Of a stretch of 64,000 nucleotides of DNA, positions 1 through 64,000 are shown piece by piece. The notes beneath the pieces were generated by a model. It did not search any database. It was not told the origin of the DNA and saw only the letters and a list, made by a program, of their open reading frames with translations. Location of the stretch: positions 10,921 to 74,920 of the forward strand of contig JBDRWI010000001.1 in NCBI GenBank assembly GCA_039802265.1, in the 5' to 3' direction. The position numbers and the translations under genes are program-made. The DNA comes from a candidate division WOR-3 bacterium. GTDB taxonomy: Bacteria > Hydrothermota > Tepidihabitantia > SM23-42 > JAOAFX01. Every line of letters starts with the position of its first letter. Position 1 is the first letter of the stretch.

Positions 1-1239
1 ATGTATACTGACGGAGTCCTTGACGCATTCAGTGAACTCCAGAAACGATTTCATAATCAAAAATTGTTTATCGGACCCTGGGGACACGGCGATGCCTGGG
101 GTTCAAGATATCAGGGCGATCTGGTCTACCCACCCAATGCCGAATTGGATGAACTGAGCTTTATCGAAATGTTAATGGATTGGTACGATTACTGGCTAAA
201 TCAGGGTGGGGGACCAGTTCCTTCTCCAAAGGTAAAATTTTATTTGATGGGCGATTGCGATACACCCGATACCACAAACTGGAACCACTGGGTGGAGGCG
301 GACACCTGGCCATTGCCCCAAGCTGTTTATAAAAAATATTATCTAAAAGAAAACCATCTCCTTGATACAATTCCGCCCTCAATCTCGGCAATTGATACAT
401 TCATCTATGACCCGGCAAATCCCTGTACCACATATGGTGGTCGGGAATTTATCGGGCTTACCCATGGTTATGGACCGATTGACCAGCGCCCCATTGAAAA
501 TCGTTCAGATGTACTCATCTTCTCTACACCTCCATTATCAATGCCCCTCACCGTGATCGGAAAACTAAAATTCGTTCTGTATGCGGCTTCGAATTGCTAT
601 GACACTGACTGGACAGTACGAATAACCGATGTATATCCAGATGGTCGGTCAATTCTTGTCACTGATAATATTCTGATGGCACGCCACCGCCATGGATTTG
701 ACCGCGAGGATTCATTAATACCGGATGTCGTTGATACCTTCAATATTGACCTTTGGAGCACGGCGCTGGTATTTAATGCCGGCCATCGACTGAGGGTAAT
801 TATTTCCTCTTCTAATTACCCAAGATTTGAGAAAAATCCAAATACTGGTGCCCCTTTTCAAAGAAATGACCCCAATTTTATACCGGCAATTCAAAAGATT
901 TATCGCACCACAGATTATCCATCCCATCTATTACTTCCCATCATCCCTGAATCCAGTCCCGCAATAAGAGAGATTAGAACAGAACAACTCGGGGAAGTCC
1001 ATTTCTCTTTTCCAACTGTTTCTTCAAAACCGATAATCAACTTCACACTGAATACTCCCAATTATATTCAGGTTTTAATATACGATATATGTGGAAGAGT
1101 AGTATGGTCAAGCGACAAAAATTCTTACCCACCGGGTCGCTATCAAATAGTTCCTCCTCGCTTAAATAACGGAATATATTTTCTCAGGATAAAGACCACA
1201 AAGGAAAAATATTTAAAGAAAATAATCGTCATTCACTGA
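1..1239 (+). CDS. CocE/NonD (PepX-like) serine hydrolase, C-terminal part, with T9SS-type C-terminal sorting domain; likely truncated by the window edge
   Basis: IGPWGH motif; PepX_C-type segments DQRPIENRSDVLIFST, DTDWTVRITDVYPDG and GHRLRVIISSSNYPRF; tail IYDICGRVV...NGIYFLRI...KKIIVIH. Confidence 0.85.
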   Translation: MYTDGVLDAFSELQKRFHNQKLFIGPWGHGDAWGSRYQGDLVYPPNAELDELSFIEMLMDWYDYWLNQGGGPVPSPKVKFYLMGDCDTPDTTNWNHWVEADTWPLPQAVYKKYYLKENHLLDTIPPSISAIDTFIYDPANPCTTYGGREFIGLTHGYGPIDQRPIENRSDVLIFSTPPLSMPLTVIGKLKFVLYAASNCYDTDWTVRITDVYPDGRSILVTDNILMARHRHGFDREDSLIPDVVDTFNIDLWSTALVFNAGHRLRVIISSSNYPRFEKNPNTGAPFQRNDPNFIPAIQKIYRTTDYPSHLLLPIIPESSPAIREIRTEQLGEVHFSFPTVSSKPIINFTLNTPNYIQVLIYDICGRVVWSSDKNSYPPGRYQIVPPRLNNGIYFLRIKTTKEKYLKKIIVIH

Positions 1240-1278
1240 AAGGCTTCAGGACTGTTAACCCTTATAGCATCAGGGGCC

Positions 1279-1306
1279 TTGACGACCAGAAAAAAATCCA
1301 TATAAT
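1279..1306 (+). promoter_or_regulatory. sigma70-type promoter of the cyclase operon
   Basis: TTGACG-16 nt-TATAAT, ATG 8 nt downstream. Confidence 0.65.
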
Positions 1307-1314
1307 ATAAGGTT

Positions 1315-4300
1315 ATGAAATGTGTCATCTGTAATTCCGATAAAATCCCGCAAGCTGCCGAATTCTGTCCCAATTGTGGTACACAACTTAAAATTGAATC
1401 CACCAGAGATAAGGGCACCGAACGGCTAAAAATCCTTGGTGGTGAATCACGCTTCGTAACCCTGTTCTTTGTAGATTTTATTATTATGAACCCAGCGGAG
1501 GATAAAATAACCAAACAGAATATCATCTATCTGAGCGATTTGATGGAAAAAGTCGCTGCGATTGTCAAAAAATACGATGGAACGGTAAATCGAATAATGC
1601 CCGATTACCGACTTCTCATAATATTCGGAGCACCCAAAGTCCATACCGATGACCCGAATCGTGCCGTCCGGTGTGTATTAGAGATTAAGAAATATCTTTA
1701 TGAAAGAAGACGATTAGAAGCGCCAATCACCAGGTTTAATATAAAAATTGGAATCAATTCCGGCTGGATTTTTTTTGGATATGTCCTTGAAAATCCGCCA
1801 TTTTTGACTGTAATCGGTGATACGGTCAATATTGCAGCCCGTCTTGCTCAGATGAGTATGCCAGATCAAATCTTGATGAGCGAGAATACATATAATCTGC
1901 TGCCTGACTTGATTGTTGCTGAACACATCGGAATGACTTATGTAAGAGGTAGGTCCGGCTCTTTGGATGTCTATAATCTGATAGATATAAGATTTGAAAC
2001 TCTGCAGATGCCCAAATGCCCATTCTGGGGACGGAAGGAGGAAATGGCGCGATTGATTGCGCTTACCCAAAAAATCAAAGAGAATAGAATCAGCATTGGA
2101 ATCATTACCGGACAGATGGGCATTGGTAAGACACGGTTGAAAGAGGAATTTGAAAATTTTCTGAGAGCGGATGGTTCGTTCCGCTTCATTGAAAGCCACT
2201 GTACAGTAGAAATGCAGACCCCCTATTATCCATTTAAATTGTTATTTCGTGAGTATTTTAATTTGAAGGAAAGCGATAGCCGGGCAAATATCGCCGAGAA
2301 GATTGACCGCTTTGTCTCGGAAAACAACCTTGATCCACAGGAAATAAAGGGAATAAAACATCTCTTTCTAACCGACCTGCAGCGGTTGTGGGGTGAAAAT
2401 TTAATTTCAATCAATGAAGAGATATTTATCGCGGTTGGTAATCTGCTCAGATTTGAATGCAAAAAAAATCCCTTAGTAATTATCTTTGAAGAATTCAACC
2501 GCGCCGATTCAATGACGAAAAACCTTGTCGCATATTTAGCCGCGGAATTAGTTAATAACTCAATTATGTTTCTGCTGATCAATTACACCGGTGATTTATT
2601 CAAAAAAGACAACAATAATAATTTTGAAGAAATTAATCTCGGACCGCTGAGTAAAGAGACAATAGCCAATCTGGTAAATTATTATCTCACCGATGCCGAC
2701 CCCAATCTGATTGAATTTTTATATAAAACTACTGGCGGCAATCCACTATTCACCATTGAAACCATTAAAAATGTAAAACGAAGAAATATAATCAAAAAGG
2801 AAGCATCTGGAAGATGGTTATTGGACAGAGAGAAACACTTTACCTTTCTTGACGACCTCTACAGTGTGGTAATGTCGGGACTTGATGCACTGGCTCCAGA
2901 ATACCGCTTGATTATTGATTACGCCTCGGTCATCGGTTACAGCTTTAATTATCACATTCTTAAAGAAATATTAGAAGACGAAGAAAATCTATTAGAAAGA
3001 TTGAACTATCTAAAAAATGAAGATTACATCATTCAATTCAAAGATGATACAGACCCGATTTATATCTTTAGACACAACTTATTAAAAGATGCCGCATATA
3101 CCACACTGCCACTGAAAAAGAGAAAAGAATTACACCGCCGGGTGGCTGTTCTATTGGAAAAATCTTATTCTGAGCAACTTTCCGAATATTACGAGACTAT
3201 TGGATACCATTACCATGAAGCAGAAAATTATAAAAAAGCCGCTGAATACTTTAAAATGGCTGGTGACAAGGCAAAAAATCTCTATGCGATTGAACAGGCA
3301 ATAAATTTTTATAACAATGTGCTAAAAATAGGCCGCGAATATAAAGAACAGATATCGCCAAATTTATTAAGACAGACTGAATTAAATCTGACCGACATCT
3401 ATGAAATACTTGGTGATACCCAGAGAATGAAAGAAATTGCTGAAAGTGGACTCAGTGCAGCAGAAATAGAAAAAAACCAGAAAGAAATTCTTTTATTCAG
3501 CGAACGAAAGGCAATTTCACTTCTGATGTCCGGAGATTATAAGAGTGCTGAATCATTACTTCTTGAGTCGGTAGAAAACTGCCCAGCGGAATACGCCGAT
3601 GTCCTGACCCAATTATATTCAGACCTCGGATTACTTTATGCCGAAAAATATGAATATGAAAAGAGCATCCTGAATTATAACCTGACCTGGAACACCGCCC
3701 GGACCTACGGTATTAAAGAAGGGGAAATAAGATGCCTTTTGAATCTCTCCCAGTTACACACAAAGTTAGGTAATTATGAACTGGCATATGAATACTTGAA
3801 TTACGGTCTGGACGAACTCATAACTGAAGAAAATCTACGCCCGAAGGCACAGTATAAATATAATTTGGGAATTCTGGATTATCAGGTCTGGAATCTAAAC
3901 AAGGCGATAGAACAATTAACCGAGGCATTCAACATTGCCGAGCGGAGTAGCCATGAGATACAGATAAAGTCTGCCCTTGAACTTGCCCTTATTCATTCCC
4001 TGATGCAAAATTATGATGAGGCAGCAAGATTGGTTGAATATGTTGATAAAAAAATTACCCCCACAATCAGAGAGATTTTACTTTCCGAGATTAACCTCAA
4101 AAAGGCAATTTTTTACGAAAATAAAAAAGAGCGGGAACGGGTTGTCCCCTTTCTAACAAACGCCCTGAAATTAGCCCAGAAATATAATCAGCAAGAAACC
4201 ATTGTTCACTGTCTACTACTGAAGGCAGACATAGATGAAATCAAAGCGATTGAAAATTTAAAGTCGGCTCTGGAAATCGCTGAAACCCTGAAGTTATCAC

Positions 4301-4485
4301 CCCTGATCGGGCAGGTAATGTATAAACTTGCCTGTATGTATGTGAAAATGAATGAAAATGAGAAGGCACAATATTACGGCCGCAAGGCACTCCTAATTTA
4401 TAATGATATTAAAACAAAGTTAAAGGACATAAATCAAAATTATTATATCAACAGACCCGAATATGTAGCATTGCTTGAGATATAA
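1315..4485 (+). CDS. Zinc ribbon + class III nucleotide cyclase + STAND/AAA ATPase + TPR protein
   Basis: CxxC...CPNCG; cyclase motifs IFGAP...DDPNRAVRC, IGINSG and TVIGDTVNIAARL; Walker A GQMGIGKT; GGNPLF; YIFRHNLLKDAAY; C-terminal TPR-like helical repeats. Confidence 0.9.
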   Translation: MKCVICNSDKIPQAAEFCPNCGTQLKIESTRDKGTERLKILGGESRFVTLFFVDFIIMNPAEDKITKQNIIYLSDLMEKVAAIVKKYDGTVNRIMPDYRLLIIFGAPKVHTDDPNRAVRCVLEIKKYLYERRRLEAPITRFNIKIGINSGWIFFGYVLENPPFLTVIGDTVNIAARLAQMSMPDQILMSENTYNLLPDLIVAEHIGMTYVRGRSGSLDVYNLIDIRFETLQMPKCPFWGRKEEMARLIALTQKIKENRISIGIITGQMGIGKTRLKEEFENFLRADGSFRFIESHCTVEMQTPYYPFKLLFREYFNLKESDSRANIAEKIDRFVSENNLDPQEIKGIKHLFLTDLQRLWGENLISINEEIFIAVGNLLRFECKKNPLVIIFEEFNRADSMTKNLVAYLAAELVNNSIMFLLINYTGDLFKKDNNNNFEEINLGPLSKETIANLVNYYLTDADPNLIEFLYKTTGGNPLFTIETIKNVKRRNIIKKEASGRWLLDREKHFTFLDDLYSVVMSGLDALAPEYRLIIDYASVIGYSFNYHILKEILEDEENLLERLNYLKNEDYIIQFKDDTDPIYIFRHNLLKDAAYTTLPLKKRKELHRRVAVLLEKSYSEQLSEYYETIGYHYHEAENYKKAAEYFKMAGDKAKNLYAIEQAINFYNNVLKIGREYKEQISPNLLRQTELNLTDIYEILGDTQRMKEIAESGLSAAEIEKNQKEILLFSERKAISLLMSGDYKSAESLLLESVENCPAEYADVLTQLYSDLGLLYAEKYEYEKSILNYNLTWNTARTYGIKEGEIRCLLNLSQLHTKLGNYELAYEYLNYGLDELITEENLRPKAQYKYNLGILDYQVWNLNKAIEQLTEAFNIAERSSHEIQIKSALELALIHSLMQNYDEAARLVEYVDKKITPTIREILLSEINLKKAIFYENKKERERVVPFLTNALKLAQKYNQQETIVHCLLLKADIDEIKAIENLKSALEIAETLKLSPLIGQVMYKLACMYVKMNENEKAQYYGRKALLIYNDIKTKLKDINQNYYINRPEYVALLEI

Positions 4486-4490
4486 CGATT

Positions 4491-5129
4491 ATGAAGTGTG
4501 TTAATTGTAATCAGCCAATTTCCGAAATATTTAATTACTGCCCCTATTGTGGGGCATTACTTCAAGAACAAAAAGGTCTACCTCTGGAAGATATAAATCT
4601 GGCATTTATTCGCGCCGACCTCTCAGGCTTTACCGGTCTCAGCGAAAAAATGGAATCTGAGGATGTTATGAATCTGTTGAATGGCATATTCGGCGAATTT
4701 CAGAAGATAATTAACTCTTACCAGGGCATTATCTACCAGGTTATCGGTGACGAAATCGTTGCCGTCTTCGGTTTAAAAAGGGGTGTGACTTTTTCCTTCC
4801 ATATGGCAATTCTTGCTGCTGAGGATATATTCAAAAAATTGAATGAGTTTAATAAAACCGGAAAGTTTGAAAGACCTATCGGATTAAAGGTCGGGGCAGA
4901 AGCAGACACTGCCTCAGTATATAAAACACATGGTGGACTTCAGACAGCGCTAATCATAACCGATGGTTTTAAAAAGAGTCTGATTTTACAGAAGAATGCC
5001 GAAGACAACACCCTTTTAGTTGGTGAGAATCTATATCAGGCGACGAAATCCTTTTTTGAATTCATTCCCTATGGCGAACTGGTTGAAGATTCTCTGTCCA
5101 TAAAGGCATATAAGTTTCTCTTAAGATAA
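4491..5129 (+). CDS. Zinc ribbon + class III nucleotide cyclase domain protein (keeps the metal-binding Asp residues, lacks the NxxxR motif)
   Basis: CVNC...CPYCG; RADLSGFTGLSE; YQVIGDEIVAVFG. Confidence 0.8.
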   Translation: MKCVNCNQPISEIFNYCPYCGALLQEQKGLPLEDINLAFIRADLSGFTGLSEKMESEDVMNLLNGIFGEFQKIINSYQGIIYQVIGDEIVAVFGLKRGVTFSFHMAILAAEDIFKKLNEFNKTGKFERPIGLKVGAEADTASVYKTHGGLQTALIITDGFKKSLILQKNAEDNTLLVGENLYQATKSFFEFIPYGELVEDSLSIKAYKFLLR

Positions 5130-5134
5130 ATCCC

Positions 5135-7312
5135 ATGGAAACATCAGCACACCCTGAATTTTATCACGAATTCATAAAGCAGATCGGACTGGGTATAAAT
5201 ATCTCAAGGATCTATCCGAAGGGGCATCCTTCCCTGGAACCAGTAGTCCAAAGACTCAAGATATTGCTAAAAGAACTACCCTTAGAAAAGGAATCTATTT
5301 CCATTGTTGTAATCGAAGATATTCTGATGATAGAAGACAATAGATTTGAAGCCAAAAAATTGCCAATCGTGAAGAGTCTGGTTGATCGCTTTACACAACT
5401 GGGTATCAAGAGTATTACCTTTGATGTCGATGCCACCGATGAGGATATAAAGGGATTCTTCCTTGCCATGGCATCAACCCCCGCCGAGATTTCGGATTAC
5501 GGTGATATTGTCTCATTGTTGAGAACAAAGGGAGTATTGAAGGTTAAACTGAATAAATACCGGGTGGGTGTATTCTCTTCGGAGGAAGAGGTAAAGGAAA
5601 TCAACTGGACCAACTTTCTTGAGTCAATTGCCCTTTCTCAAGAAAGCCAGAGTGAAGAAGAACGAATAAAACAGTTGGGCAGTTTTCTCGCCGGCGTCGG
5701 TGTTATCGGAAGTGAACCGGTTGAAACACAGACGAGTAAAGTAATCGGCGGGCTCGAAAAGATTGCCTTGATGATTGCCGACCAGTATGGTGAAGAAAGA
5801 TGGAATGAATATTCAATCATCTTTTCAAGAATCCTGGCAGTGCTTTCGCCCACCATCAAAAAGAATATCTTGAAGTATAAAACTGAAAACAAAAAACTTG
5901 CCACTCTTTTCAAGAGCCTCATACCCACGATGTCGGATGAAGATATTATTGATATAATCGCAACCAAGGCTAAGGAAAAGAAGGATACAAGCGAGGATGA
6001 AATCATTGATATTTTAAAGAATGTTGCTGGTACCAGACTTCCCAGTATCCTCTCAACGGTGAGGGCCAACTTCCCCGAATTAAATTTTGAAAAAATTGTT
6101 TCACAACTTATGGCCGAACTGAAGACCATCAAAGGGACTGAGGTTGCCGATAAGTTTATGAGTAAGAATCTGGAAGCCGAAATGAGAAGTTTCTTCCCCC
6201 AACTAAGAGAAGCAGCCCCCGAAGAAAGGGTTAAGGCAATTGAAGGACTTTTGGCTTTCAGTAAAAAGTTATTTGATGCCAAAGATTATGAACTACTCCG
6301 CCTCCTCATTGACCGCCTCGATTCAATGTCCGATACAGAGGAAAATATCACCGTCTTTAAAAAAATTATGGAGGCAATTAAATTATTATATCTCAAATCA
6401 GAAGAATTAGGATTTGCTGATATCATTCAGTTTATTTCCAAAAAATTCTCACGGCATTTAATTCGTAAGGAAAAAGTCTTTCTTGATAAAAAGAATGTTG
6501 TTATCAAGATAATCGGCGATATAAGGGACCAGAACTACCTTGCCGAATTAGTATCTTTACTTTGGGACCCGGGAACCTTTGTTGAAGCACGCGAGGCACT
6601 GATTGCAATGTCAGACTTCTCACTGCCCATTTTGATTGACACCTTAAAAGAGACCGAGGATAAGAGTGTAAGATTAAAGATAATTGATGTGATACTCCGA
6701 ATTGGAGAAAAGGCAATACCCCAAACTCTTAAACTTCTCTCCAGCGATGATTGGTTTGTTAAAAGAAATGGTTTATTTATCCTCGGTGAACTCAAGGCAA
6801 AAGATGCGGTGGATGAGATTGGTAGGTTGTTAGACAGCAAAGAAGAACAGGTACAGATTGAAGTCCTTACCACCCTCAGCAAGATAGGCACGGAAAAAAC
6901 CAAGGAATATATAAAAAAGGGACTGGATAGCCAATTTCCTCAGGTTGTAATTGCTGCAATGAAAAATTTAACTAAAGAAGATGTAAAACCAAAATTACCC
7001 CAAATAATTCAACTATTAAAGCGGCGAAAAGGAACTCCCGATGAAAAAGAAGAAGCACTTAGAATTGGTCTAATTAATTTACTCGGAGAATTGGGTGATG
7101 ATTCGGTCGTTGATAGGCTGATTGAAATATTAGATGAAAAGATATTATTTAAGAACGAATTGCTTTTACCCACCAAGGAGGCAGTTTTACGTGCCCTTGC
7201 CCAGATCAAAACTGATAAGGCATTAAGTGCGTTGAAACAGGCAACAAACCATCGGGATGCCTTTGTCGCTACAACTGCCCGGGAGATTCTCAAGAGAATC
7301 AAACCGGGATAA
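5135..7312 (+). CDS. HEAT/PBS-lyase repeat protein with N-terminal YPxGHP domain
   Basis: C-terminal HEAT repeats (DWFVKRNGLFILGEL, EQVQIEVLTTLSKIG, EAVLRALAQIK); 5 nt after the upstream gene. Confidence 0.8.
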   Translation: METSAHPEFYHEFIKQIGLGINISRIYPKGHPSLEPVVQRLKILLKELPLEKESISIVVIEDILMIEDNRFEAKKLPIVKSLVDRFTQLGIKSITFDVDATDEDIKGFFLAMASTPAEISDYGDIVSLLRTKGVLKVKLNKYRVGVFSSEEEVKEINWTNFLESIALSQESQSEEERIKQLGSFLAGVGVIGSEPVETQTSKVIGGLEKIALMIADQYGEERWNEYSIIFSRILAVLSPTIKKNILKYKTENKKLATLFKSLIPTMSDEDIIDIIATKAKEKKDTSEDEIIDILKNVAGTRLPSILSTVRANFPELNFEKIVSQLMAELKTIKGTEVADKFMSKNLEAEMRSFFPQLREAAPEERVKAIEGLLAFSKKLFDAKDYELLRLLIDRLDSMSDTEENITVFKKIMEAIKLLYLKSEELGFADIIQFISKKFSRHLIRKEKVFLDKKNVVIKIIGDIRDQNYLAELVSLLWDPGTFVEAREALIAMSDFSLPILIDTLKETEDKSVRLKIIDVILRIGEKAIPQTLKLLSSDDWFVKRNGLFILGELKAKDAVDEIGRLLDSKEEQVQIEVLTTLSKIGTEKTKEYIKKGLDSQFPQVVIAAMKNLTKEDVKPKLPQIIQLLKRRKGTPDEKEEALRIGLINLLGELGDDSVVDRLIEILDEKILFKNELLLPTKEAVLRALAQIKTDKALSALKQATNHRDAFVATTAREILKRIKPG

Positions 7313-7374
7313 GACATATAGTTTTTCCAAAAAAATTTGCCTTCACACCATGAAGTATTTCTCTCTCCCCTTTT

Positions 7375-7410
7375 AAAAAACCCGGCCGCGGCCCGAAGGC
7401 CACGACCGGG
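7375..7410 (-). terminator. Rho-independent terminator, minus-strand specific
   Basis: Minus strand CCCGGTCGTGGCC-TTCG-GGCCGCGGCCGGG-TTTTTT: 13-bp stem with two G-U pairs that exist only on this strand, cUUCGg loop, U6 tail. Confidence 0.85.
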
Positions 7411-7451
7411 AGGGGAAAGATGTCTAATAATTAGACAACAGATAAGTTAAT
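7375..7451 (-). ncRNA. Candidate small RNA (~75 nt)
   Basis: TTGACA-16-TATAAT on the minus strand (7485-7458), no ORF, 8-bp hairpin, CCCCUCC tract, then a terminator. Confidence 0.5.
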
Positions 7452-7457
7452 AAGTTT

Positions 7458-7528
7458 ATTATAATTAAAAATTGAATAATGTCAACGTTATTAAAATAGT
7501 TGACATTTAACTTATTTTGATTTATAAT
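7458..7528. promoter_or_regulatory. Back-to-back consensus sigma70 promoters
   Basis: Minus: TTGACA(7485-7480)-16-TATAAT(7463-7458). Plus: TTGACA(7500-7505)-17-TATAAT(7523-7528). Confidence 0.75.
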
Positions 7529-7546
7529 TTCACAAGGAGCCTGAAT

Positions 7547-7699
7547 ATGAAGATTATTCTGATAATTATAATCCTGGCGGTACTTGCTTGGATTATTACC
7601 TTAGTAATCCAGTCGGCAGAAAAAAAGAGAAGGGAAGAGTATATAAAACAGAAAATGGAAGAAAAGAAAAAGGAAGAAGAAAGGAGTTTTAGACCTTAA
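7547..7699 (+). CDS. Small single-TM membrane protein (50 aa) with highly charged C-terminus
   Basis: Consensus promoter; AAGGAG SD before ATG 7547; hydrophobic MKIILIIIILAVLAWIITLVI followed by a K/E/R-rich helix. Confidence 0.7.
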   Translation: MKIILIIIILAVLAWIITLVIQSAEKKRREEYIKQKMEEKKKEEERSFRP

Positions 7700-8552
7700 G
7701 ATAGGCAATCAATTTATTCATATCATCAGGAATGGGTACGGAAAACTCTATCCATTTTTTAGTTTCTGGATGCAGCAAACCTATTTCTGATGAATGAAGC
7801 ATCTGTCTGGGAAAGAAGATTTGTCTTTCCAAACTTTTCCAGTATTTCTTATCTCCAACAATCGGATATCCGAGTTGAGCCATTTGAATTCTTATTTGAT
7901 GGGTTCTTCCAGTTATTGGGAAAAATTCTAACAGAGTAGCATCTTTGAATTTTTCAACTACCCGATACCTTGTCGCAGCATACTCTTTCTTTCCTAACTT
8001 TCCTCTTAAAATTTCTGATTTTTTTTCAATCACACCATTAACAATACCTATGTATTTCTTTTTTATAACTTGCCTTTTAAATTGCTCAATTAGATATTTT
8101 TTACTAATTCCATCTTTTGCAAAGATAACCACCCCGCTTGTCTCACGGTCAAGACGGTGCACTGGATAGACAATTTTTCCATTTTCTGATAATCTTTCTT
8201 CAATGGACCTTCCCGATTCAGAAGATTCTTTATTCGTAAGGATAAATGGGGGTTTATTAACTACAATGAGATTACGGTCTTCATAAACTATTTCAATATA
8301 GCTAAGTTGCTTTAAATATTCAGTTCGGTCAATTAAAATGATAGAATCTCGGGTGCGAACCCTCTTGGAAGGAAATGTTATCTGACTTCCGTTAAGCAGA
8401 ACAAATCCCCATTCTATAAGACTTCGCGCCTCCTTCCTTGATATCTCAGCAATTACCCCCAGGACATAATCAATTCGCCTTGAATTTAGTTTATCAGGGA
8501 CATCGTATTTTTTATAAGAAAATAAAGAGTTAATAAAATGCCCGAAATTCAC
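7689..8552 (-). CDS. RluA/RluD family 23S rRNA pseudouridine synthase
   Basis: S4-like N-terminus, VVNKP, HRLDRETSG, TGRTHQIR, PIVGD. Confidence 0.95.
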   Translation of the reverse strand: MNFGHFINSLFSYKKYDVPDKLNSRRIDYVLGVIAEISRKEARSLIEWGFVLLNGSQITFPSKRVRTRDSIILIDRTEYLKQLSYIEIVYEDRNLIVVNKPPFILTNKESSESGRSIEERLSENGKIVYPVHRLDRETSGVVIFAKDGISKKYLIEQFKRQVIKKKYIGIVNGVIEKKSEILRGKLGKKEYAATRYRVVEKFKDATLLEFFPITGRTHQIRIQMAQLGYPIVGDKKYWKSLERQIFFPRQMLHSSEIGLLHPETKKWIEFSVPIPDDMNKLIAYLKV

Positions 8553-8638
8553 TTCTTTATTTTATGTAAATCGACTGATTAGTCAATACCGATTTATTGG
8601 AATATTGATTTTTTAAGCATTTTTTTATAATATTATAG

Positions 8639-9745
8639 ATGAACCGATTTTACGAAACCCAGACCTTATTATTTTTACTCCTTTTAACAAATTGCCTTCC
8701 ATACATCGCAAAGAGAGAAAGAATTAAACAAATACGCATTGCTATCCTGAGTGGGATTGATTCGGTTGTAGTAACTGGAATTAACCAGAAAGAATTCCTC
8801 CAAGATTATAAAATTTCAGTCAGTGATTCACTTCCTTTGTTCTTAAAAACAAAGGAAGGAAGGGTGATGGTGAATGGTAAACCATACCGCGGGAATCTTG
8901 AAATTAAAAATATAAATAATAAAATCTGGGTAATCAATGTAGTAGATATTGAAGACTATCTTAAAGGTGTTGTTCCCTGTGAAATTGGCAGGATAACAAA
9001 AGACTTGATGGAAGCAGCGAAGGCCCAAGCAATTGCTGCAAGAACCTATGCCTATAGTCATATAAACCAATATGCTCAATTGGGCTTTGACTTATATGCC
9101 ACAACCCGGGACCAGCTCTATGGCGGAATAAATGCCGAGGATGAATTGATTAGTACGGCAATTAAAAAAACCAGCGGATTTATTTTAACCTATCATGGAC
9201 AACCAATCCAGGCAAAATATCATTCTACCTGCGGTGGCAGGACCGCTGACTTCAATGATGCCTGGAGGGGCATCGGACCTCCTTACTTAAAAAGCGTAGT
9301 ATGTGAATTTTGTCAGATTAGCCCCCACTACTACTGGGAGAAGAGAATGCACAAAGATGATTTCTTGAAAAATTTAAAGATAAATCTGCAGAAAATTGGA
9401 ATCAAAATATCAGAAAAAGAGATAATCAGGGGATTCCGTTTCAAAAGAAATCCCAAAAGTGGACGGGTTATAAGTACAATCGTCCTGACCGATTCAGGCG
9501 AATATAAGGTTGACCTTTATAATATCCGGACCCTCTTTGGTACACCCGATGACCCAAATGGACTGTTGAAATCTAATTATTTCAGTCTTGAGGTGCAGAA
9601 TGATAGTATTATCATTAAAGGCAGAGGCTACGGACATGGTGTAGGCATGTGTCAGTTCGGAGCAATTGGTATGGCAAAAAGGGGAAAGAATTATAAAGAA
9701 ATTCTAATGCATTATTATCCTAACACAAAACTGGAGAGACATTAG
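8639..9745 (+). CDS. SpoIID/LytB domain lytic transglycosylase-like lipoprotein
   Basis: EDYLKGVVPCE, AKAQAIAARTYA, YHSTCGG, GYGHGVGMCQFGA; lipobox-like LLTNC. Confidence 0.92.
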   Translation: MNRFYETQTLLFLLLLTNCLPYIAKRERIKQIRIAILSGIDSVVVTGINQKEFLQDYKISVSDSLPLFLKTKEGRVMVNGKPYRGNLEIKNINNKIWVINVVDIEDYLKGVVPCEIGRITKDLMEAAKAQAIAARTYAYSHINQYAQLGFDLYATTRDQLYGGINAEDELISTAIKKTSGFILTYHGQPIQAKYHSTCGGRTADFNDAWRGIGPPYLKSVVCEFCQISPHYYWEKRMHKDDFLKNLKINLQKIGIKISEKEIIRGFRFKRNPKSGRVISTIVLTDSGEYKVDLYNIRTLFGTPDDPNGLLKSNYFSLEVQNDSIIIKGRGYGHGVGMCQFGAIGMAKRGKNYKEILMHYYPNTKLERH

Positions 9746-9759
9746 AATCTTATATGTTC

Positions 9760-9801
9760 TAGATTGCCGCATCCTGACTTTTGCTCGGGTTCGCAATGAC
9801 A
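9760..9801. repeat. Degenerate REP-like palindrome (AGATTGC...GCAATGAC type)
   Basis: AGATTGCCGCATCCTGACTTTTGCTCGGGTTCGCAATGAC with paired ATTGC/GCAAT arms. Confidence 0.5.
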
Positions 9802-9818
9802 TTAATTTGCATCAGGTA

Positions 9819-9846
9819 TTGACAAACATAAATTTATGGATATAAT
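9819..9846 (+). promoter_or_regulatory. sigma70-type promoter
   Basis: TTGACA-16-TATAAT, then AGGAGG SD before GTG 9871. Confidence 0.75.
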
Positions 9847-9870
9847 TTGTTCTTAAAAGAAGGAGGAACT

Positions 9871-10917
9871 GTGAAAAATCACAAAATAGGGCCCATCTTA
9901 CTGCTTGGCTGTATAATACCATTTATTTTACATGGAGCAAAGGTAGGTGTTTTGCATCTGAAGGCGGTCGGTGTCGCAACTGAAACAGCCGAGGCAGTTG
10001 CTGGTCTGCTTGTAAGTGACCTAACAAACTATGGTCATCAGGTATTGAATCCGGAGGCAATTGATGCGACAGCTGGCGAAAGGGTAGAGTGTTACGAAAG
10101 TGGCTGTGCGGCTGAGGTTGGTTTTAAGGCAAAGGTAGAACGGATGATATTCGGCTCGGTTTCAAGATTGGGTGAGAAGTATATTGTTCAAGTTTCTGTG
10201 GTCAATGTTTCTACAAGGGAAGTTGTATGGTCAGGCAGCCTTGCCGCGAAATCCGCAGAAGACCTTGATACGGTTGTTAAGAGAATTGCCAAGGCGATTG
10301 CTGAGGGTAAAAAAGTAGAAGAGGGTGCTGAAGTTGGCGCAATAACAGAGCAGGAGGTAACTCAGGAGGTAAAGAGAAAGGAGACTTTCTATGCGACCGG
10401 TTTCAATTTTATTTATGGCTTACCTATAAGCGGTTATGCCGGTGCAAGCGGCCTTATGGGAGGAAGCCTGATAAATTGGTATGAAACCCCACATTTCGCA
10501 GTTGAAACGGGTTTATCTTATTTTTGGTCACTCAACGCCATGACTACGAGTGGCGTTACAACAGAACCGAGTGTCATTGATCAAGGCTTTAACCTCTCTT
10601 TCTTCTATCTATTCTCTAAAGAAGATTTTTCACCCTATGTGGGCGGTGGTCTGGGTCCGCGCTTTATCGAAATGAAGGCCGGCACTATGGATTACGGGAT
10701 GAATTTTGGTATGACATTCAATGCTGGTGGTGGTTTGGCTCTTTTACGGACCTATGATTTTCACATCCTGATAGACGGAAGAATTATATTAAATCTTGCG
10801 GAAATACCCCATTATGAGGGACCTCACAGTAGTTTCAATTTTAGCGCCGGCATTGTCTATAGACACCGTGGTAAAGGCGGCTGTGCTCGCGGTTGTGGAG
10901 GCGGTGGTTGTTTTTAG
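9871..10917 (+). CDS. Secreted/outer-membrane protein: CsgG/TolB_N-like domain + small beta-barrel, with Gly/Cys tail
   Basis: Signal peptide; ECYESGCAAEVG...IFGSVSRLGEKYIV; barrel-like strands FSPYVGGGLG and GMTFNAGGG; ends GGCARGCGGGGCF. Confidence 0.6.
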   Translation: MKNHKIGPILLLGCIIPFILHGAKVGVLHLKAVGVATETAEAVAGLLVSDLTNYGHQVLNPEAIDATAGERVECYESGCAAEVGFKAKVERMIFGSVSRLGEKYIVQVSVVNVSTREVVWSGSLAAKSAEDLDTVVKRIAKAIAEGKKVEEGAEVGAITEQEVTQEVKRKETFYATGFNFIYGLPISGYAGASGLMGGSLINWYETPHFAVETGLSYFWSLNAMTTSGVTTEPSVIDQGFNLSFFYLFSKEDFSPYVGGGLGPRFIEMKAGTMDYGMNFGMTFNAGGGLALLRTYDFHILIDGRIILNLAEIPHYEGPHSSFNFSAGIVYRHRGKGGCARGCGGGGCF

Positions 10918-10933
10918 AGGTATTTGGAATCCC

Positions 10934-10961
10934 AAAAGGACATACCGCTTTGTATCCTTTT
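10934..10961. terminator. Probable bidirectional terminator between convergent genes
   Basis: AAAAGGA...TCCTTTT inverted repeat. Confidence 0.45.
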
Positions 10962-11010
10962 TCATTTATCTACTAATTTTTTTTAGATTCCTTAAAGAAT
11001 CACTCAAATT

Positions 11011-11577
11011 CTAAATTAAACTCGTGTTATCTTCTTTTTTGCCAATCAACTTCTTTAATATGTATCCGGTCATTACTTTATTTAAATGGTCAAAACCGGC
11101 CGAGCCGGCGAGGTCGGTGGCTTTAATTTCGGTTATGTAGCATTCATCGGTGTCAATATTCTTCTTCTCCACCTTTATCGGGTATTCAGCATCAAATGTA
11201 ATCATAAACTCCTTTAAGGGCACATTGAATAGACCCTTTTCTGAATATTCAGAAATCAAACCCTCGATCTCTCGGCGATTGTGCGCGAGTCTTTCAATCT
11301 CTTTTTCAATCTCGGCACGGGCAGTGGTTATCTTGCCAAAAAGGAACTGCAATTCGACAGGACCTTTGATTTGTTTTAACCTCTCCGCTCCCTTCTTTAA
11401 TGCCCCCTCAAGAATTGTAATCGCCTTCTGAATCCTTTCCTGTGCCTCAATCAAGCAGGCAAGGTATGCCTCAACCACCTGAAAAGAAGGCATCTTTTCT
11501 AAATTATCATAGAACAACTGTCCAAATGGCTTACAGAAGGGCCCCTTTTCAGTATCTTCTATATCTTCAAAGGGCAT
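11011..11577 (-). CDS. Hypothetical protein with coiled-coil centre
   Basis: 188-aa ORF with AGGAGG SD, co-oriented with DUF1015/serA; no family recognised. Confidence 0.7.
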   Translation of the reverse strand: MPFEDIEDTEKGPFCKPFGQLFYDNLEKMPSFQVVEAYLACLIEAQERIQKAITILEGALKKGAERLKQIKGPVELQFLFGKITTARAEIEKEIERLAHNRREIEGLISEYSEKGLFNVPLKEFMITFDAEYPIKVEKKNIDTDECYITEIKATDLAGSAGFDHLNKVMTGYILKKLIGKKEDNTSLI

Positions 11578-11634
11578 ATCGCCTCCTACATGTATCTCTT
11601 TTTAAACGACTTCTACAATATTCTCTTTCTACCT

Positions 11635-12909
11635 TTAAACTAATCCCAGGTCATAGAATACAAGACCGGATATCAATTTGGGATAAAAGTCCGTTGACTT
11701 CTGGGGCATTCTTTCCTTTTGCATTGCGACATTTCGAACCTGCTCCGGTCTGGTTGGATTCATTAAAAAAGCAAACTGGAATTCTTTATTATCAACCCTC
11801 TTTATTGTTTCTTCTATTCCCCTTTGATATCTTATATATTCTTCAATCCTTTCTGGTTTTATACCAAGGGTATTCTCAATTAAGAGTGTATGGAGCACTG
11901 CAACATCTAAATTCTGATAATCTTTGCTTCTTTCCGGAAGTAGTTCCCCCATTATCTTTTCATCTTTCAACTTTAGCAGATAACTCCCCGAAATAGAATA
12001 AAATACAAAGGCCTGCGCCTTTTCTCTGGTAATCTCGGATTTTATACTTTCTTTTTCAATCTTTCTTATATCAAAGTATTTGCTGGCTTTCTTCAGAAAC
12101 GAATCAAGATTGAAATCCCTAAGGTTCATCACCAGTCTATGGGTTGGGAGTATAACCAATCCTGGATCCTGAATGTTTACAAGTGTCACCATTTTGTAAT
12201 TTGCCGGGTGGTTTTTATCTATTGCACCAAGTTCATTACGATAATTCAATGCGGTTTCATAACGGTGATGACCATCAGCAATTACCAGCACTGCCTCTTT
12301 TAAAACATTCTGGATATTCTTAATGGTATCTTTATCAGAGACCTGCCATAATTTGTGTGTAACATTACGGTCGTCCACCACATCAATAATTGGTTCTCTT
12401 TTGCATTTCTCTTCCAACATCTCCATAACTCGATTCCGGGGGTCGGTATATAGGAGAAAGACGGGTTCAAAATCCTTTTTGGTTATCCGGGTAAGATTCA
12501 ACCGGTCTTCTTTAGGCTTTGACAGGGTCTTTTCATGTGGCAGAATATTCCCCTTGCCCAACTCTTCCAGCCGCAAACAACAGATGAATCCCTTTCTTAT
12601 GTAATCCTTTCCTTCCAGAGAAAATTCCTGGAAATAAGGATACAAAGAATCCTCTTTATCCTGAATAAATACCTTCTCTTTAAGCCAATCTTCCACAAAT
12701 CTCTTGGCATCTTGGTATTCCTTATTGCGGTCGTGTCCATCCGCATAATGAGTCAAAACCAAATTGACATAATTATAGGGACTGCGTCTTTTGTATTCCT
12801 TCTCCATCTCATCGGTAATCTGGTCATAGGGCTGGGTAATAACATCCGCAAGATTTCTAATCTTCTTCAGATTATATCTAATCCCCTTAAATGGCTTGAC
12901 CTCAGGCAT
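11635..12909 (-). CDS. DUF1015 family protein
   Basis: PFKGIRY...PYD, ILPHEKT, IADGHHRYETA, ILPTHR, MPQKSTDFYPK. Confidence 0.92.
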   Translation of the reverse strand: MPEVKPFKGIRYNLKKIRNLADVITQPYDQITDEMEKEYKRRSPYNYVNLVLTHYADGHDRNKEYQDAKRFVEDWLKEKVFIQDKEDSLYPYFQEFSLEGKDYIRKGFICCLRLEELGKGNILPHEKTLSKPKEDRLNLTRITKKDFEPVFLLYTDPRNRVMEMLEEKCKREPIIDVVDDRNVTHKLWQVSDKDTIKNIQNVLKEAVLVIADGHHRYETALNYRNELGAIDKNHPANYKMVTLVNIQDPGLVILPTHRLVMNLRDFNLDSFLKKASKYFDIRKIEKESIKSEITREKAQAFVFYSISGSYLLKLKDEKIMGELLPERSKDYQNLDVAVLHTLLIENTLGIKPERIEEYIRYQRGIEETIKRVDNKEFQFAFLMNPTRPEQVRNVAMQKERMPQKSTDFYPKLISGLVFYDLGLV

Positions 12910-13073
12910 TTAACCTCCTTATATTAACAGAATCTAATCCTCGCTATTGCTCGGATAGATTTGGTTTGAAACAGGAGAATTCCTCAAAAACCCCAACCCC
13001 ATCCCTTTGCGCCTTCTTACAAAGGGAGAGGATAAGTTTGAGGATTTATGCAAAATTCCATCGGCCCTTGTGT

Positions 13074-13973
13074 CTAATTTTGCAAGGCGTCTCTTACTAA
13101 TTCTGCAATCTGAACTCCGGCACGCTGTTGTCCCTCTTCGGTCTGGGCACCGATATGGGGAGTAAGGATGACCTGTTCCAGACTGAAGAGCTTATGCTCC
13201 TTTGCCGGTTCCACCTCATAGACATCCAGACAGGCAACCTTTACCTTTCCCGAGACAATTGCATCATAAAGGGCATCTTCATCAATTACTCCACCACGAG
13301 CACAATTCACAATCACAACACCCGTCTTCATCTTCTCAAAGGCCTGCTTATTTAAAATATGAGTGGTCTCTTTTGTCTTGGGAATATGTAATGAGATGAA
13401 ATCTGATTCTTTTAGGAGTGTATCAAAGTCAACAAGTTTTGCATAATCAGATGATTTAACCAGCGGGTCATAGGCAATTACCTCCATTCCCAGTGCCTTT
13501 GCCCTTTTAGCAAGTTCAGTTCCAATTCTACCAATGCCAATAATTCCCAATGTCTTACCAAAAAGTTCAAAGCCATGGAATTTCTTCTTCTCCCATTTGC
13601 CCGCTTTGGTGGAAATGGTCGCCTGGGGTATCATTCTTGCCGCGGAAAGCATCATTCCCAGGGCAAGTTCAGCTACGGATATTGATGTTGCCGCTGGGGT
13701 ATTGACAACCTTTATTCCCCGTGACTTTGCCGCCTCCGCATCAACATTATCCAGACCAACCCCCGCCCTTCCAATCACCTTTAAATTCTTGCCTGCTTCA
13801 ATTACCTCTTTTGTAACCTTTGTTGCACTACGGACAATAATGGCATCAAAATCAGGAATTGTTTTAATCAACTCATCCGGTGCCATCCCGGTCTTCTCTA
13901 CCACCTCAAAACCGCTCTTTTTTAAGATTTCAATCCCCTCTCTGGCAATTGGGTCAGAAATTAAGACCTTCAT
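13074..13973 (-). CDS. serA: D-3-phosphoglycerate dehydrogenase (short form without ACT domain)
   Basis: VRSATKV, GRAGVGLDNVD, GIIGIGRIG, NCARGG, LTPHIGA; next to DUF1015. Confidence 0.85.
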   Translation of the reverse strand: MKVLISDPIAREGIEILKKSGFEVVEKTGMAPDELIKTIPDFDAIIVRSATKVTKEVIEAGKNLKVIGRAGVGLDNVDAEAAKSRGIKVVNTPAATSISVAELALGMMLSAARMIPQATISTKAGKWEKKKFHGFELFGKTLGIIGIGRIGTELAKRAKALGMEVIAYDPLVKSSDYAKLVDFDTLLKESDFISLHIPKTKETTHILNKQAFEKMKTGVVIVNCARGGVIDEDALYDAIVSGKVKVACLDVYEVEPAKEHKLFSLEQVILTPHIGAQTEEGQQRAGVQIAELVRDALQN

Positions 13974-14254
13974 AGCTTGCCTCCTTTATCTCTGTTCTTC
14001 AATTCATCTGACTGCCGTCTATGACCTTTTCACAGATTATAATCAATCCTGCGGAAAAATCAAGGGTGTTACAATATCCGTTCACAATCAAATCACCTTC
14101 TTGTCAATTTCAAAAATATCAAAAAGGGTGTCAAAAAATTTTACTTTTGAAAGATGCGTAAATCTGCTTTAAGATTGCATTTTGATGGACTGTGTGAATA
14201 ATTTTTAGATTAACTTCTCCAAAGACGCAATCTAAAAGTGCCTAATAGTCACAA

Positions 14255-16504
14255 TCAAGTAATTTTCTGCAACAATCTCCTTGCTTCCTCAGAATCTGGC
14301 ATTATCTTTAAAACCCTTTGCAGTATCCTTTTTGCATCGTTTTTATCTCCATGCTCAAGGCAAATTTTTGCAAAATTTATTGCCTCGGATTCAAAATGGT
14401 TTAAAATCATAAATCGGTAGTTTAGTGACCACTCATCAAAATTCTTCCTGAAGGGTTGACCACGAAATAACCGAAACGCCCGCCAGAAGTGTTCACGGGC
14501 AATTTCCCACTTCTCGCCGTTTAAGAATACCTTTGCACCCGCAAGCAATTGTTTAAATTCATCAATATCAGTTGCAAAATGAATCCCCTGATTTATTATA
14601 TAAGAATCGGCGCCAACGCGTGCCCAGTTAACCAAGTAGGTTGGGATTTTCAACGACTTCTTTATTCTGACTAAGAGATGTGATAGATTTTGTTTTGGTG
14701 TCTCACTTTTAGGCCAGAAATTTTGAAAAATGTCTACCAATGGCACCTTCTTGCCGGGACTATCGGCCTTTATTGCAAAATGAATCAAAAATGCTGTATC
14801 CTTGGGCGATAATTTCACCTTTAAATAATCATTTTTTCTATAAACCACTAAATCCCCAAGTATCCTCAGATTGTAGACCAAAATATTACGATTAAATACG
14901 GGCAGAGTAAACATTGACCGGGGTATTTTAGGATTTCTCCCGATTTCCATTTCACGGATGACCAAGTGAGAAAAAAAGGGCACGAGCAATAGAAAATCTG
15001 AGACCAAATATTTACGATGAGCGAGGGCAAGTGCTTTTTGATAATTACTACTTCTCAGTAGAGCAGCGATCTTTATCAACGGCATGTAATTCCCCTTGAT
15101 TATCTGATTCAATTTTTCTTTTGATTGTTTTGAAACAATTAATGTAATAATCTTTCCCCAGTGTCTTGACTTCTTTGATAGATGGTAGATGCCTTTTAGC
15201 ACACCCATACCCTCCTGTATCATGCCCAGTGAACTATAGGCACTTGCCATCACTAAATAAGCAGCTGATGCGATGTTAATCAATTCTTCTTTCTTTGCTG
15301 CTTTGAGGGATTCCAATGACAACGATATCGCCGCCTCCGGTTTGCCATTTATTAAAGAATAGACACCTTCAAAGAAAAGACGCATTGCCTCAGCACCCCA
15401 AACCTGAAATTCCGTTCTTTTGAAGATTGACATATCTTTAAGATAATCCCCTTTATGCCAACGAATAATAGTCAAAAAATTCATATATTTTGCCTTATTC
15501 TCTTCCGATGCCTGACTCAATGCCTGACAAAACAATCTTTCTGCGTGACGGTAATCCTGAACCCAGGTATAAAGTGTAGCAAGCATCGCAGGAAACTCAC
15601 TCGGCAGAAGCCTTCGGTATCTTATAATTCGCCCGCACTCTCTAATAATTTTCCATGCACCATTGTAATCCAGGGCGATCACCCGGGCAATACCCTCTCC
15701 AATTAGAATTACATATTTAAAAAGAGAAAGTATATTGGAAAAATAATTACCGCACGGCTTAAGAACTTTTTTGATTTTTTTGATTTTATCGTTGAACTCT
15801 TTCCATTTACCCGCATATGATAATGCCCCACCCAGCATAATTCCAGCTTTTAATGATGAAAAGTATAAATTATCTTCTATACATTCGCTGTAGAGAGATT
15901 CCATTTTATCGAGAAATTCAGACAGGGGAATCTTCTGGAATAACTGGAGATACTTCTCAATGCGTCTTTTTAGGTTCAGGTATTCATCGGGAATTTTGAT
16001 TAACAGTTCATTAGCCGGAAGCGCGGGGATGGAATTTAATAAATCGGCTGCCGCCGTTATATTGCCGGAATCAAAAAGCCTGATTGCCTGATGATACTTC
16101 ATTTTCGCCTCTTTATTCCAAGTTGTACACTGGGTAAGATTGGGATCGAGTGAATTCTTATCAAACCCGGCATAACCATATCTCTTCCAGATATTCCAGA
16201 TTCCTTTTAGAGAAATCTTTATTCCTGAGCTTCTTAAAATTTTTTGTGCCCGTCTTACGGTTAACGAAGGATTGTTTTCTTTCAAAAATGCAATCTTCTC
16301 TTCTGTTGCGCGCTCAATCCTATTCCAAGGTCTATTGTAGTTACTCAGAAGACCAAACTCTCCATGGATTCGGTATATCTTAAGCCACTTATAAACCGTG
16401 CGCGGATGAACATTCCATTTCACGGCGGTCTTGGCAATAGACATTCCATTGTTTAAATGATCCTGAACTGCTGAAAGACGGAAAGAAAATGGTCGGTCGC
16501 CCAT
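14255..16504 (-). CDS. Transcriptional regulator: transposase-like tandem HTH + TPR region + OmpR-type wHTH/BTAD (SARP)
   Basis: N-terminal SIAKTAVKWNVHPRTVYKWLKIYRIHGEFGL...ISLKGIWNIWKRYG; C-terminal LRILGDLVV...FWP...TDIDEF...LFRGQPF...DEW. Start moved to ATG 16504, downstream of the promoter. Confidence 0.75.
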   Translation of the reverse strand: MGDRPFSFRLSAVQDHLNNGMSIAKTAVKWNVHPRTVYKWLKIYRIHGEFGLLSNYNRPWNRIERATEEKIAFLKENNPSLTVRRAQKILRSSGIKISLKGIWNIWKRYGYAGFDKNSLDPNLTQCTTWNKEAKMKYHQAIRLFDSGNITAAADLLNSIPALPANELLIKIPDEYLNLKRRIEKYLQLFQKIPLSEFLDKMESLYSECIEDNLYFSSLKAGIMLGGALSYAGKWKEFNDKIKKIKKVLKPCGNYFSNILSLFKYVILIGEGIARVIALDYNGAWKIIRECGRIIRYRRLLPSEFPAMLATLYTWVQDYRHAERLFCQALSQASEENKAKYMNFLTIIRWHKGDYLKDMSIFKRTEFQVWGAEAMRLFFEGVYSLINGKPEAAISLSLESLKAAKKEELINIASAAYLVMASAYSSLGMIQEGMGVLKGIYHLSKKSRHWGKIITLIVSKQSKEKLNQIIKGNYMPLIKIAALLRSSNYQKALALAHRKYLVSDFLLLVPFFSHLVIREMEIGRNPKIPRSMFTLPVFNRNILVYNLRILGDLVVYRKNDYLKVKLSPKDTAFLIHFAIKADSPGKKVPLVDIFQNFWPKSETPKQNLSHLLVRIKKSLKIPTYLVNWARVGADSYIINQGIHFATDIDEFKQLLAGAKVFLNGEKWEIAREHFWRAFRLFRGQPFRKNFDEWSLNYRFMILNHFESEAINFAKICLEHGDKNDAKRILQRVLKIMPDSEEARRLLQKIT

Positions 16505-16514
16505 TTGTGGAAAC

Positions 16515-16542
16515 ATTGTATATAAAAATTTATCTGTGTCAA
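16515..16542 (-). promoter_or_regulatory. sigma70-type promoter of the HTH-TPR-BTAD regulator
   Basis: TTGACA-16-TACAAT. Confidence 0.65.
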
Positions 16543-16638
16543 GTAACCTTCCTGGTGAAATCGCATTTAACGAAAAATAATATACCATAATTTATCCGGC
16601 AGCAAAAATGTGACATCAGGCTAAATATTTTTCTATAA

Positions 16639-18177
16639 ATGAACCACCGAATTCCCATAATGCCAATAATCGTCCTATTCTTAGATACCTTGGGGTTTTC
16701 GCCACCAATCTGGCCAAACTGGAAGTATGATCGACAATTGACTGGAAGATGCCCATACATCGGACCGGAGCAGCCGGAAATTGATTGGGTCTTTGATACC
16801 CAGGATACATTTCGGTTCACTTCGGCCTCGGTAGTAATCAGTGGGGATAGTACAATATACTTCTGCAGTCCTGATAGTTTCCTCTTTGCGGTCAAACCCA
16901 ATGGTGTCTTGAAGTGGCGATTCAAAACCCGTGGGCGCCCTTATTTTCCAGCAATTGATGAGTCAGGTAGAATTTACTGCAGTGTTGCCGGCGATAGTAT
17001 CTATCTCTTGACACTGGATGATTCCATTACTTACGCGAAGTTTGTCTGGTCCTGGAGCATGCCTAATAATAATAATCTTGTCGCCCTTCCCCCAATTAAT
17101 ATTGGTGTAGATAAAACCACCTATATGTCCGCGGATTCTATGCGTGCCATTGATAGTGCCGGAAATATAAAATGGACATGTCACCGTGGGATGACCTCGG
17201 CTTATCCACCCGCCCTATCTCATGATGGTTCAAAATTATTTTATGAATGGTGTTATGACCAGTGGACAAACACGCTTGCCAGTCGTGATACGAGCGGCGC
17301 TTTAAACTGGTATCGGGTTATCGGCCCAGCTCCGATGTCCTTAGCCTGGGGGAGTCCGGCAATTGGTAGAGATAGTGCTATCTATTTTTCAACTGCTGAT
17401 GGTAGATTACTTGGATTGTGGCCAAACAATACTGATAAATGGGCACCCCAAAATAACCTGGGTGCCTTGAACTTTATGACGGTTTCTCTTGGAAGTAATG
17501 ATACCCTGTGGCTTATGAACTATGGGAAAAGGCCAACTTATCGTAAATTCTCTCCGGACAACGGTATAATTACCTTTATTGACTCAGTCACCACCCTGCC
17601 CAGTGTGTACAACTTTTTTAACTCTTATATAATTGATAGTCTGGGACAGGCATATATTGTTCTAAGGGATTCGCAAACCACTTCAAGTATCTTATACGCA
17701 TTCAACGCTGATGGCACTGTCAAGTGGTCCATACCTCTTACTGGTTCATCATTTACACCAAGGAGTTTTCCGGCAATCGGACCAAACCACAAAATATATG
17801 TGTGTGCAGGCACTAAATTATTTGCCATCAGAGATGGAAGCAATATTGCTGAGTCTAAAAAGGAAAGAAAAAAACCCTTCTTTTTTGATGTCTATCCCAA
17901 TCCCTTCACAAGGCATTGCGTGATCGAATTCCAAATCCCGAGCCGTCACTCAGATTGGCGGGTCAAGTCCCGGTCCGAAGTTTCTTTAATAATTTATGAT
18001 ATCTCTGGTAGGGTTGTGAAATCGTTTAATTCAACAATAAGCACCAAGAATCAAATATCAAAAATCCATTGGTTTGGTAATGACGATTCAGGTCGCAAAC
18101 TCCCACCCGGTGCATATTTCTTGGTTATTAAGACATTTGAATTTGTTGTAGAAAAAAAGGTCGTTAAGGCAAATTAG
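16639..18177 (+). CDS. Secreted PQQ-like beta-propeller protein with T9SS/FlgD-like C-terminal domain
   Basis: Repeats LFAVKPNGVLKW, PAIDESGRIY, SPAIGRDSAIY, LYAFNADGTVKW, PAIGPNHKIY; tail VYPNPF...IYDISGRVVK...WFGNDDSGRKLPPGAYF. Confidence 0.85.
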   Translation: MNHRIPIMPIIVLFLDTLGFSPPIWPNWKYDRQLTGRCPYIGPEQPEIDWVFDTQDTFRFTSASVVISGDSTIYFCSPDSFLFAVKPNGVLKWRFKTRGRPYFPAIDESGRIYCSVAGDSIYLLTLDDSITYAKFVWSWSMPNNNNLVALPPINIGVDKTTYMSADSMRAIDSAGNIKWTCHRGMTSAYPPALSHDGSKLFYEWCYDQWTNTLASRDTSGALNWYRVIGPAPMSLAWGSPAIGRDSAIYFSTADGRLLGLWPNNTDKWAPQNNLGALNFMTVSLGSNDTLWLMNYGKRPTYRKFSPDNGIITFIDSVTTLPSVYNFFNSYIIDSLGQAYIVLRDSQTTSSILYAFNADGTVKWSIPLTGSSFTPRSFPAIGPNHKIYVCAGTKLFAIRDGSNIAESKKERKKPFFFDVYPNPFTRHCVIEFQIPSRHSDWRVKSRSEVSLIIYDISGRVVKSFNSTISTKNQISKIHWFGNDDSGRKLPPGAYFLVIKTFEFVVEKKVVKAN

Positions 18178-18251
18178 TATTTACTTATTTTCAAGTTTTC
18201 TTCATTTTTGCCGGAATATATTATTGGATCTTAATTACCGCTTGACAAATA

Positions 18252-18905
18252 CTACAGTTCAAACTTGGAATTTTTATTCATTAGTGAAAATGGAACATTA
18301 CCCTTTATATATCTCTTGAACTTTCTCAGTGCCTTTGCCCGGTGGCTGATACGATTCTTTATTTTAAAGCCGAGCTCGGCAAAGGTTTTATTAAAACCTT
18401 TAGGAATGAATATCGGGTCGTAACCAAATCCATCCTTTCCTTTTGGTTCATATGCAATTCTTCCAATACACTCACCGGTAAAGACCTCATACCTTCCTGG
18501 CGCATAATAATATACGAAAACTACCTTGAATCTTGCCTGTCTGTTCTTTTTATTACCCAACTCGTTCAGAATTCTTTCAATCCGTTCCTGGTCGGTCTTA
18601 CCATACCTTGAAGAATAAATTCCCGGTGCTCCATTTAGTTTATCAATGAATAATCCAGAATCTTCAGCCAGACAGGGTTTCTTGATAATCTTATAAAAGA
18701 ATTGTGCCTTTAAAAGACTATTTTCCAAAAGTGTCCTTCCAGTTTCGGCAATTCTGAGCTTAAAGGAATCGCTCAGTGTGAGACATTTAAAATCCTTACC
18801 CAGAATAGCTTTTATCTCTTCAATTTTGTGTTTGTTTCGGGTGGCAAGGAGAACAGTAAAGGGGGGCTTGCGCTGACAAGCTCCCCCTTTATTTTTTGGT
18901 TGCAT
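18252..18905 (-). CDS. rdgB: Non-canonical purine NTP pyrophosphatase (HAM1 family)
   Basis: ATRNKHK, EDSGL, GAPGIYSSRY, GFGYDPIF, KNRISHR; first usable start is ATG 18905. Confidence 0.93.
   Translation of the reverse strand: MQPKNKGGACQRKPPFTVLLATRNKHKIEEIKAILGKDFKCLTLSDSFKLRIAETGRTLLENSLLKAQFFYKIIKKPCLAEDSGLFIDKLNGAPGIYSSRYGKTDQERIERILNELGNKKNRQARFKVVFVYYYAPGRYEVFTGECIGRIAYEPKGKDGFGYDPIFIPKGFNKTFAELGFKIKNRISHRAKALRKFKRYIKGNVPFSLMNKNSKFEL
18858..18890. terminator. Terminator-like hairpin downstream of the SPOR gene, inside the rdgB 5' coding region
   Basis: AAAGGGGGGCTTG-CGCTGA-CAAGCTCCCCCTTT. Confidence 0.6.
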
Positions 18906-18913
18906 AATAGAAT

Positions 18914-19555
18914 TTATGGACTTATCATCGTCTCTACCACAAATGCCCCACGATAACCCAGACTCAATGCCCGATTCTTCAAGGTTTCTGCCTCTTCTTT
19001 GGTTAAACAATCACCAACCCGAACTTTATAATATGGAGGAACATACTCTATATATACCTTACCCCCAAAAGCGGAACGGGCATCATCGGCAACCCTGGAG
19101 GCATTCTTCTGGGTTGAAGATGCAAATATCTGAACCCGAAAACCATAGATGTTACCCGGGGGAGCACTGGGAGCTACAGTTGGAGCTGGAGGTGGGGTCG
19201 GTGCTGACGGCACAGTTGGTGCTGGTGGAATTGGTGGTGGGGCAACAGAAACCTCTTCAATAGGTGGTAGCACCGGTGCCTCTTCAACAACCGGCGGCGG
19301 AGGAATCACCGGCGCCTCTTCGGTTACCGGCGGGAGCACTGGTATCTCTTCCGCTGGTGGTGGGGTAGTGGGTGTTACCTCAGCAGGTGGTGTGGTCGGT
19401 GCTGGAAAGACCGGCTCTTCGGAAACATTCTTTTCTTCTTCGCCAAATACAATTACCTCTTCAAGCCCTTCAGTCTTTACCACGGTCTTCTTGGGTGCAC
19501 AGAATAGAAAGAAAAGTATGCACCCCATTACTATTATCTTGCTGAAATTAGACAT
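18914..19555 (-). CDS. SPOR domain lipoprotein with Pro/Glu-rich linker
   Basis: Lipobox-like FFLFC; EEAPVLPP-type repeats; GFRVQIFA...YYKVRVGD...GYRGAFVV. Confidence 0.88.
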   Translation of the reverse strand: MSNFSKIIVMGCILFFLFCAPKKTVVKTEGLEEVIVFGEEEKNVSEEPVFPAPTTPPAEVTPTTPPPAEEIPVLPPVTEEAPVIPPPPVVEEAPVLPPIEEVSVAPPPIPPAPTVPSAPTPPPAPTVAPSAPPGNIYGFRVQIFASSTQKNASRVADDARSAFGGKVYIEYVPPYYKVRVGDCLTKEEAETLKNRALSLGYRGAFVVETMISP

Positions 19556-19636
19556 AAAACCTCCTTTCCCCTGTCTCTTCTAAAATTTCTTAGAAGAAAC
19601 CTAAGGCTTTTGCATAATATGCCACAAATCTCCCCT

Positions 19637-20656
19637 TTAACCCTTTATTCTTAACAAATTCTTCAGGTCCGACGCCCGCTCCTTTTTACAGACCAGGACC
19701 CCTTTGGGGCAGGCAACAACCACCAGTTTTTTTATTCCATAAACCTTCACCGGTATATTATAAGAATACACAATTGAATCCCTGCTGTCAAGACCCAATG
19801 CATCACCGATAAAGATATTTTTAAAACAGTCGCCCTTAAAATATCGTTCCAGTGCCAACCAGGAACCCACATCATCCCAGCTAAAATCTGCCTTTATAAC
19901 GCAGAATCTCGCTGCCTTCTCCATTACTCCGTAGTCAATGGAGATCTCCCTGATTTCTTCAAAATGTCTTCTTTCGCCGGTTAGTAGATAGCTCTTTACC
20001 CTTTTAGAGACGTCAGGAATGTGATATTCCATCTCCCTGATTATATCAGTTATCTTAAATGTAAATATCCCGCTATTCCAGAGAAAGGTCTTCTTTCTTA
20101 AATATACCTTTGCCCGACGCCGGTCAGGTTTTTCGGTAAACCCCTTCCCCTCACAGGCAACTATCCCGGATTTATGTTTCTTTAATACTTCACCAATTTT
20201 TATGTAACCATACCCGGTCTCTGGTCGGGTCGGATTTATCCCGTAGGTGACGAGATAACCATTCTGAGCAAGATACTCACCGAATTTTAGATGGGTAAGG
20301 AATCTTCTTTTATCCCGAATAAGATGGTCAGCAGGCATAATGTGCATAATTCCATCGCCATATTCTTCTTTCAACTTCATTGCCACCAGACAGATCGCCG
20401 GTGCCGTATTCCTGCGCACCGGTTCAATCACAATTTGCCCTTTTCTTACGAAATTTTTTGTTATACAGCTAAGTTCTTCAGGAATTATCAAGATTGTCTC
20501 TTCTTCTTTGAAAAAATCTGCAATACGGTCAATGGTTTGCACAATCAATGGTTTTTTATTAAAGATAGAAAGAAACTGCTTGGGAAAATCGGGTTGACTC
20601 AGGGGCCAGAAGCGTTCGCCCTGACCCCCAGCGAGGATTACGGCAAAGTGTTTAAT
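19637..20656 (-). CDS. manC: Mannose-1-phosphate guanylyltransferase (apparent ATT start)
   Basis: In-frame upstream extension FAVILAGGQGERFWPLS...PKQFL; RNTAPAI, PADH, ETGYGYI, FTEKP, WNSGIF, SIDYGVME, WDDVGSW. Confidence 0.9.
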   Translation of the reverse strand: MKHFAVILAGGQGERFWPLSQPDFPKQFLSIFNKKPLIVQTIDRIADFFKEEETILIIPEELSCITKNFVRKGQIVIEPVRRNTAPAICLVAMKLKEEYGDGIMHIMPADHLIRDKRRFLTHLKFGEYLAQNGYLVTYGINPTRPETGYGYIKIGEVLKKHKSGIVACEGKGFTEKPDRRRAKVYLRKKTFLWNSGIFTFKITDIIREMEYHIPDVSKRVKSYLLTGERRHFEEIREISIDYGVMEKAARFCVIKADFSWDDVGSWLALERYFKGDCFKNIFIGDALGLDSRDSIVYSYNIPVKVYGIKKLVVVACPKGVLVCKKERASDLKNLLRIKG

Positions 20657-21356
20657 AACTTACCCCCACAATCTTAAAGATTACAGTCCCGAACTTAAGA
20701 TGTGTCTTGATCTGAAGGGGCAGCCGGTTTGAATCGGTACTATACCAGATTTCCATTGAACCACTTGAACCCAAAACTCCTTTTGCCTTTGTCCTTAGTT
20801 TCAGCTTCGTTGCCAAAAAATTGCCCAACTTCGTCTTGAGGTTTATCTTTCTGTCAATTATGCATTGCACATCATTATTATCCTCCCCCTCGTAGATTAT
20901 TACATTGGAAGTATCACCTTCAATTAAAGGAATTGTCCTTAAATAATACCAGTAACTCAAAAGGTCCCTTGCCGGATAAAGCAGTGTGTCTTTTAATGAA
21001 CCACCCTCATAGACCAATAGATTACGGTGGTCAAATTCAAGGCGGGTCAAGTTGGTGTATTTTCCCTCGTGGACACCCTTTTTATAGACGACCGGTAAAA
21101 AACTATCAATCGTTGTCCAGACCTCAATTGTATCATTGAGCGAAAATATAAATCCAAGTTCAGGATTGGAATTAAGGCGTGAAGAAAGCACATAGCATTT
21201 CTTACCAGCATAGTTTATTGTATCCAAAACCTCAAGTACCATACTGCCCAGTTCTAAGAAGCCATACTGTGCCTTGTATTCAATGCGCTCCCCCACTCTC
21301 ATACCAAAAACAATGGAAGTCAAAATGAAGACACCGCCAAGGATTCTTCGGGACAT
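20652..21356 (-). CDS. DUF3108-like exported protein
   Basis: Signal peptide; GERIEYKAQYGFLELG; RDLLS; IWYSTDSNRLPLQI. Confidence 0.75.
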   Translation of the reverse strand: MSRRILGGVFILTSIVFGMRVGERIEYKAQYGFLELGSMVLEVLDTINYAGKKCYVLSSRLNSNPELGFIFSLNDTIEVWTTIDSFLPVVYKKGVHEGKYTNLTRLEFDHRNLLVYEGGSLKDTLLYPARDLLSYWYYLRTIPLIEGDTSNVIIYEGEDNNDVQCIIDRKINLKTKLGNFLATKLKLRTKAKGVLGSSGSMEIWYSTDSNRLPLQIKTHLKFGTVIFKIVGVSY

Positions 21357-21361
21357 CGTAT

Positions 21362-22270
21362 TTATTGAACTACTAATTTATTGAGCCGCTCGATCCGTTT
21401 ATCAAGAGGTGGATGGGTCGCAAAGAGACCGGAGATATTAAACCGATCCTTGCCAAAAGGACTGGCAATGAAGAGATGGGCATTGGACTGAGATGCCCGC
21501 GCCATCGGTTGGTAGGCATCTTTAAGTTTTTTCAAAGCCTGCGCCAGGCCTTGAGGATACCGCGTAATAAAGGCACCTGAGGCATCGGCAAGATATTCGC
21601 GCTGACGGGATATTGCTGCCCTGATTAAGGCAACAAATAAAGGTGCGATAATGGCAAGGACGAGACCAACAAGCAGAAGGATCAGACCGGCTCGACCACC
21701 GCGGCGGCCGTCTCTCCTCCCCCGTCCCCAGAACATACCCCTTAAAAAGAAATCCCTCAGGAGAATAATCAGACCACCAATTGCCGCCACCACCGTCATT
21801 AAGAGGATATCATAATTTCTGATGTGCGCCATTTCATGGGCTATCACACCCTGTAGTTCTTCGCGGTTCATAATTTCAAGCAATCCGGTCGTCACCGCAA
21901 TTGATGCATTCTGCGGATTTCTTCCAGTAGCAAAGGCATTGGGTGCCGGGGTGGGGGTGATATAAACTTTGGGTTTTGGCACACCCGCCGCAATCGCTAC
22001 TTCCTCAACCACATTGTGGAGTTGTTTGAACTCTTCCGGGTCTGCCGGAACCGAGCCGGTGGCTGCAATAGCAATCTTGTCCGAATTGTAGTAGAGAACA
22101 AAATTGTATATAATGATAAAAAGTGCAAAGAAGACATAACCGGCTGTCCCCCAGTCCAATAACTCCACAACGATATATCCCAGAATCCCTAAGAATATAC
22201 TGGTGATCAGAATAAACAAAAAGGTCTTCCGCTTATTTGCCGCAATCAGGTCGTAGAGTGTCTCTTTCAT
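21362..22270 (-). CDS. htpX: M48 family zinc metalloprotease HtpX
   Basis: PNAFATG, HEMAH, SRQREYLAD, THPP. Confidence 0.93.
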   Translation of the reverse strand: MKETLYDLIAANKRKTFLFILITSIFLGILGYIVVELLDWGTAGYVFFALFIIIYNFVLYYNSDKIAIAATGSVPADPEEFKQLHNVVEEVAIAAGVPKPKVYITPTPAPNAFATGRNPQNASIAVTTGLLEIMNREELQGVIAHEMAHIRNYDILLMTVVAAIGGLIILLRDFFLRGMFWGRGRRDGRRGGRAGLILLLVGLVLAIIAPLFVALIRAAISRQREYLADASGAFITRYPQGLAQALKKLKDAYQPMARASQSNAHLFIASPFGKDRFNISGLFATHPPLDKRIERLNKLVVQ

Positions 22271-22282
22271 TTTGTGAAGATA

Positions 22283-22831
22283 TTAGAACTTTACCCGAAC
22301 CGCCTCTCGCTCTTCAGCGGGTGCCTCAAAGAATTCCCTTGGTTTAAAATTGAACATTGAGGCAATTATCGTCTGCGGGAATTTCTGAATTGTTGCATTA
22401 TAGTCCATAACTACATCGTTATAGAACTGACGGGCAAATGCAATCTTATTCTCGGTTGCCGAAAGTTCCTCCTGTAATCGCATAAAGTTTTCATTCGCCT
22501 TTAACTGCGGATAGTTTTCTGCCACGGCAAATAGTGTCTTTAGTGTGGCAGTCAACATATTATTTGCCTCGGCTGCCTCTTTGGGGCTGGCCGCTCCCAT
22601 TGCCCGGGAACGTAGTTCAGCCACCTTCTCTAAAACTTCTCTTTCGTGTGCTGCATAACCCTTTACCGTTTCAACCAGATTAGGAATCAGGTCATAACGG
22701 CGTTTCAACTGAACATCAATCTGTGCCCAGCCATTATCTACTCTGGTTCTCTTCACAACCAAACCATTGTAGATTGCAATAATCCAGAAAACCAAGAGAA
22801 TAATTATTATAAGTAAAATAATGCCGCCCAT
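22283..22831 (-). CDS. lemA: LemA family protein
   Basis: [39 protein letters not shown]. Confidence 0.96.
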
Positions 22832-22889
22832 TTGTCCTCCAATTTTTCCTATTTTATACGAAAAAGAGAGAATGTCAATATCAATTACT

Positions 22890-24254
22890 CTATCTTATCG
22901 GCAGAAGTTTACCGGTCCTTCTTCCTGCCCAGGCACCCGCATAATTCAGATTTGAATAAAAGGCTATGGAACTCGCTATCGGATCCCGTGTGCGTAGATA
23001 AGTTACTATTGCCTTATGTAATATCTCATCCCAGGAGTAAACCTGACGATGGATATCTTGCATAATAGAAGTCAAATCCTTACTACTTATCTTCCTTGGT
23101 TTATAGGTCAGCTCTGCCACATCAAAATGGTCCCAGTCTCTGGGGTAATCAGTGTAAAGTAAACGGCCTTCTTTATAAAGACGTTCAAACAGACGCGTTC
23201 CGGGCAGAGGTGTAAGATAGGTTATCTGCATTACATCTATATCACTTTCAAGCAGATAACGGGCACGCCGGTAAATTATATCCTCTGTATCGCTATCAAA
23301 ACCAAATATGAAACTACCGACAATGGCAATCCCTGCACGGTGAATACGGTCAAATGCCTTTTTATAAAAATCTATCCCCCTTTTTAGATTCAATCTCTTA
23401 TTTGCCTCAATGAGTGCCTCTGTTTCCCTGGCTTCCAAACCCATAATCACCATCTTACACCCGGATCTTGAAGCCCAATAAAGAACCTCTTCATCATCGG
23501 CAAAATTCAAAGATGCCTGACAGATCCACCACTTATTCAATTTACGATTTACCATTTCTTTAAAGATTGCGATTGCCTCATCTCGGGAATCCGAACCGTA
23601 TCCAATGATATTGTCATCAATAAAAAAAATAAATCTCTTTTTTATGTTTATAAGCTCGTCGATAACTTTATCCAAGGGACGACGGCGATATTTTTTACCA
23701 TAGTAAGCAGGAACGGAACAGAAGTCACAATCCATCGGACATCCCCTTGAAGTCTGTACTGAACCGAAGAGATAATCTTTATGAAAGAGGTCATGTCGGG
23801 GATGAGGAATATCCCTTCCATCAATCAACTCACCATGATAAATCCCTTTAACCCCACCGCCTTTAAAATCGTAAATGATTTTATTCCAAATTGATTCAAC
23901 CTCGCCTATTACCACTGCATCAACATATCTCAATGCCTCTTCAGGACAGATTGTAGCATGCATACCACCCATCACTACCGGCACGCTCCGTTGCCGATAG
24001 ATTGCGGAAATTTCATAGGCGCGATTGGCTGAGGCGGTATAGGCAGTAATTCCAACCAAATCTGCATCTTCAAAGAAAAAAGGATTGAAATTTTCATCAA
24101 TCAATTTTATCTCCCAATCGTCAGGAGTTAATGCCGCAATTATACCCAGTGCCAGCGGCGGAAATCGTGAGGTAAGATTGGCAGTAAAACCACGCCGCTT
24201 AGGATTTACCGGATTAATCAAAACCAATCTGTGTCTTTTGGGGAGCATCTTCAA
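22890..24254 (-). CDS. B12-binding domain radical SAM protein
   Basis: [23 protein letters not shown] (CxxxCxxC), FFIDDN, TPLPGT. Confidence 0.93.
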
Positions 24255-24332
24255 AACCCGTCAATTATAATATTAATCTTATTAATGTCAATAAGCCTTG
24301 ATTCCTTTTAAAAATAGAGTATAATCTACCGA

Positions 24333-25250
24333 ATGAAAGAAAAGAACCAAAATGCATACCAAAAAATCAGCTCCCGCCGGATTATGTTCGTAATTATCTT
24401 AAACTTTCTCATTACGGCAACTGAGATTGCAGGTGGTTTAATTGCCCACAGTTTATCTTTACTATCGGATGCCCTCCATAACCTCACTGATGGATTTGCA
24501 ATTTTAACGAGTTTTTTTGCCCTGCGTCTTGGTCAGCGTAGAAGTACAACCCAAATGACCTTCGGTTTTAAACGGGCAGAAATCCTTGCTGCCCTGTTCA
24601 ATTCTTCAATTTTGATTATCATAATCTTCTTTCTTTTGAAAGAAGCAGCATCACGCCTATTTTCACCCCATATTATCAATAGCAATCTGATGCTTACTGT
24701 CGCAATAGTTGGTCTGCTCGCCAATCTGGTGGGAGTCACCCTGTTAAAGAAGGACGCCGACCATAACCTGAATATCAAATCTGCCTATCTCCACCTTTTT
24801 GCTGATTCATTATCTTCCATCGGGATTGTTATTGGAGGCCTTCTCATTAAATTCTTTAATATCTATATCATTGACCCGATTTTGACAGTGGTTATAAGTA
24901 TTTATATACTCCGCGAGAGTTATTTTATTTTCCGTAATACTATAAATATCCTTATGCAATCAACACCTGATGGAATTGATATAAGAGAAATAAAGAGCGC
25001 GATTGAAAGTATTCCTGAGGTTCACAATCTCCACCATGTCCATGTCTGGCAGATGACGGATAGAGATATACACTTTGAGGGTCATATTGATATCTGCAAT
25101 GATCTACGTACCAGCGAAGTCGCCGATATTATAAAAAAAATTGAAGAAATCCTTCTCAGTAAGTTTAATATCACCCATACAACAATCCAGGTAGAATTCG
25201 GTACCTGTTCTGATAAAGAGGTCATAAGGAAATGTGATTTAAAAGTATAA
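24333..25250 (+). CDS. Cation diffusion facilitator (CzcD/ZitB-like Zn/Co/Cd exporter)
   Basis: SLLSDALHNLTD, TFGFKRAE, AYLHLFAD, HHVHVW, HTTIQVE. Confidence 0.93.
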   Translation: MKEKNQNAYQKISSRRIMFVIILNFLITATEIAGGLIAHSLSLLSDALHNLTDGFAILTSFFALRLGQRRSTTQMTFGFKRAEILAALFNSSILIIIIFFLLKEAASRLFSPHIINSNLMLTVAIVGLLANLVGVTLLKKDADHNLNIKSAYLHLFADSLSSIGIVIGGLLIKFFNIYIIDPILTVVISIYILRESYFIFRNTINILMQSTPDGIDIREIKSAIESIPEVHNLHHVHVWQMTDRDIHFEGHIDICNDLRTSEVADIIKKIEEILLSKFNITHTTIQVEFGTCSDKEVIRKCDLKV

Positions 25251-25412
25251 GAATCCATCCTTGACTTTAGCAAATTTTGGAGTATAGTTAAAGGTGATGG
25301 GTTTTGAAAAACACATTAGGATTCTTCACCCTGAGATCGATAACAAACATTAATATTGGGGTGAGGAAATTTGGTCTTGGGAATATTTCCTGAGGAATCC
25401 TTTGGAGGTAAT

Positions 25413-26267
25413 ATGAATTATAAAAATATCAACATAGAAATTGATGGTAAGATTGCGGTCTTGAAGGTTGTTAGACCCGCAGTCTTGAATGCCGTGGATA
25501 TAGAAACAATACTGGAGATTGAAACGGCAATGCAGGAAATGAACAGGAATAGAGACATTCGGGTAATCATCATAACCGGTGAGGGAAAATCGTTTGTCTC
25601 GGGCTCGGATATTTCACGCCTGGCACAGATGGATTCACTGATGGCAAGGGAATACAGTCAAATCGGACAGCGGGTTTTGAATTTTATTGAAAACATGGAA
25701 AAACCGGTAATTGCGGCAATAAATGGATTTGCCCTCGGTTCAGGTTGTGAAATTGCAATGGCTTGTGATATTAGAATTGCCTCGGAAAGAGCAAAATTGG
25801 GTCAACCCGAGGTAAAATTGGGGCTTATCCCCGGACATGCCGGAACCCAGCGACTGGCAAGGCTTGTAGGAATTGGTAGGGCAAAAGAATTAATCTTTAC
25901 CGGCGAGATGATCGATGCCCAGGAGGCTTACCGAATTGGGTTGGTAAATAAAGTCGTTCCTGCGGTATCATATGAGGAATTTGTTAAAGATGGTATTGAT
26001 GAGAAAGAGGCCAAAAAAAGGGCTGATGCTGAATCAAACGCCCGACTTTTGGCTGAAGCAAAAAACCTGGCAAGAAAGATTATTGAAAATGCTGGCCTAA
26101 ATGCAGTAAAGATTGCAAAAACCGTAATCAATCGTGGAATTGATGCCAATCTCCAGACCGCAAACTCCTATGAAACAGAGGCATTCAGCATTCTCTTTTC
26201 CACTGAAGAGGCAAAGGAAGGTATGCGGGCATTTTTGGAAAAGAGAAAACCCAGATGGGAAGAATGA
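25413..26267 (+). CDS. Enoyl-CoA hydratase (crotonase)
   Basis: FVSGSDI, AINGFALGSGCEIAMACD, GQPEVKLG; GGAGG SD before ATG 25413. Confidence 0.93.
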   Translation: MNYKNINIEIDGKIAVLKVVRPAVLNAVDIETILEIETAMQEMNRNRDIRVIIITGEGKSFVSGSDISRLAQMDSLMAREYSQIGQRVLNFIENMEKPVIAAINGFALGSGCEIAMACDIRIASERAKLGQPEVKLGLIPGHAGTQRLARLVGIGRAKELIFTGEMIDAQEAYRIGLVNKVVPAVSYEEFVKDGIDEKEAKKRADAESNARLLAEAKNLARKIIENAGLNAVKIAKTVINRGIDANLQTANSYETEAFSILFSTEEAKEGMRAFLEKRKPRWEE

Positions 26268-26280
26268 TTAGGAGGTTTTA

Positions 26281-27615
26281 ATGAATCTGGATGAACGACT
26301 TCGGAATGTATCGGTAATCGGTGCTGCAGGAAAGATGGGAAGTGGAATTGCAGCATTGATTGCCCAGGAAATGTTGAGATTGAAATTTGAAAATCCCGAT
26401 AAGATATACCGGTTAAATCTAATTGATGTAAGTGAAAAAGGTCTTGATGGGCTGCGCGATTATTTAAAATCACAATTCATAAGAACTGCAGAAAAGACGA
26501 TTGTCTCGCTCCGTGATAAATATAAAAACCGACCGGACCTTGTGGAGAATGCAGAAATTGTTGATGCCTATGTGAACGATGGGATGAAACTTTTGAACTT
26601 CGGCACCGAACTAACGCTGGCAAAAAATAGTCATTTAATATTTGAAGCAATAATTGAGGACGAAAAAATCAAGATAAAAACTTATAAATCATTAAAGAAA
26701 TTGGTTTCAAAGGATACCTTATTTTTGACCAATACTTCAAGCATACCGATAGGTTATCTTGATGAAAAATCAGGTCTTGATGGAAGATTGATCGGTTATC
26801 ATTTTTATAATCCGCCGGTCGTCCAGAAACTCGTGGAAGTGATATCATCAAAATACACAAAAAATGAATTAAAAGACATTGCCAGTGAACTTGGTAAGCG
26901 TCTTCGTAAAACACTCGTTCCGGCAAATGATATTTCTGGTTTTATCGGCAATGGACATTTTATGCGTGATGGTCTATTTGCCCTTGATGAAGTCTTAAGA
27001 TTGAAAGGGAAATATAAGTTAACTGGTGCAATTTATATAATGAATCGGGTGAGTCAGGATTTCCTTTTGAGACCTATGGGCATATTCCAATTGATAGACT
27101 ATGTGGGGATTGATGTATTCCAGTGTATTCTTAAAGTTATGCGCACCCATCTCGGTGCTGATGAATTGAAACACAAGTTGATCGATAAGATGATGAAGAA
27201 GGGCATAAAGGGTGGGCAGTATCCTGATGGTTCGCAGAAAGATGGATTTTTAAAATACGACAAAAATCGTCCGGTGGGCATTTATGATTTGAAAAAGGGT
27301 GAGTATTTTGTTATCACCGATGACTGGAAAAAGAAGGTTGATAAGCAACTGGGACCTTTGCCCGAAGGTTTTGCTCCCTGGAAGGCATTGCTCGGAGATA
27401 AAAATAAAGAAGAAAAATTAAAGGCTCATTTTTCTGCACTGAAAACTATGAATACACTTGGTGCCGAACTTGCCTTAAGTTACCTAAAGAGAACAAAGGA
27501 GATTGCCGAGAATCTTGTAAAACAGGGTGTTGCAAATTCAGCTGATGATGTCAATGCAGTTTTAACCAATGGATTTTACTGGTTATACGGACCGATAAAT
27601 GAATATGCTAAATAA
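26281..27615 (+). CDS. 3-hydroxyacyl-CoA dehydrogenase family protein
   Basis: GAAGKMGSGIA, EAIIED, TNTSS, GYHFYNP, GFIGN, PMGIFQLID. Confidence 0.9.
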   Translation: MNLDERLRNVSVIGAAGKMGSGIAALIAQEMLRLKFENPDKIYRLNLIDVSEKGLDGLRDYLKSQFIRTAEKTIVSLRDKYKNRPDLVENAEIVDAYVNDGMKLLNFGTELTLAKNSHLIFEAIIEDEKIKIKTYKSLKKLVSKDTLFLTNTSSIPIGYLDEKSGLDGRLIGYHFYNPPVVQKLVEVISSKYTKNELKDIASELGKRLRKTLVPANDISGFIGNGHFMRDGLFALDEVLRLKGKYKLTGAIYIMNRVSQDFLLRPMGIFQLIDYVGIDVFQCILKVMRTHLGADELKHKLIDKMMKKGIKGGQYPDGSQKDGFLKYDKNRPVGIYDLKKGEYFVITDDWKKKVDKQLGPLPEGFAPWKALLGDKNKEEKLKAHFSALKTMNTLGAELALSYLKRTKEIAENLVKQGVANSADDVNAVLTNGFYWLYGPINEYAK

Positions 27616-27696
27616 AACACCTAAAAGTCAAAAATGCCTAAATACCTAAATTTTAATTATTTAAGTACTTAGTTTGCTATCTATACGGGAGGTTTT

Positions 27697-28944
27697 ATGC
27701 CTTTTTTAAGAAAAAAAATCTATGCCTGTGCCGGCTATAATACAATTGCCCTAGGCTCAGGTAGAAAAGAATTCCATCCCAAAAAACCAAGACCAGGAAT
27801 TGAACACTATATCAAAGAAGCAGGACTTGGTGCAATAGAACAGATAAAAAATCCTGAACATATTGATGAAGGTGTGATTGGAAATTTTGTTGCGGATAGA
27901 TTTTGCCGTCAGGGTAACCTCGGTGGTTTCTTTCCCTATGTCCATCCAACATTCCAATATAAACCCTGCATTCATGTTGAGGGTGCCTGTGATTCAGGTG
28001 GGCTGGCATTGGTTACTTCAGTTAAAAATATCCTTTCTGACCTCGCTGATGTTGTTTTATGTATCGGTGTTGAAGTCCAGAATACCGTGAAGGCACTGTA
28101 TTGTGCTGATTATCTTGCGGCGGCCGGCTGGTATGCTGGCGAGAGAAAAAATGGTCATGCCTATTTCTTTCCCGACAAATTTTCTGAACGCGCTGGTGCC
28201 TATATGAAGAAGTTTGGTGAACAGAAGACAAGAGAGGCAATGGCACAGTGGTATGTGAATGCGATTGAGAATGCAAGGAAAAATCCCAAGGCACAGGAGT
28301 ATCACAATACAAACCCGGATTTGTTTAATACAGCAATGACAAAGCCAGACCCAAAGTCTTTTTGCGAATTTTTAAATTTCTATGACTGCTCAAAGGTATC
28401 GGATGGGGCAAGTGCCTTGATATTTGCCTCCGAAGAGGGATTAAAAAAGATCGGTGTTGATAAAAAGGATGCGGTGGAAGTTATTGCCTTTGCCCAGGTC
28501 CAGGATAATATCACCACCCCGCCACCGGATTTGACAAAACTGACGACCTGTGAAATAGCGGCGAAAAGGGCCTATGAAAGGGCAGGAATCAAACCGAATG
28601 ATTTGAGTGTCCTTGAGGTCCACGATTGTTTTACCATTGCCGGTATAATGGCTATTGAGGCAGCCGGGTTTGCCAACTATGGTGAAGGTGCAGATTTTGT
28701 GAAAGCAGGTAAGACAAAACCAGGTGGAATTATTCCGACAAATACTACGGGTGGTTTGATCGGCTATGGTCACCCAACCGGTGCCACTGGTGTCAGGCAG
28801 GCAGTTGATGTGGTCCATCAACTACTTGGTAAGGCGGGTGATTGTCAGGTGAAGATTGATTCCAGTAGACCCTATGGTATGCTTTCCAGTATGGGCGGCA
28901 ATGACAAGACCGTAGTTACAATGGTCTTTCGGAAAATAGAATAA
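27697..28944 (+). CDS. Thiolase (SCP2-type acetyl-CoA C-acyltransferase)
   Basis: EGACDSGG, SDGASA, EVHDCF, GHPTGATG. Confidence 0.9.
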   Translation: MPFLRKKIYACAGYNTIALGSGRKEFHPKKPRPGIEHYIKEAGLGAIEQIKNPEHIDEGVIGNFVADRFCRQGNLGGFFPYVHPTFQYKPCIHVEGACDSGGLALVTSVKNILSDLADVVLCIGVEVQNTVKALYCADYLAAAGWYAGERKNGHAYFFPDKFSERAGAYMKKFGEQKTREAMAQWYVNAIENARKNPKAQEYHNTNPDLFNTAMTKPDPKSFCEFLNFYDCSKVSDGASALIFASEEGLKKIGVDKKDAVEVIAFAQVQDNITTPPPDLTKLTTCEIAAKRAYERAGIKPNDLSVLEVHDCFTIAGIMAIEAAGFANYGEGADFVKAGKTKPGGIIPTNTTGGLIGYGHPTGATGVRQAVDVVHQLLGKAGDCQVKIDSSRPYGMLSSMGGNDKTVVTMVFRKIE

Positions 28945-29007
28945 ACTACAAATGTCATTGGTAGTTTTCTTATTTAACCAATTACCATTTAACCATCTAA
29001 CCAGACT

Positions 29008-29727
29008 GTGATCATCGGTTCCAAACTTTATTATCTTGAAGAGGTTGATTCAACAAATGATTATGCAAAGAGGATTGCACCCACGGCACCTGATGGAGCA
29101 GTGGTCCTTGCCGAGATGCAGACAGACGGTAAAGGAAGACAGAACCGCAAGTGGTATTCGCCAAAGGGTGGACTTTATCTCTCGGTGATAACCAACCCTG
29201 AAAACGCTTCACTCATGCCGATTCTGGCCGGTGTTGCAATATGCGAGACATTCAATAATTATCATATTCTTTTGGGTCTCAAATGGCCCAATGATGTGAT
29301 GTTGAATGAAAAAAAGGTTGCTGGTGTCCTAATAGAGTTCATTGACACCAGGTTAATCCTGGGTATTGGAATAAATCTTAACATAACAAGTTTTCCAGAA
29401 GAAATAAGGGATAGGGCAACTTCAATATTTCTTGAAACCAAAAAGAAATTTGATAAGATGTCTATTTACCGAACCCTGTGTCTGGAACTTAACCAGTACT
29501 ATACTATGCTCAATGATAAAAAGGATTCAACAATACTACAAAAGTGGAGGAATTATTCAGTTATCTTCGGAAGGAATGTCCTTGTGGAATTGCCCGATAG
29601 AAAGATTACGGGGCGTGCCATTGATATTGCCAATGATGGTTCTTTGATTCTAATGCTCCCCGAGGGTAAGGTTGAAAGAATTTTCGCGGGTGAGTGCCAG
29701 GTCATAAAGACACAACCTCAGTGGTAG
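29008..29727 (+). CDS. birA: Biotin-protein ligase (no N-terminal HTH)
   Basis: DSTND, QTDGKGRQNRKW, KWPNDV, KKVAGVL, GIGIN. Confidence 0.93.
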   Translation: MIIGSKLYYLEEVDSTNDYAKRIAPTAPDGAVVLAEMQTDGKGRQNRKWYSPKGGLYLSVITNPENASLMPILAGVAICETFNNYHILLGLKWPNDVMLNEKKVAGVLIEFIDTRLILGIGINLNITSFPEEIRDRATSIFLETKKKFDKMSIYRTLCLELNQYYTMLNDKKDSTILQKWRNYSVIFGRNVLVELPDRKITGRAIDIANDGSLILMLPEGKVERIFAGECQVIKTQPQW

Positions 29728-29778
29728 TGCGGTTTGGATTAAACCCATCGCTAAAAATACCGTAGCCGAGGAGTTGTT

Positions 29779-30198
29779 ATGTTTTATAAAAAATATCAAA
29801 ATTATTATGTTCTGAGATTGCAAAGGGATGAAGAGATTATACAGTGTCTTACAGATTTTGCTAAAAAGACAAAGTTAGAAGGTGCATTCCTTTATGGACT
29901 GGGTGTTGGTAAAAGGCTTACCTTGGGCTATTTTGATGCACATAAAAAATCTTACATTAAAAAGCAATTCAAGGGTGAATATGAATTCACGAGTTTCCTC
30001 GGCAATATCTCTTATTTTGAAGAAGAGCCGGTCATCCATATCCATGTTACGATAACTGACAAAAGATTCAATGCCTATGGTGGGCACCTATTTTTCGGCT
30101 ATGTCCCGGCGACGCTGGAGATAGTTATATTCCCATTTGACAAAAAATTGTTGCGTGAAAAGGATACTGATACGGGTCTGAATCTCCTAAAGATATAA
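29779..30198 (+). CDS. PPC/DUF296 domain protein
   Basis: LRLQRDEEI, GNIS, HIHVTI, GGHL. Confidence 0.9.
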   Translation: MFYKKYQNYYVLRLQRDEEIIQCLTDFAKKTKLEGAFLYGLGVGKRLTLGYFDAHKKSYIKKQFKGEYEFTSFLGNISYFEEEPVIHIHVTITDKRFNAYGGHLFFGYVPATLEIVIFPFDKKLLREKDTDTGLNLLKI

Positions 30199-30247
30199 AC
30201 TGGATTTTTTATCTGATGATCGCAACTTTTATTAAAATGGTGCCCGT

Positions 30248-30757
30248 ATGATTCAGATATACACTGGAAACGGAAAAGGAAAGACGACCGCTGCGCTTGG
30301 TCTTGCCCTGCGCGCCATCGGACATAACAAAAAGGTAATAATGATTCAGTTTATGAAGGGCAAGATCAACTATGGTGAATTGAAATCCGCCAGACTCTTA
30401 AAGAATTTTAAGATTGAGCAATACGGCCGGCCGGACTTTGTTGACAAAGACCATCCTGCCAGGATCGATATTGAACTTGCAAGAAAGGGATTTGAACGGG
30501 CAAAAGAGGTAATTAAGGGCAAGAAATACGATATCGTGATCCTGGATGAGTTGAATGTGGCGGTTGATTACGGATTGATTCCTGTCACAGAAGTTATTGA
30601 ACTGTTCAAGAAGACACCCAAGAAGATTGAACTTATCATTACCGGTCGTTATATGCCTGAAGAATTTAAAAATTATGCAGATTTGATAAGTGAGGTGATG
30701 GAGGTCAAACACTACTTTCAAAAAGGAACAAAGGCGAGGAAGGGAATTGAATATTGA
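30248..30757 (+). CDS. cobO: Cob(I)yrinic acid a,c-diamide adenosyltransferase
   Basis: IYTGNGKGKTTAALG, QFMKG, ILDE, ITGR, RKGIEY. Confidence 0.95.
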   Translation: MIQIYTGNGKGKTTAALGLALRAIGHNKKVIMIQFMKGKINYGELKSARLLKNFKIEQYGRPDFVDKDHPARIDIELARKGFERAKEVIKGKKYDIVILDELNVAVDYGLIPVTEVIELFKKTPKKIELIITGRYMPEEFKNYADLISEVMEVKHYFQKGTKARKGIEY

Positions 30758-30948
30758 CATTAAAGAGAATTTTATTATAATATAATTCGGTAAGTTTTTA
30801 CCAGAAATTGTAGGGTGGCTGCATAAAAATTAATGGCAAGGTTAAAAATTGCCAAGAAATCAAAGAGGAACCAATTGGAACAGTTTTGGGAAAATCTAAA
30901 TGATTCCGATTTTTAGTTATTTAGGTATTTGAGAGAGCAAGGAGGTAT

Positions 30949-31134
30949 ATGTTCTTTCCGATTGAGAAGATTTGGGAACATTATAAAAATAAATATAAAG
31001 CAATAAATATTGGTGCATTGTATTCGCGAAAGTTAAAAGATGAACAGTCGCAGGGACTTGGAGATAAAGACATCAATCCGATAAAAGAGTCTTTAATAAA
31101 ACTTTCGCTGGGGAAGATAAAGGCAAAAGAATGA
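30949..31134 (+). CDS. rpoZ: RNA polymerase omega subunit (divergent)
   Basis: NKYKAI...SRKL...NPIKESL...GKI pattern; AGGAGG SD; overlaps the coaBC start (conserved synteny). Confidence 0.7.
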   Translation: MFFPIEKIWEHYKNKYKAINIGALYSRKLKDEQSQGLGDKDINPIKESLIKLSLGKIKAKE

Positions 31135-32294
31135 AGGTTGTCTTGGGTATAACCGGTTCAATTGCTGCCTACAAGTCTTTGGAATTAATAAGGATTATAA
31201 AAAAGAACAAGGGCGAGGTTAAGGTTATTCTGACCCAATCCGCAACAAATTTCGTCACGCCGCTTTCCTGTCAGACCCTCGCTGAAGAGGAAGTCTATAT
31301 TGACCAGTTTGTTTTAACAAAGGGAATGAAACATCTGAGTCTTTCAGAATGGGGTGATATCCTCGTTGTGGCGCCAGCGACGGCTAATATAATCGGCAAA
31401 ACTGCCTCAGGAATTGGCGACGACCTCCTTTCAACAACTATCATCTCCTTCCCGAAACCGGTGCTCTTTGTTCCGGCAATGGATGAAGGGATGTGGGATA
31501 ATAAGATTGTTACAAAAAATGTCCGGCATTTAAAAGAGTTAGGCTATCACTTCCTGGAACCGGTTTCTGGATTACTTGCCTCAGGTAAAATTGGTCGTGG
31601 TCGATTTCCGCCAATTGAGAGAATATACAAAAAGATCCAGACGATATTGGCAAATTATAGCACACTCTCCGGTAGGAAGATTCTCATCACCGGAGGCAGA
31701 ACCGAAGAAGATATTGACCCGGTGCGGGTTATTACCAATCGATCCAGCGGCCTCATGGCAAAGGAACTATATGAAGCAGCAGTCTGCCGTGATGCCCAAA
31801 CAAGGCTGATTATGGGTGAGGCAGATATTCAATTATCAGACGAGACCGATTTACTAAGGGTACGCACCTCTGAAGAGATGCTTGAGGCAATGAAACAGAA
31901 TATTCCCTGGTGTGATTATTTGATTATGGCGGCAGCGGTCGGTGACTACATCCCGAAGACCAAACTTACAAGCAAGGTTCATACCGCAGCCCTGAAGATT
32001 GAACTCAGAAGAAATATCGATTTACTCCAGGCGGTTAAAAAAGACAAAAGGGATAAAATTTATGTGGGATTCTCCCTTGAGGATAGAAATCCTTTAAAAA
32101 GGGCAAAGGAAAAGTTGGTCAAAAAGGAATTAGATTTTGTAGTGCTCAATCCCATAAATGCAATTGGCAGTGACAGAATCTCACCTATTATCCTGAAAAG
32201 AGATGGCCGGATTTTTAATCTCGGGGTGATGAGCAAATGGGAACTGGCAAATAAAATCCTTGATGAATGTCTGTCTTTAAAAAATTCAACTTAG
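31131..32294 (+). CDS. coaBC: Phosphopantothenoylcysteine decarboxylase/ligase
   Basis: GITGSIAAYK, APATAN, PAM, TEEDIDPVRVITNRSSG, AAAVGD. Confidence 0.95.
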   Translation: MKVVLGITGSIAAYKSLELIRIIKKNKGEVKVILTQSATNFVTPLSCQTLAEEEVYIDQFVLTKGMKHLSLSEWGDILVVAPATANIIGKTASGIGDDLLSTTIISFPKPVLFVPAMDEGMWDNKIVTKNVRHLKELGYHFLEPVSGLLASGKIGRGRFPPIERIYKKIQTILANYSTLSGRKILITGGRTEEDIDPVRVITNRSSGLMAKELYEAAVCRDAQTRLIMGEADIQLSDETDLLRVRTSEEMLEAMKQNIPWCDYLIMAAAVGDYIPKTKLTSKVHTAALKIELRRNIDLLQAVKKDKRDKIYVGFSLEDRNPLKRAKEKLVKKELDFVVLNPINAIGSDRISPIILKRDGRIFNLGVMSKWELANKILDECLSLKNST

Positions 32295-32306
32295 CCGGAA
32301 CCCCTT

Positions 32307-33674
32307 ATGGAAGAGAGAAAAATCCCACCCCACTCCTTAGAGGCAGAAGAGGCGGTGCTTGGTGCTGCCCTGCTTGATGAGGTTGCAGTAAATAAAATCC
32401 TTGAAATTTTACAGGAAAGTCATTTCTATTCACCGGCAAATCAAAAAATCTTTCGCGCAATTGTTGAGCTCTTCAACCGTAATATTACACCCGACCTTAT
32501 TACTGTGACCGACTGGCTTAAACAGAACAAGATGCTTGATGAGATAGGTGGTCCTGAATATGTCTCAAATATTGTAGCAAATGTGATTACCACGGCGAAT
32601 GTTGAACACCATGCCCGTGTCGTCCTTGATAAGGCAATAAAGAGAAGTCTGATTCGTTCTTCTATGGAGGTTTTAAAGAATGCATTTGAAGATACCCAGC
32701 CGGCGAGTGAACTCGTGGATGAGGCACAGAATATGATATTTCAGATAAGAGAAAAGGGATTGAGAAAAGAACCAGTCCATATCAGGGAATATATTACCAA
32801 AATCCTTGAGACTGCAGAAAAGATGCGCGGTGAAAGACTGATAACCGGTGTTGAAACCGGGTACTACATCCTTGATGAGGTCACTTCCGGATTTCAAAAG
32901 GGCGATTTTATAGTAATTGCGGGTAGGCCAAGTATGGGCAAGACTGCGTTTGCCCTCAATATTGCTGCATTTGCGGCACTGAAGAACAATGTGCCAGTGG
33001 CAATCTTTTCGCTGGAAATGTCAGCTGAGGCACTGGTTAAAAGAATGTTGTGCACCGAGGCTGAAGTAAATATTAAAGATTTGAGTCGTGGGAAATTGAC
33101 GACCCAGGAGTGGGTTAATCTTTCAACCGCTGCCGGTAACCTCGACCGTGCGCCAATATTCATTGATGACTCAGCGAGTCTTACTGTCTTGGAATTAAAG
33201 ACCAAGGCAAGGAGATTAAAGGCAGATAATGATATCCAGTTGATGATTATTGACTATCTCCAGCTCCTTGCCGGATCTTTTTCAAAACCCGGGATCTCAA
33301 GACAACAAGAAATATCAGAGATTTCACGCTCCTTAAAGGCACTGGCAAAGGAACTGGACCTGCCCCTTGTCGTGGTCTCGCAGTTATCAAGGATGCCCGA
33401 ACAGAGGCATGAGGACCACCGACCCAGACTCGCTGATTTAAGGGAGAGTGGAGCAATTGAGCAGGATGCCGATGTTGTGATTTTTATCTATCGTGATGAA
33501 ATCTATAATCCTGATACAGAAAAGAAGGGTATTGCAGAAATCAATGTTGCAAAACAGCGTAATGGACCAACAAAAATATTTGAACTTGGTTTCATCGGTG
33601 AATATACCCGCTTCAGCAATCTGGCATTGAGGGAAGAGGCATTGCTGGAATTAGAGGAAAGTGAACCTTTTTAG
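32307..33674 (+). CDS. dnaB: Replicative DNA helicase
   Basis: PPHSLEAE, GRPSMGKT, SLEM, IDYLQL, DLRESGAIEQDAD, KQRNGP; no intein. Confidence 0.97.
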   Translation: MEERKIPPHSLEAEEAVLGAALLDEVAVNKILEILQESHFYSPANQKIFRAIVELFNRNITPDLITVTDWLKQNKMLDEIGGPEYVSNIVANVITTANVEHHARVVLDKAIKRSLIRSSMEVLKNAFEDTQPASELVDEAQNMIFQIREKGLRKEPVHIREYITKILETAEKMRGERLITGVETGYYILDEVTSGFQKGDFIVIAGRPSMGKTAFALNIAAFAALKNNVPVAIFSLEMSAEALVKRMLCTEAEVNIKDLSRGKLTTQEWVNLSTAAGNLDRAPIFIDDSASLTVLELKTKARRLKADNDIQLMIIDYLQLLAGSFSKPGISRQQEISEISRSLKALAKELDLPLVVVSQLSRMPEQRHEDHRPRLADLRESGAIEQDADVVIFIYRDEIYNPDTEKKGIAEINVAKQRNGPTKIFELGFIGEYTRFSNLALREEALLELEESEPF

Positions 33675-34398
33675 ACACATCTACGATTTTACCGCATTCT
33701 TCGTTCGCAGTCTATTCTTTGTCTGGCAGTTAGGCAAATCAAAGGGCCGCATTGCGGAACAGATCTACAATGTCGGATTTGGTTCGCTACCCATTATCTT
33801 TTTGGTCTCAGCATTTTTGGGAATGGTAACAACCGTCCAGTTATCCTATCAATTGCTGGCATATCTCCCCAGATATTATCTTGGGGCTGCAATTGGCCGA
33901 ATGGTCTTGATTGAATTAGGACCGGTTTTAACCGGCCTGGTGGTCTGCGGTCGCTGTGCCTCAGCAATGGCCGCCGAGGTTGGAACAATGAGGGTAACCG
34001 AACAGATTGATGCCCTTGAGGTGATGGCGATTGACCCTTATCGCTTCTTAAACTTTCCGCGAATACTCGGAACCTTAATCTCCCTACCCCTCCTTACGGT
34101 CTTTAGCGAATTTGTTGCAATCCTTACTGGTGCAGTCTATGGACACCTTTTCCTGAATATCCCTTTCAGTGTCTTCAATTATGGCCTGGTAAGAAACTTC
34201 TTTCACCGGGATCTATTCGGCGGCTTACTAAAGGCTGTCCTCTTCTCTCTGGTTATATCAAACAGTGGTTGCTACTTTGGCTACAATGTAAAGGGCGGTG
34301 CCCGGGAGGTTGGAATCGCCACAACCTATGCCGTGGTTACCGCCTCAATTCTAATATTACTTCTGGATTTTATTGTAGCACTGGTTGTCTTTGGATAA
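33661..34398 (+). CDS. mlaE: MlaE family ABC permease
   Basis: ELGPVLT, AEVGTMRVTEQIDALEVM, GAREVG. Confidence 0.93.
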   Translation: MNLFRHIYDFTAFFVRSLFFVWQLGKSKGRIAEQIYNVGFGSLPIIFLVSAFLGMVTTVQLSYQLLAYLPRYYLGAAIGRMVLIELGPVLTGLVVCGRCASAMAAEVGTMRVTEQIDALEVMAIDPYRFLNFPRILGTLISLPLLTVFSEFVAILTGAVYGHLFLNIPFSVFNYGLVRNFFHRDLFGGLLKAVLFSLVISNSGCYFGYNVKGGAREVGIATTYAVVTASILILLLDFIVALVVFG

Positions 34399-34399
34399 A

Positions 34400-35086
34400 A
34401 TGATTGAGATAAAGGAACTTTCCAAAAAATTTGATGGCAATGTTGTCCTTGATCGCGTGAGCCTGACCATAAAGGATGGCTCGCTCGTCGTAATCTTGGG
34501 TCCCTCAGGAACCGGTAAGACGGTTCTTTTGAAATCAATATTGGGATTACTACCGGTTGATGGTGGGAGGGTAGAGTATGATGGAAAGTCAATATTTGAA
34601 CTCAAGCCCGCTGAGTTATACCAGCTTCGGAAACAGGTCGGCTTCGTATTTCAATCCGCCGCCCTCTTTGATTCAATGACTGTCTATGAAAATATTGCCC
34701 TGCCCATAAGTGAGCATACTACACTTTCGCCAAAAAAGATAAAGGAAAAGGTAAAAAATATTCTTGAGATTGTTGGACTCCCCAATAAAGAAAGGCTCTA
34801 TCCCCGCTCGCTTTCCGGTGGTATGAAGAGACTGGTTGCAATCGGCCGGGCAATCGCCCTTGACCCGAAATATCTATTTTATGATGAACCAACAACCGGT
34901 TTGGACCCGGTGATGAAGGATAGGATTGTTCAATTGATAATAAATCTAAAACAGAATTACAAAAAGACTGGAATCGTCGTTACCCATGACCTCCAGACAG
35001 CGGAGGCAGTGGGTGACGAAATCTATATGTTAAAAAATGGTAAGATAAACAGATTAGAAGAGATAAAAAAGGAATTATATGGATAA
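34400..35086 (+). CDS. mlaF: MlaF family ABC ATPase
   Basis: GPSGTGKT, FQSAALFDS, LSGGM, YDEPTTGLDP, VTHD. Confidence 0.93.
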   Translation: MIEIKELSKKFDGNVVLDRVSLTIKDGSLVVILGPSGTGKTVLLKSILGLLPVDGGRVEYDGKSIFELKPAELYQLRKQVGFVFQSAALFDSMTVYENIALPISEHTTLSPKKIKEKVKNILEIVGLPNKERLYPRSLSGGMKRLVAIGRAIALDPKYLFYDEPTTGLDPVMKDRIVQLIINLKQNYKKTGIVVTHDLQTAEAVGDEIYMLKNGKINRLEEIKKELYG

Positions 35087-35819
35087 AGATATTAAAAAGA
35101 CCATGGCTGGTGTCTATATAGTGGGAGGAATAGTTCTCTTTATCCTCTTTTATATCTGGCTTTCAGGAAAGATCGGACTGCGAGCAACCTATGATATAAA
35201 GGTTTACTTCTCGGATATTACCTGGCTAAGGCGCGGTGACCCCGTGATTATCTATGGAATTGAAAAGGGAAAGGTAAAGTCCTACCACATTGAAGGAGAC
35301 AGGGTCCTCGTTACCCTGGCAATTGATAAGGATGTCCGACTGCCTGAAGATTCCAAGATTGCCATTCGCCTTGTCAATTATTTAGGTTCTGACCGTTATA
35401 TAAAGATTATCCCGGGTAAGGGAGATAAGATTCCTGAGGTCTATTATGGTACTGACGAGACCCTGCTCTTTGAGGCAATTGCGGCAAAATTGGATTCCAT
35501 TACTGCGGTCTTTGACAACCTTTCATTACCCGATTTTAACAAATTGAGTTTTGATATCGTTCACCTTCTTGATGAGAATCTCCGCAGACTTTCTGAATCA
35601 TTAAAAGAACCGAGTGAAAAGGTTAATGAACTCATCACGCGCATGGATATTTTGTTTGACTCCCTTACCGCCTTAACCGAGAAAGAAGGAACGGTCAATA
35701 AACTGATAAAGTCCGATGAATTGTATCAAGAAATCCTGGCAACGAATAAGGCATTGCGGGAACTTCTGGAGGATATAAAGGCAAATCCCGAGCGTTATAT
35801 AAAGATAAAGGTGTTTTGA
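35079..35819 (+). CDS. mlaD: MlaD/MCE family protein
   Basis: N-terminal TM; LRRGDPVIIYGIEKGKV MCE motif; DIKANPERY tail; operon context. Confidence 0.88.
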   Translation: MDKDIKKTMAGVYIVGGIVLFILFYIWLSGKIGLRATYDIKVYFSDITWLRRGDPVIIYGIEKGKVKSYHIEGDRVLVTLAIDKDVRLPEDSKIAIRLVNYLGSDRYIKIIPGKGDKIPEVYYGTDETLLFEAIAAKLDSITAVFDNLSLPDFNKLSFDIVHLLDENLRRLSESLKEPSEKVNELITRMDILFDSLTALTEKEGTVNKLIKSDELYQEILATNKALRELLEDIKANPERYIKIKVF

Positions 35820-37151
35820 ATGAAAAAGACAAAATTTGTCTGTCAGAATTGTGGTGCATACTCTTCCAAGTGGCTCGGTAGATGTCCGAACTGCAGTGAA
35901 TTCAACACAATGGTAGAAGAGATTATAGAGGAGAAGAAAAGAGAGCCGGTAAAAGATATCAAACCCATCTTATTAGCCGAAGTCCCTTACCAGGAACAGA
36001 CCAGACGCTCGGTGGGTATTACAGAACTTGACCGTGTTCTGGGAGGTGGTCTGGTTAAGGGGTCATTGATTTTACTCGGCGGTGATCCGGGGATTGGTAA
36101 ATCAACCCTTATGCTACAAATTTCTGATTATCTCGCTCGCAACAACGGTGCCGTCTTTTATGTCAGCGGCGAAGAGTCACCAGTTCAAATACGACTGCGC
36201 GCCGAGAGAATAAATGTCTCCGGAAAGGGAATCAAATTTCTTGCCGAAACCGAACTCGAGACAATTCTCAAAATCGCTGAAGAGGTAAAACCCGATTTGA
36301 TGGTCATCGACTCAATCCAGACGATTTACAAATCAGAGATTTCTTCTGCACCCGGGAGTGTTGCCCAGGTGAGGGAGTGCGGCGGTGATTTGATGAGATT
36401 CGCCAAGGAGAGAGGAATTACCACAGTCATCATCGGACATGTTACAAAATTTGGCGTCATCGCCGGTCCAAAAACCTTAGAGCACATCGTTGATACAGTT
36501 TTATATTTTGAAGGAGAAAAAGAAGGGCAGTATCGCATCTTAAGGGCAATAAAAAACCGGTTTGGCTCAACCAATGAAATTGGTGTATTTGAGATGACAG
36601 CAAACGGCTTAAAAGAGGTGAACAACCCTTCTTCAATATTTATCTCCGGCTGCGGTGCCCCGGGCTCGGCAATCGTATCAGTAATTGAAGGTTCAAGGCC
36701 AATTCTGGTTGAAGTTCAGGCACTAACCAGTCCGACTTTTTTTAATTACCCCCAGCGGATTACAACCGGGATAGATTATAAAAGACTTTCCATGCTCCTT
36801 GCCGTCTTAGAAAGGAGAGCCGGGATAAATCCCTATGGACTTGATTGCTTTGTCAATGTAGTGGGCGGAATAAAATTGTTTGAACCATCAAGCGATTTAG
36901 GCATTCTGCTGGCAATTGCCTCTTCAATAAAAAATAGACCGTTGAATAAAAATATGCTGGTGATTGGTGAAGTAGGACTCGGCGGTGAGGTACGCCCGGT
37001 GCATAGTATTGACCTGAGAATAAAAGAGGCGGAAAAACTGGGTATGAAAGTTGCACTGGTACCTACAAAGAATACCATTCCCAAAGATACCGGGATAGAT
37101 ATTGCCAGGGTTGGTGATGTAAAAGAGGCAATCGAAGTAGGTATTGGATAA
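35820..37151 (+). CDS. radA: DNA repair protein RadA/Sms
   Basis: CQNC...CPNC, GDPGIGKST, KNRFG, GEVGLGGEVR. Confidence 0.97.
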   Translation: MKKTKFVCQNCGAYSSKWLGRCPNCSEFNTMVEEIIEEKKREPVKDIKPILLAEVPYQEQTRRSVGITELDRVLGGGLVKGSLILLGGDPGIGKSTLMLQISDYLARNNGAVFYVSGEESPVQIRLRAERINVSGKGIKFLAETELETILKIAEEVKPDLMVIDSIQTIYKSEISSAPGSVAQVRECGGDLMRFAKERGITTVIIGHVTKFGVIAGPKTLEHIVDTVLYFEGEKEGQYRILRAIKNRFGSTNEIGVFEMTANGLKEVNNPSSIFISGCGAPGSAIVSVIEGSRPILVEVQALTSPTFFNYPQRITTGIDYKRLSMLLAVLERRAGINPYGLDCFVNVVGGIKLFEPSSDLGILLAIASSIKNRPLNKNMLVIGEVGLGGEVRPVHSIDLRIKEAEKLGMKVALVPTKNTIPKDTGIDIARVGDVKEAIEVGIG

Positions 37152-37163
37152 GAGGGAGGTCTT

Positions 37164-37787
37164 ATGTTATTTTTCAGACGCGAGGAGAGGTATGTTCTTG
37201 ATTCAGCAAGTATCATTGACGGTCGGGTTGTGAATCTGTTTGAAAAGAAATTTTTGGAAGGGAAGATAATCATTCCCTATTTAGTCCGAATAATTGCCCG
37301 CAAACAGATAGGCAATGATGCCGAGCGGGTTTTAAACCAACTCAGAAAAATTACCCTCCTGGAGTTTGTTGAAAAGAATGTGGATGGTGTCTCTGAAGAA
37401 ATCAGTGTCCTTAAACTTGCATCAAGGAGAAAGGCAAAGGTAATAACAACCTCGGATGAGTATAATCGTCATTTAAAATCCTTTCCCGATGTTCGGATTA
37501 TAAACATCAAAGAACTACATTCACTATTAACCCCAATATTCAATCCCAACCGGATTATCAGTGTGTATATTAAGAAAAGAGGAATAAACTCCAATGAGGG
37601 AGTCGGGTATATTGAGGGTGTAAAGATTGTTGTAATGAATGGTGCAAAGTTCCTCAACCAGCGAATATGGGCAAGGGTTATCTCAATGCTCCAATCGGAT
37701 AGTGGTAATCTGGTATTTGCCGAGGCAGTTGCCGATCTAAAAGAAAAATCCATTAACACCGACAATCGCAAAAATGAATATAACTGA
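37164..37787 (+). CDS. PIN/TRAM domain protein (YacL-like, without the membrane region)
   Basis: LDSASIIDGR; GVGYIEGVKIVV; SMLQSDSGNLVFA; downstream of radA. Confidence 0.8.
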   Translation: MLFFRREERYVLDSASIIDGRVVNLFEKKFLEGKIIIPYLVRIIARKQIGNDAERVLNQLRKITLLEFVEKNVDGVSEEISVLKLASRRKAKVITTSDEYNRHLKSFPDVRIINIKELHSLLTPIFNPNRIISVYIKKRGINSNEGVGYIEGVKIVVMNGAKFLNQRIWARVISMLQSDSGNLVFAEAVADLKEKSINTDNRKNEYN

Positions 37788-38796
37788 ACTTGACAGTCTC
37801 CTTGAACGCCTGACCAAAAGCTATGGAATTGGTTATTCAGGGGGTGTAAAATATGTAGTCCTTGATGAATTGAAAAGGAAAAAAATTTCCGGAGAAATAA
37901 GTAAAGATGGAAGTGTCTACGGATTTTTAAAGGGTATAAAGAAAACCGAAATAATGCTTTCTGCCCATCTTGACGAAATCGGCTTTATTGTGAGTTTAAT
38001 TGAAGATAATGGATTCATTAGATTCCGTGATATGGACGGAGGTGATGTGCGGATTCTCCCCGGACAGGAGGTAATTATTCTGGGCAGTAGAGAAATTAAG
38101 GGATATATCGGCATTAAACCACCCCACCTGATGTCTAAGGAAGAAAAAGAAAAGGTCCTACCAATTGATAAACTCTTTATTGACACCGGACTCAAACCCA
38201 AAGTTGTGAAAAAACTTGTTCATATCGGTGATGTTGTAGCATTCTTGGGAAAATACTGCAAACTTCAGAACGACCTGCGCAGTGCGAAATCTCTTGATAA
38301 TCGGGCAAGTGTTGCCTGCTCTCTGGCAATAATTGATGAATTAATAAAACTCGGACCACCCTGTAATATTCATTTTGTCGCAACAAGTCAGGAGGAATTT
38401 ACCGGACTCGGGGCAAGAATCTTTTCCTATAAATTGCCCCTTAATTATGCAGTGGTAATAGATGTAACCCACGGTGAACACCCTGAATTAAGGGAAGAGG
38501 AATGCTTCCCATTAAATAAAGGACCGGTAATTGTCCGCGGACCGACCATTCCCCAGAGGCTATTTCGCCTCCTCATAGAAACCGCAAAGGAACTGGAGAT
38601 TCCCTATCAGGTAGAACCTGCACCAACCTGGACCGGAACTGATGCCGAGGCAATCGCCTTCAATAAGGAAGGGATCCCTACCTGTGTCCTTGGAATTCCG
38701 TTAAGATATATGCATACACCGGTGGAGGTGGTCTCTTTAAAGGATATTGAGCGAACTGCAAGGCTGGTAGTAAATTTTATTAAAAAAATCGCATAG
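37774..38796 (+). CDS. M42 family metallo-aminopeptidase
   Basis: AHLDEIG, LDNR, QEEFTG, IDVT, GTDA, RYMHTP. Confidence 0.92.
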   Translation: MNITELDSLLERLTKSYGIGYSGGVKYVVLDELKRKKISGEISKDGSVYGFLKGIKKTEIMLSAHLDEIGFIVSLIEDNGFIRFRDMDGGDVRILPGQEVIILGSREIKGYIGIKPPHLMSKEEKEKVLPIDKLFIDTGLKPKVVKKLVHIGDVVAFLGKYCKLQNDLRSAKSLDNRASVACSLAIIDELIKLGPPCNIHFVATSQEEFTGLGARIFSYKLPLNYAVVIDVTHGEHPELREEECFPLNKGPVIVRGPTIPQRLFRLLIETAKELEIPYQVEPAPTWTGTDAEAIAFNKEGIPTCVLGIPLRYMHTPVEVVSLKDIERTARLVVNFIKKIA

Positions 38797-38799
38797 GTA

Positions 38800-38827
38800 T
38801 TGACCGGGCGAAGTTTTTGAGTATAAT
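38800..38827 (+). promoter_or_regulatory. sigma70-type promoter
   Basis: TTGACC-16-TATAAT, about 110 nt upstream of the ATG. Confidence 0.7.
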
Positions 38828-38935
38828 TACATAAAGCAAAACCTGAATATTTTTTGAAAAATGTGCCGCAGGGTGCCTTTAAACCCTTAAATAAAGCAGA
38901 TAATTTGGGCTTATCGGTAAAGAAAGGAGGCAATT

Positions 38936-41900
38936 ATGCATTCATATAAAAAGCCCCTGTTATTAACAGTAGTCATGCTGAGCATCGTCTGGGCAGGTCC
39001 TTCAACTAAAAAGCAAGTAAGTGAGCCTGAAATAACATTACTCAGGCCAATGGAACTTGAATTAAGAACCCCTGCCCCGGTCTGGGATACAAATCGGGTC
39101 TGGCCCGGTGCCACTGCAAACCTCACAAGAAAAGTTGCGATTGGGAAGTATTTCAAGGGCGCATTGGATGACACCATCCGTCTGGTAACGGTCCAATCCG
39201 GTGGTACAAGGAATTTAGTCATTGCTACTGATACAATGAGCTCAAGTTTTGTAAAAAATGGCTTCCGAATTGAGACACCCTATGCCTTTGCCAGTGGTAG
39301 CACCCCCCATGCAGTTGCGGTTGGTGATGTGGATGGTGATGAGTATATTGATATACTGGCAGCCCAGTCTGCCACACCATACCGGCTATTCTGGTTTGAA
39401 TGGGACACTGGTGCACTTAACTGGGTTGTGCGCGATTCATTGACTGTAAATAATGCAATCAATGACATTACATTCGGTGATGGCGACAACAATGCAACAA
39501 CCAGGGACTTCTACATCAATATCGCCCAGACCTCACCAAGTGCGGCAATTATGAGAATTTTCTGGACCGGCACTGCCTGGGATACCTTAAGGATTCTGCT
39601 CAGCGGCGGTGTCTCTTCACGGGGTGTTGCGGTTGGTGATATCCGACCAGAACTTGCCGGAAACGAAGTCTATGCAGTTGGTAGTTCAAGGATCTGGCAG
39701 GTCTATTTCAATGGTGTATCCTGGGATACCGCCACAATCACCAGTGGGGTAAGCGGTTCTTATGATGTGGTTGTGGGTGATGTAAATCCGGTAAATTCGG
39801 GAAATGAACTCTGCGTCGTCCATGGCTCAACATCCTATCAGGTATCAATCTGGAACTGGACCGGTGCAAACTGGTCAGGAATCCTCTGGGCATTCACATC
39901 AACCTGGGGAACATCGGATAATACACTTGAAATTGGTGATGTCCTGAAGGAAAATCCTGGTAATGAACTGGTCTTGATGAGTGGTGCCAGTACAACTGCA
40001 CAGCCCAGGGTCTTCTGGTATGCACCGAGTGGCAATGCCTGGGTGAGCACCTTACCCAAGTCAGTTGGTTCACAGAGTGACTATGGGGTGGCAATCGGTG
40101 ATATAAATAGATTCCGCACATTCAATTCAGAATTTGTCCTTTCCGGTGGTGGCTCACTCGTTGAAGTAGAAGAGCACGACTTCGTTGATGACATTGGTAC
40201 CTACTGGATTAGAATGAAAAATCCAACCGCAATCATAAACCTCCCTGACACAATCACTGCGGTAATCTTCAATGCTGGTTCAAATCCCAAATCAAACTTT
40301 AATGTTGGCTATCGCTTCAAGAACAGTCCATTAACTGGCTCTTTCATCTATACTGGCACGCTCAATCCCGGTGCAATAGATAGTATAAAATTTCCTGTCA
40401 CGCTTGATTTTCTGGGAATGGATTCGCTATATGTATTTACCAGTCTTGCTGGGGATGCCTGGATATTGAATGATACAACAAGACTCCACCTTGAGGTATA
40501 TGACGAAACCACAAAAGTTGCATCAACCTTCAATAATACTGCATTTCCACCTGCCAATGCCACAATCTCACCAATGATAAATACACCCGATACCTGGTGG
40601 CGGACAATCCTGTCCGGTTCATACAACTGGGCAAGATATACCTCCGGTACCAATCCCACCTGCTCACCATATGAAGGCTATGGGATGGCTGGTTATCCAT
40701 CTTATAATGCATCTTCTGGCTCCCAGGCAAGGTTACGCACCCATCGGTTTAATATTGGTCCAACTCCTAAAAAGGTGATGCTCAGATTCTATATGTATCA
40801 CGACCCGGGTTATTCCACAAATTCCGACTCCGTAATTATTGAATTTTCTTATAACGATACAACATACAATCGGGTTGCTGGATTCCATCGCTATAATGCG
40901 ACTGCTGGCTGGTATTTGCATGATGTGGAAATTGGCGACTTTCCAGCAAATAAGGACCTCTATATTGGATTCAAGGCAAACAGTGGCTATGGCAATAATA
41001 TGTTCATTGACTCAGCAAGGGTATTTATTACCACACCAACCGCACCAGTGGTTGATGCGGGAATCCAGAACATTACACCATTTGCCCCACCGATATTTGT
41101 TGGTGAGACACTCACCGTTCAGGTTCTGGTCCGTAATTATGGTCTGCAGACCCTTACTTCAACCCCGGTCTTTTATACCCTTGGTGGTGCGGATACGGTC
41201 TGGGAGAACTGGACCGGCTCACTGGAGATAAATGAAACTGCCCTTTACACATTCACCACGAATTTTATTCCAACAACTGCCGGTGAAGAAACCCTCTATG
41301 CCGGAACGAAATTGACCGGTGACCAAAATCCCGCAAATGATGTAGCAAGTTTGGTTTTTCTCGTCTGTCCTGAATACCATACCTTACCTTATACCAAGAA
41401 CTTTGATGAGGCGTGGACAAATTCAACAAACCCACCCTTCTGTGGCTGGACAATTGTTGATGGTGGTACCCAATCACCACCGGTGATAGACAATAATGAC
41501 TGGCATCGTTATGTAAGCAGTTCTCCCGCAAGAACAGTTGCCCGAGTCTACTACTCACCTGTTGAATGGACCGATGACTGGCTCATCTCACCGAGGTTTG
41601 ATTGTTCTCAATTGGGATATTATACACTCTCATACTGGCACTGGTATGATGACTACACAACAAATTCCCCTGATTCGGGAAGAGTTCTTCTGAGCACCGA
41701 CGGTGGCGCAAACTGGCAGACCGTTGCAATCTATTCCAATGCCGATGACTCCGGTTATAAGTCAATTGATGTCAGTTCCCTGGCAATGGGTCATAATAAT
41801 GTAAAGATTGCCTTCCATTATGTGGCATATAATGAATGGCGCTGGTATATTGATGACTTTTTATTTGACTTTGCGCCGGATACAATTCCACCGACAATCA

Positions 41901-43630
41901 CCTTTGTTCAAGAGCCCCAGAATACCTATCAGACCGGTCCCTATATTGTCCGGGCAAGAATCAACGACATCACTGGAATTGGGGCGGATTCACTCTATTA
42001 TATTGTAAATGATGTAATTACTGCCATTCCCCATACTGCCATCTCAGGCGATACATTCACATTTGAAATCCCCGGACAGACACCAGGAACAGAAGTTGAA
42101 TACTTCGTCATTGCCCGTGATAATCTCGCAAACAGGGCATATACCAGCACACATAGATTCTGGGTTCTATCACCACTGGCTCCCACTGACCTCGTTGTTA
42201 CTGGTCAAGCTGATTCCACAGTCCGGCTTGACTGGTTACCACCGGCTGAGGAAATTTCTTATTATAGTGGCGTCAACTACTACTGGTATGGTTGGCTTGC
42301 TGGTGACGCAATTGCTACTCAATATACGCCCCAGTATTACCCATGCAAATTAGAAGCAGCTGCCTTATTGTTCTACCAGTATTCGGATACAATAGAGTTC
42401 CATATCTGGGCAGATGATGGAAATGGTAATCCGGGAACAAGCCTCTTTGTTGATACAATCATAATCTCCCAGCTCTATCCCAATTTTGAGGTCATTGACC
42501 TATCCCAGGCGAATATTACAATAAATTCAGGCAGTTTCCATGTTGGCTTTATATGGCTCGGTGATGATACTCCTTATCCAATGTCTGATAATGGTTCAAA
42601 TACTACACGCAGCAAATATTATGATGGTACAGACTGGTATCCAGCAGGTTATGACTGGGTGATGTCAGCTTATGTTTCATATCTCCCCGGGGCAAAAAGA
42701 ACGGTCGGTCAACCAAAACTCTTGGCTTCTGGTACTAAAGTATCTTTAAGAAAGTTGCACAGGAAACCGATAAGCGATAAAGAAAATTTCTCAAGTAACC
42801 TTTCGGCAGAAATACTCGGTATCTCCAACTTCTCAATTGAACGCGGCACGACTCAAGGTGGACCTTATACCCAGATTGGAACAACCACCAGCAGTTTCTT
42901 TATTGATACAACAGTTGTGAATGAAAACCGATACTACTATGTTGTTAAGGCAATCTATACCCAGCCCGATACTGTTTCTTATTACTCAAATGAAGTGAAT
43001 ATTGGCGTTGATTTTGCTGGTCCACTCTATAATAATACAACCTTTGACTCAATGGCAGCTGGACCCTGGGTTGTCTCAACCGAAATCACCGACTGGATTG
43101 GTCTTGCCTATGACTCCCTTGCCTACCGCACCGATGGTGGTTCATTCTCTTATATTACAAGTGACAGTATTGCCGGCGATATCTACTACTACACCATCCC
43201 TGACTTCCCAGCGGGAACACTCATTGAATTCTACCTCTTTAGCCAGGACACATCATGGTGGCAGAATATAGGTAGAGACCCGGCAAGCGGTTATTATGCA
43301 TTTACCTCCCATACCGGTATTGCGGATTCCAAGACCGCTAAACCAATCCCCAGGTTTGTATTCTTAAATCAGTGCCAGCCCAATCCATTTGATAGAACAA
43401 CCCGGATAAACTACGGAATTCCGAAGCAGATGCATGTAAATATCTCTATCTACAATGCGATTGGACAGTTGACAAAGACCTTGATTGATGGCGAGTTGGA
43501 ACCCGGTTATTACTCAATCCTCTGGGATGGCAGAGACCAGAAGGGCAGACAACTGGCAAATGGTATTTACTTTGTGCGCTTGTCTACTCCAGATAAGAAA
43601 TTCATAAAGAAGGCGGTCTTACTCCACTGA
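38936..43630 (+). CDS. Large secreted adhesin-like protein: FG-GAP-like propeller, CARDB-like, cleaved-adhesin-like and FN3 domains, T9SS/FlgD-like CTD
   Basis: Signal peptide; six VxVGD...NE-type repeats; DQNPAND; DDWLISP; YYYVVKA; QPNPF...IYNAIGQL...WDGRDQKGRQLANGIYF. Confidence 0.85.
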   Translation: MHSYKKPLLLTVVMLSIVWAGPSTKKQVSEPEITLLRPMELELRTPAPVWDTNRVWPGATANLTRKVAIGKYFKGALDDTIRLVTVQSGGTRNLVIATDTMSSSFVKNGFRIETPYAFASGSTPHAVAVGDVDGDEYIDILAAQSATPYRLFWFEWDTGALNWVVRDSLTVNNAINDITFGDGDNNATTRDFYINIAQTSPSAAIMRIFWTGTAWDTLRILLSGGVSSRGVAVGDIRPELAGNEVYAVGSSRIWQVYFNGVSWDTATITSGVSGSYDVVVGDVNPVNSGNELCVVHGSTSYQVSIWNWTGANWSGILWAFTSTWGTSDNTLEIGDVLKENPGNELVLMSGASTTAQPRVFWYAPSGNAWVSTLPKSVGSQSDYGVAIGDINRFRTFNSEFVLSGGGSLVEVEEHDFVDDIGTYWIRMKNPTAIINLPDTITAVIFNAGSNPKSNFNVGYRFKNSPLTGSFIYTGTLNPGAIDSIKFPVTLDFLGMDSLYVFTSLAGDAWILNDTTRLHLEVYDETTKVASTFNNTAFPPANATISPMINTPDTWWRTILSGSYNWARYTSGTNPTCSPYEGYGMAGYPSYNASSGSQARLRTHRFNIGPTPKKVMLRFYMYHDPGYSTNSDSVIIEFSYNDTTYNRVAGFHRYNATAGWYLHDVEIGDFPANKDLYIGFKANSGYGNNMFIDSARVFITTPTAPVVDAGIQNITPFAPPIFVGETLTVQVLVRNYGLQTLTSTPVFYTLGGADTVWENWTGSLEINETALYTFTTNFIPTTAGEETLYAGTKLTGDQNPANDVASLVFLVCPEYHTLPYTKNFDEAWTNSTNPPFCGWTIVDGGTQSPPVIDNNDWHRYVSSSPARTVARVYYSPVEWTDDWLISPRFDCSQLGYYTLSYWHWYDDYTTNSPDSGRVLLSTDGGANWQTVAIYSNADDSGYKSIDVSSLAMGHNNVKIAFHYVAYNEWRWYIDDFLFDFAPDTIPPTITFVQEPQNTYQTGPYIVRARINDITGIGADSLYYIVNDVITAIPHTAISGDTFTFEIPGQTPGTEVEYFVIARDNLANRAYTSTHRFWVLSPLAPTDLVVTGQADSTVRLDWLPPAEEISYYSGVNYYWYGWLAGDAIATQYTPQYYPCKLEAAALLFYQYSDTIEFHIWADDGNGNPGTSLFVDTIIISQLYPNFEVIDLSQANITINSGSFHVGFIWLGDDTPYPMSDNGSNTTRSKYYDGTDWYPAGYDWVMSAYVSYLPGAKRTVGQPKLLASGTKVSLRKLHRKPISDKENFSSNLSAEILGISNFSIERGTTQGGPYTQIGTTTSSFFIDTTVVNENRYYYVVKAIYTQPDTVSYYSNEVNIGVDFAGPLYNNTTFDSMAAGPWVVSTEITDWIGLAYDSLAYRTDGGSFSYITSDSIAGDIYYYTIPDFPAGTLIEFYLFSQDTSWWQNIGRDPASGYYAFTSHTGIADSKTAKPIPRFVFLNQCQPNPFDRTTRINYGIPKQMHVNISIYNAIGQLTKTLIDGELEPGYYSILWDGRDQKGRQLANGIYFVRLSTPDKKFIKKAVLLH

Positions 43631-43644
43631 ACTCAGTCTGGTAG

Positions 43645-43680
43645 AAAAGGGAGGGGGGAATATATTCCCCCCTCCCTTTT
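43645..43680. terminator. Perfect 36-bp palindrome, bidirectional terminator
   Basis: AAAAGGGAGGGGGGAATA|TATTCCCCCCTCCCTTTT, 14 nt after the stop codon. Confidence 0.9.
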
Positions 43681-43731
43681 ATTATTATCCAACCGCATTG
43701 AAAATACTATAAATTTAAATATAATCAAGTA

Positions 43732-44682
43732 ATGAAATTACCCCGGCCACTAAAGATTACCTCCAGGACACCGATAGAAGAATTACCCGGTATATTGGAA
43801 AAGACAAAACTTTTTATTAAGCGGGATGACCTGAATGGCCTTTTGATTTCAGGCAATAAGGCAAGGAAACTTGAATATCTTATTGCTGATGCAAAAAATA
43901 AAAGTTGTGATACGATTATTACCTGCGGACCAGTGCAGTCCAATCACTGCCGGACAACCGCTGCATTTGCAAGGATATTTGGTCTTGAATGCCACTTACT
44001 TCTGCGCAAGAAAGGGCAAGCAGAATATACCGGTAATCTGTTGCTTGATACTCTGTTAGGGGCAAAGATAAAGTTTATTACACCAAAGGAGTATCAAAAC
44101 CGAATGGCGGTGATGACTGATTATGCACGAAGATTAAGGGACAAAAAGACATATATAATTCCCGAGGGCGGTTCAAATGAAATCGGTGCCCTGGGTTATG
44201 TAGATTGTATGAAAGAGATGGCAAAATTTATCAAAAAAGAAAGAATAGATGCGGTGTATTGTGCGGTTGGTTCAGGTGGCACCTATGCGGGTTTATTACT
44301 GGGAAAGAAATTACTTAAATTGAATATTGATTTGAATGGCGTGATTATCTGTGATACGGTGGAGTATTTTACGAATAAAATTTCGGAAATCTGTAATAAT
44401 GCAATAAAGAGATTCAAACTAAAAACGGAAATTAAAAATTCTGAAATCACACTGATTGATGGTTTTGTAGGAAAAGGTTATGGCATCCCCTATCCTGAGG
44501 AGATTGAGACGATAAAATATCTTGCCCGAAAGGGGATTATCCTTGAGCCGGTCTATACCGGTAAGGCATTCTATGGAATGATTGAGGATTTAAAAGAAAG
44601 AAAATATAAAAAAGTTATCTTTCTTCATACCGGTGGGATCTTCAGCATCTTTGCCTACTGGCGTAATTTTTTGGAATTTTAA
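43732..44682 (+). CDS. D-cysteine desulfhydrase / ACC deaminase family PLP enzyme
   Basis: KRDD, SGNKARKLEY, QSNH, PEGGS, GSGGT, EPVYTGKA, HTGG. Confidence 0.93.
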   Translation: MKLPRPLKITSRTPIEELPGILEKTKLFIKRDDLNGLLISGNKARKLEYLIADAKNKSCDTIITCGPVQSNHCRTTAAFARIFGLECHLLLRKKGQAEYTGNLLLDTLLGAKIKFITPKEYQNRMAVMTDYARRLRDKKTYIIPEGGSNEIGALGYVDCMKEMAKFIKKERIDAVYCAVGSGGTYAGLLLGKKLLKLNIDLNGVIICDTVEYFTNKISEICNNAIKRFKLKTEIKNSEITLIDGFVGKGYGIPYPEEIETIKYLARKGIILEPVYTGKAFYGMIEDLKERKYKKVIFLHTGGIFSIFAYWRNFLEF

Positions 44683-44844
44683 TTTCCTTTTGCACAGAAA
44701 TGAACCTATTTGTAAATTTTTCAGGGTGCGGCTTTATATACCGAGAAAAGTGTGGGCGGCGTGGATTCTTGGCGTAAACAGAATCTCAAACTACCATAAG
44801 GCATCAAAGATTCTTCCCTTCGCTAATGCTCTATTTTGAAAAGA

Positions 44845-45777
44845 TTACCTTTTCATTCTCACCAGGGCGGTCTTGAGCATTTCAAATATTAACTCATCAT
44901 AACTCAAGCCTATTGCCCTTGCCTCAAGGGGAAGGTTTGATTCAGTCAATAACCCGGGAATGGTATTCACCTCAAGGACATAAGGGTTATGTTCAAGGTC
45001 AAAGACAAAGTCAACCCGGGAAAATCCATAGGCACCGATAGCCTGGTGTGCGGCAAGTGCCAGATTCTGGGTCTTTTTATACTGTTCTTCAGGAAGTCTG
45101 GCAGGAATGATATATTCGGTCATTCCCTTGGTATATTTTGATTTATAATCATAAAATTTCCTCTTTTTCGGTGCGATTTCCAGAACCGGTAGCGGAACCT
45201 CATTGAGAATACCACAGGTTGCCATAATTCCCGGTATATATTTTTCAAAAAATAGGTCAGGATATCGCCTTTTTATAGAATTGATGCCCTTTATTAAGTC
45301 TGCCTTTGTCTCAACAATTATGACACCGACACTTGAACCCTCAGCCCTTGGTTTGATTACCAATGGTAGACCGAGTTTTTCTATAACTTTATCAATGTCA
45401 ATCTCTTTTTCGTAATAGTATTCTGGGGTCGGAATTCCCTTACCAATGAAGATAGACTTTGATACAATCTTATCCATTCCAATTGCCGAGCCGATAATCC
45501 CGGAACCGGTATAAGGAATTCCATAGAATTCCAGGATTGCCTGGACTGTGCCATCCTCACCGAATTTCCCGTGGAGGGCAATAAAGGCGATATCAATATT
45601 CTTTAACTTTTTTATAAAATTCCTATCAACATCAATCTCTTTTACTGAAAATCCCTGTTTTTTTAATGATTCAGCCACACATCTTCCAGAGTTGATAGAA
45701 ATTGCCCGCTCACTTGACCAGCCACCGTAAAGGACACCGATTCTCTTCTTTAACAGCAGATTCCGTTCTTTATCCAT
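44845..45777 (-). CDS. ddl: D-alanine--D-alanine ligase
   Basis: GGWSSER, LHGKFGEDG, EGSSVG, YDYKSKY, EVNTIPG. Confidence 0.96.
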   Translation of the reverse strand: MDKERNLLLKKRIGVLYGGWSSERAISINSGRCVAESLKKQGFSVKEIDVDRNFIKKLKNIDIAFIALHGKFGEDGTVQAILEFYGIPYTGSGIIGSAIGMDKIVSKSIFIGKGIPTPEYYYEKEIDIDKVIEKLGLPLVIKPRAEGSSVGVIIVETKADLIKGINSIKRRYPDLFFEKYIPGIMATCGILNEVPLPVLEIAPKKRKFYDYKSKYTKGMTEYIIPARLPEEQYKKTQNLALAAHQAIGAYGFSRVDFVFDLEHNPYVLEVNTIPGLLTESNLPLEARAIGLSYDELIFEMLKTALVRMKR

Positions 45778-45824
45778 ACCATTTAATGATAATTAAAATA
45801 ATTCCCTTGTCAACCTTTTATACT

Positions 45825-46934
45825 TTAGTCTATCTGCCTCCTTAAGAAAGTCGGGACTTCCAGGTCATTGACATTGTATGGCTTCTCTTTTGTTTCCTTC
45901 TTTATTTCCCGGCGCTTGAATGTCGGAAATTCAAGATTTTCATTGCGGTTAAGGATATCCGACTTTACATCCTGATAGACTTCGGTAATCCCGGTTGCCA
46001 CCAGCATCACCTTTACCTTATTCTCAAGGGTCTCATCAATAACCAGTCCAACCTTTGTATTCACATCTTCATTGTCGATCTCTTTTAGAATCAATGAGGC
46101 GGCCTCCTGAACCTCCTTCATCTTCAGGTCAAAACCGCTGATATTGATGAGAACGCCCTTTGCCCCCTTGATCGACATATCATCAAGCAGGGGTGAGTTC
46201 ATCGCGGTCTGTGCCGCCTGGATTGCCCGATTTTCGCCTTCGCTTATCCCCATACCCATAATTGCCTTTCCCTTTTCAGTCATTACCGCCCGAATATCGG
46301 CAAAGTCAAGGTTGATAAGCCCGGGTTTGGTTACCAGTTCAGCAATTCCCTTTATGGCATGAAAGAGGACTGTATTCCCCACCTTTAAGGAATCAAGCAC
46401 CCCGGATTCCTGGGGAAGTGCACTGAGGAGTTTTTCGTTGGGTATGCAGATCAGGGTATCAACGATATTACTCAACTCATCAATTCCTCTCTGGGCAATC
46501 ATCATCTTCTTCGGTCCCTCGTGTAACCAGGGTTTTGTTACCACTGCTACCACCAGTGCCCCGGCATTTTTCGCCTCCTCGGCAACCACGGGTGAGGCAC
46601 CGGTTCCGGTGCCGCCTCCCTCGCCACAGGCGATAAAGACCATATCTGCATCCTTTACTACATTCTTTATTTCTTCCCTTGACTCTTCGGCTGCCTTGCG
46701 TCCGATCTCCGGATCGCCACCAGCACCAAGACCACCAGTTAGATTGGCACCAATTTGAATCCTCTCACTGGCAATACAATACTGCAGATGCTGGAGGTCT
46801 GTATTTATTGCAATCGTCTCAACCCCTTCAATTCCGTAGGACTGAGCAAAGTTCACTGTATTACAACCTGCGCCCCCAACTCCAACAAGTTTGATGCGGG
46901 CGCAGAATCTCGGTTCCTGAACCAATCCCAACAT
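45825..46934 (-). CDS. ftsZ: Cell division protein FtsZ
   Basis: GVGGAGCN, GLGAGG, GGGTGTG, NLDFAD, LEVPTFLRRQ. Confidence 0.97.
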   Translation of the reverse strand: MLGLVQEPRFCARIKLVGVGGAGCNTVNFAQSYGIEGVETIAINTDLQHLQYCIASERIQIGANLTGGLGAGGDPEIGRKAAEESREEIKNVVKDADMVFIACGEGGGTGTGASPVVAEEAKNAGALVVAVVTKPWLHEGPKKMMIAQRGIDELSNIVDTLICIPNEKLLSALPQESGVLDSLKVGNTVLFHAIKGIAELVTKPGLINLDFADIRAVMTEKGKAIMGMGISEGENRAIQAAQTAMNSPLLDDMSIKGAKGVLINISGFDLKMKEVQEAASLILKEIDNEDVNTKVGLVIDETLENKVKVMLVATGITEVYQDVKSDILNRNENLEFPTFKRREIKKETKEKPYNVNDLEVPTFLRRQID

Positions 46935-46969
46935 AAATTCCTCCTTTTTTTAGTTTAATCTTTCTCATC

Positions 46970-48202
46970 TCAAAAGTATTTATTTAACAAATCTTCAAAT
47001 CTCTTTTTTATTGCCTCAAAGATGCTTACACCTTTTGTCTTTGGTATCAAAGATACATTCTTCTTTTCGTATCCATAAAGCACCAACCCCACACCGGTTG
47101 CATAAACCGGGTCAAGGATTATATCGGTGAGACCACCGAGTTTTTTGGGAATTCCGATCTTTACCGGAAGATTGAAGATTTCTTCAGCAAAGCGGTCAAG
47201 GCCATTAAACCTGGCGGTGCCGCCGGTAATGACAACCCCAGCACCGAGGACATCGCTGAAGCCGCTCTTTTTTATCTCCTGGTTGGCAATCATCAGAATC
47301 TCTTCTACCCGGGGGCTTATGATGTTATAGAGTGTCTCTCTAGTTATCATACGGTCCTCACGACCACCAATCCCTGGGACCTTTATCTCTTCCTTTTTTT
47401 CCTCTGGAGTCATTATTAAACTGGCAAGTTTCTTTTTTATATTCTCAGCCTGGGCGTGTGGAGTTCTTATTCCAATCGCAATATCGTTGGTAATATACTC
47501 ACCGCCTAATGGAATAACATGGGAATAACGAATTGCGCCATCATAGAATATCGCCAGGTCTGTGGTTCCACCACCGATATCAAGCAGGCAGACACCTAAG
47601 TCCATCTCATCCGGTTGAAGCACCGCATAACTGGAGGCAAGTGGTTGCAGGACAAGGTCTTTTACCTTTAGACCAGCCCGATGCAGGGCGGTATAGATAT
47701 TCTGGGCTGAGGCGATTGCCGCGGTTACGATATGCACCTCAGCCTCCAATTTAACACCGCTCATTCCAATCGGGTCCTTAATTCCCCTCTCATTGTCCAC
47801 AATATATTCTATCGGTATTGCATGAATAATCTCCCTATCCAAGGGTAAGGCAATTGCCCTTGCCTGTTCAATCACCCGCTCTATATCTCTTCTGGTAATG
47901 ACACCGCCGGTCCTGGATGTCGCAATCATCGCCCGGGCATTTATGCTCTCAATATGTGAACCCGAAATTCCCGCAAAACAGGAATCCACCTTTATTCCCG
48001 CCATTCTTGATGCCTCATCCACTGCCTTCTTTATTGAATTTATTGCCTTCTCCAGGTTGACAATTACACCGCGTTTTAGACCATAAGATGGAGTTGAACC
48101 CACACCCACAATCTTCAATTCATCATCCTCAACCTCACCTATAACCACCGCCACCTTTGTCGTTCCTAAATCTACGCCCACAATCCTTTCTTTCTTCGCC
48201 AT
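46970..48202 (-). CDS. ftsA: Cell division protein FtsA
   Basis: DLGTTKV, PIGMSG, DIGGGTTD, TGGTA, YATGVGL. Confidence 0.96.
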   Translation of the reverse strand: MAKKERIVGVDLGTTKVAVVIGEVEDDELKIVGVGSTPSYGLKRGVIVNLEKAINSIKKAVDEASRMAGIKVDSCFAGISGSHIESINARAMIATSRTGGVITRRDIERVIEQARAIALPLDREIIHAIPIEYIVDNERGIKDPIGMSGVKLEAEVHIVTAAIASAQNIYTALHRAGLKVKDLVLQPLASSYAVLQPDEMDLGVCLLDIGGGTTDLAIFYDGAIRYSHVIPLGGEYITNDIAIGIRTPHAQAENIKKKLASLIMTPEEKKEEIKVPGIGGREDRMITRETLYNIISPRVEEILMIANQEIKKSGFSDVLGAGVVITGGTARFNGLDRFAEEIFNLPVKIGIPKKLGGLTDIILDPVYATGVGLVLYGYEKKNVSLIPKTKGVSIFEAIKKRFEDLLNKYF

Positions 48203-48212
48203 ATACGCCTCC

Positions 48213-48524
48213 TCATCTTTTTCTTATAATGACCTGACGCCGGTAGCGCAGGTCAATCTCTACTGGACCCGGTATATTGACCAGGTCCAACTTATAAATT
48301 AAATCCTTCTTTTTCTTAAAATCACCGGGTCCAATAATGTAGATATTACCCCGGTATTCAAGGATACATTCGGTTTGCGAAATAATATTCGCCTCCGGAA
48401 TGACCTCGTTTAATAAGATATAATCCTCACGCTGCCTGGAGATATTGCAATGTAAAATCCCCGATAGTAGCAGGGATATTGGAATAAGCTGGGCAATCCG
48501 AATCTTGAAGTCTGAATCTAACAT
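48213..48524 (-). CDS. Miniature FtsQ-like protein (C-terminal motif only)
   Basis: Occupies the ftsQ position between murB and ftsA; N-terminal hydrophobic segment; ends EIDLRYRRQVIIR. Confidence 0.5.
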   Translation of the reverse strand: MLDSDFKIRIAQLIPISLLLSGILHCNISRQREDYILLNEVIPEANIISQTECILEYRGNIYIIGPGDFKKKKDLIYKLDLVNIPGPVEIDLRYRRQVIIRKR

Positions 48525-49402
48525 ACTATCCTCACTTCGGGTTGCAACTCCACTCCTTTTTTCTTCTTAACCGTCTTCTTAATGAAATTAACAAGTCTTA
48601 TGACATCCGCAGCCTTTGCCCTTCCCAGATTCAATATAAAATTGGCATGTTTTTCGCTCACCACTGCATCGCCCATCCTTGTTCCCTTTAAGCCACATTC
48701 ATCAATCAAGGCACCCGCGCTCATTGGCAGGGGATTTTTGAAAAATGAACCCGCAGAATATCCATCGGGTTGTTTTTCCCAGCGCATTTTCAGATATGCC
48801 TCCATCCTTGATTTTATCTTGTCCTTTTTCTTCTTTGAAAATTTCAATTCAGCCGAAAGGATTACCGTTTTATCATCAATCCGGGAATGACGATAACCGA
48901 AGTCTAACTCTTCTTTGGAAAGATACCTGACCTTTAGATTCCTATCAAGAATAAAAACTCCCTTAACAATCTCTGAAATGGAACCACCAAACGCCCCGGC
49001 GTTACCCTTTATCGCTCCCCCCAGTGTCCCGGGGATTCCGGCAAGGAATTCGGCACCGCCATAACCCAGTTCCGCTGCCTTCTTTAATAAGTCCTTGAGC
49101 AATACCCCGGCCCCCACTGAAAATATTTCGCCTTTATTCTCAATTATCTTAAAATCCCCTTTCAATCTAATTACTACACCATTAAAACCAGAATCACTAA
49201 AGAGGACATTTGTTCCAGCGCCGAGGATAAAATATTTCAGGCGCCTTTTTTTAATCACAGCTAACAGAGCTAACAATCCCTGCTGTTTATAGACATCAAT
49301 AAAATATCTTGCCCTGCCACCGATTCGGAATGAAGTATGTTTCTTAAGTGGCTCATTGGTCAAAGCCCTGATTCCCTTTATTCCTTTAAATATATTCTTC
49401 AT
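48518..49402 (-). CDS. murB: UDP-N-acetylenolpyruvoylglucosamine reductase
   Basis: HTSFRIGG, GIPGTLGGA...NAGA, SAGSFFKNP, HANF. Confidence 0.96.
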   Translation of the reverse strand: MKNIFKGIKGIRALTNEPLKKHTSFRIGGRARYFIDVYKQQGLLALLAVIKKRRLKYFILGAGTNVLFSDSGFNGVVIRLKGDFKIIENKGEIFSVGAGVLLKDLLKKAAELGYGGAEFLAGIPGTLGGAIKGNAGAFGGSISEIVKGVFILDRNLKVRYLSKEELDFGYRHSRIDDKTVILSAELKFSKKKKDKIKSRMEAYLKMRWEKQPDGYSAGSFFKNPLPMSAGALIDECGLKGTRMGDAVVSEKHANFILNLGRAKAADVIRLVNFIKKTVKKKKGVELQPEVRIVC

Positions 49403-50772
49403 CTCAAAACCTTCATCAATCTGGGGATAATCCTGTTTATATCCCCTGCCCCCTGAACCACAATCAGGTCACCACCTTTTGCAATCTTCTTTATAAATCT
49501 AATAATCTCATTAAAATCGGAGATAAAATAGACCGGTTCCTGCTCCTTTTCTATCCTCCTGGCGAGGGCGGCACCGGTTATCCCCGGAATGGGAATCTCA
49601 TGGGCGGGATATATCTCGGTGACCACCACTACATTGGCATACATAAATGCCGAGGCAAAATAGTCAAATAGATAATAGGTTCGGGTATAGCGGTGAGGCT
49701 GAAAGACCGAAATAATTCTGCGTCCGGGGAAATAATCCCTTAATGTCTGCAAGGTTACCGCAATTTCAGTAGGATGGTGCCCATAATCATCATAGATCAT
49801 TATATCGCGCACTGCCCCGCAAAATTCCAGCCGGCGATGGACGCCCCGGAATTCTCTTAATGCCTTTTTGATTTTTTTAATTGATATACCCAGTTCCAGT
49901 CCGACACCGATTGCGGCAAGGCTATTAATAATATTGTGTTTACCCAAAATCCCAAGTTCAAATTGGCCAATCGGCTCTTGTTTATAAAGTACATTAAACC
50001 GCGAACCATTCGGGGTATAATTCAAATCCACTGCCCGTAACTGAGCATAATCATTCAATCCATATAAGATTACCTTTCTTTTGAGATTGTTTCTGATTTC
50101 CAGATTTGCCATAGAATCCGCTCCCAGAAATACACAGCCCCAGAAGGGAACATGATTGGCAAACCAGATAAACTTCTCTTTTATTTCTTCTATGTCTTTG
50201 TAGTATTCAAGATGTTCGGGTTCAATGTTTGTTATCACAGCATAACTTGGTAACAATCTCAAAAATGACTTATCCGACTCGTCAGCCTCACAGACGAGGT
50301 ATTCTCCCTTACCCAGGTGCGCCTGACTCTTCCCTTTTACAATACCGCCGATTATTGCCGTCGGAGAAAAGCCAGCCTTCTGGAGAACTTCACCAATTAG
50401 GGAGGTTGTCGTGGTCTTACCGTGGGTACCCGAGATACAGATTGAATTAGTTATCTTGGTCAATTCGGCAAGGAGTTCGCTCCGGTGGATAACCGGAATC
50501 CCCAGCCTCTTTGCCTCGGTTATCTCCGGATTGTCCTCTTTTATTGCCGTAGAATAGACGACCACATCCGCATTTGAAACATTTTCAACCTTGTGTCCAT
50601 ACCTGACCTTAATTCCTGATTTTTTAAGTTTTGTAGTAATTGCTGAACGATTGATATCGGAACCACTGACCGTAAATCCGAGGTTATGGAAGATTACTGC
50701 CAGACCACTCATCCCGATCCCGCCTATTCCCACAAAATGAATCCGTTTAGTTCTACCCAAGAGCTTTTTCAT
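49399..50772 (-). CDS. murC: UDP-N-acetylmuramate--L-alanine ligase
   Basis: GIGGIGMSG, GTHGKTTT, EADESD, DDYGHHPTE, FQPHRYTRT. Confidence 0.97.
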   Translation of the reverse strand: MKKLLGRTKRIHFVGIGGIGMSGLAVIFHNLGFTVSGSDINRSAITTKLKKSGIKVRYGHKVENVSNADVVVYSTAIKEDNPEITEAKRLGIPVIHRSELLAELTKITNSICISGTHGKTTTTSLIGEVLQKAGFSPTAIIGGIVKGKSQAHLGKGEYLVCEADESDKSFLRLLPSYAVITNIEPEHLEYYKDIEEIKEKFIWFANHVPFWGCVFLGADSMANLEIRNNLKRKVILYGLNDYAQLRAVDLNYTPNGSRFNVLYKQEPIGQFELGILGKHNIINSLAAIGVGLELGISIKKIKKALREFRGVHRRLEFCGAVRDIMIYDDYGHHPTEIAVTLQTLRDYFPGRRIISVFQPHRYTRTYYLFDYFASAFMYANVVVVTEIYPAHEIPIPGITGAALARRIEKEQEPVYFISDFNEIIRFIKKIAKGGDLIVVQGAGDINRIIPRLMKVLR

Positions 50773-51803
50773 CTTACCTCATCTTTGATAATATCACAAA
50801 TCCTCTTTTCCGCATCAATAATGATATCGCTTTTTTTATTATCAGCTGGATGCTTCAGCATCTCGATAATTTTCTGTGCAAGAATTTCCTCAGTTATTCT
50901 GTCTTCGGTTAAAACTATTGCCTGTCCAGCCTTTACAAAATACTGGGCATTGTAGTATTGGTGGTTGTCCGTAGCATAAGGAAAAGGTATAAAGATAATC
51001 TTCTTCTTCAGTGCCAAAAGTTCATATCCGGCCAATGCCCCGGACCGGGAAACAACAACATTAGCCTCTTTAATTTCATTCCAGGGGGTACTGGTGAATG
51101 GAATCACCACTGTCCTTTTATCCTTATTTGCCTCAACCCATTGATAATCCCGCTGACCGCTGATTATTATAATCCGATACTCCTCAGGCAGGATTTTGGT
51201 TAATGATATTGCCCATTTATTCAAACTCCTTGCACCCTGGCTACCACCAATAAAGAGGATTGTATGCTTTTCCTTTTTAACTTCATCACAAATCTTGAAT
51301 TCATCACGGAGTGGAATTCCAGTAAGCGTTAATCTGCCGGCTATTTTGACTCTAATTGGCATACCCAGAAATACCCTTCGGGCATAGGGTGCAACGATTC
51401 GCGTCGACCGCCCCGGAATGCAATTCGGCTCAAAGAGATAAAATGGCCGCCGTTTTATCAAGCAGGCGACTGCAAGTGGTAAAGACCCAAAACCGCCAAA
51501 GGAAAAGCCAATTTTGTCCTTTACAATCGGTAACAGACGAAGCAGACTCTTAAAAAATGCCACCAGCGCCAGAAACTGGAATAGAATTGACTTACCGCTA
51601 AAGGGCCGGGGATTTATAAAGAAGGTTTCAAGACCATAAAGCCTTGCAATCTCTTCTTCAACAAATCCTTTTCTTACAAGAAAAATTACCCCAAAATTGC
51701 GACGTTGTAATTCTTTTGCCACAACCACCGCCGGAAAGTAATGACCACCGGTCCCGATGCCACTGATTACTATTTTTTGTTTTTTATAATCTTTATCTCG
51801 CAT
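50769..51803 (-). CDS. murG: Lipid II GlcNAc transferase
   Basis: GTGGH, GGF, EPNCIPG, GIPLR, GGSQGA, HQYYNA; ATG overlaps the ftsW TGA. Confidence 0.94.
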   Translation of the reverse strand: MRDKDYKKQKIVISGIGTGGHYFPAVVVAKELQRRNFGVIFLVRKGFVEEEIARLYGLETFFINPRPFSGKSILFQFLALVAFFKSLLRLLPIVKDKIGFSFGGFGSLPLAVACLIKRRPFYLFEPNCIPGRSTRIVAPYARRVFLGMPIRVKIAGRLTLTGIPLRDEFKICDEVKKEKHTILFIGGSQGARSLNKWAISLTKILPEEYRIIIISGQRDYQWVEANKDKRTVVIPFTSTPWNEIKEANVVVSRSGALAGYELLALKKKIIFIPFPYATDNHQYYNAQYFVKAGQAIVLTEDRITEEILAQKIIEMLKHPADNKKSDIIIDAEKRICDIIKDEVR

Positions 51804-52861
51804 CAACCCTTCTTTGAAATCTGCAGAATCATACCCACCGAGAATAGATTGGAACATAATGCCCAACCACCGTACGAGACAAAGGGCAAGGGAATACCGG
51901 TTGCCGGAAGAAGTCCAAGGCTCACCCCCACATGGATTAAAAATATTAAAAATATCACCGCATTTAGCCCCAGAACAATCATCCGTGGATATTCGTCAAC
52001 CACTCCATTCGCAATAGCAATACCCCTTAAATAAACCTCCCAGTAAAGGATAAAAAATATTGCACTGCCAATAAAACCAGTCTCCTCAGCAATGTGGGCA
52101 AAAATGAAATCATTATGAATTCGGGGCAGAAATAAGAACTTCTGTAATCCTGCCCCTAAGCCCCGTCCGAACAGACCGCCGGAACCGATCGCAACCAGCG
52201 ACTGCTGAACCTGATAACCCGGCTGGCTTATGAAACCGAGAAATCTTTCACGAATATGGGGAAGAAATAAGAACGCCAAAAGGAAAAGGAGTAAGCCAGT
52301 AATGATTACCGGCGTCAAAAATTTAATCTTTATCTCTCCGTAGATCAACATTATAACCAGTGCCAAAAAGGAAATTATCGCCACTGAAATTGATGGCTGG
52401 ATTGCCACCAGGATAACCAAAGAAAGGGGAAAGACAATTGCCAGAAGAAGACCTTTTGGTCTGTTTAATACATCTGGGTGGGTAGCAAAGAGATTGGCAA
52501 GAAAAAGGACAATCCACACCCGGACAAATTCCGAAATCTGAAGACCAAATGTGGCAATGGGAATACTTCGCCGGGCACCATAGACAAATCTGCCGAAGAC
52601 AAGGGTAAGGATGAGCAAGACCACCATAAGTATGTATGCAGGAAAAAGAAATCTTCTAATTCTTTCGTAAGGCAGGAAGAAACCCAAAAAGAAGAAACCC
52701 AGACCAATCGCAACCCGCTTGAGATGGCCGAAAAGGTAATATGTGGTATCTTCTCCACTCCTCAGTGCCTGATAATAACTTGAGGAAAAGACAAAGACCG
52801 TGCCGAGAATAAGAAGAATCAAGGTAACAAAGGCATACGTGCGATCAACGCTGGACTGCAT
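51803..52861 (-). CDS. ftsW: SEDS family peptidoglycan polymerase FtsW
   Basis: GARRSI, QISE, YQVQQS...GSGG, HNDFIF...EE, PFVSYGG. Confidence 0.93.
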   Translation of the reverse strand: MQSSVDRTYAFVTLILLILGTVFVFSSSYYQALRSGEDTTYYLFGHLKRVAIGLGFFFLGFFLPYERIRRFLFPAYILMVVLLILTLVFGRFVYGARRSIPIATFGLQISEFVRVWIVLFLANLFATHPDVLNRPKGLLLAIVFPLSLVILVAIQPSISVAIISFLALVIMLIYGEIKIKFLTPVIITGLLLFLLAFLFLPHIRERFLGFISQPGYQVQQSLVAIGSGGLFGRGLGAGLQKFLFLPRIHNDFIFAHIAEETGFIGSAIFFILYWEVYLRGIAIANGVVDEYPRMIVLGLNAVIFLIFLIHVGVSLGLLPATGIPLPFVSYGGWALCSNLFSVGMILQISKKG

Positions 52862-54149
52862 CCTTAAATGCCTCCCCCCTCTCCTGAAAATCACGGAAAA
52901 GGCCAAATGAAGCAAAACCTGGATTTAAGAGTATCACGTCACCCGGCTGGGCAAACTCTCTTGCCAATGAAACCGCTTCTGGCATATCCCGGGCAATCCG
53001 GTATCGGTTATAATTCCTTTCATCAAAATAGCGGGCAATCTCCGGAGCATTCTCACCCAAAAGCACACATGCCTTTGCCTCATCCAGCAAAAGATTGAGA
53101 TAATCCTTCCCCTCATCGCCCTTCTTTTTGCCCCCTAAGATCACTATCTTATTTCCCTTTACTGCATTGAATGAGGCAATGGCCGATGCCTCATTCGTAC
53201 ACATTGAATTATTAATATATAATATCCCATTTTTCTTGCCTACTTCTTCAAGACGATGGGGAAGTCCCCGAAAGGAATTTATTCCCTTCTCTATGCTCCT
53301 GTTATCAATGCCCAAAATCTTAGCAACACATATTGCGGCCATGATATTTGACTCATTGTGTTTTCCAATGAGTTGAAGCCCTTCTTTTTTAAGCACCATC
53401 TCCTTCTGAAAATGGAAACTATCATTTAACCAACTGCCATCCCGGGCATTTGGACCAAAATAGATAACCCTTGATGGAATATCTTTCCTTATCTCAGCGG
53501 TAAACGAATCAGCGATATTGAGTACCCCATAATCTACCGATGACTGATTCATAAATATCTTTTTCTTTGCGTTGATGTATTCCGATAGATCATTATGCCA
53601 GTTAAGATGGTCACGGCTTATGTTGGTCAGAACCGCAATATGGGGGCAGAAATTTACAATCCGGGTAAGTTGGAATGAAGAGACCTCAAGGACATAATAT
53701 TCCTTTCTCTCTTCAAAGAGGGCATGGGAAAATGGCCTTCCGGGGGCAATGTTTCCACCGAGAAAATATTTTAATCCCGCAGTGTTGAGAATATTACCTA
53801 CCAGGGCCGCGGTTGTGCTCTTACCGTTGGTCCCGGTAATGGCAATAATCTTTTCTTTGGGCAGATTGAGATTCTGAAATGTCCATTCAATTTCATCGAT
53901 AACCGGGACATTCTCAATTTTTAACCTTTCTATTATCCACTTATTCGGCGGGAAACCGGGTGAGGCGACTGCCAGATCATAGGTAATATCTATAAAGTCT
54001 TTTATCTTCCCGCTTTTTATAATCTCCTGCGCCTTCGGCGAAAGCAATTCCCTGTTCTCCTCATAGAGATAGACCTCTTCCTTCTGGTTGATAAGATATT
54101 CCGCAACCTTCAGGTTTGCCCTTCCCAAACCGAGGAGTAACACCTTCAT
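52845..54149 (-). CDS. murD: UDP-MurNAc-L-Ala--D-glutamate ligase
   Basis: SPG, GTNGKSTT, EVSSFQL, DHLNWH, HRLE, RGEAF. Confidence 0.95.
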   Translation of the reverse strand: MKVLLLGLGRANLKVAEYLINQKEEVYLYEENRELLSPKAQEIIKSGKIKDFIDITYDLAVASPGFPPNKWIIERLKIENVPVIDEIEWTFQNLNLPKEKIIAITGTNGKSTTAALVGNILNTAGLKYFLGGNIAPGRPFSHALFEERKEYYVLEVSSFQLTRIVNFCPHIAVLTNISRDHLNWHNDLSEYINAKKKIFMNQSSVDYGVLNIADSFTAEIRKDIPSRVIYFGPNARDGSWLNDSFHFQKEMVLKKEGLQLIGKHNESNIMAAICVAKILGIDNRSIEKGINSFRGLPHRLEEVGKKNGILYINNSMCTNEASAIASFNAVKGNKIVILGGKKKGDEGKDYLNLLLDEAKACVLLGENAPEIARYFDERNYNRYRIARDMPEAVSLAREFAQPGDVILLNPGFASFGLFRDFQERGEAFKDAVQR

Positions 54150-55231
54150 CTTATCTTCAAGGTTGACAGGGCAATCATCAGGAAGATAATCCCCAGAATC
54201 CAGAAGCGAACAACAATCTTGGGCTCGGCAATACCCTTGAGTTCAAAATGGTGGTGGAGCGGTGCCATAAGAAAAAATCTCTTGCCACCGGTACGCCGGA
54301 AGTAGACCACCTGAATTATTACCGAAACAACCTCAATGACAAACACCATACCGATAAGTAGAAGAAGGAATTCATGTTTAATTAAAATGGCAACGGCACC
54401 AATTATTGCCCCCAGACTCAAGGAGCCGGTATCACCCATAAATACCTGGGCTGGATAGGAATTGAACCATAAAAAGCCCAGACTTGCACCAACGAGCGCT
54501 GCGCAGAAGACAGTTATCTCCCCAGCATCTCTTAGGAAGATGATGTCAAGATAATCACTGAGCACGATATGCCCGGAAACATAGGAAAGTGCCGTATAGG
54601 CCGCAGCACTGATTCCAATGAGACCAATTGCCAATCCATCAAGACCATCAGATAGATTCACACCGTTTGAGGTGCCGATGACCACCAGGACCACAAACAA
54701 TGGATAGAGAAATCCGAAGTCTATGATAAAATTTTTTATAAATAAAAGGTTGGTCTTGGTCTGGTAGCCCTCCGGACCAAAGAAATAGAGATAGAGTCCC
54801 AGTCCCAGACCGAAGAGGGTCTGAAAGAATAACTTCGTTTTAATTGATAATCCCCTTGGTCTATTCTTGAAGATCTTAATATAGTCATCGTAGATTCCCA
54901 GTGTCCCGAACCAGATTGTAGTAATGATTAAGATAATAATATTGGGATTGGTCAGGTCGCCAAAGAGTAATATAGCAAATAGGAGGGCAATGAGGATTAA
55001 AAGACCGCCCATCGTGGGGGTATTCTCTTTAACGCGGTGTCTCTGGGGAACTTCAGCCCGAATCTTCTGAGTGATTGCCTTCTTCTTCAAAAAATTTATA
55101 AAACGATTCCCCAAAAAGAGGACAATCAAGATTGCCAGGACGACCGCATACGCACTCCGGAATGTAATATAGCCAAAAAGACGAAAAGGACCGAAGATAT
55201 CCCTTAATGGATAAAACAAGAGATAAAGCAT
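54146..55231 (-). CDS. mraY: Phospho-MurNAc-pentapeptide transferase
   Basis: TPTMGG, DDY, NLSDGLDGL, FMGDTGS, APLHHHFE. Confidence 0.97.
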   Translation of the reverse strand: MLYLLFYPLRDIFGPFRLFGYITFRSAYAVVLAILIVLFLGNRFINFLKKKAITQKIRAEVPQRHRVKENTPTMGGLLILIALLFAILLFGDLTNPNIIILIITTIWFGTLGIYDDYIKIFKNRPRGLSIKTKLFFQTLFGLGLGLYLYFFGPEGYQTKTNLLFIKNFIIDFGFLYPLFVVLVVIGTSNGVNLSDGLDGLAIGLIGISAAAYTALSYVSGHIVLSDYLDIIFLRDAGEITVFCAALVGASLGFLWFNSYPAQVFMGDTGSLSLGAIIGAVAILIKHEFLLLLIGMVFVIEVVSVIIQVVYFRRTGGKRFFLMAPLHHHFELKGIAEPKIVVRFWILGIIFLMIALSTLKIR

Positions 55232-55245
55232 AATACCCCCTTCCC

Positions 55246-56535
55246 TTAGAGAAATTTCAAAAACAAATTGACCAACTTTTCAAATTCAAGTGCCCTGGAA
55301 GCCTTGAATAAGACCACCTCTCTTCCCTGCAGACTTTCCAGTAAAAATCTGATTAGCCTTACGCCTTCTTTGAAGTGTCTCCCCTGATAAAGTATTGATT
55401 CTTCACCCAGACTCAAAAGCAAATCGCATCTCGGCCGTGCATATTCACCGATCTCTTTATGATAACTTTCTGAATTACTGCCCAGTTCGCGCATATCACC
55501 CAGGACCAGAATCCTTCTTCGGGGAAGTTGGGCAACAAAATCAATTGCCGATTTCATTGATAAGGGATTGGCATTATAACTATCATTGATAATTAAAATC
55601 CCATCTTTTCTGATCGGCTCCATCCTGCCGGATTCAGGTCTAATCATTGAAATTGCCCTTTTTTGGGAATTAATATCTATGCCAATTTTTGTAGCAAGGG
55701 AAATTGCAAAAAGGCAGTTATAGACATTACCCATTCCTAAAAGCGGAGTAAAGAAATTCTCTTTTTTATAAGTAAAATATGAACCATCTTCTTTCAATTT
55801 TACTTCTTCAATATCCCGATAGGAAACTTGAAGAATCTCAATCTTATCATTTTTTATATCATTCAAATTTAACCCTTCACCAATCATTGCGAAGCTACCC
55901 TGCGGTAATGAATCAAAGAGGGATAATTTTTCCTGCTTTATTCCCGCTATGGAACCGAGTTTTTCAATGTGCCCCGGACCGACCGCCGTGATAATACCGA
56001 TAGCGGGTCGGGCAATTTCACAAAGCCGCTTTATCTCACCCGGGCTACTCGTCCCCATCTCCAGGACGGCGAATTCCTCAGTACCTGACATTTTCAAGAT
56101 ACTCAAAGGAAGCCCGATCAGCGAGTTATAATTTCTCTCACTGCAATGGACCGAAAATTTCTCTCTTATCACCGCGCCGATAAGATTTTTGACTGTTGTC
56201 TTGCCATTGGTCCCGGTGATTCCAATGACCCGAACTGGAATTCTCTGCCGATAATTGCGGGCAAGTTCTCCGAGGGCATATAGTGTATCACTAACCAGAA
56301 TCTGCTGTTTTAGATTCTGACTTTTTTGAACAACCACCCCGACCGCCCCCCTTTTAAGTGCCTCATTTACAAAGAGATGGCCATCGGTCTTCTCTCCTTT
56401 CAGGGCGAAGAATAAATCTCCGGGTTTTACCTGGCGGGAATCAACACAGACTCGCCTCACTAATTCTAAATTGTCTATCTCTTCCTTACCTTTAATAATT
56501 TTGGCAATCTCGGCAAGTGTAAATTCTTTATACAT
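55246..56535 (-). CDS. murF: UDP-MurNAc-tripeptide--D-Ala-D-Ala ligase
   Basis: DSR, DGH, GTNGKTT, NDSYNANP, GDMRELG, KASR. Confidence 0.95.
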   Translation of the reverse strand: MYKEFTLAEIAKIIKGKEEIDNLELVRRVCVDSRQVKPGDLFFALKGEKTDGHLFVNEALKRGAVGVVVQKSQNLKQQILVSDTLYALGELARNYRQRIPVRVIGITGTNGKTTVKNLIGAVIREKFSVHCSERNYNSLIGLPLSILKMSGTEEFAVLEMGTSSPGEIKRLCEIARPAIGIITAVGPGHIEKLGSIAGIKQEKLSLFDSLPQGSFAMIGEGLNLNDIKNDKIEILQVSYRDIEEVKLKEDGSYFTYKKENFFTPLLGMGNVYNCLFAISLATKIGIDINSQKRAISMIRPESGRMEPIRKDGILIINDSYNANPLSMKSAIDFVAQLPRRRILVLGDMRELGSNSESYHKEIGEYARPRCDLLLSLGEESILYQGRHFKEGVRLIRFLLESLQGREVVLFKASRALEFEKLVNLFLKFL

Positions 56536-57961
56536 ATCCTGCCCTCTTGACACAATCCCGCACAATCTGTGCATCATCAAAGGGAATCTTCCGGTCCTTA
56601 AGTATCTGGTACTCCTCATGCCCTTTTCCGGCAATTAAAAGGATATCACCGTCTTCTTTAAATCCAATTCCATATTCAATTGCTGCTTTGCGGTCCAGGA
56701 TTACTTTGTAGTTTCGGTTGGTAATCCCCCTCTTTATATCCTCAATGATCCTTTCCGGCTCCTCCCCACGGGGATTGTCTGAGGTAAGTATAACAAAATC
56801 TGCAAGGTCACTGGCTATCTTACCCATCTTTGGTCTCTTATCCCAATCCCTTTCTCCCCCACAACCAAATACCACAATCAGCCGTTTATGGGGGTATCTT
56901 CTCAATGACAGAAGCACATTCTGTAAGGCATCCGGTGTATGGGCATAGTCAACAAATATTCCATTTTCCACCTGTTCCATACGTCCCTTCACACCAACAA
57001 GAGATTCAATACCCTTGATGACAGCAGTGGTGGACAACCCCAGTGCCACACCAGTCGCAAAGCTGGCGAGGATATTATAGGCATTAAAACGCCCAATTAA
57101 TTTAGAACTTACAATAAAACTATTTCCCTGATAATCTATCTTCAATTTCATCCCATCTATTGAGTCCTCAAGGACCTCACCGCTGACTGTGGCACCTTTG
57201 TTCATACCATAGGTTATAATCTTTCTCATGTTCATCCGGGCGATTTCATTATATATCGGGTCATCGCAATTAACCAATGCAATTCCATCCTTGCTCAAAA
57301 GCGAAAATATTTTTAACTTCGAATTTTTATATTCATCCATCGTCCGATGGAAATCGAGATGGTCCTGGGAAAGATTGGTGAAGATGGCAACCCTGAATTC
57401 AAGCCCAGCCACCCTCTTGAGTGCCAGGGCATGGGATGATACCTCCATTACCACATCCTCCATCCCCTCCTTTCTAAATTTCTCAATGATTTTAAAGATG
57501 TCAAGGCTCTCCGGGGTGGTTCGCTCCGCCTTGATCTTATCCCTTCCGATGTAATAGATTGTGCCGATCAATCCCGCCCTCCGGCTTACCGAATTTAAGA
57601 TTGAATGGATCAGAAAGGCAGTGGTGGTCTTGCCATTTGTACCGGTAATGCCTATTTTATTTAACTTTTCGGTCTCTTTATAAAATCTGCGGGCAACAAA
57701 CCACAGGGCATCCCTTGAATCATCAACGATTACCTGGGGTAGGTCCGTATCAACCTTCTTTTCGGCAATGACACACAATGCACCATTCTTCCGGGCTGCC
57801 GGGATAAATGTATGACCATCAAACCTCTCCCCCTTTATCGCAACGAAGAGGGCACCCGGACTTATCTTCCGTGAATCGTATTCAATGGATGCAATCTCAA
57901 CATCCTGAAAGTTAGTTATCTCTCGGTATTTCATTCCTTTAACCAATTCACTTATACGCAT
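56528..57961 (-). CDS. murE: UDP-MurNAc-dipeptide--meso-DAP ligase
   Basis: GTNGKTT, TTPE, EVSSH, DHLDFH, DYAHTPD, DNPR (DAP-type), GKGHE. Confidence 0.96.
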   Translation of the reverse strand: MRISELVKGMKYREITNFQDVEIASIEYDSRKISPGALFVAIKGERFDGHTFIPAARKNGALCVIAEKKVDTDLPQVIVDDSRDALWFVARRFYKETEKLNKIGITGTNGKTTTAFLIHSILNSVSRRAGLIGTIYYIGRDKIKAERTTPESLDIFKIIEKFRKEGMEDVVMEVSSHALALKRVAGLEFRVAIFTNLSQDHLDFHRTMDEYKNSKLKIFSLLSKDGIALVNCDDPIYNEIARMNMRKIITYGMNKGATVSGEVLEDSIDGMKLKIDYQGNSFIVSSKLIGRFNAYNILASFATGVALGLSTTAVIKGIESLVGVKGRMEQVENGIFVDYAHTPDALQNVLLSLRRYPHKRLIVVFGCGGERDWDKRPKMGKIASDLADFVILTSDNPRGEEPERIIEDIKRGITNRNYKVILDRKAAIEYGIGFKEDGDILLIAGKGHEEYQILKDRKIPFDDAQIVRDCVKRAGYV

Positions 57962-59573
57962 ACTCAAAATTCCTTATCTGACAGATTCGGTGGGCAATCT
58001 GTTTAAATACCGGCGCGGTAATTGTACTCGCCCACTGCCCCTTTTGGGGATTGTCAATCATAATGGCAATTAGATATTCAGGATTATCTGCCGGAAAATA
58101 GCCAACAAAGGTTGCAACAATCTCATTTTCTGAATACTTACCGTCAACGACTTTCTGGGCGGTTCCGGTCTTGCCTGCAATCCTCATTCCCTCAATCTTT
58201 GCCTCAACACCGGTCCCTGCCTCCACCACCTGACAGAGGATGTTGGTTATTCTCTTTGCAATATCTTCATCCAGAACCCTTCTTATCTTTAACGGTTCTG
58301 CCTGATATAACAACTTTGTCCGCTTTTTTATCTGGGCGACTATTAGCGGTTTATTCAAAACTCCCCTATTGGCTATTGCCTGATAGGCAAAGGCAAGTTG
58401 GAGTAGATTACAGGTAATCCCCTGACCGAACATTAATGTGGCAAACTCAATTTCGTTCAACTTTCCCCTTTTTAATAACCGACCGGTTATCTCACCAGGA
58501 AATTCAATACCGCTGAGCTGGGTGAAACCAAAATCCTTAACCATTATCATAAAATCGCGCTCATTGAATCTCCTGGAGAGCTTTGCCATTACCACATTAC
58601 TGGAATGGACAATTGCCCGCTCCAGGGTAATCGCTCCGTAGTCTTTAAAGTCATGGATTGTATGACCATTAATCTTTATCTTGCCGCCTTCAGTATCAAA
58701 GATTTCCTTTTCGCTTATTCCATTGATTAATGAAAATGCCAGTGCCACGATCTTGAATGTGGAACCTGGCTCAAATTCATCACAGATTGCACTATTCCTG
58801 AAATTTCCTGACTTTGAAATATTGGCCATCGCCAGAATTTCTCCGGTCTGGGGATTCAAGACCAATCCCGATGCGACATCAGCGACTTTCTCTTTGAGAC
58901 ATTCCTTCAGGTGCGTGAAAAGAATTGTCTGGATTTGGAGATCCATCGTCAAGTATAAATCACTACCCGGTTCAGGATTTTTCTCCGGATAACTGTAATA
59001 GGGAAAGACATCACCGGTTGCCTCTCTTTGATAAACCACAAAACCCGATTTTCCCCGCAGTATTTCGTCAAAATATAACTCGATCCCTTCTAAACCACGA
59101 TTGTCCTTACTGCAGCGGCCAATTATTGAACCAAAGGCATCAGGCATGGTGTAGATTCTTTTCAAATCGTTGACGACACCGATACTCGGGTCCTTCAACT
59201 CCAGATAGCGGTCCTTCTTTTCAGTATTAATCTTGGTTTCAACCCAGAAAAAATTTTTTTCGTTTATGAGTTGTTTCAATTCAGAGAGTGGTCTTTGGGA
59301 GAGCATTGCCAGTTTTTCCGCAAGGGTATTTTTATCCCGGGTATAACGCGGGGTGCAGAAGACCGAAAAGCATGGTTCTGAGGTGGCAAGGGCAACACCG
59401 TTCCGGTCGTAAATATTCCCCCTTGTGCCACATAAGATCTCCATCTTCTGATGCCATTTTTCGGAAATTCGGCGATAATAAGTTGATTTCAAACACTGAA
59501 TATAGAATAGATAACTAAAGAAGATAAGTGATATAATAAATAAAAGAGAATGGAGTACTCTACAAGCCTTCAC
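57948..59573 (-). CDS. ftsI: Class B penicillin-binding protein FtsI
   Basis: RGNIYDRNG, EPGSTFK, SSN, FGQG, KTGTAQ. Confidence 0.93.
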   Translation of the reverse strand: MKACRVLHSLLFIISLIFFSYLFYIQCLKSTYYRRISEKWHQKMEILCGTRGNIYDRNGVALATSEPCFSVFCTPRYTRDKNTLAEKLAMLSQRPLSELKQLINEKNFFWVETKINTEKKDRYLELKDPSIGVVNDLKRIYTMPDAFGSIIGRCSKDNRGLEGIELYFDEILRGKSGFVVYQREATGDVFPYYSYPEKNPEPGSDLYLTMDLQIQTILFTHLKECLKEKVADVASGLVLNPQTGEILAMANISKSGNFRNSAICDEFEPGSTFKIVALAFSLINGISEKEIFDTEGGKIKINGHTIHDFKDYGAITLERAIVHSSNVVMAKLSRRFNERDFMIMVKDFGFTQLSGIEFPGEITGRLLKRGKLNEIEFATLMFGQGITCNLLQLAFAYQAIANRGVLNKPLIVAQIKKRTKLLYQAEPLKIRRVLDEDIAKRITNILCQVVEAGTGVEAKIEGMRIAGKTGTAQKVVDGKYSENEIVATFVGYFPADNPEYLIAIMIDNPQKGQWASTITAPVFKQIAHRICQIRNFEYAYK

Positions 59574-59821
59574 TTCACCACTCCCAGAATGTCTTCCTTG
59601 GTAGGAAATACAAAATCGCGCTTTTTTGCCTCTGCCTCAATAACAGCAAGATTTGATAGGTCTATGAGTTTAGCCGATAAATCTTTCTTTTCATTCTTCA
59701 ATTCAATGAGCCTCTTCTTCAGTGGCTCTTTTTTGATTTCAATCTTTACCAATTCACTCTCTATGTAGACCAGCAAGAAGAGATAGATAACTATCAGTAA
59801 GAATATTCCGATTATGCGCAT
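59570..59821 (-). CDS. ftsL: Cell division protein FtsL-like
   Basis: TM + coiled coil; lies between rsmH and ftsI. Confidence 0.7.
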   Translation of the reverse strand: MRIIGIFLLIVIYLFLLVYIESELVKIEIKKEPLKKRLIELKNEKKDLSAKLIDLSNLAVIEAEAKKRDFVFPTKEDILGVVK

Positions 59822-60681
59822 CGCTCAATTACCCTCATTCGGGCACTTCTGGCACTGGGATTTTTTTTGATCTCGGCGTCCGAGGGCCTTATTACCTTTT
59901 TGTTGAGCCTTATCACGACTCCCTTCTTTTCGTAATCAAGGAATATGCGTTTGGCGATACGGTCTTCTCCCGAATGGTAGGAGATAACAATGATGCGCCC
60001 GTGTAATTTAAGATAGCGTAATGCCTTCTGTAGTCCGATGCTCAAATTTCTTAATTCATCATTGACCCAGATTCTAAGTGCCTGAAATATTCGGTGTAAA
60101 TTCTTCTTCAGGACCGCTCCAGGGAGGTTTTTCTCTAATAGCCGCCTTAAATCAAGGGTCGTCTTAAGTTCTCTTCTTTTTTCATAAATCAGGTGGGCAA
60201 TCTGTCGGGCGTGTGGCACATCGCCATATTCCTTTAAAATTTTATGGATAGTCACTTTTGTAGCATTTCTCAATTTCTTATAAAGCGGAACACTCTCCGG
60301 CGACATCTGCATGGAGAGCGGACCTTCTTCATTAAAGCTGAACCCACGCCAGGGCGTGGTTAGTTGATGGTATGATGCCCCGAGGTCAAAGAGAAAACCA
60401 TCAATGGAGGTCAGGGCAGTCTCCTTCAGGATTAAATCTATGTTGATAAAGTTCTCCTCAAATAGCATCAGGCGGGATGAGTACTCCCGGCAGCGTTCCT
60501 TTGTGTAACTAATTGCCTCCGGGTCAAGATCTATACCGATAAAGCGGGCGGTTGTTGTCTTTTCCAGCATTGCATTTAGATGCCCACCGCCACCAACCGT
60601 ACAGTCACAATAGATACCACCCTCGGTTAAATTCATCCACTCAATCACTTCCTTCAAGAGAACCGGCTGGTGGAAGGACAA
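59812..60681 (-). CDS. rsmH: 16S rRNA m4C1402 methyltransferase
   Basis: HQPVL, DCTVGGGGH, FQALRIWVN, SYHSGED, NPSARSA. Confidence 0.95.
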   Translation of the reverse strand: MSFHQPVLLKEVIEWMNLTEGGIYCDCTVGGGGHLNAMLEKTTTARFIGIDLDPEAISYTKERCREYSSRLMLFEENFINIDLILKETALTSIDGFLFDLGASYHQLTTPWRGFSFNEEGPLSMQMSPESVPLYKKLRNATKVTIHKILKEYGDVPHARQIAHLIYEKRRELKTTLDLRRLLEKNLPGAVLKKNLHRIFQALRIWVNDELRNLSIGLQKALRYLKLHGRIIVISYHSGEDRIAKRIFLDYEKKGVVIRLNKKVIRPSDAEIKKNPSARSARMRVIERCA

Positions 60682-60689
60682 TCTCTCTT

Positions 60690-61031
60690 CTATTGAAAAC
60701 TCTTTAATGCCGCACGACGCGATGGATAGATTTCAAATGGATAAAAGCCATAAAGCCGTAAGATATTGTACAGATAGGGCGAGACATTAACGAGTTTAAT
60801 ATCACCATTATATTCTTTAAACTTTTTCTGGTATTCAATTAGTTGCCCAACGACCTTGTAGTTGATATGGGTAACCCGCGAAAGGTCAATGATAATATTG
60901 AATTCACCAGCCTCTAATTTTTCTTTTAGTTTTTCTTCAATAGTGGTAAAATCCGTTTCGTTTATTTCACCGCTCGGCAAAAAAAACGAAACCTTTTTAT
61001 TCTTAACTGCCTCAATGGTTTGTATCTTCAT
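60690..61031 (-). CDS. STAS domain protein (anti-sigma antagonist-like)
   Basis: SGEIN, IIIDLSRVTHIN, GDIKLVNVSPYLYNILRL, YPSRRAALKSF. Confidence 0.85.
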   Translation of the reverse strand: MKIQTIEAVKNKKVSFFLPSGEINETDFTTIEEKLKEKLEAGEFNIIIDLSRVTHINYKVVGQLIEYQKKFKEYNGDIKLVNVSPYLYNILRLYGFYPFEIYPSRRAALKSFQ

Positions 61032-61491
61032 TGTGCCTCCTTAAGTTTTCAATTGTCTCTGAATCATCAAAATAAGATTTTTCTATCTCAGCCTTCAGTT
61101 TCTGGTAATTTTCAGGCGACCAGAGGCTGAAATAATTTATCTCACCAACAACAATCACCTCCTTTTTTATCCCTGAATATTCAAGCAAAAAATCAGGGAT
61201 CAAGATTCTTCCCTGGGCATCAAGTCGGTCCTCTTTGATGCCAAAGGTAAAGTGCCGGCGATAACGCCTTGCCTGGACCTTATCCATTGAAAGGCTGAGT
61301 AATTCCTTTTCTTCAAATTCTTCCCAGGTCTTCAGGGCATAGACCGAAATCTCGTGGTCATAACCCGGTGTCATCACTACCCGACTATCAGATTCCGCAA
61401 TTATCACCGAGCGAAATTGGCTCGGAATAGCCAGTCTTTTTCTATCATCAAGGGTATGAAGAAAAAATCCGCGAAATCTAATATTCCCCAT
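61012..61491 (-). CDS. mraZ: Division/cell wall cluster repressor MraZ
   Basis: FRG...LDDRKRLAIP, LDAQGRILIP, FSLWS; in-frame ATG 61491. Confidence 0.93.
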   Translation of the reverse strand: MGNIRFRGFFLHTLDDRKRLAIPSQFRSVIIAESDSRVVMTPGYDHEISVYALKTWEEFEEKELLSLSMDKVQARRYRRHFTFGIKEDRLDAQGRILIPDFLLEYSGIKKEVIVVGEINYFSLWSPENYQKLKAEIEKSYFDDSETIENLRRHNEDTNH

Positions 61492-61537
61492 TTTTCCCCA
61501 TTTCACCCCATTTTACATATTATTTGGAAGTTGTCAA
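61486..61537 (-). promoter_or_regulatory. dcw promoter with three MraZ boxes
   Basis: TTGACA-16-TAAAAT followed directly by TGGGG x3 at a 10-nt period (61510, 61500, 61490). Confidence 0.85.
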
Positions 61538-62093
61538 GGGGGTAAATACACGATTAAATATGTAAAATCTTTTGAAATTTCAATAAATTTTTTGTGGGGT
61601 AAAAATCTTATTTACAAAACTTTAAATTTACTATCAAAAATTGATAGAAGTGAGTAATAAATCCTATTTAAGATATTCAAGATTCCCACCTGATGTTCCC
61701 TGTATAAAGCAATCAACTATTTGCCCGCAGGGACCGAACCAATAGTATAATTTAATTTTTTTATCCCGGCATTAAAAATTTGGATAGGCAAAAACACCTT
61801 CCCATTTTAGATGTTGATATTTGAAATGCGTTTTAGGGAGAATGTTCCGATGCTATGATTATCGCCGATGCGGCAATATAATGTATTCCTGTCTTTTAAA
61901 ATTCACGAATAATGAGATTAACTGACAATGAAGGCCTTTGAAAAATTAGGTGGTAAAATTATCCACGATTCTGCTTTTATTCCACACAAAATGATTAACA
62001 GAGAAAAAATTTATTCAACTACATAAATAAAGATGGAGAAAATTCAGGTTTTTCATTGCTTGACTTTATATTTTAATCTGTTATAATTAACTT

Positions 62094-63089
62094 ATGATTC
62101 CTTTATTGATGGGATTCATTTTATGCACGGTTGTAATACTCTTTGCCGGTACAAGACTATCCTTTTATAGTGATGTTATCGCTGAAAAAACGGAACTTGG
62201 CAGAACCTGGATAGGGCTGGTTCTGGTTGCCTCAATAACATCTTTGCCTGAATTTATCAACTCCATAGGTGCGGTTACTTATGCTGGGGCGCCGGACATT
62301 GCTGCAGGTGACCTGATAGGTAGCTGTGTATTTAATCTTCTTATAATTGCCTTCCTTGATCTGTCTCATTCTACGAGACCATTATCAAGCATTGCCAAAA
62401 CCAGCCATATCATTTCAGGGGGGTTCGGCATAATCCAGTTGACCATTGTTATAGCAGGATTATTTTTGGGTAAAAATATACTACGATTCGGATGGGTTGG
62501 AGTGAACAGCATAATTTTCATCTTGATCTATTTCGTCTCATTGGCTTTGACATTTCAATATGAGCAAAAAATAAATCAAAAAAATAGCCAACAAAAATGT
62601 AAACTTTATTCTGATATAACATTAAATAAAGCACTTATATTTTTTATCATAAATGCAATTTTAGTCATTGGATCGGCTATGTTTTTGCCTAAGATCGGCG
62701 CAGAAATCGCTGACATCACCGGACTGGGGCAGACCTTTGTAGGAAATATCTTAATAGCCATATCAACATCCCTTCCTGAATTGATTGTATCCCTGGGAGC
62801 ATTGAGATGTAACGCAGTAGACCTGGCCCTTGGCAATCTAATGGGAAGTACAATTTTTAACATTGCCATCTTAGGAATTATTGACCTTTTCTATATAAAA
62901 AATCCGATAATCCTGGTTGTAAATCAAAAACATATAATATCTGCAATTTCCGCCATTATTATGACATCAGTTGTAATAATCAGTTTACTATATCGTGCAG
63001 ACAAGAAGTATTTTCCATTATCATTAGATGGGGTGTTCTTAGTGCTTTTATACATATTAAATGTCACCTGCCTCTACCTCACGAGATAA
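62094..63089 (+). CDS. Ca2+/cation (Na+/Ca2+) antiporter family protein
   Basis: Two alpha repeats, TSLPEF...GDLIGSCVFN and TSLPEL...GNLMGSTIFN; about 10 TMs. Confidence 0.92.
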   Translation: MIPLLMGFILCTVVILFAGTRLSFYSDVIAEKTELGRTWIGLVLVASITSLPEFINSIGAVTYAGAPDIAAGDLIGSCVFNLLIIAFLDLSHSTRPLSSIAKTSHIISGGFGIIQLTIVIAGLFLGKNILRFGWVGVNSIIFILIYFVSLALTFQYEQKINQKNSQQKCKLYSDITLNKALIFFIINAILVIGSAMFLPKIGAEIADITGLGQTFVGNILIAISTSLPELIVSLGALRCNAVDLALGNLMGSTIFNIAILGIIDLFYIKNPIILVVNQKHIISAISAIIMTSVVIISLLYRADKKYFPLSLDGVFLVLLYILNVTCLYLTR

Positions 63090-63439
63090 ATTTACAGAAT
63101 TAATAATGACTCCTGACCACCACAATCTTTATCTATCCAGAAGATTGAATCTCCTTCTTTCAATTCTGCGCACAATTTCATTTGCTATATTTAATAATTC
63201 AGTATCTCAAGCAGATAGGAGGCAGGTATAAATTCTTAAAATTATTATTTCCATACGCCAAGAAAATATTCGTTTAAAGGGTAAAAGGTTATGTCAGCGC
63301 ATCTATGCCTGTGGTAATGATCAGCATCCAGTTTTTAAGACTGATAAGAATGATGCCCAATATTGTGATTATTTGGGTAATATAGTCTGCGTTATAATAT
63401 AGAAGTAATTGCTTATGCGGCTTATACATCATTTATAAA

Positions 63440-63640
63440 AAGTTTGCAAGGTTGAATCATCATTAGATCCCTCGTGGTTACAAGATGCAGGCACTTCGGC
63501 ATAAGGCGTTTGCGACTTCTGCAGCGAAGTATGGATTATCTGCTGCGCGGGTTGCCCGGATGTCTGAAGTCTCGGCTACAGCAGTGGCTAAGATTTTAAA
63601 GAAACAAAATGAGAAAGTTTAAAAGTTTATACCTGTCCCC
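63440..63640 (+). pseudogene. Remnant resembling the C-terminal HTH of RAYT/Y1-type transposases
   Basis: 63485-63622 encodes ...KYGLSAARVARMSEVSATAVAKILK; upstream frame is broken; followed by ACCTGTCCCC; locally higher GC. Confidence 0.35.
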
Positions 63641-64000
63641 CAAAATTCCGGGTATGAGCATTCCTGGATTATTTTTTTGGCCTTTCTGATTTATCTTTTC
63701 TTTTGGCGTCTATTTAATTTTGCCTATCTGGTCCATTTAGTATTTATTGTTTTTCTCTGTTACCGGTGCAAATGCACTGGTTTTTTTTGCGATAAATCGC
63801 ACCGTTGCAAAAATCATTTTACAGCCCAAAATGCAACATCTTCAATATCCTTCTGCCTGCCCTGAAAATGTTAAAAGGTTATCAGAAAGATAAAAGGAGT
63901 ATCTTATTGTATTGGAATTTGAAAAAATTCCAATACAAGAATAATGAAAATTTTCATTATAGAAAAGAATATGGACAAGATACATCTGGGGTTTCTGATA

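Follow-up and report, generated by a model that had tools for sequence, protein, structure and literature searches.

Two adjacent genes of an uncultured candidate division WOR-3 bacterium, L and S, probably encode complementary halves of a heterodimeric class III nucleotide cyclase with one active site, which would probably make cAMP for housekeeping signalling. The residue pattern, the coupling of the genes and their co-inheritance are observed; from these, we infer with good confidence that the two proteins associate and are catalytic together. Both genes lie, with a third gene H, in a window of 64,000 nt, the whole stretch of DNA analysed.

Operon organization

The operon is preceded by a sigma-70-type promoter on the plus strand (1279..1306) that matches the consensus at 11 of 12 positions and from which transcription is predicted. 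L (1315..4485, plus strand) encodes 1056 aa with a zinc ribbon, a cyclase domain, a STAND ATPase and TPR repeats. S (4491..5129, plus strand) encodes 212 aa with a zinc ribbon and a C1-like class III cyclase domain, and H (5135..7312, plus strand) an unnamed N-terminal domain, a helical middle and a HEAT solenoid. A sequence-only reading of this DNA had described L and S as neighbours 5 nt apart, and the ORF list bears out both the spacing and the common strand. Its two-gene description is sound for the pair and incomplete as an account of the operon, since it missed the coupled gene H, which follows S after another gap of 5 nt. The -10 box ends 8 nt before the L ATG, a position that predicts a leaderless L mRNA, and 13 of 39 L genes carry the same TTGAC / -10 arrangement beside their start codon. 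Between H and a convergent pseudouridine synthase gene sits a G+C-rich hairpin of 13 bp (7381..7410), scored as a minus-strand terminator by consensus match only. No tRNA genes were found within the window and no Rfam matches in positions 1-12000.

The expected co-occurrence of the pair across genomes holds in a survey of 50 loci, where the order is L-S-H in 47, S-H-L in two and S-H at a contig end in one; two more L-S-H and two more S-H-L loci lie outside this set. In the survey, the L-S spacing ranges from -38 to +5 nt, and H stands directly 3' of S in both orders. The C1-like and C2-like halves are two ORFs in all loci, and in none does the C1-like gene immediately precede the C2-like one.

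Domain architecture of L and S

L consists of a zinc ribbon (aa 3-21), a C2-like class III cyclase domain (aa ~44-226), a STAND ATPase with a helical/winged-helix part (aa ~236-620) and TPR repeats (aa ~621-1056). Pfam assigns Guanylate_cyc at 48-221 (E 8e-12), AAA_16 at 237-412 and TPR in L, and a zinc ribbon plus Guanylate_cyc (E 2e-8) in S; PF00211 scores above its cut-off for both proteins. Additionally, an AF2 model of the L cyclase domain matches CyaB 3r5g (E 1.4e-15, TM 0.84 by target). The zinc ribbons reported earlier on both proteins are real: all four cysteines of the CxxC..CxxC pattern occur in 38/38 S and 33/34 L, the single exception being an N-truncated sequence. The other motifs quoted for the two proteins were likewise all found. 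Elsewhere in the genome, at least seven complete cyclase domains are possible partners for S.

The STAND part of L carries Walker A, Walker B, GxP, the winged-helix His and C-terminal repeats in an alignment of 34 sequences, placing it among the STAND NTPases. In Walker A (G266-T273; 2110..2133, plus strand), G, G, G and K are invariant and T/S is present in 34/34. In Walker B (F391-E392-E393; 2485..2493, plus strand), F and the first E are present in 34/34 and the second acidic residue in 33/34.

Partition of catalytic residues

L and S show the complementary partition of catalytic residues seen in heterodimeric C1/C2-type class III cyclases, based on the roles assigned to each monomer in section 7 of PMC2576301. 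The L cyclase domain (1444..1992, plus strand) keeps the base and transition-state residues R93, T165, N172, R176 and R211, and its metal loop is degenerate around D54 and P96-D97. The loops had been called degraded, which is right for their context (no GFT, Pro for Gly, a one-residue insertion) and wrong for the aspartates, as D54 and D97 are still present. S retains D43, G86-D87 and K133; Thr/Asp, Asn, Arg and the beta7-beta8 Lys are missing from it, and Gln83 occupies the specificity position.

This pattern extends to the orthologues. In S, Asp1, Gly and Asp2 are each present in 54/54 and the beta4 R/K in 53/54, with Thr/Asp in 0/54, Asn in 1/54 and Arg in 1/54. L has Thr and Asn in 47/47, Arg and the beta7-8 K/R in 46/47, Asp1 in 3/47, the Gly of GD in 4/47 and Asp2 in 38/47. 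Control single-domain paralogues have Asp, Gly, Asp, Lys and Asn together in 21/21. Among 120 database homologues of S, D87 is kept in 120 and D43 in 118, with Arg in none and Asn in four. The obligate heterodimer proposed by the sequence-only reading passes the genomic test, because adjacency and complementary residues hold throughout the order and in distant WOR-3 despite the change in gene order. Distances among L, S and H correlate highly (0.65-0.96), which merely mirrors shared descent, and co-inheritance among related genomes carries no independent weight. Among 76 cyclase domains from 73 loci outside WOR-3, 70 are complete, and each of the three C2-like domains shares its locus with a C1-like partner; complementary gene pairs have, on these sequences, also arisen independently in Chloroflexota and Riflebacteria.

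It is very unlikely that L, despite its unusual loops, is itself active as a homodimeric cyclase and that S is an accessory protein or acts independently. Weak L homodimer activity is conceivable because this genome's L has D54 and D97 at the metal positions and K144 at beta4, and Asp2 is common in the family; the two aspartates make this L a borderline case for the homodimer class. Moreover, mycobacterial Rv1900c and Rv0386 have non-canonical residues yet can be active. Against such a homodimer, the GFT loop is lost, Asp1 is missing in 44/47 L and the Gly of GD in 43/47, both aspartates are absent from 5/6 distant L sequences, and the S aspartates are invariant though S lacks Asn and Arg.

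A complex of pseudo-enzymes is also unlikely, if slightly less so: L and S would bind each other and perhaps ATP while making no messenger, or S would be a dominant-negative or trans-complementing subunit for other cyclases. In its favour are the genome's several complete cyclase paralogues, the variable specificity residue of L, and near-invariant S residues of no known catalytic role (Q167 in 120/120 homologues, K168 in 118/120, N169 in 117/120). However, every catalytic residue that a single site requires is retained by just one of the genes and released on the other, and S accompanies L even where the genome has few other cyclases.

Proposed mechanism

In the preferred L:S heterodimer, both metal aspartates and the beta4 Lys would come from S. 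L would contribute the Lys/Arg and Thr that read the base, the helix alpha4 Asn and Arg, and the beta7-beta8 Lys/Arg. One site would work, and the other would be dead, maybe regulatory. cAMP is a fairly probable product, held at that level because Thr suits adenine whereas the residue at the Lys position is variable. The L specificity position is K/R in only 36/47 sequences (Lys 18, Arg 18, Q 4, T 2, others 5), compared with K in 21/21 controls, which leaves the product uncertain. Likely readers of the nucleotide would be stand-alone cNMP-binding proteins; the genome has four cNMP-binding domains and no CRP HTH above cut-off. The intact STAND motifs make gating plausible, and the balance tips slightly towards nucleotide-dependent opening or oligomerisation of the L STAND-TPR part timing the meeting of the L cyclase half with S.

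The third protein, H

H begins with an alpha/beta domain (aa ~7-140) bearing a Y-P-x-x-H-P motif, which belongs to an unnamed family of 3,484 cluster representatives. Among its top matches, 26 of 147 are STAND proteins with two N-domains, and 25 of these 26 also have the H-type C-terminal part. A GGDEF domain precedes the STAND/N-domain part in all four full-length proteins scanned, the named ones coming from Desulfobacterales, and the H-type module would stand in place of TPR in these GGDEF-STAND fusions. H homologues without cyclases occur in at least 7 of 20 loci. Foldseek and VIA searches with whole H returned generic HEAT solenoids only, PDB sequences gave no match under E 0.5, and the Atlas held unnamed clusters only. 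Searching for short N-domains that stand alone gave four matches of 72-195 aa, and a related-locus search with S alone as query gave none. The complex prediction for S and H scored 0.00, which carries no weight either way. H quite likely acts in the same pathway as L:S, either as an adaptor or as a sensor arm; direct contact is rather doubtful.

Distribution and the question of defence

The operon appears to be a vertically inherited housekeeping signalling module. Within the order, 46 of 48 genomes have exactly one copy, and the 20 neighbouring proteins scanned include RlmN, PolX-PHP, PurH, GuaB, GyrB, Lon and NadE and no defence family. L occurs with neither S nor H in one genome (G154); this exception resembles an assembly junction, because the L frame continues into a secA fragment. 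The sequence-only reading had allowed for defence. In an NLR-like or Pycsar-like anti-phage system, the TPR would sense phage and a cyclic nucleotide would trigger an effector; such a role fits the STAND-TPR architecture and weak PADLOC matches to PycC (best E 6e-8) and TPR. The single-copy inheritance, the housekeeping neighbours and the near-consensus promoter speak against this role. The TPR part is also as conserved as the cyclase (0.60 vs 0.61), the operon lacks a cNMP-binding effector, no effector domain occurs in L, S or H as in Pycsar or Avs-type systems, and the distribution is not patchy. Defence is accordingly the least probable of the functions considered, and highly improbable.

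Evolutionary origin

In cyclase trees built without the motif columns, S is a single group (97/89) and so is L (91/86); 32 of 93 rows, long-branch and near-duplicate, were dropped from these trees, and subsets from the others. Tandem duplication, the origin suggested earlier, is not recovered: L and S are sisters in no tree, and a joint clade is not rejected (p-AU 0.19). L of the S-H-L lineage, whose STAND part scores poorly against the L profile, falls outside other L in the STAND tree, where a single L clade is not rejected (p-AU 0.215).

The pair may instead share ancestry with fused C1-C2-STAND proteins of the sAC type, by fission or from before the fusion; this origin is compatible with the L:S heterodimer and is possible, though on the unlikely side. 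The L cyclase domain joins the sAC-type C2 domain in two trees (98/93 and 98/85), and a GD-loop insertion is common to both. However, this support drops to 87/79 without the motif columns, S stands apart from sAC-type C1 in careful trees, the STAND tree keeps L and the sAC type apart (joint clade p-AU 0.067), and the zinc ribbon on both L and S is of the single-domain type.

Significance

According to a 2022 review, class III cyclases of bacteria are homodimers (PMC9552081). A search of titles and abstracts found no two-gene bacterial heterodimeric cyclase; PMC2447327, in which "heterodimer" appears three times, may anticipate the idea. If the L:S reading is true, a natural two-gene heterodimer has been kept in a large part of one phylum, and two further phyla have independent parallels. 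Annotation of "degenerate" cyclase genes would then change, as each half alone would be called dead. L and S also offer small soluble proteins for studying the evolution of asymmetric catalysis and of an allosteric pseudo-site, as well as a route to how STAND-TPR gates a cyclase, a question shared with sAC. H would provide a first functional handle on its unnamed signalling domain.

A broader reading, tentatively put as a whole, is a three-protein switch in which a two-gene C1/C2 cyclase is gated by STAND-TPR plus H. The H N-domain and HEAT solenoid would be a widespread regulatory arm of STAND-coupled cyclases, and the separate-gene asymmetric heterodimer, usually deemed an animal design, would have arisen at least three times in bacteria. 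In sAC-type enzymes, the C2-STAND half may have a free-standing relative preserved in the WOR-3 L.

Comparison with known systems

L and S resemble sAC/ADCY10 in several ways: a C1-like domain goes with a C2-like one, the second specificity position is Thr, and the C2 half is joined to STAND. L also matches human sAC chains (E 1e-9). Full-length sAC has a fused C1-C2 followed by a STAND region, and a fused C1-C2-STAND gene also lies on contig C18 of the same genome. Unlike sAC, L and S occupy two genes, with the C1-like S after or apart from the C2-like L, each carries a zinc ribbon, and a third gene H is present. The S dead-site position is Gln rather than basic in 45/54 sequences; it is presumably equivalent to the sAC position tied to bicarbonate stimulation.

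L has the same domain order as bacterial single-domain zinc ribbon-cyclase-STAND-TPR proteins, which have five paralogues in this genome and a STAND presumably of SWACOS type. These differ from L in holding all catalytic motifs in one chain (21/21) and needing no partner gene. Similarly, the homodimers CyaB, CyaC, Cya2 and Rv1625c share the fold and motifs of L and S yet have both half-sites in each subunit. Pycsar PycC is alike in its class III fold and gives weak profile matches, whereas L and S have no cNMP-binding effector gene and are inherited as a conserved single copy.

As described in PMC3591389 and PMC2576301, animal sGC alpha/beta and the C1/C2 domains of membrane adenylyl cyclases combine an active site with a degenerate one that may be allosteric. 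L:S is proposed to do the same, and sGC is likewise a two-gene heterodimer. Structurally, L and S differ from these enzymes in lacking H-NOX, PAS, a coiled coil and a membrane anchor. They use Lys/Arg and Thr in place of Glu and Cys or Lys and Asp, and their bacterial origin is independent.

A conserved three-gene operon

Three genes follow one another closely in the window: L (1315-4485, 1056 aa), to which Pfam assigns a zinc ribbon, a class III cyclase domain, AAA_16 and TPRs; S (4491-5129, 212 aa), with the first two of these domains; and H (5135-7312, 725 aa), with HEAT repeats. ORFs and Pfam confirm the sequence-only reading that L and S are neighbours 5 nt apart, each with a cyclase domain behind a zinc ribbon, while H, another 5 nt beyond S, is a third gene absent from that pair. 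CyaB is the best structural match of an AF2 model of L residues 1-232 (pLDDT 85), and database homologues of S carry the name candidate division WOR-3. A sigma-70 promoter close to the consensus stops 8 nt short of the L start codon; this layout, which recurs in 13 of 39 L genes, suggests a leaderless transcript.

The first 38 relatives fetched comprise 37 with L-S-H and one whose S is broken in two at the start of a contig. Of 50 loci with a whole S, 47 read L-S-H and two S-H-L, and one has S-H at the end of a contig; the L-S gap ranges from -38 to +5 nt, and the S-H gap from -14 to +6 nt in 49 of the 50. Additional loci comprise two L-S-H, two S-H-L and three H-L, the last at places where S would fall off the contig or outside the covered sequence. 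The claimed adjacency of L and S extends across genomes, and L-S-H is a real, conserved and coupled three-gene operon.

An S orthologue occurs in 46 of 48 genomes of the order; of the two lacking an S match, one is in 470 contigs and the other has an L frame entering a secA fragment. Nine genomes outside the order carry the triad, and many of the 271 phylum genomes yielded no orthologue with these queries. Flanking genes vary between loci and are housekeeping in kind. Order-wide presence, changing housekeeping neighbours and the promoter together form the pattern of a probable core signalling operon, not a defence island, so the suggested defence role is not borne out.

Likely assembly artefacts include a broken L continuing into a secA fragment (L278, G154), an L in two separated pieces (L279-L280, G025) and an S broken at a run of N (L057, G003). 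In three distant genomes purH sits immediately before the operon or before H, and in two a guaA-like gene, identified by eye, comes after H (L059, L060, L065, L070).

Elsewhere in the window, two perfect sigma-70 consensus sites (7458-7528) stand back to back in an A+T-rich gap; no long ORF lies downstream on the plus strand, and there is no Rfam or tRNA match. A 777-aa protein (14255-16588) combines an N-terminal HTH, TPR and a BTAD-like C-terminal domain. The source genome, G000, also encodes four short proteins that bind cNMP (158-210 aa frames on contigs C17, C2, C31 and C12; L229-L232) and has no CRP-type HTH over the cut-off. One of the four, on C31, is two genes away from a GGDEF-STAND gene.

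Complementary catalytic residues

In class III cyclases, one monomer supplies two metal aspartates (Asp1, Asp2) and a beta4 Arg, while the pair of base-reading residues, Asn, Arg and the beta7-beta8 Lys come from the other (PMC2576301). The S family (n=54) has invariant Asp1, Gly and Asp2 and a beta4 basic residue in 53, with Thr/Asp in none and Asn and Arg in one each, bearing out the claim that S keeps metal-binding motifs and lacks Asn/Arg; 120 database homologues of S match this pattern. The L family (n=47) has invariant Thr and Asn, with Arg and beta7-8 Lys/Arg each in 46, and retains Asp1 in only three and the Gly of GD in four. All 21 single-domain paralogues used as controls contain Asp, Gly, Asp, Lys and Asn.

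Some residues run against this division. Asp2 persists in 38 of the 47 L sequences, where it follows Pro and an insertion is present, and the specificity position of L is Lys in 18, Arg in 18 and otherwise in 11. The degenerate metal site proposed for L stands family-wide, but the source-genome L has Asp1 and a beta4 Lys in addition to Asp2. Both aspartates are missing from five of six distant L. By residue pattern, the two cyclase domains are complementary halves, and catalysis by an L-S heterodimer is quite likely.

The Walker A, Walker B, GxP and winged-helix positions hardly vary among 34 L of the order, which suggests a working ATPase switch in this group; the STAND domain of the S-H-L lineage is strongly diverged. 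From established STAND behaviour, the STAND-TPR part would gate dimer formation.

The third gene and its N-domain

In an AF2 model, H comprises an alpha/beta N-domain and a long helical solenoid. Searches by fold returned nothing more specific than generic HEAT matches, and the N-domain has no Pfam family. At E 0.001 this domain nevertheless draws 3,484 cluster representatives. Fusion partners in a hand-picked set of 56 matches include histidine kinases (6), PilB/MshE ATPases (4), GGDEF-STAND (4), and HD and receiver domains. STAND followed by two N-domains occurs in 26 of 147 matches, 25 of them also with the H-type C-terminal part; named members are Desulfobacterales. In such fusions the H module occupies the place of the TPRs in L, an arrangement that ties H to cyclase-STAND switches. 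Because homologues of H are found apart from cyclases too, this tie is functional evidence and not proof of contact.

GGDEF-STAND proteins of about 1410 aa (P0150, P0153, P0169 and about 20 more) have two H N-domain copies and HEAT repeats C-terminally, replacing TPR. A 679-aa H paralogue (G000:C51:14075-16114) has no cyclase neighbour and, by eye, a folK/panB-like upstream region. At L064:346-6315 (G090), cheW, cheA and cheC lie directly downstream of an H homologue.

Origin and parallel split pairs

All cyclase trees unite S. L is united in three, and it joins the C2 half of fused C1-C2-STAND (sAC-type) proteins with support of 98/93 in the tree that does not unite it, 98/85 in a second tree and 87/79 without motif columns. 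S stands apart from C1 of the fused proteins in the careful cyclase trees. In the STAND tree L does not group with the fused proteins (joint clade p-AU 0.067), and an L + S clade is not rejected (p-AU 0.19). The source genome itself has a fused sAC-type gene (G000:C18:19707-22415, L079), whose ORF ends at 902 aa and is followed by a 512-aa ORF; 39 of 151 WOR-3 genomes have similar matches.

Among 73 non-WOR-3 loci drawn by an L motif, a sample biased against lone C1-like (aspartate-giving) genes, the domain is complete in 70 of 76 cases, and a C1-like partner accompanies each of the three C2-like ones. One, in Chloroflexota, belongs to an adjacent cyclase-STAND pair present in six of 31 related genomes (L213:3552-9108, an Ardenticatenaceae record, first gene C1-like and second C2-like; relatives L254-L258, L271-L273, L285, L286); nested among complete paralogues, it is evidently an independent split. 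Another comes from Riflebacteria, in a genome that has 62 cyclase matches (G272; L228:846-6624 and L233-L252), where many adjacent HAMP-cyclase genes of roughly 1000 aa have complementary half-sites and some are fused into 2000-aa proteins. In 21 Riflebacteria stretches, mostly picked for neighbouring matches, C1-like beside C2-like is clear in nine and partial in four, with both in one frame in three. A single origin of the three split C2-like sets is rejected (p-AU 2e-35).

Comparison with known cyclases

sAC-like proteins exist in bacteria, at odds with the absence of a fused bacterial form. That absence is stated in PMC9552081, which describes bacterial class III cyclases as homodimerising and the fused dimeric form as unknown there; conflicting with the fused gene on C18 and with these sAC-like proteins, it is weak proof of novelty. 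Passages of PMC9433096 and PMC8195603 add little. At the level of titles and abstract openings, the literature searched yielded no description of a two-gene bacterial heterodimeric cyclase. A one-site heterodimer with an allosteric pseudo-site is described in PMC3591389 and PMC2576301.
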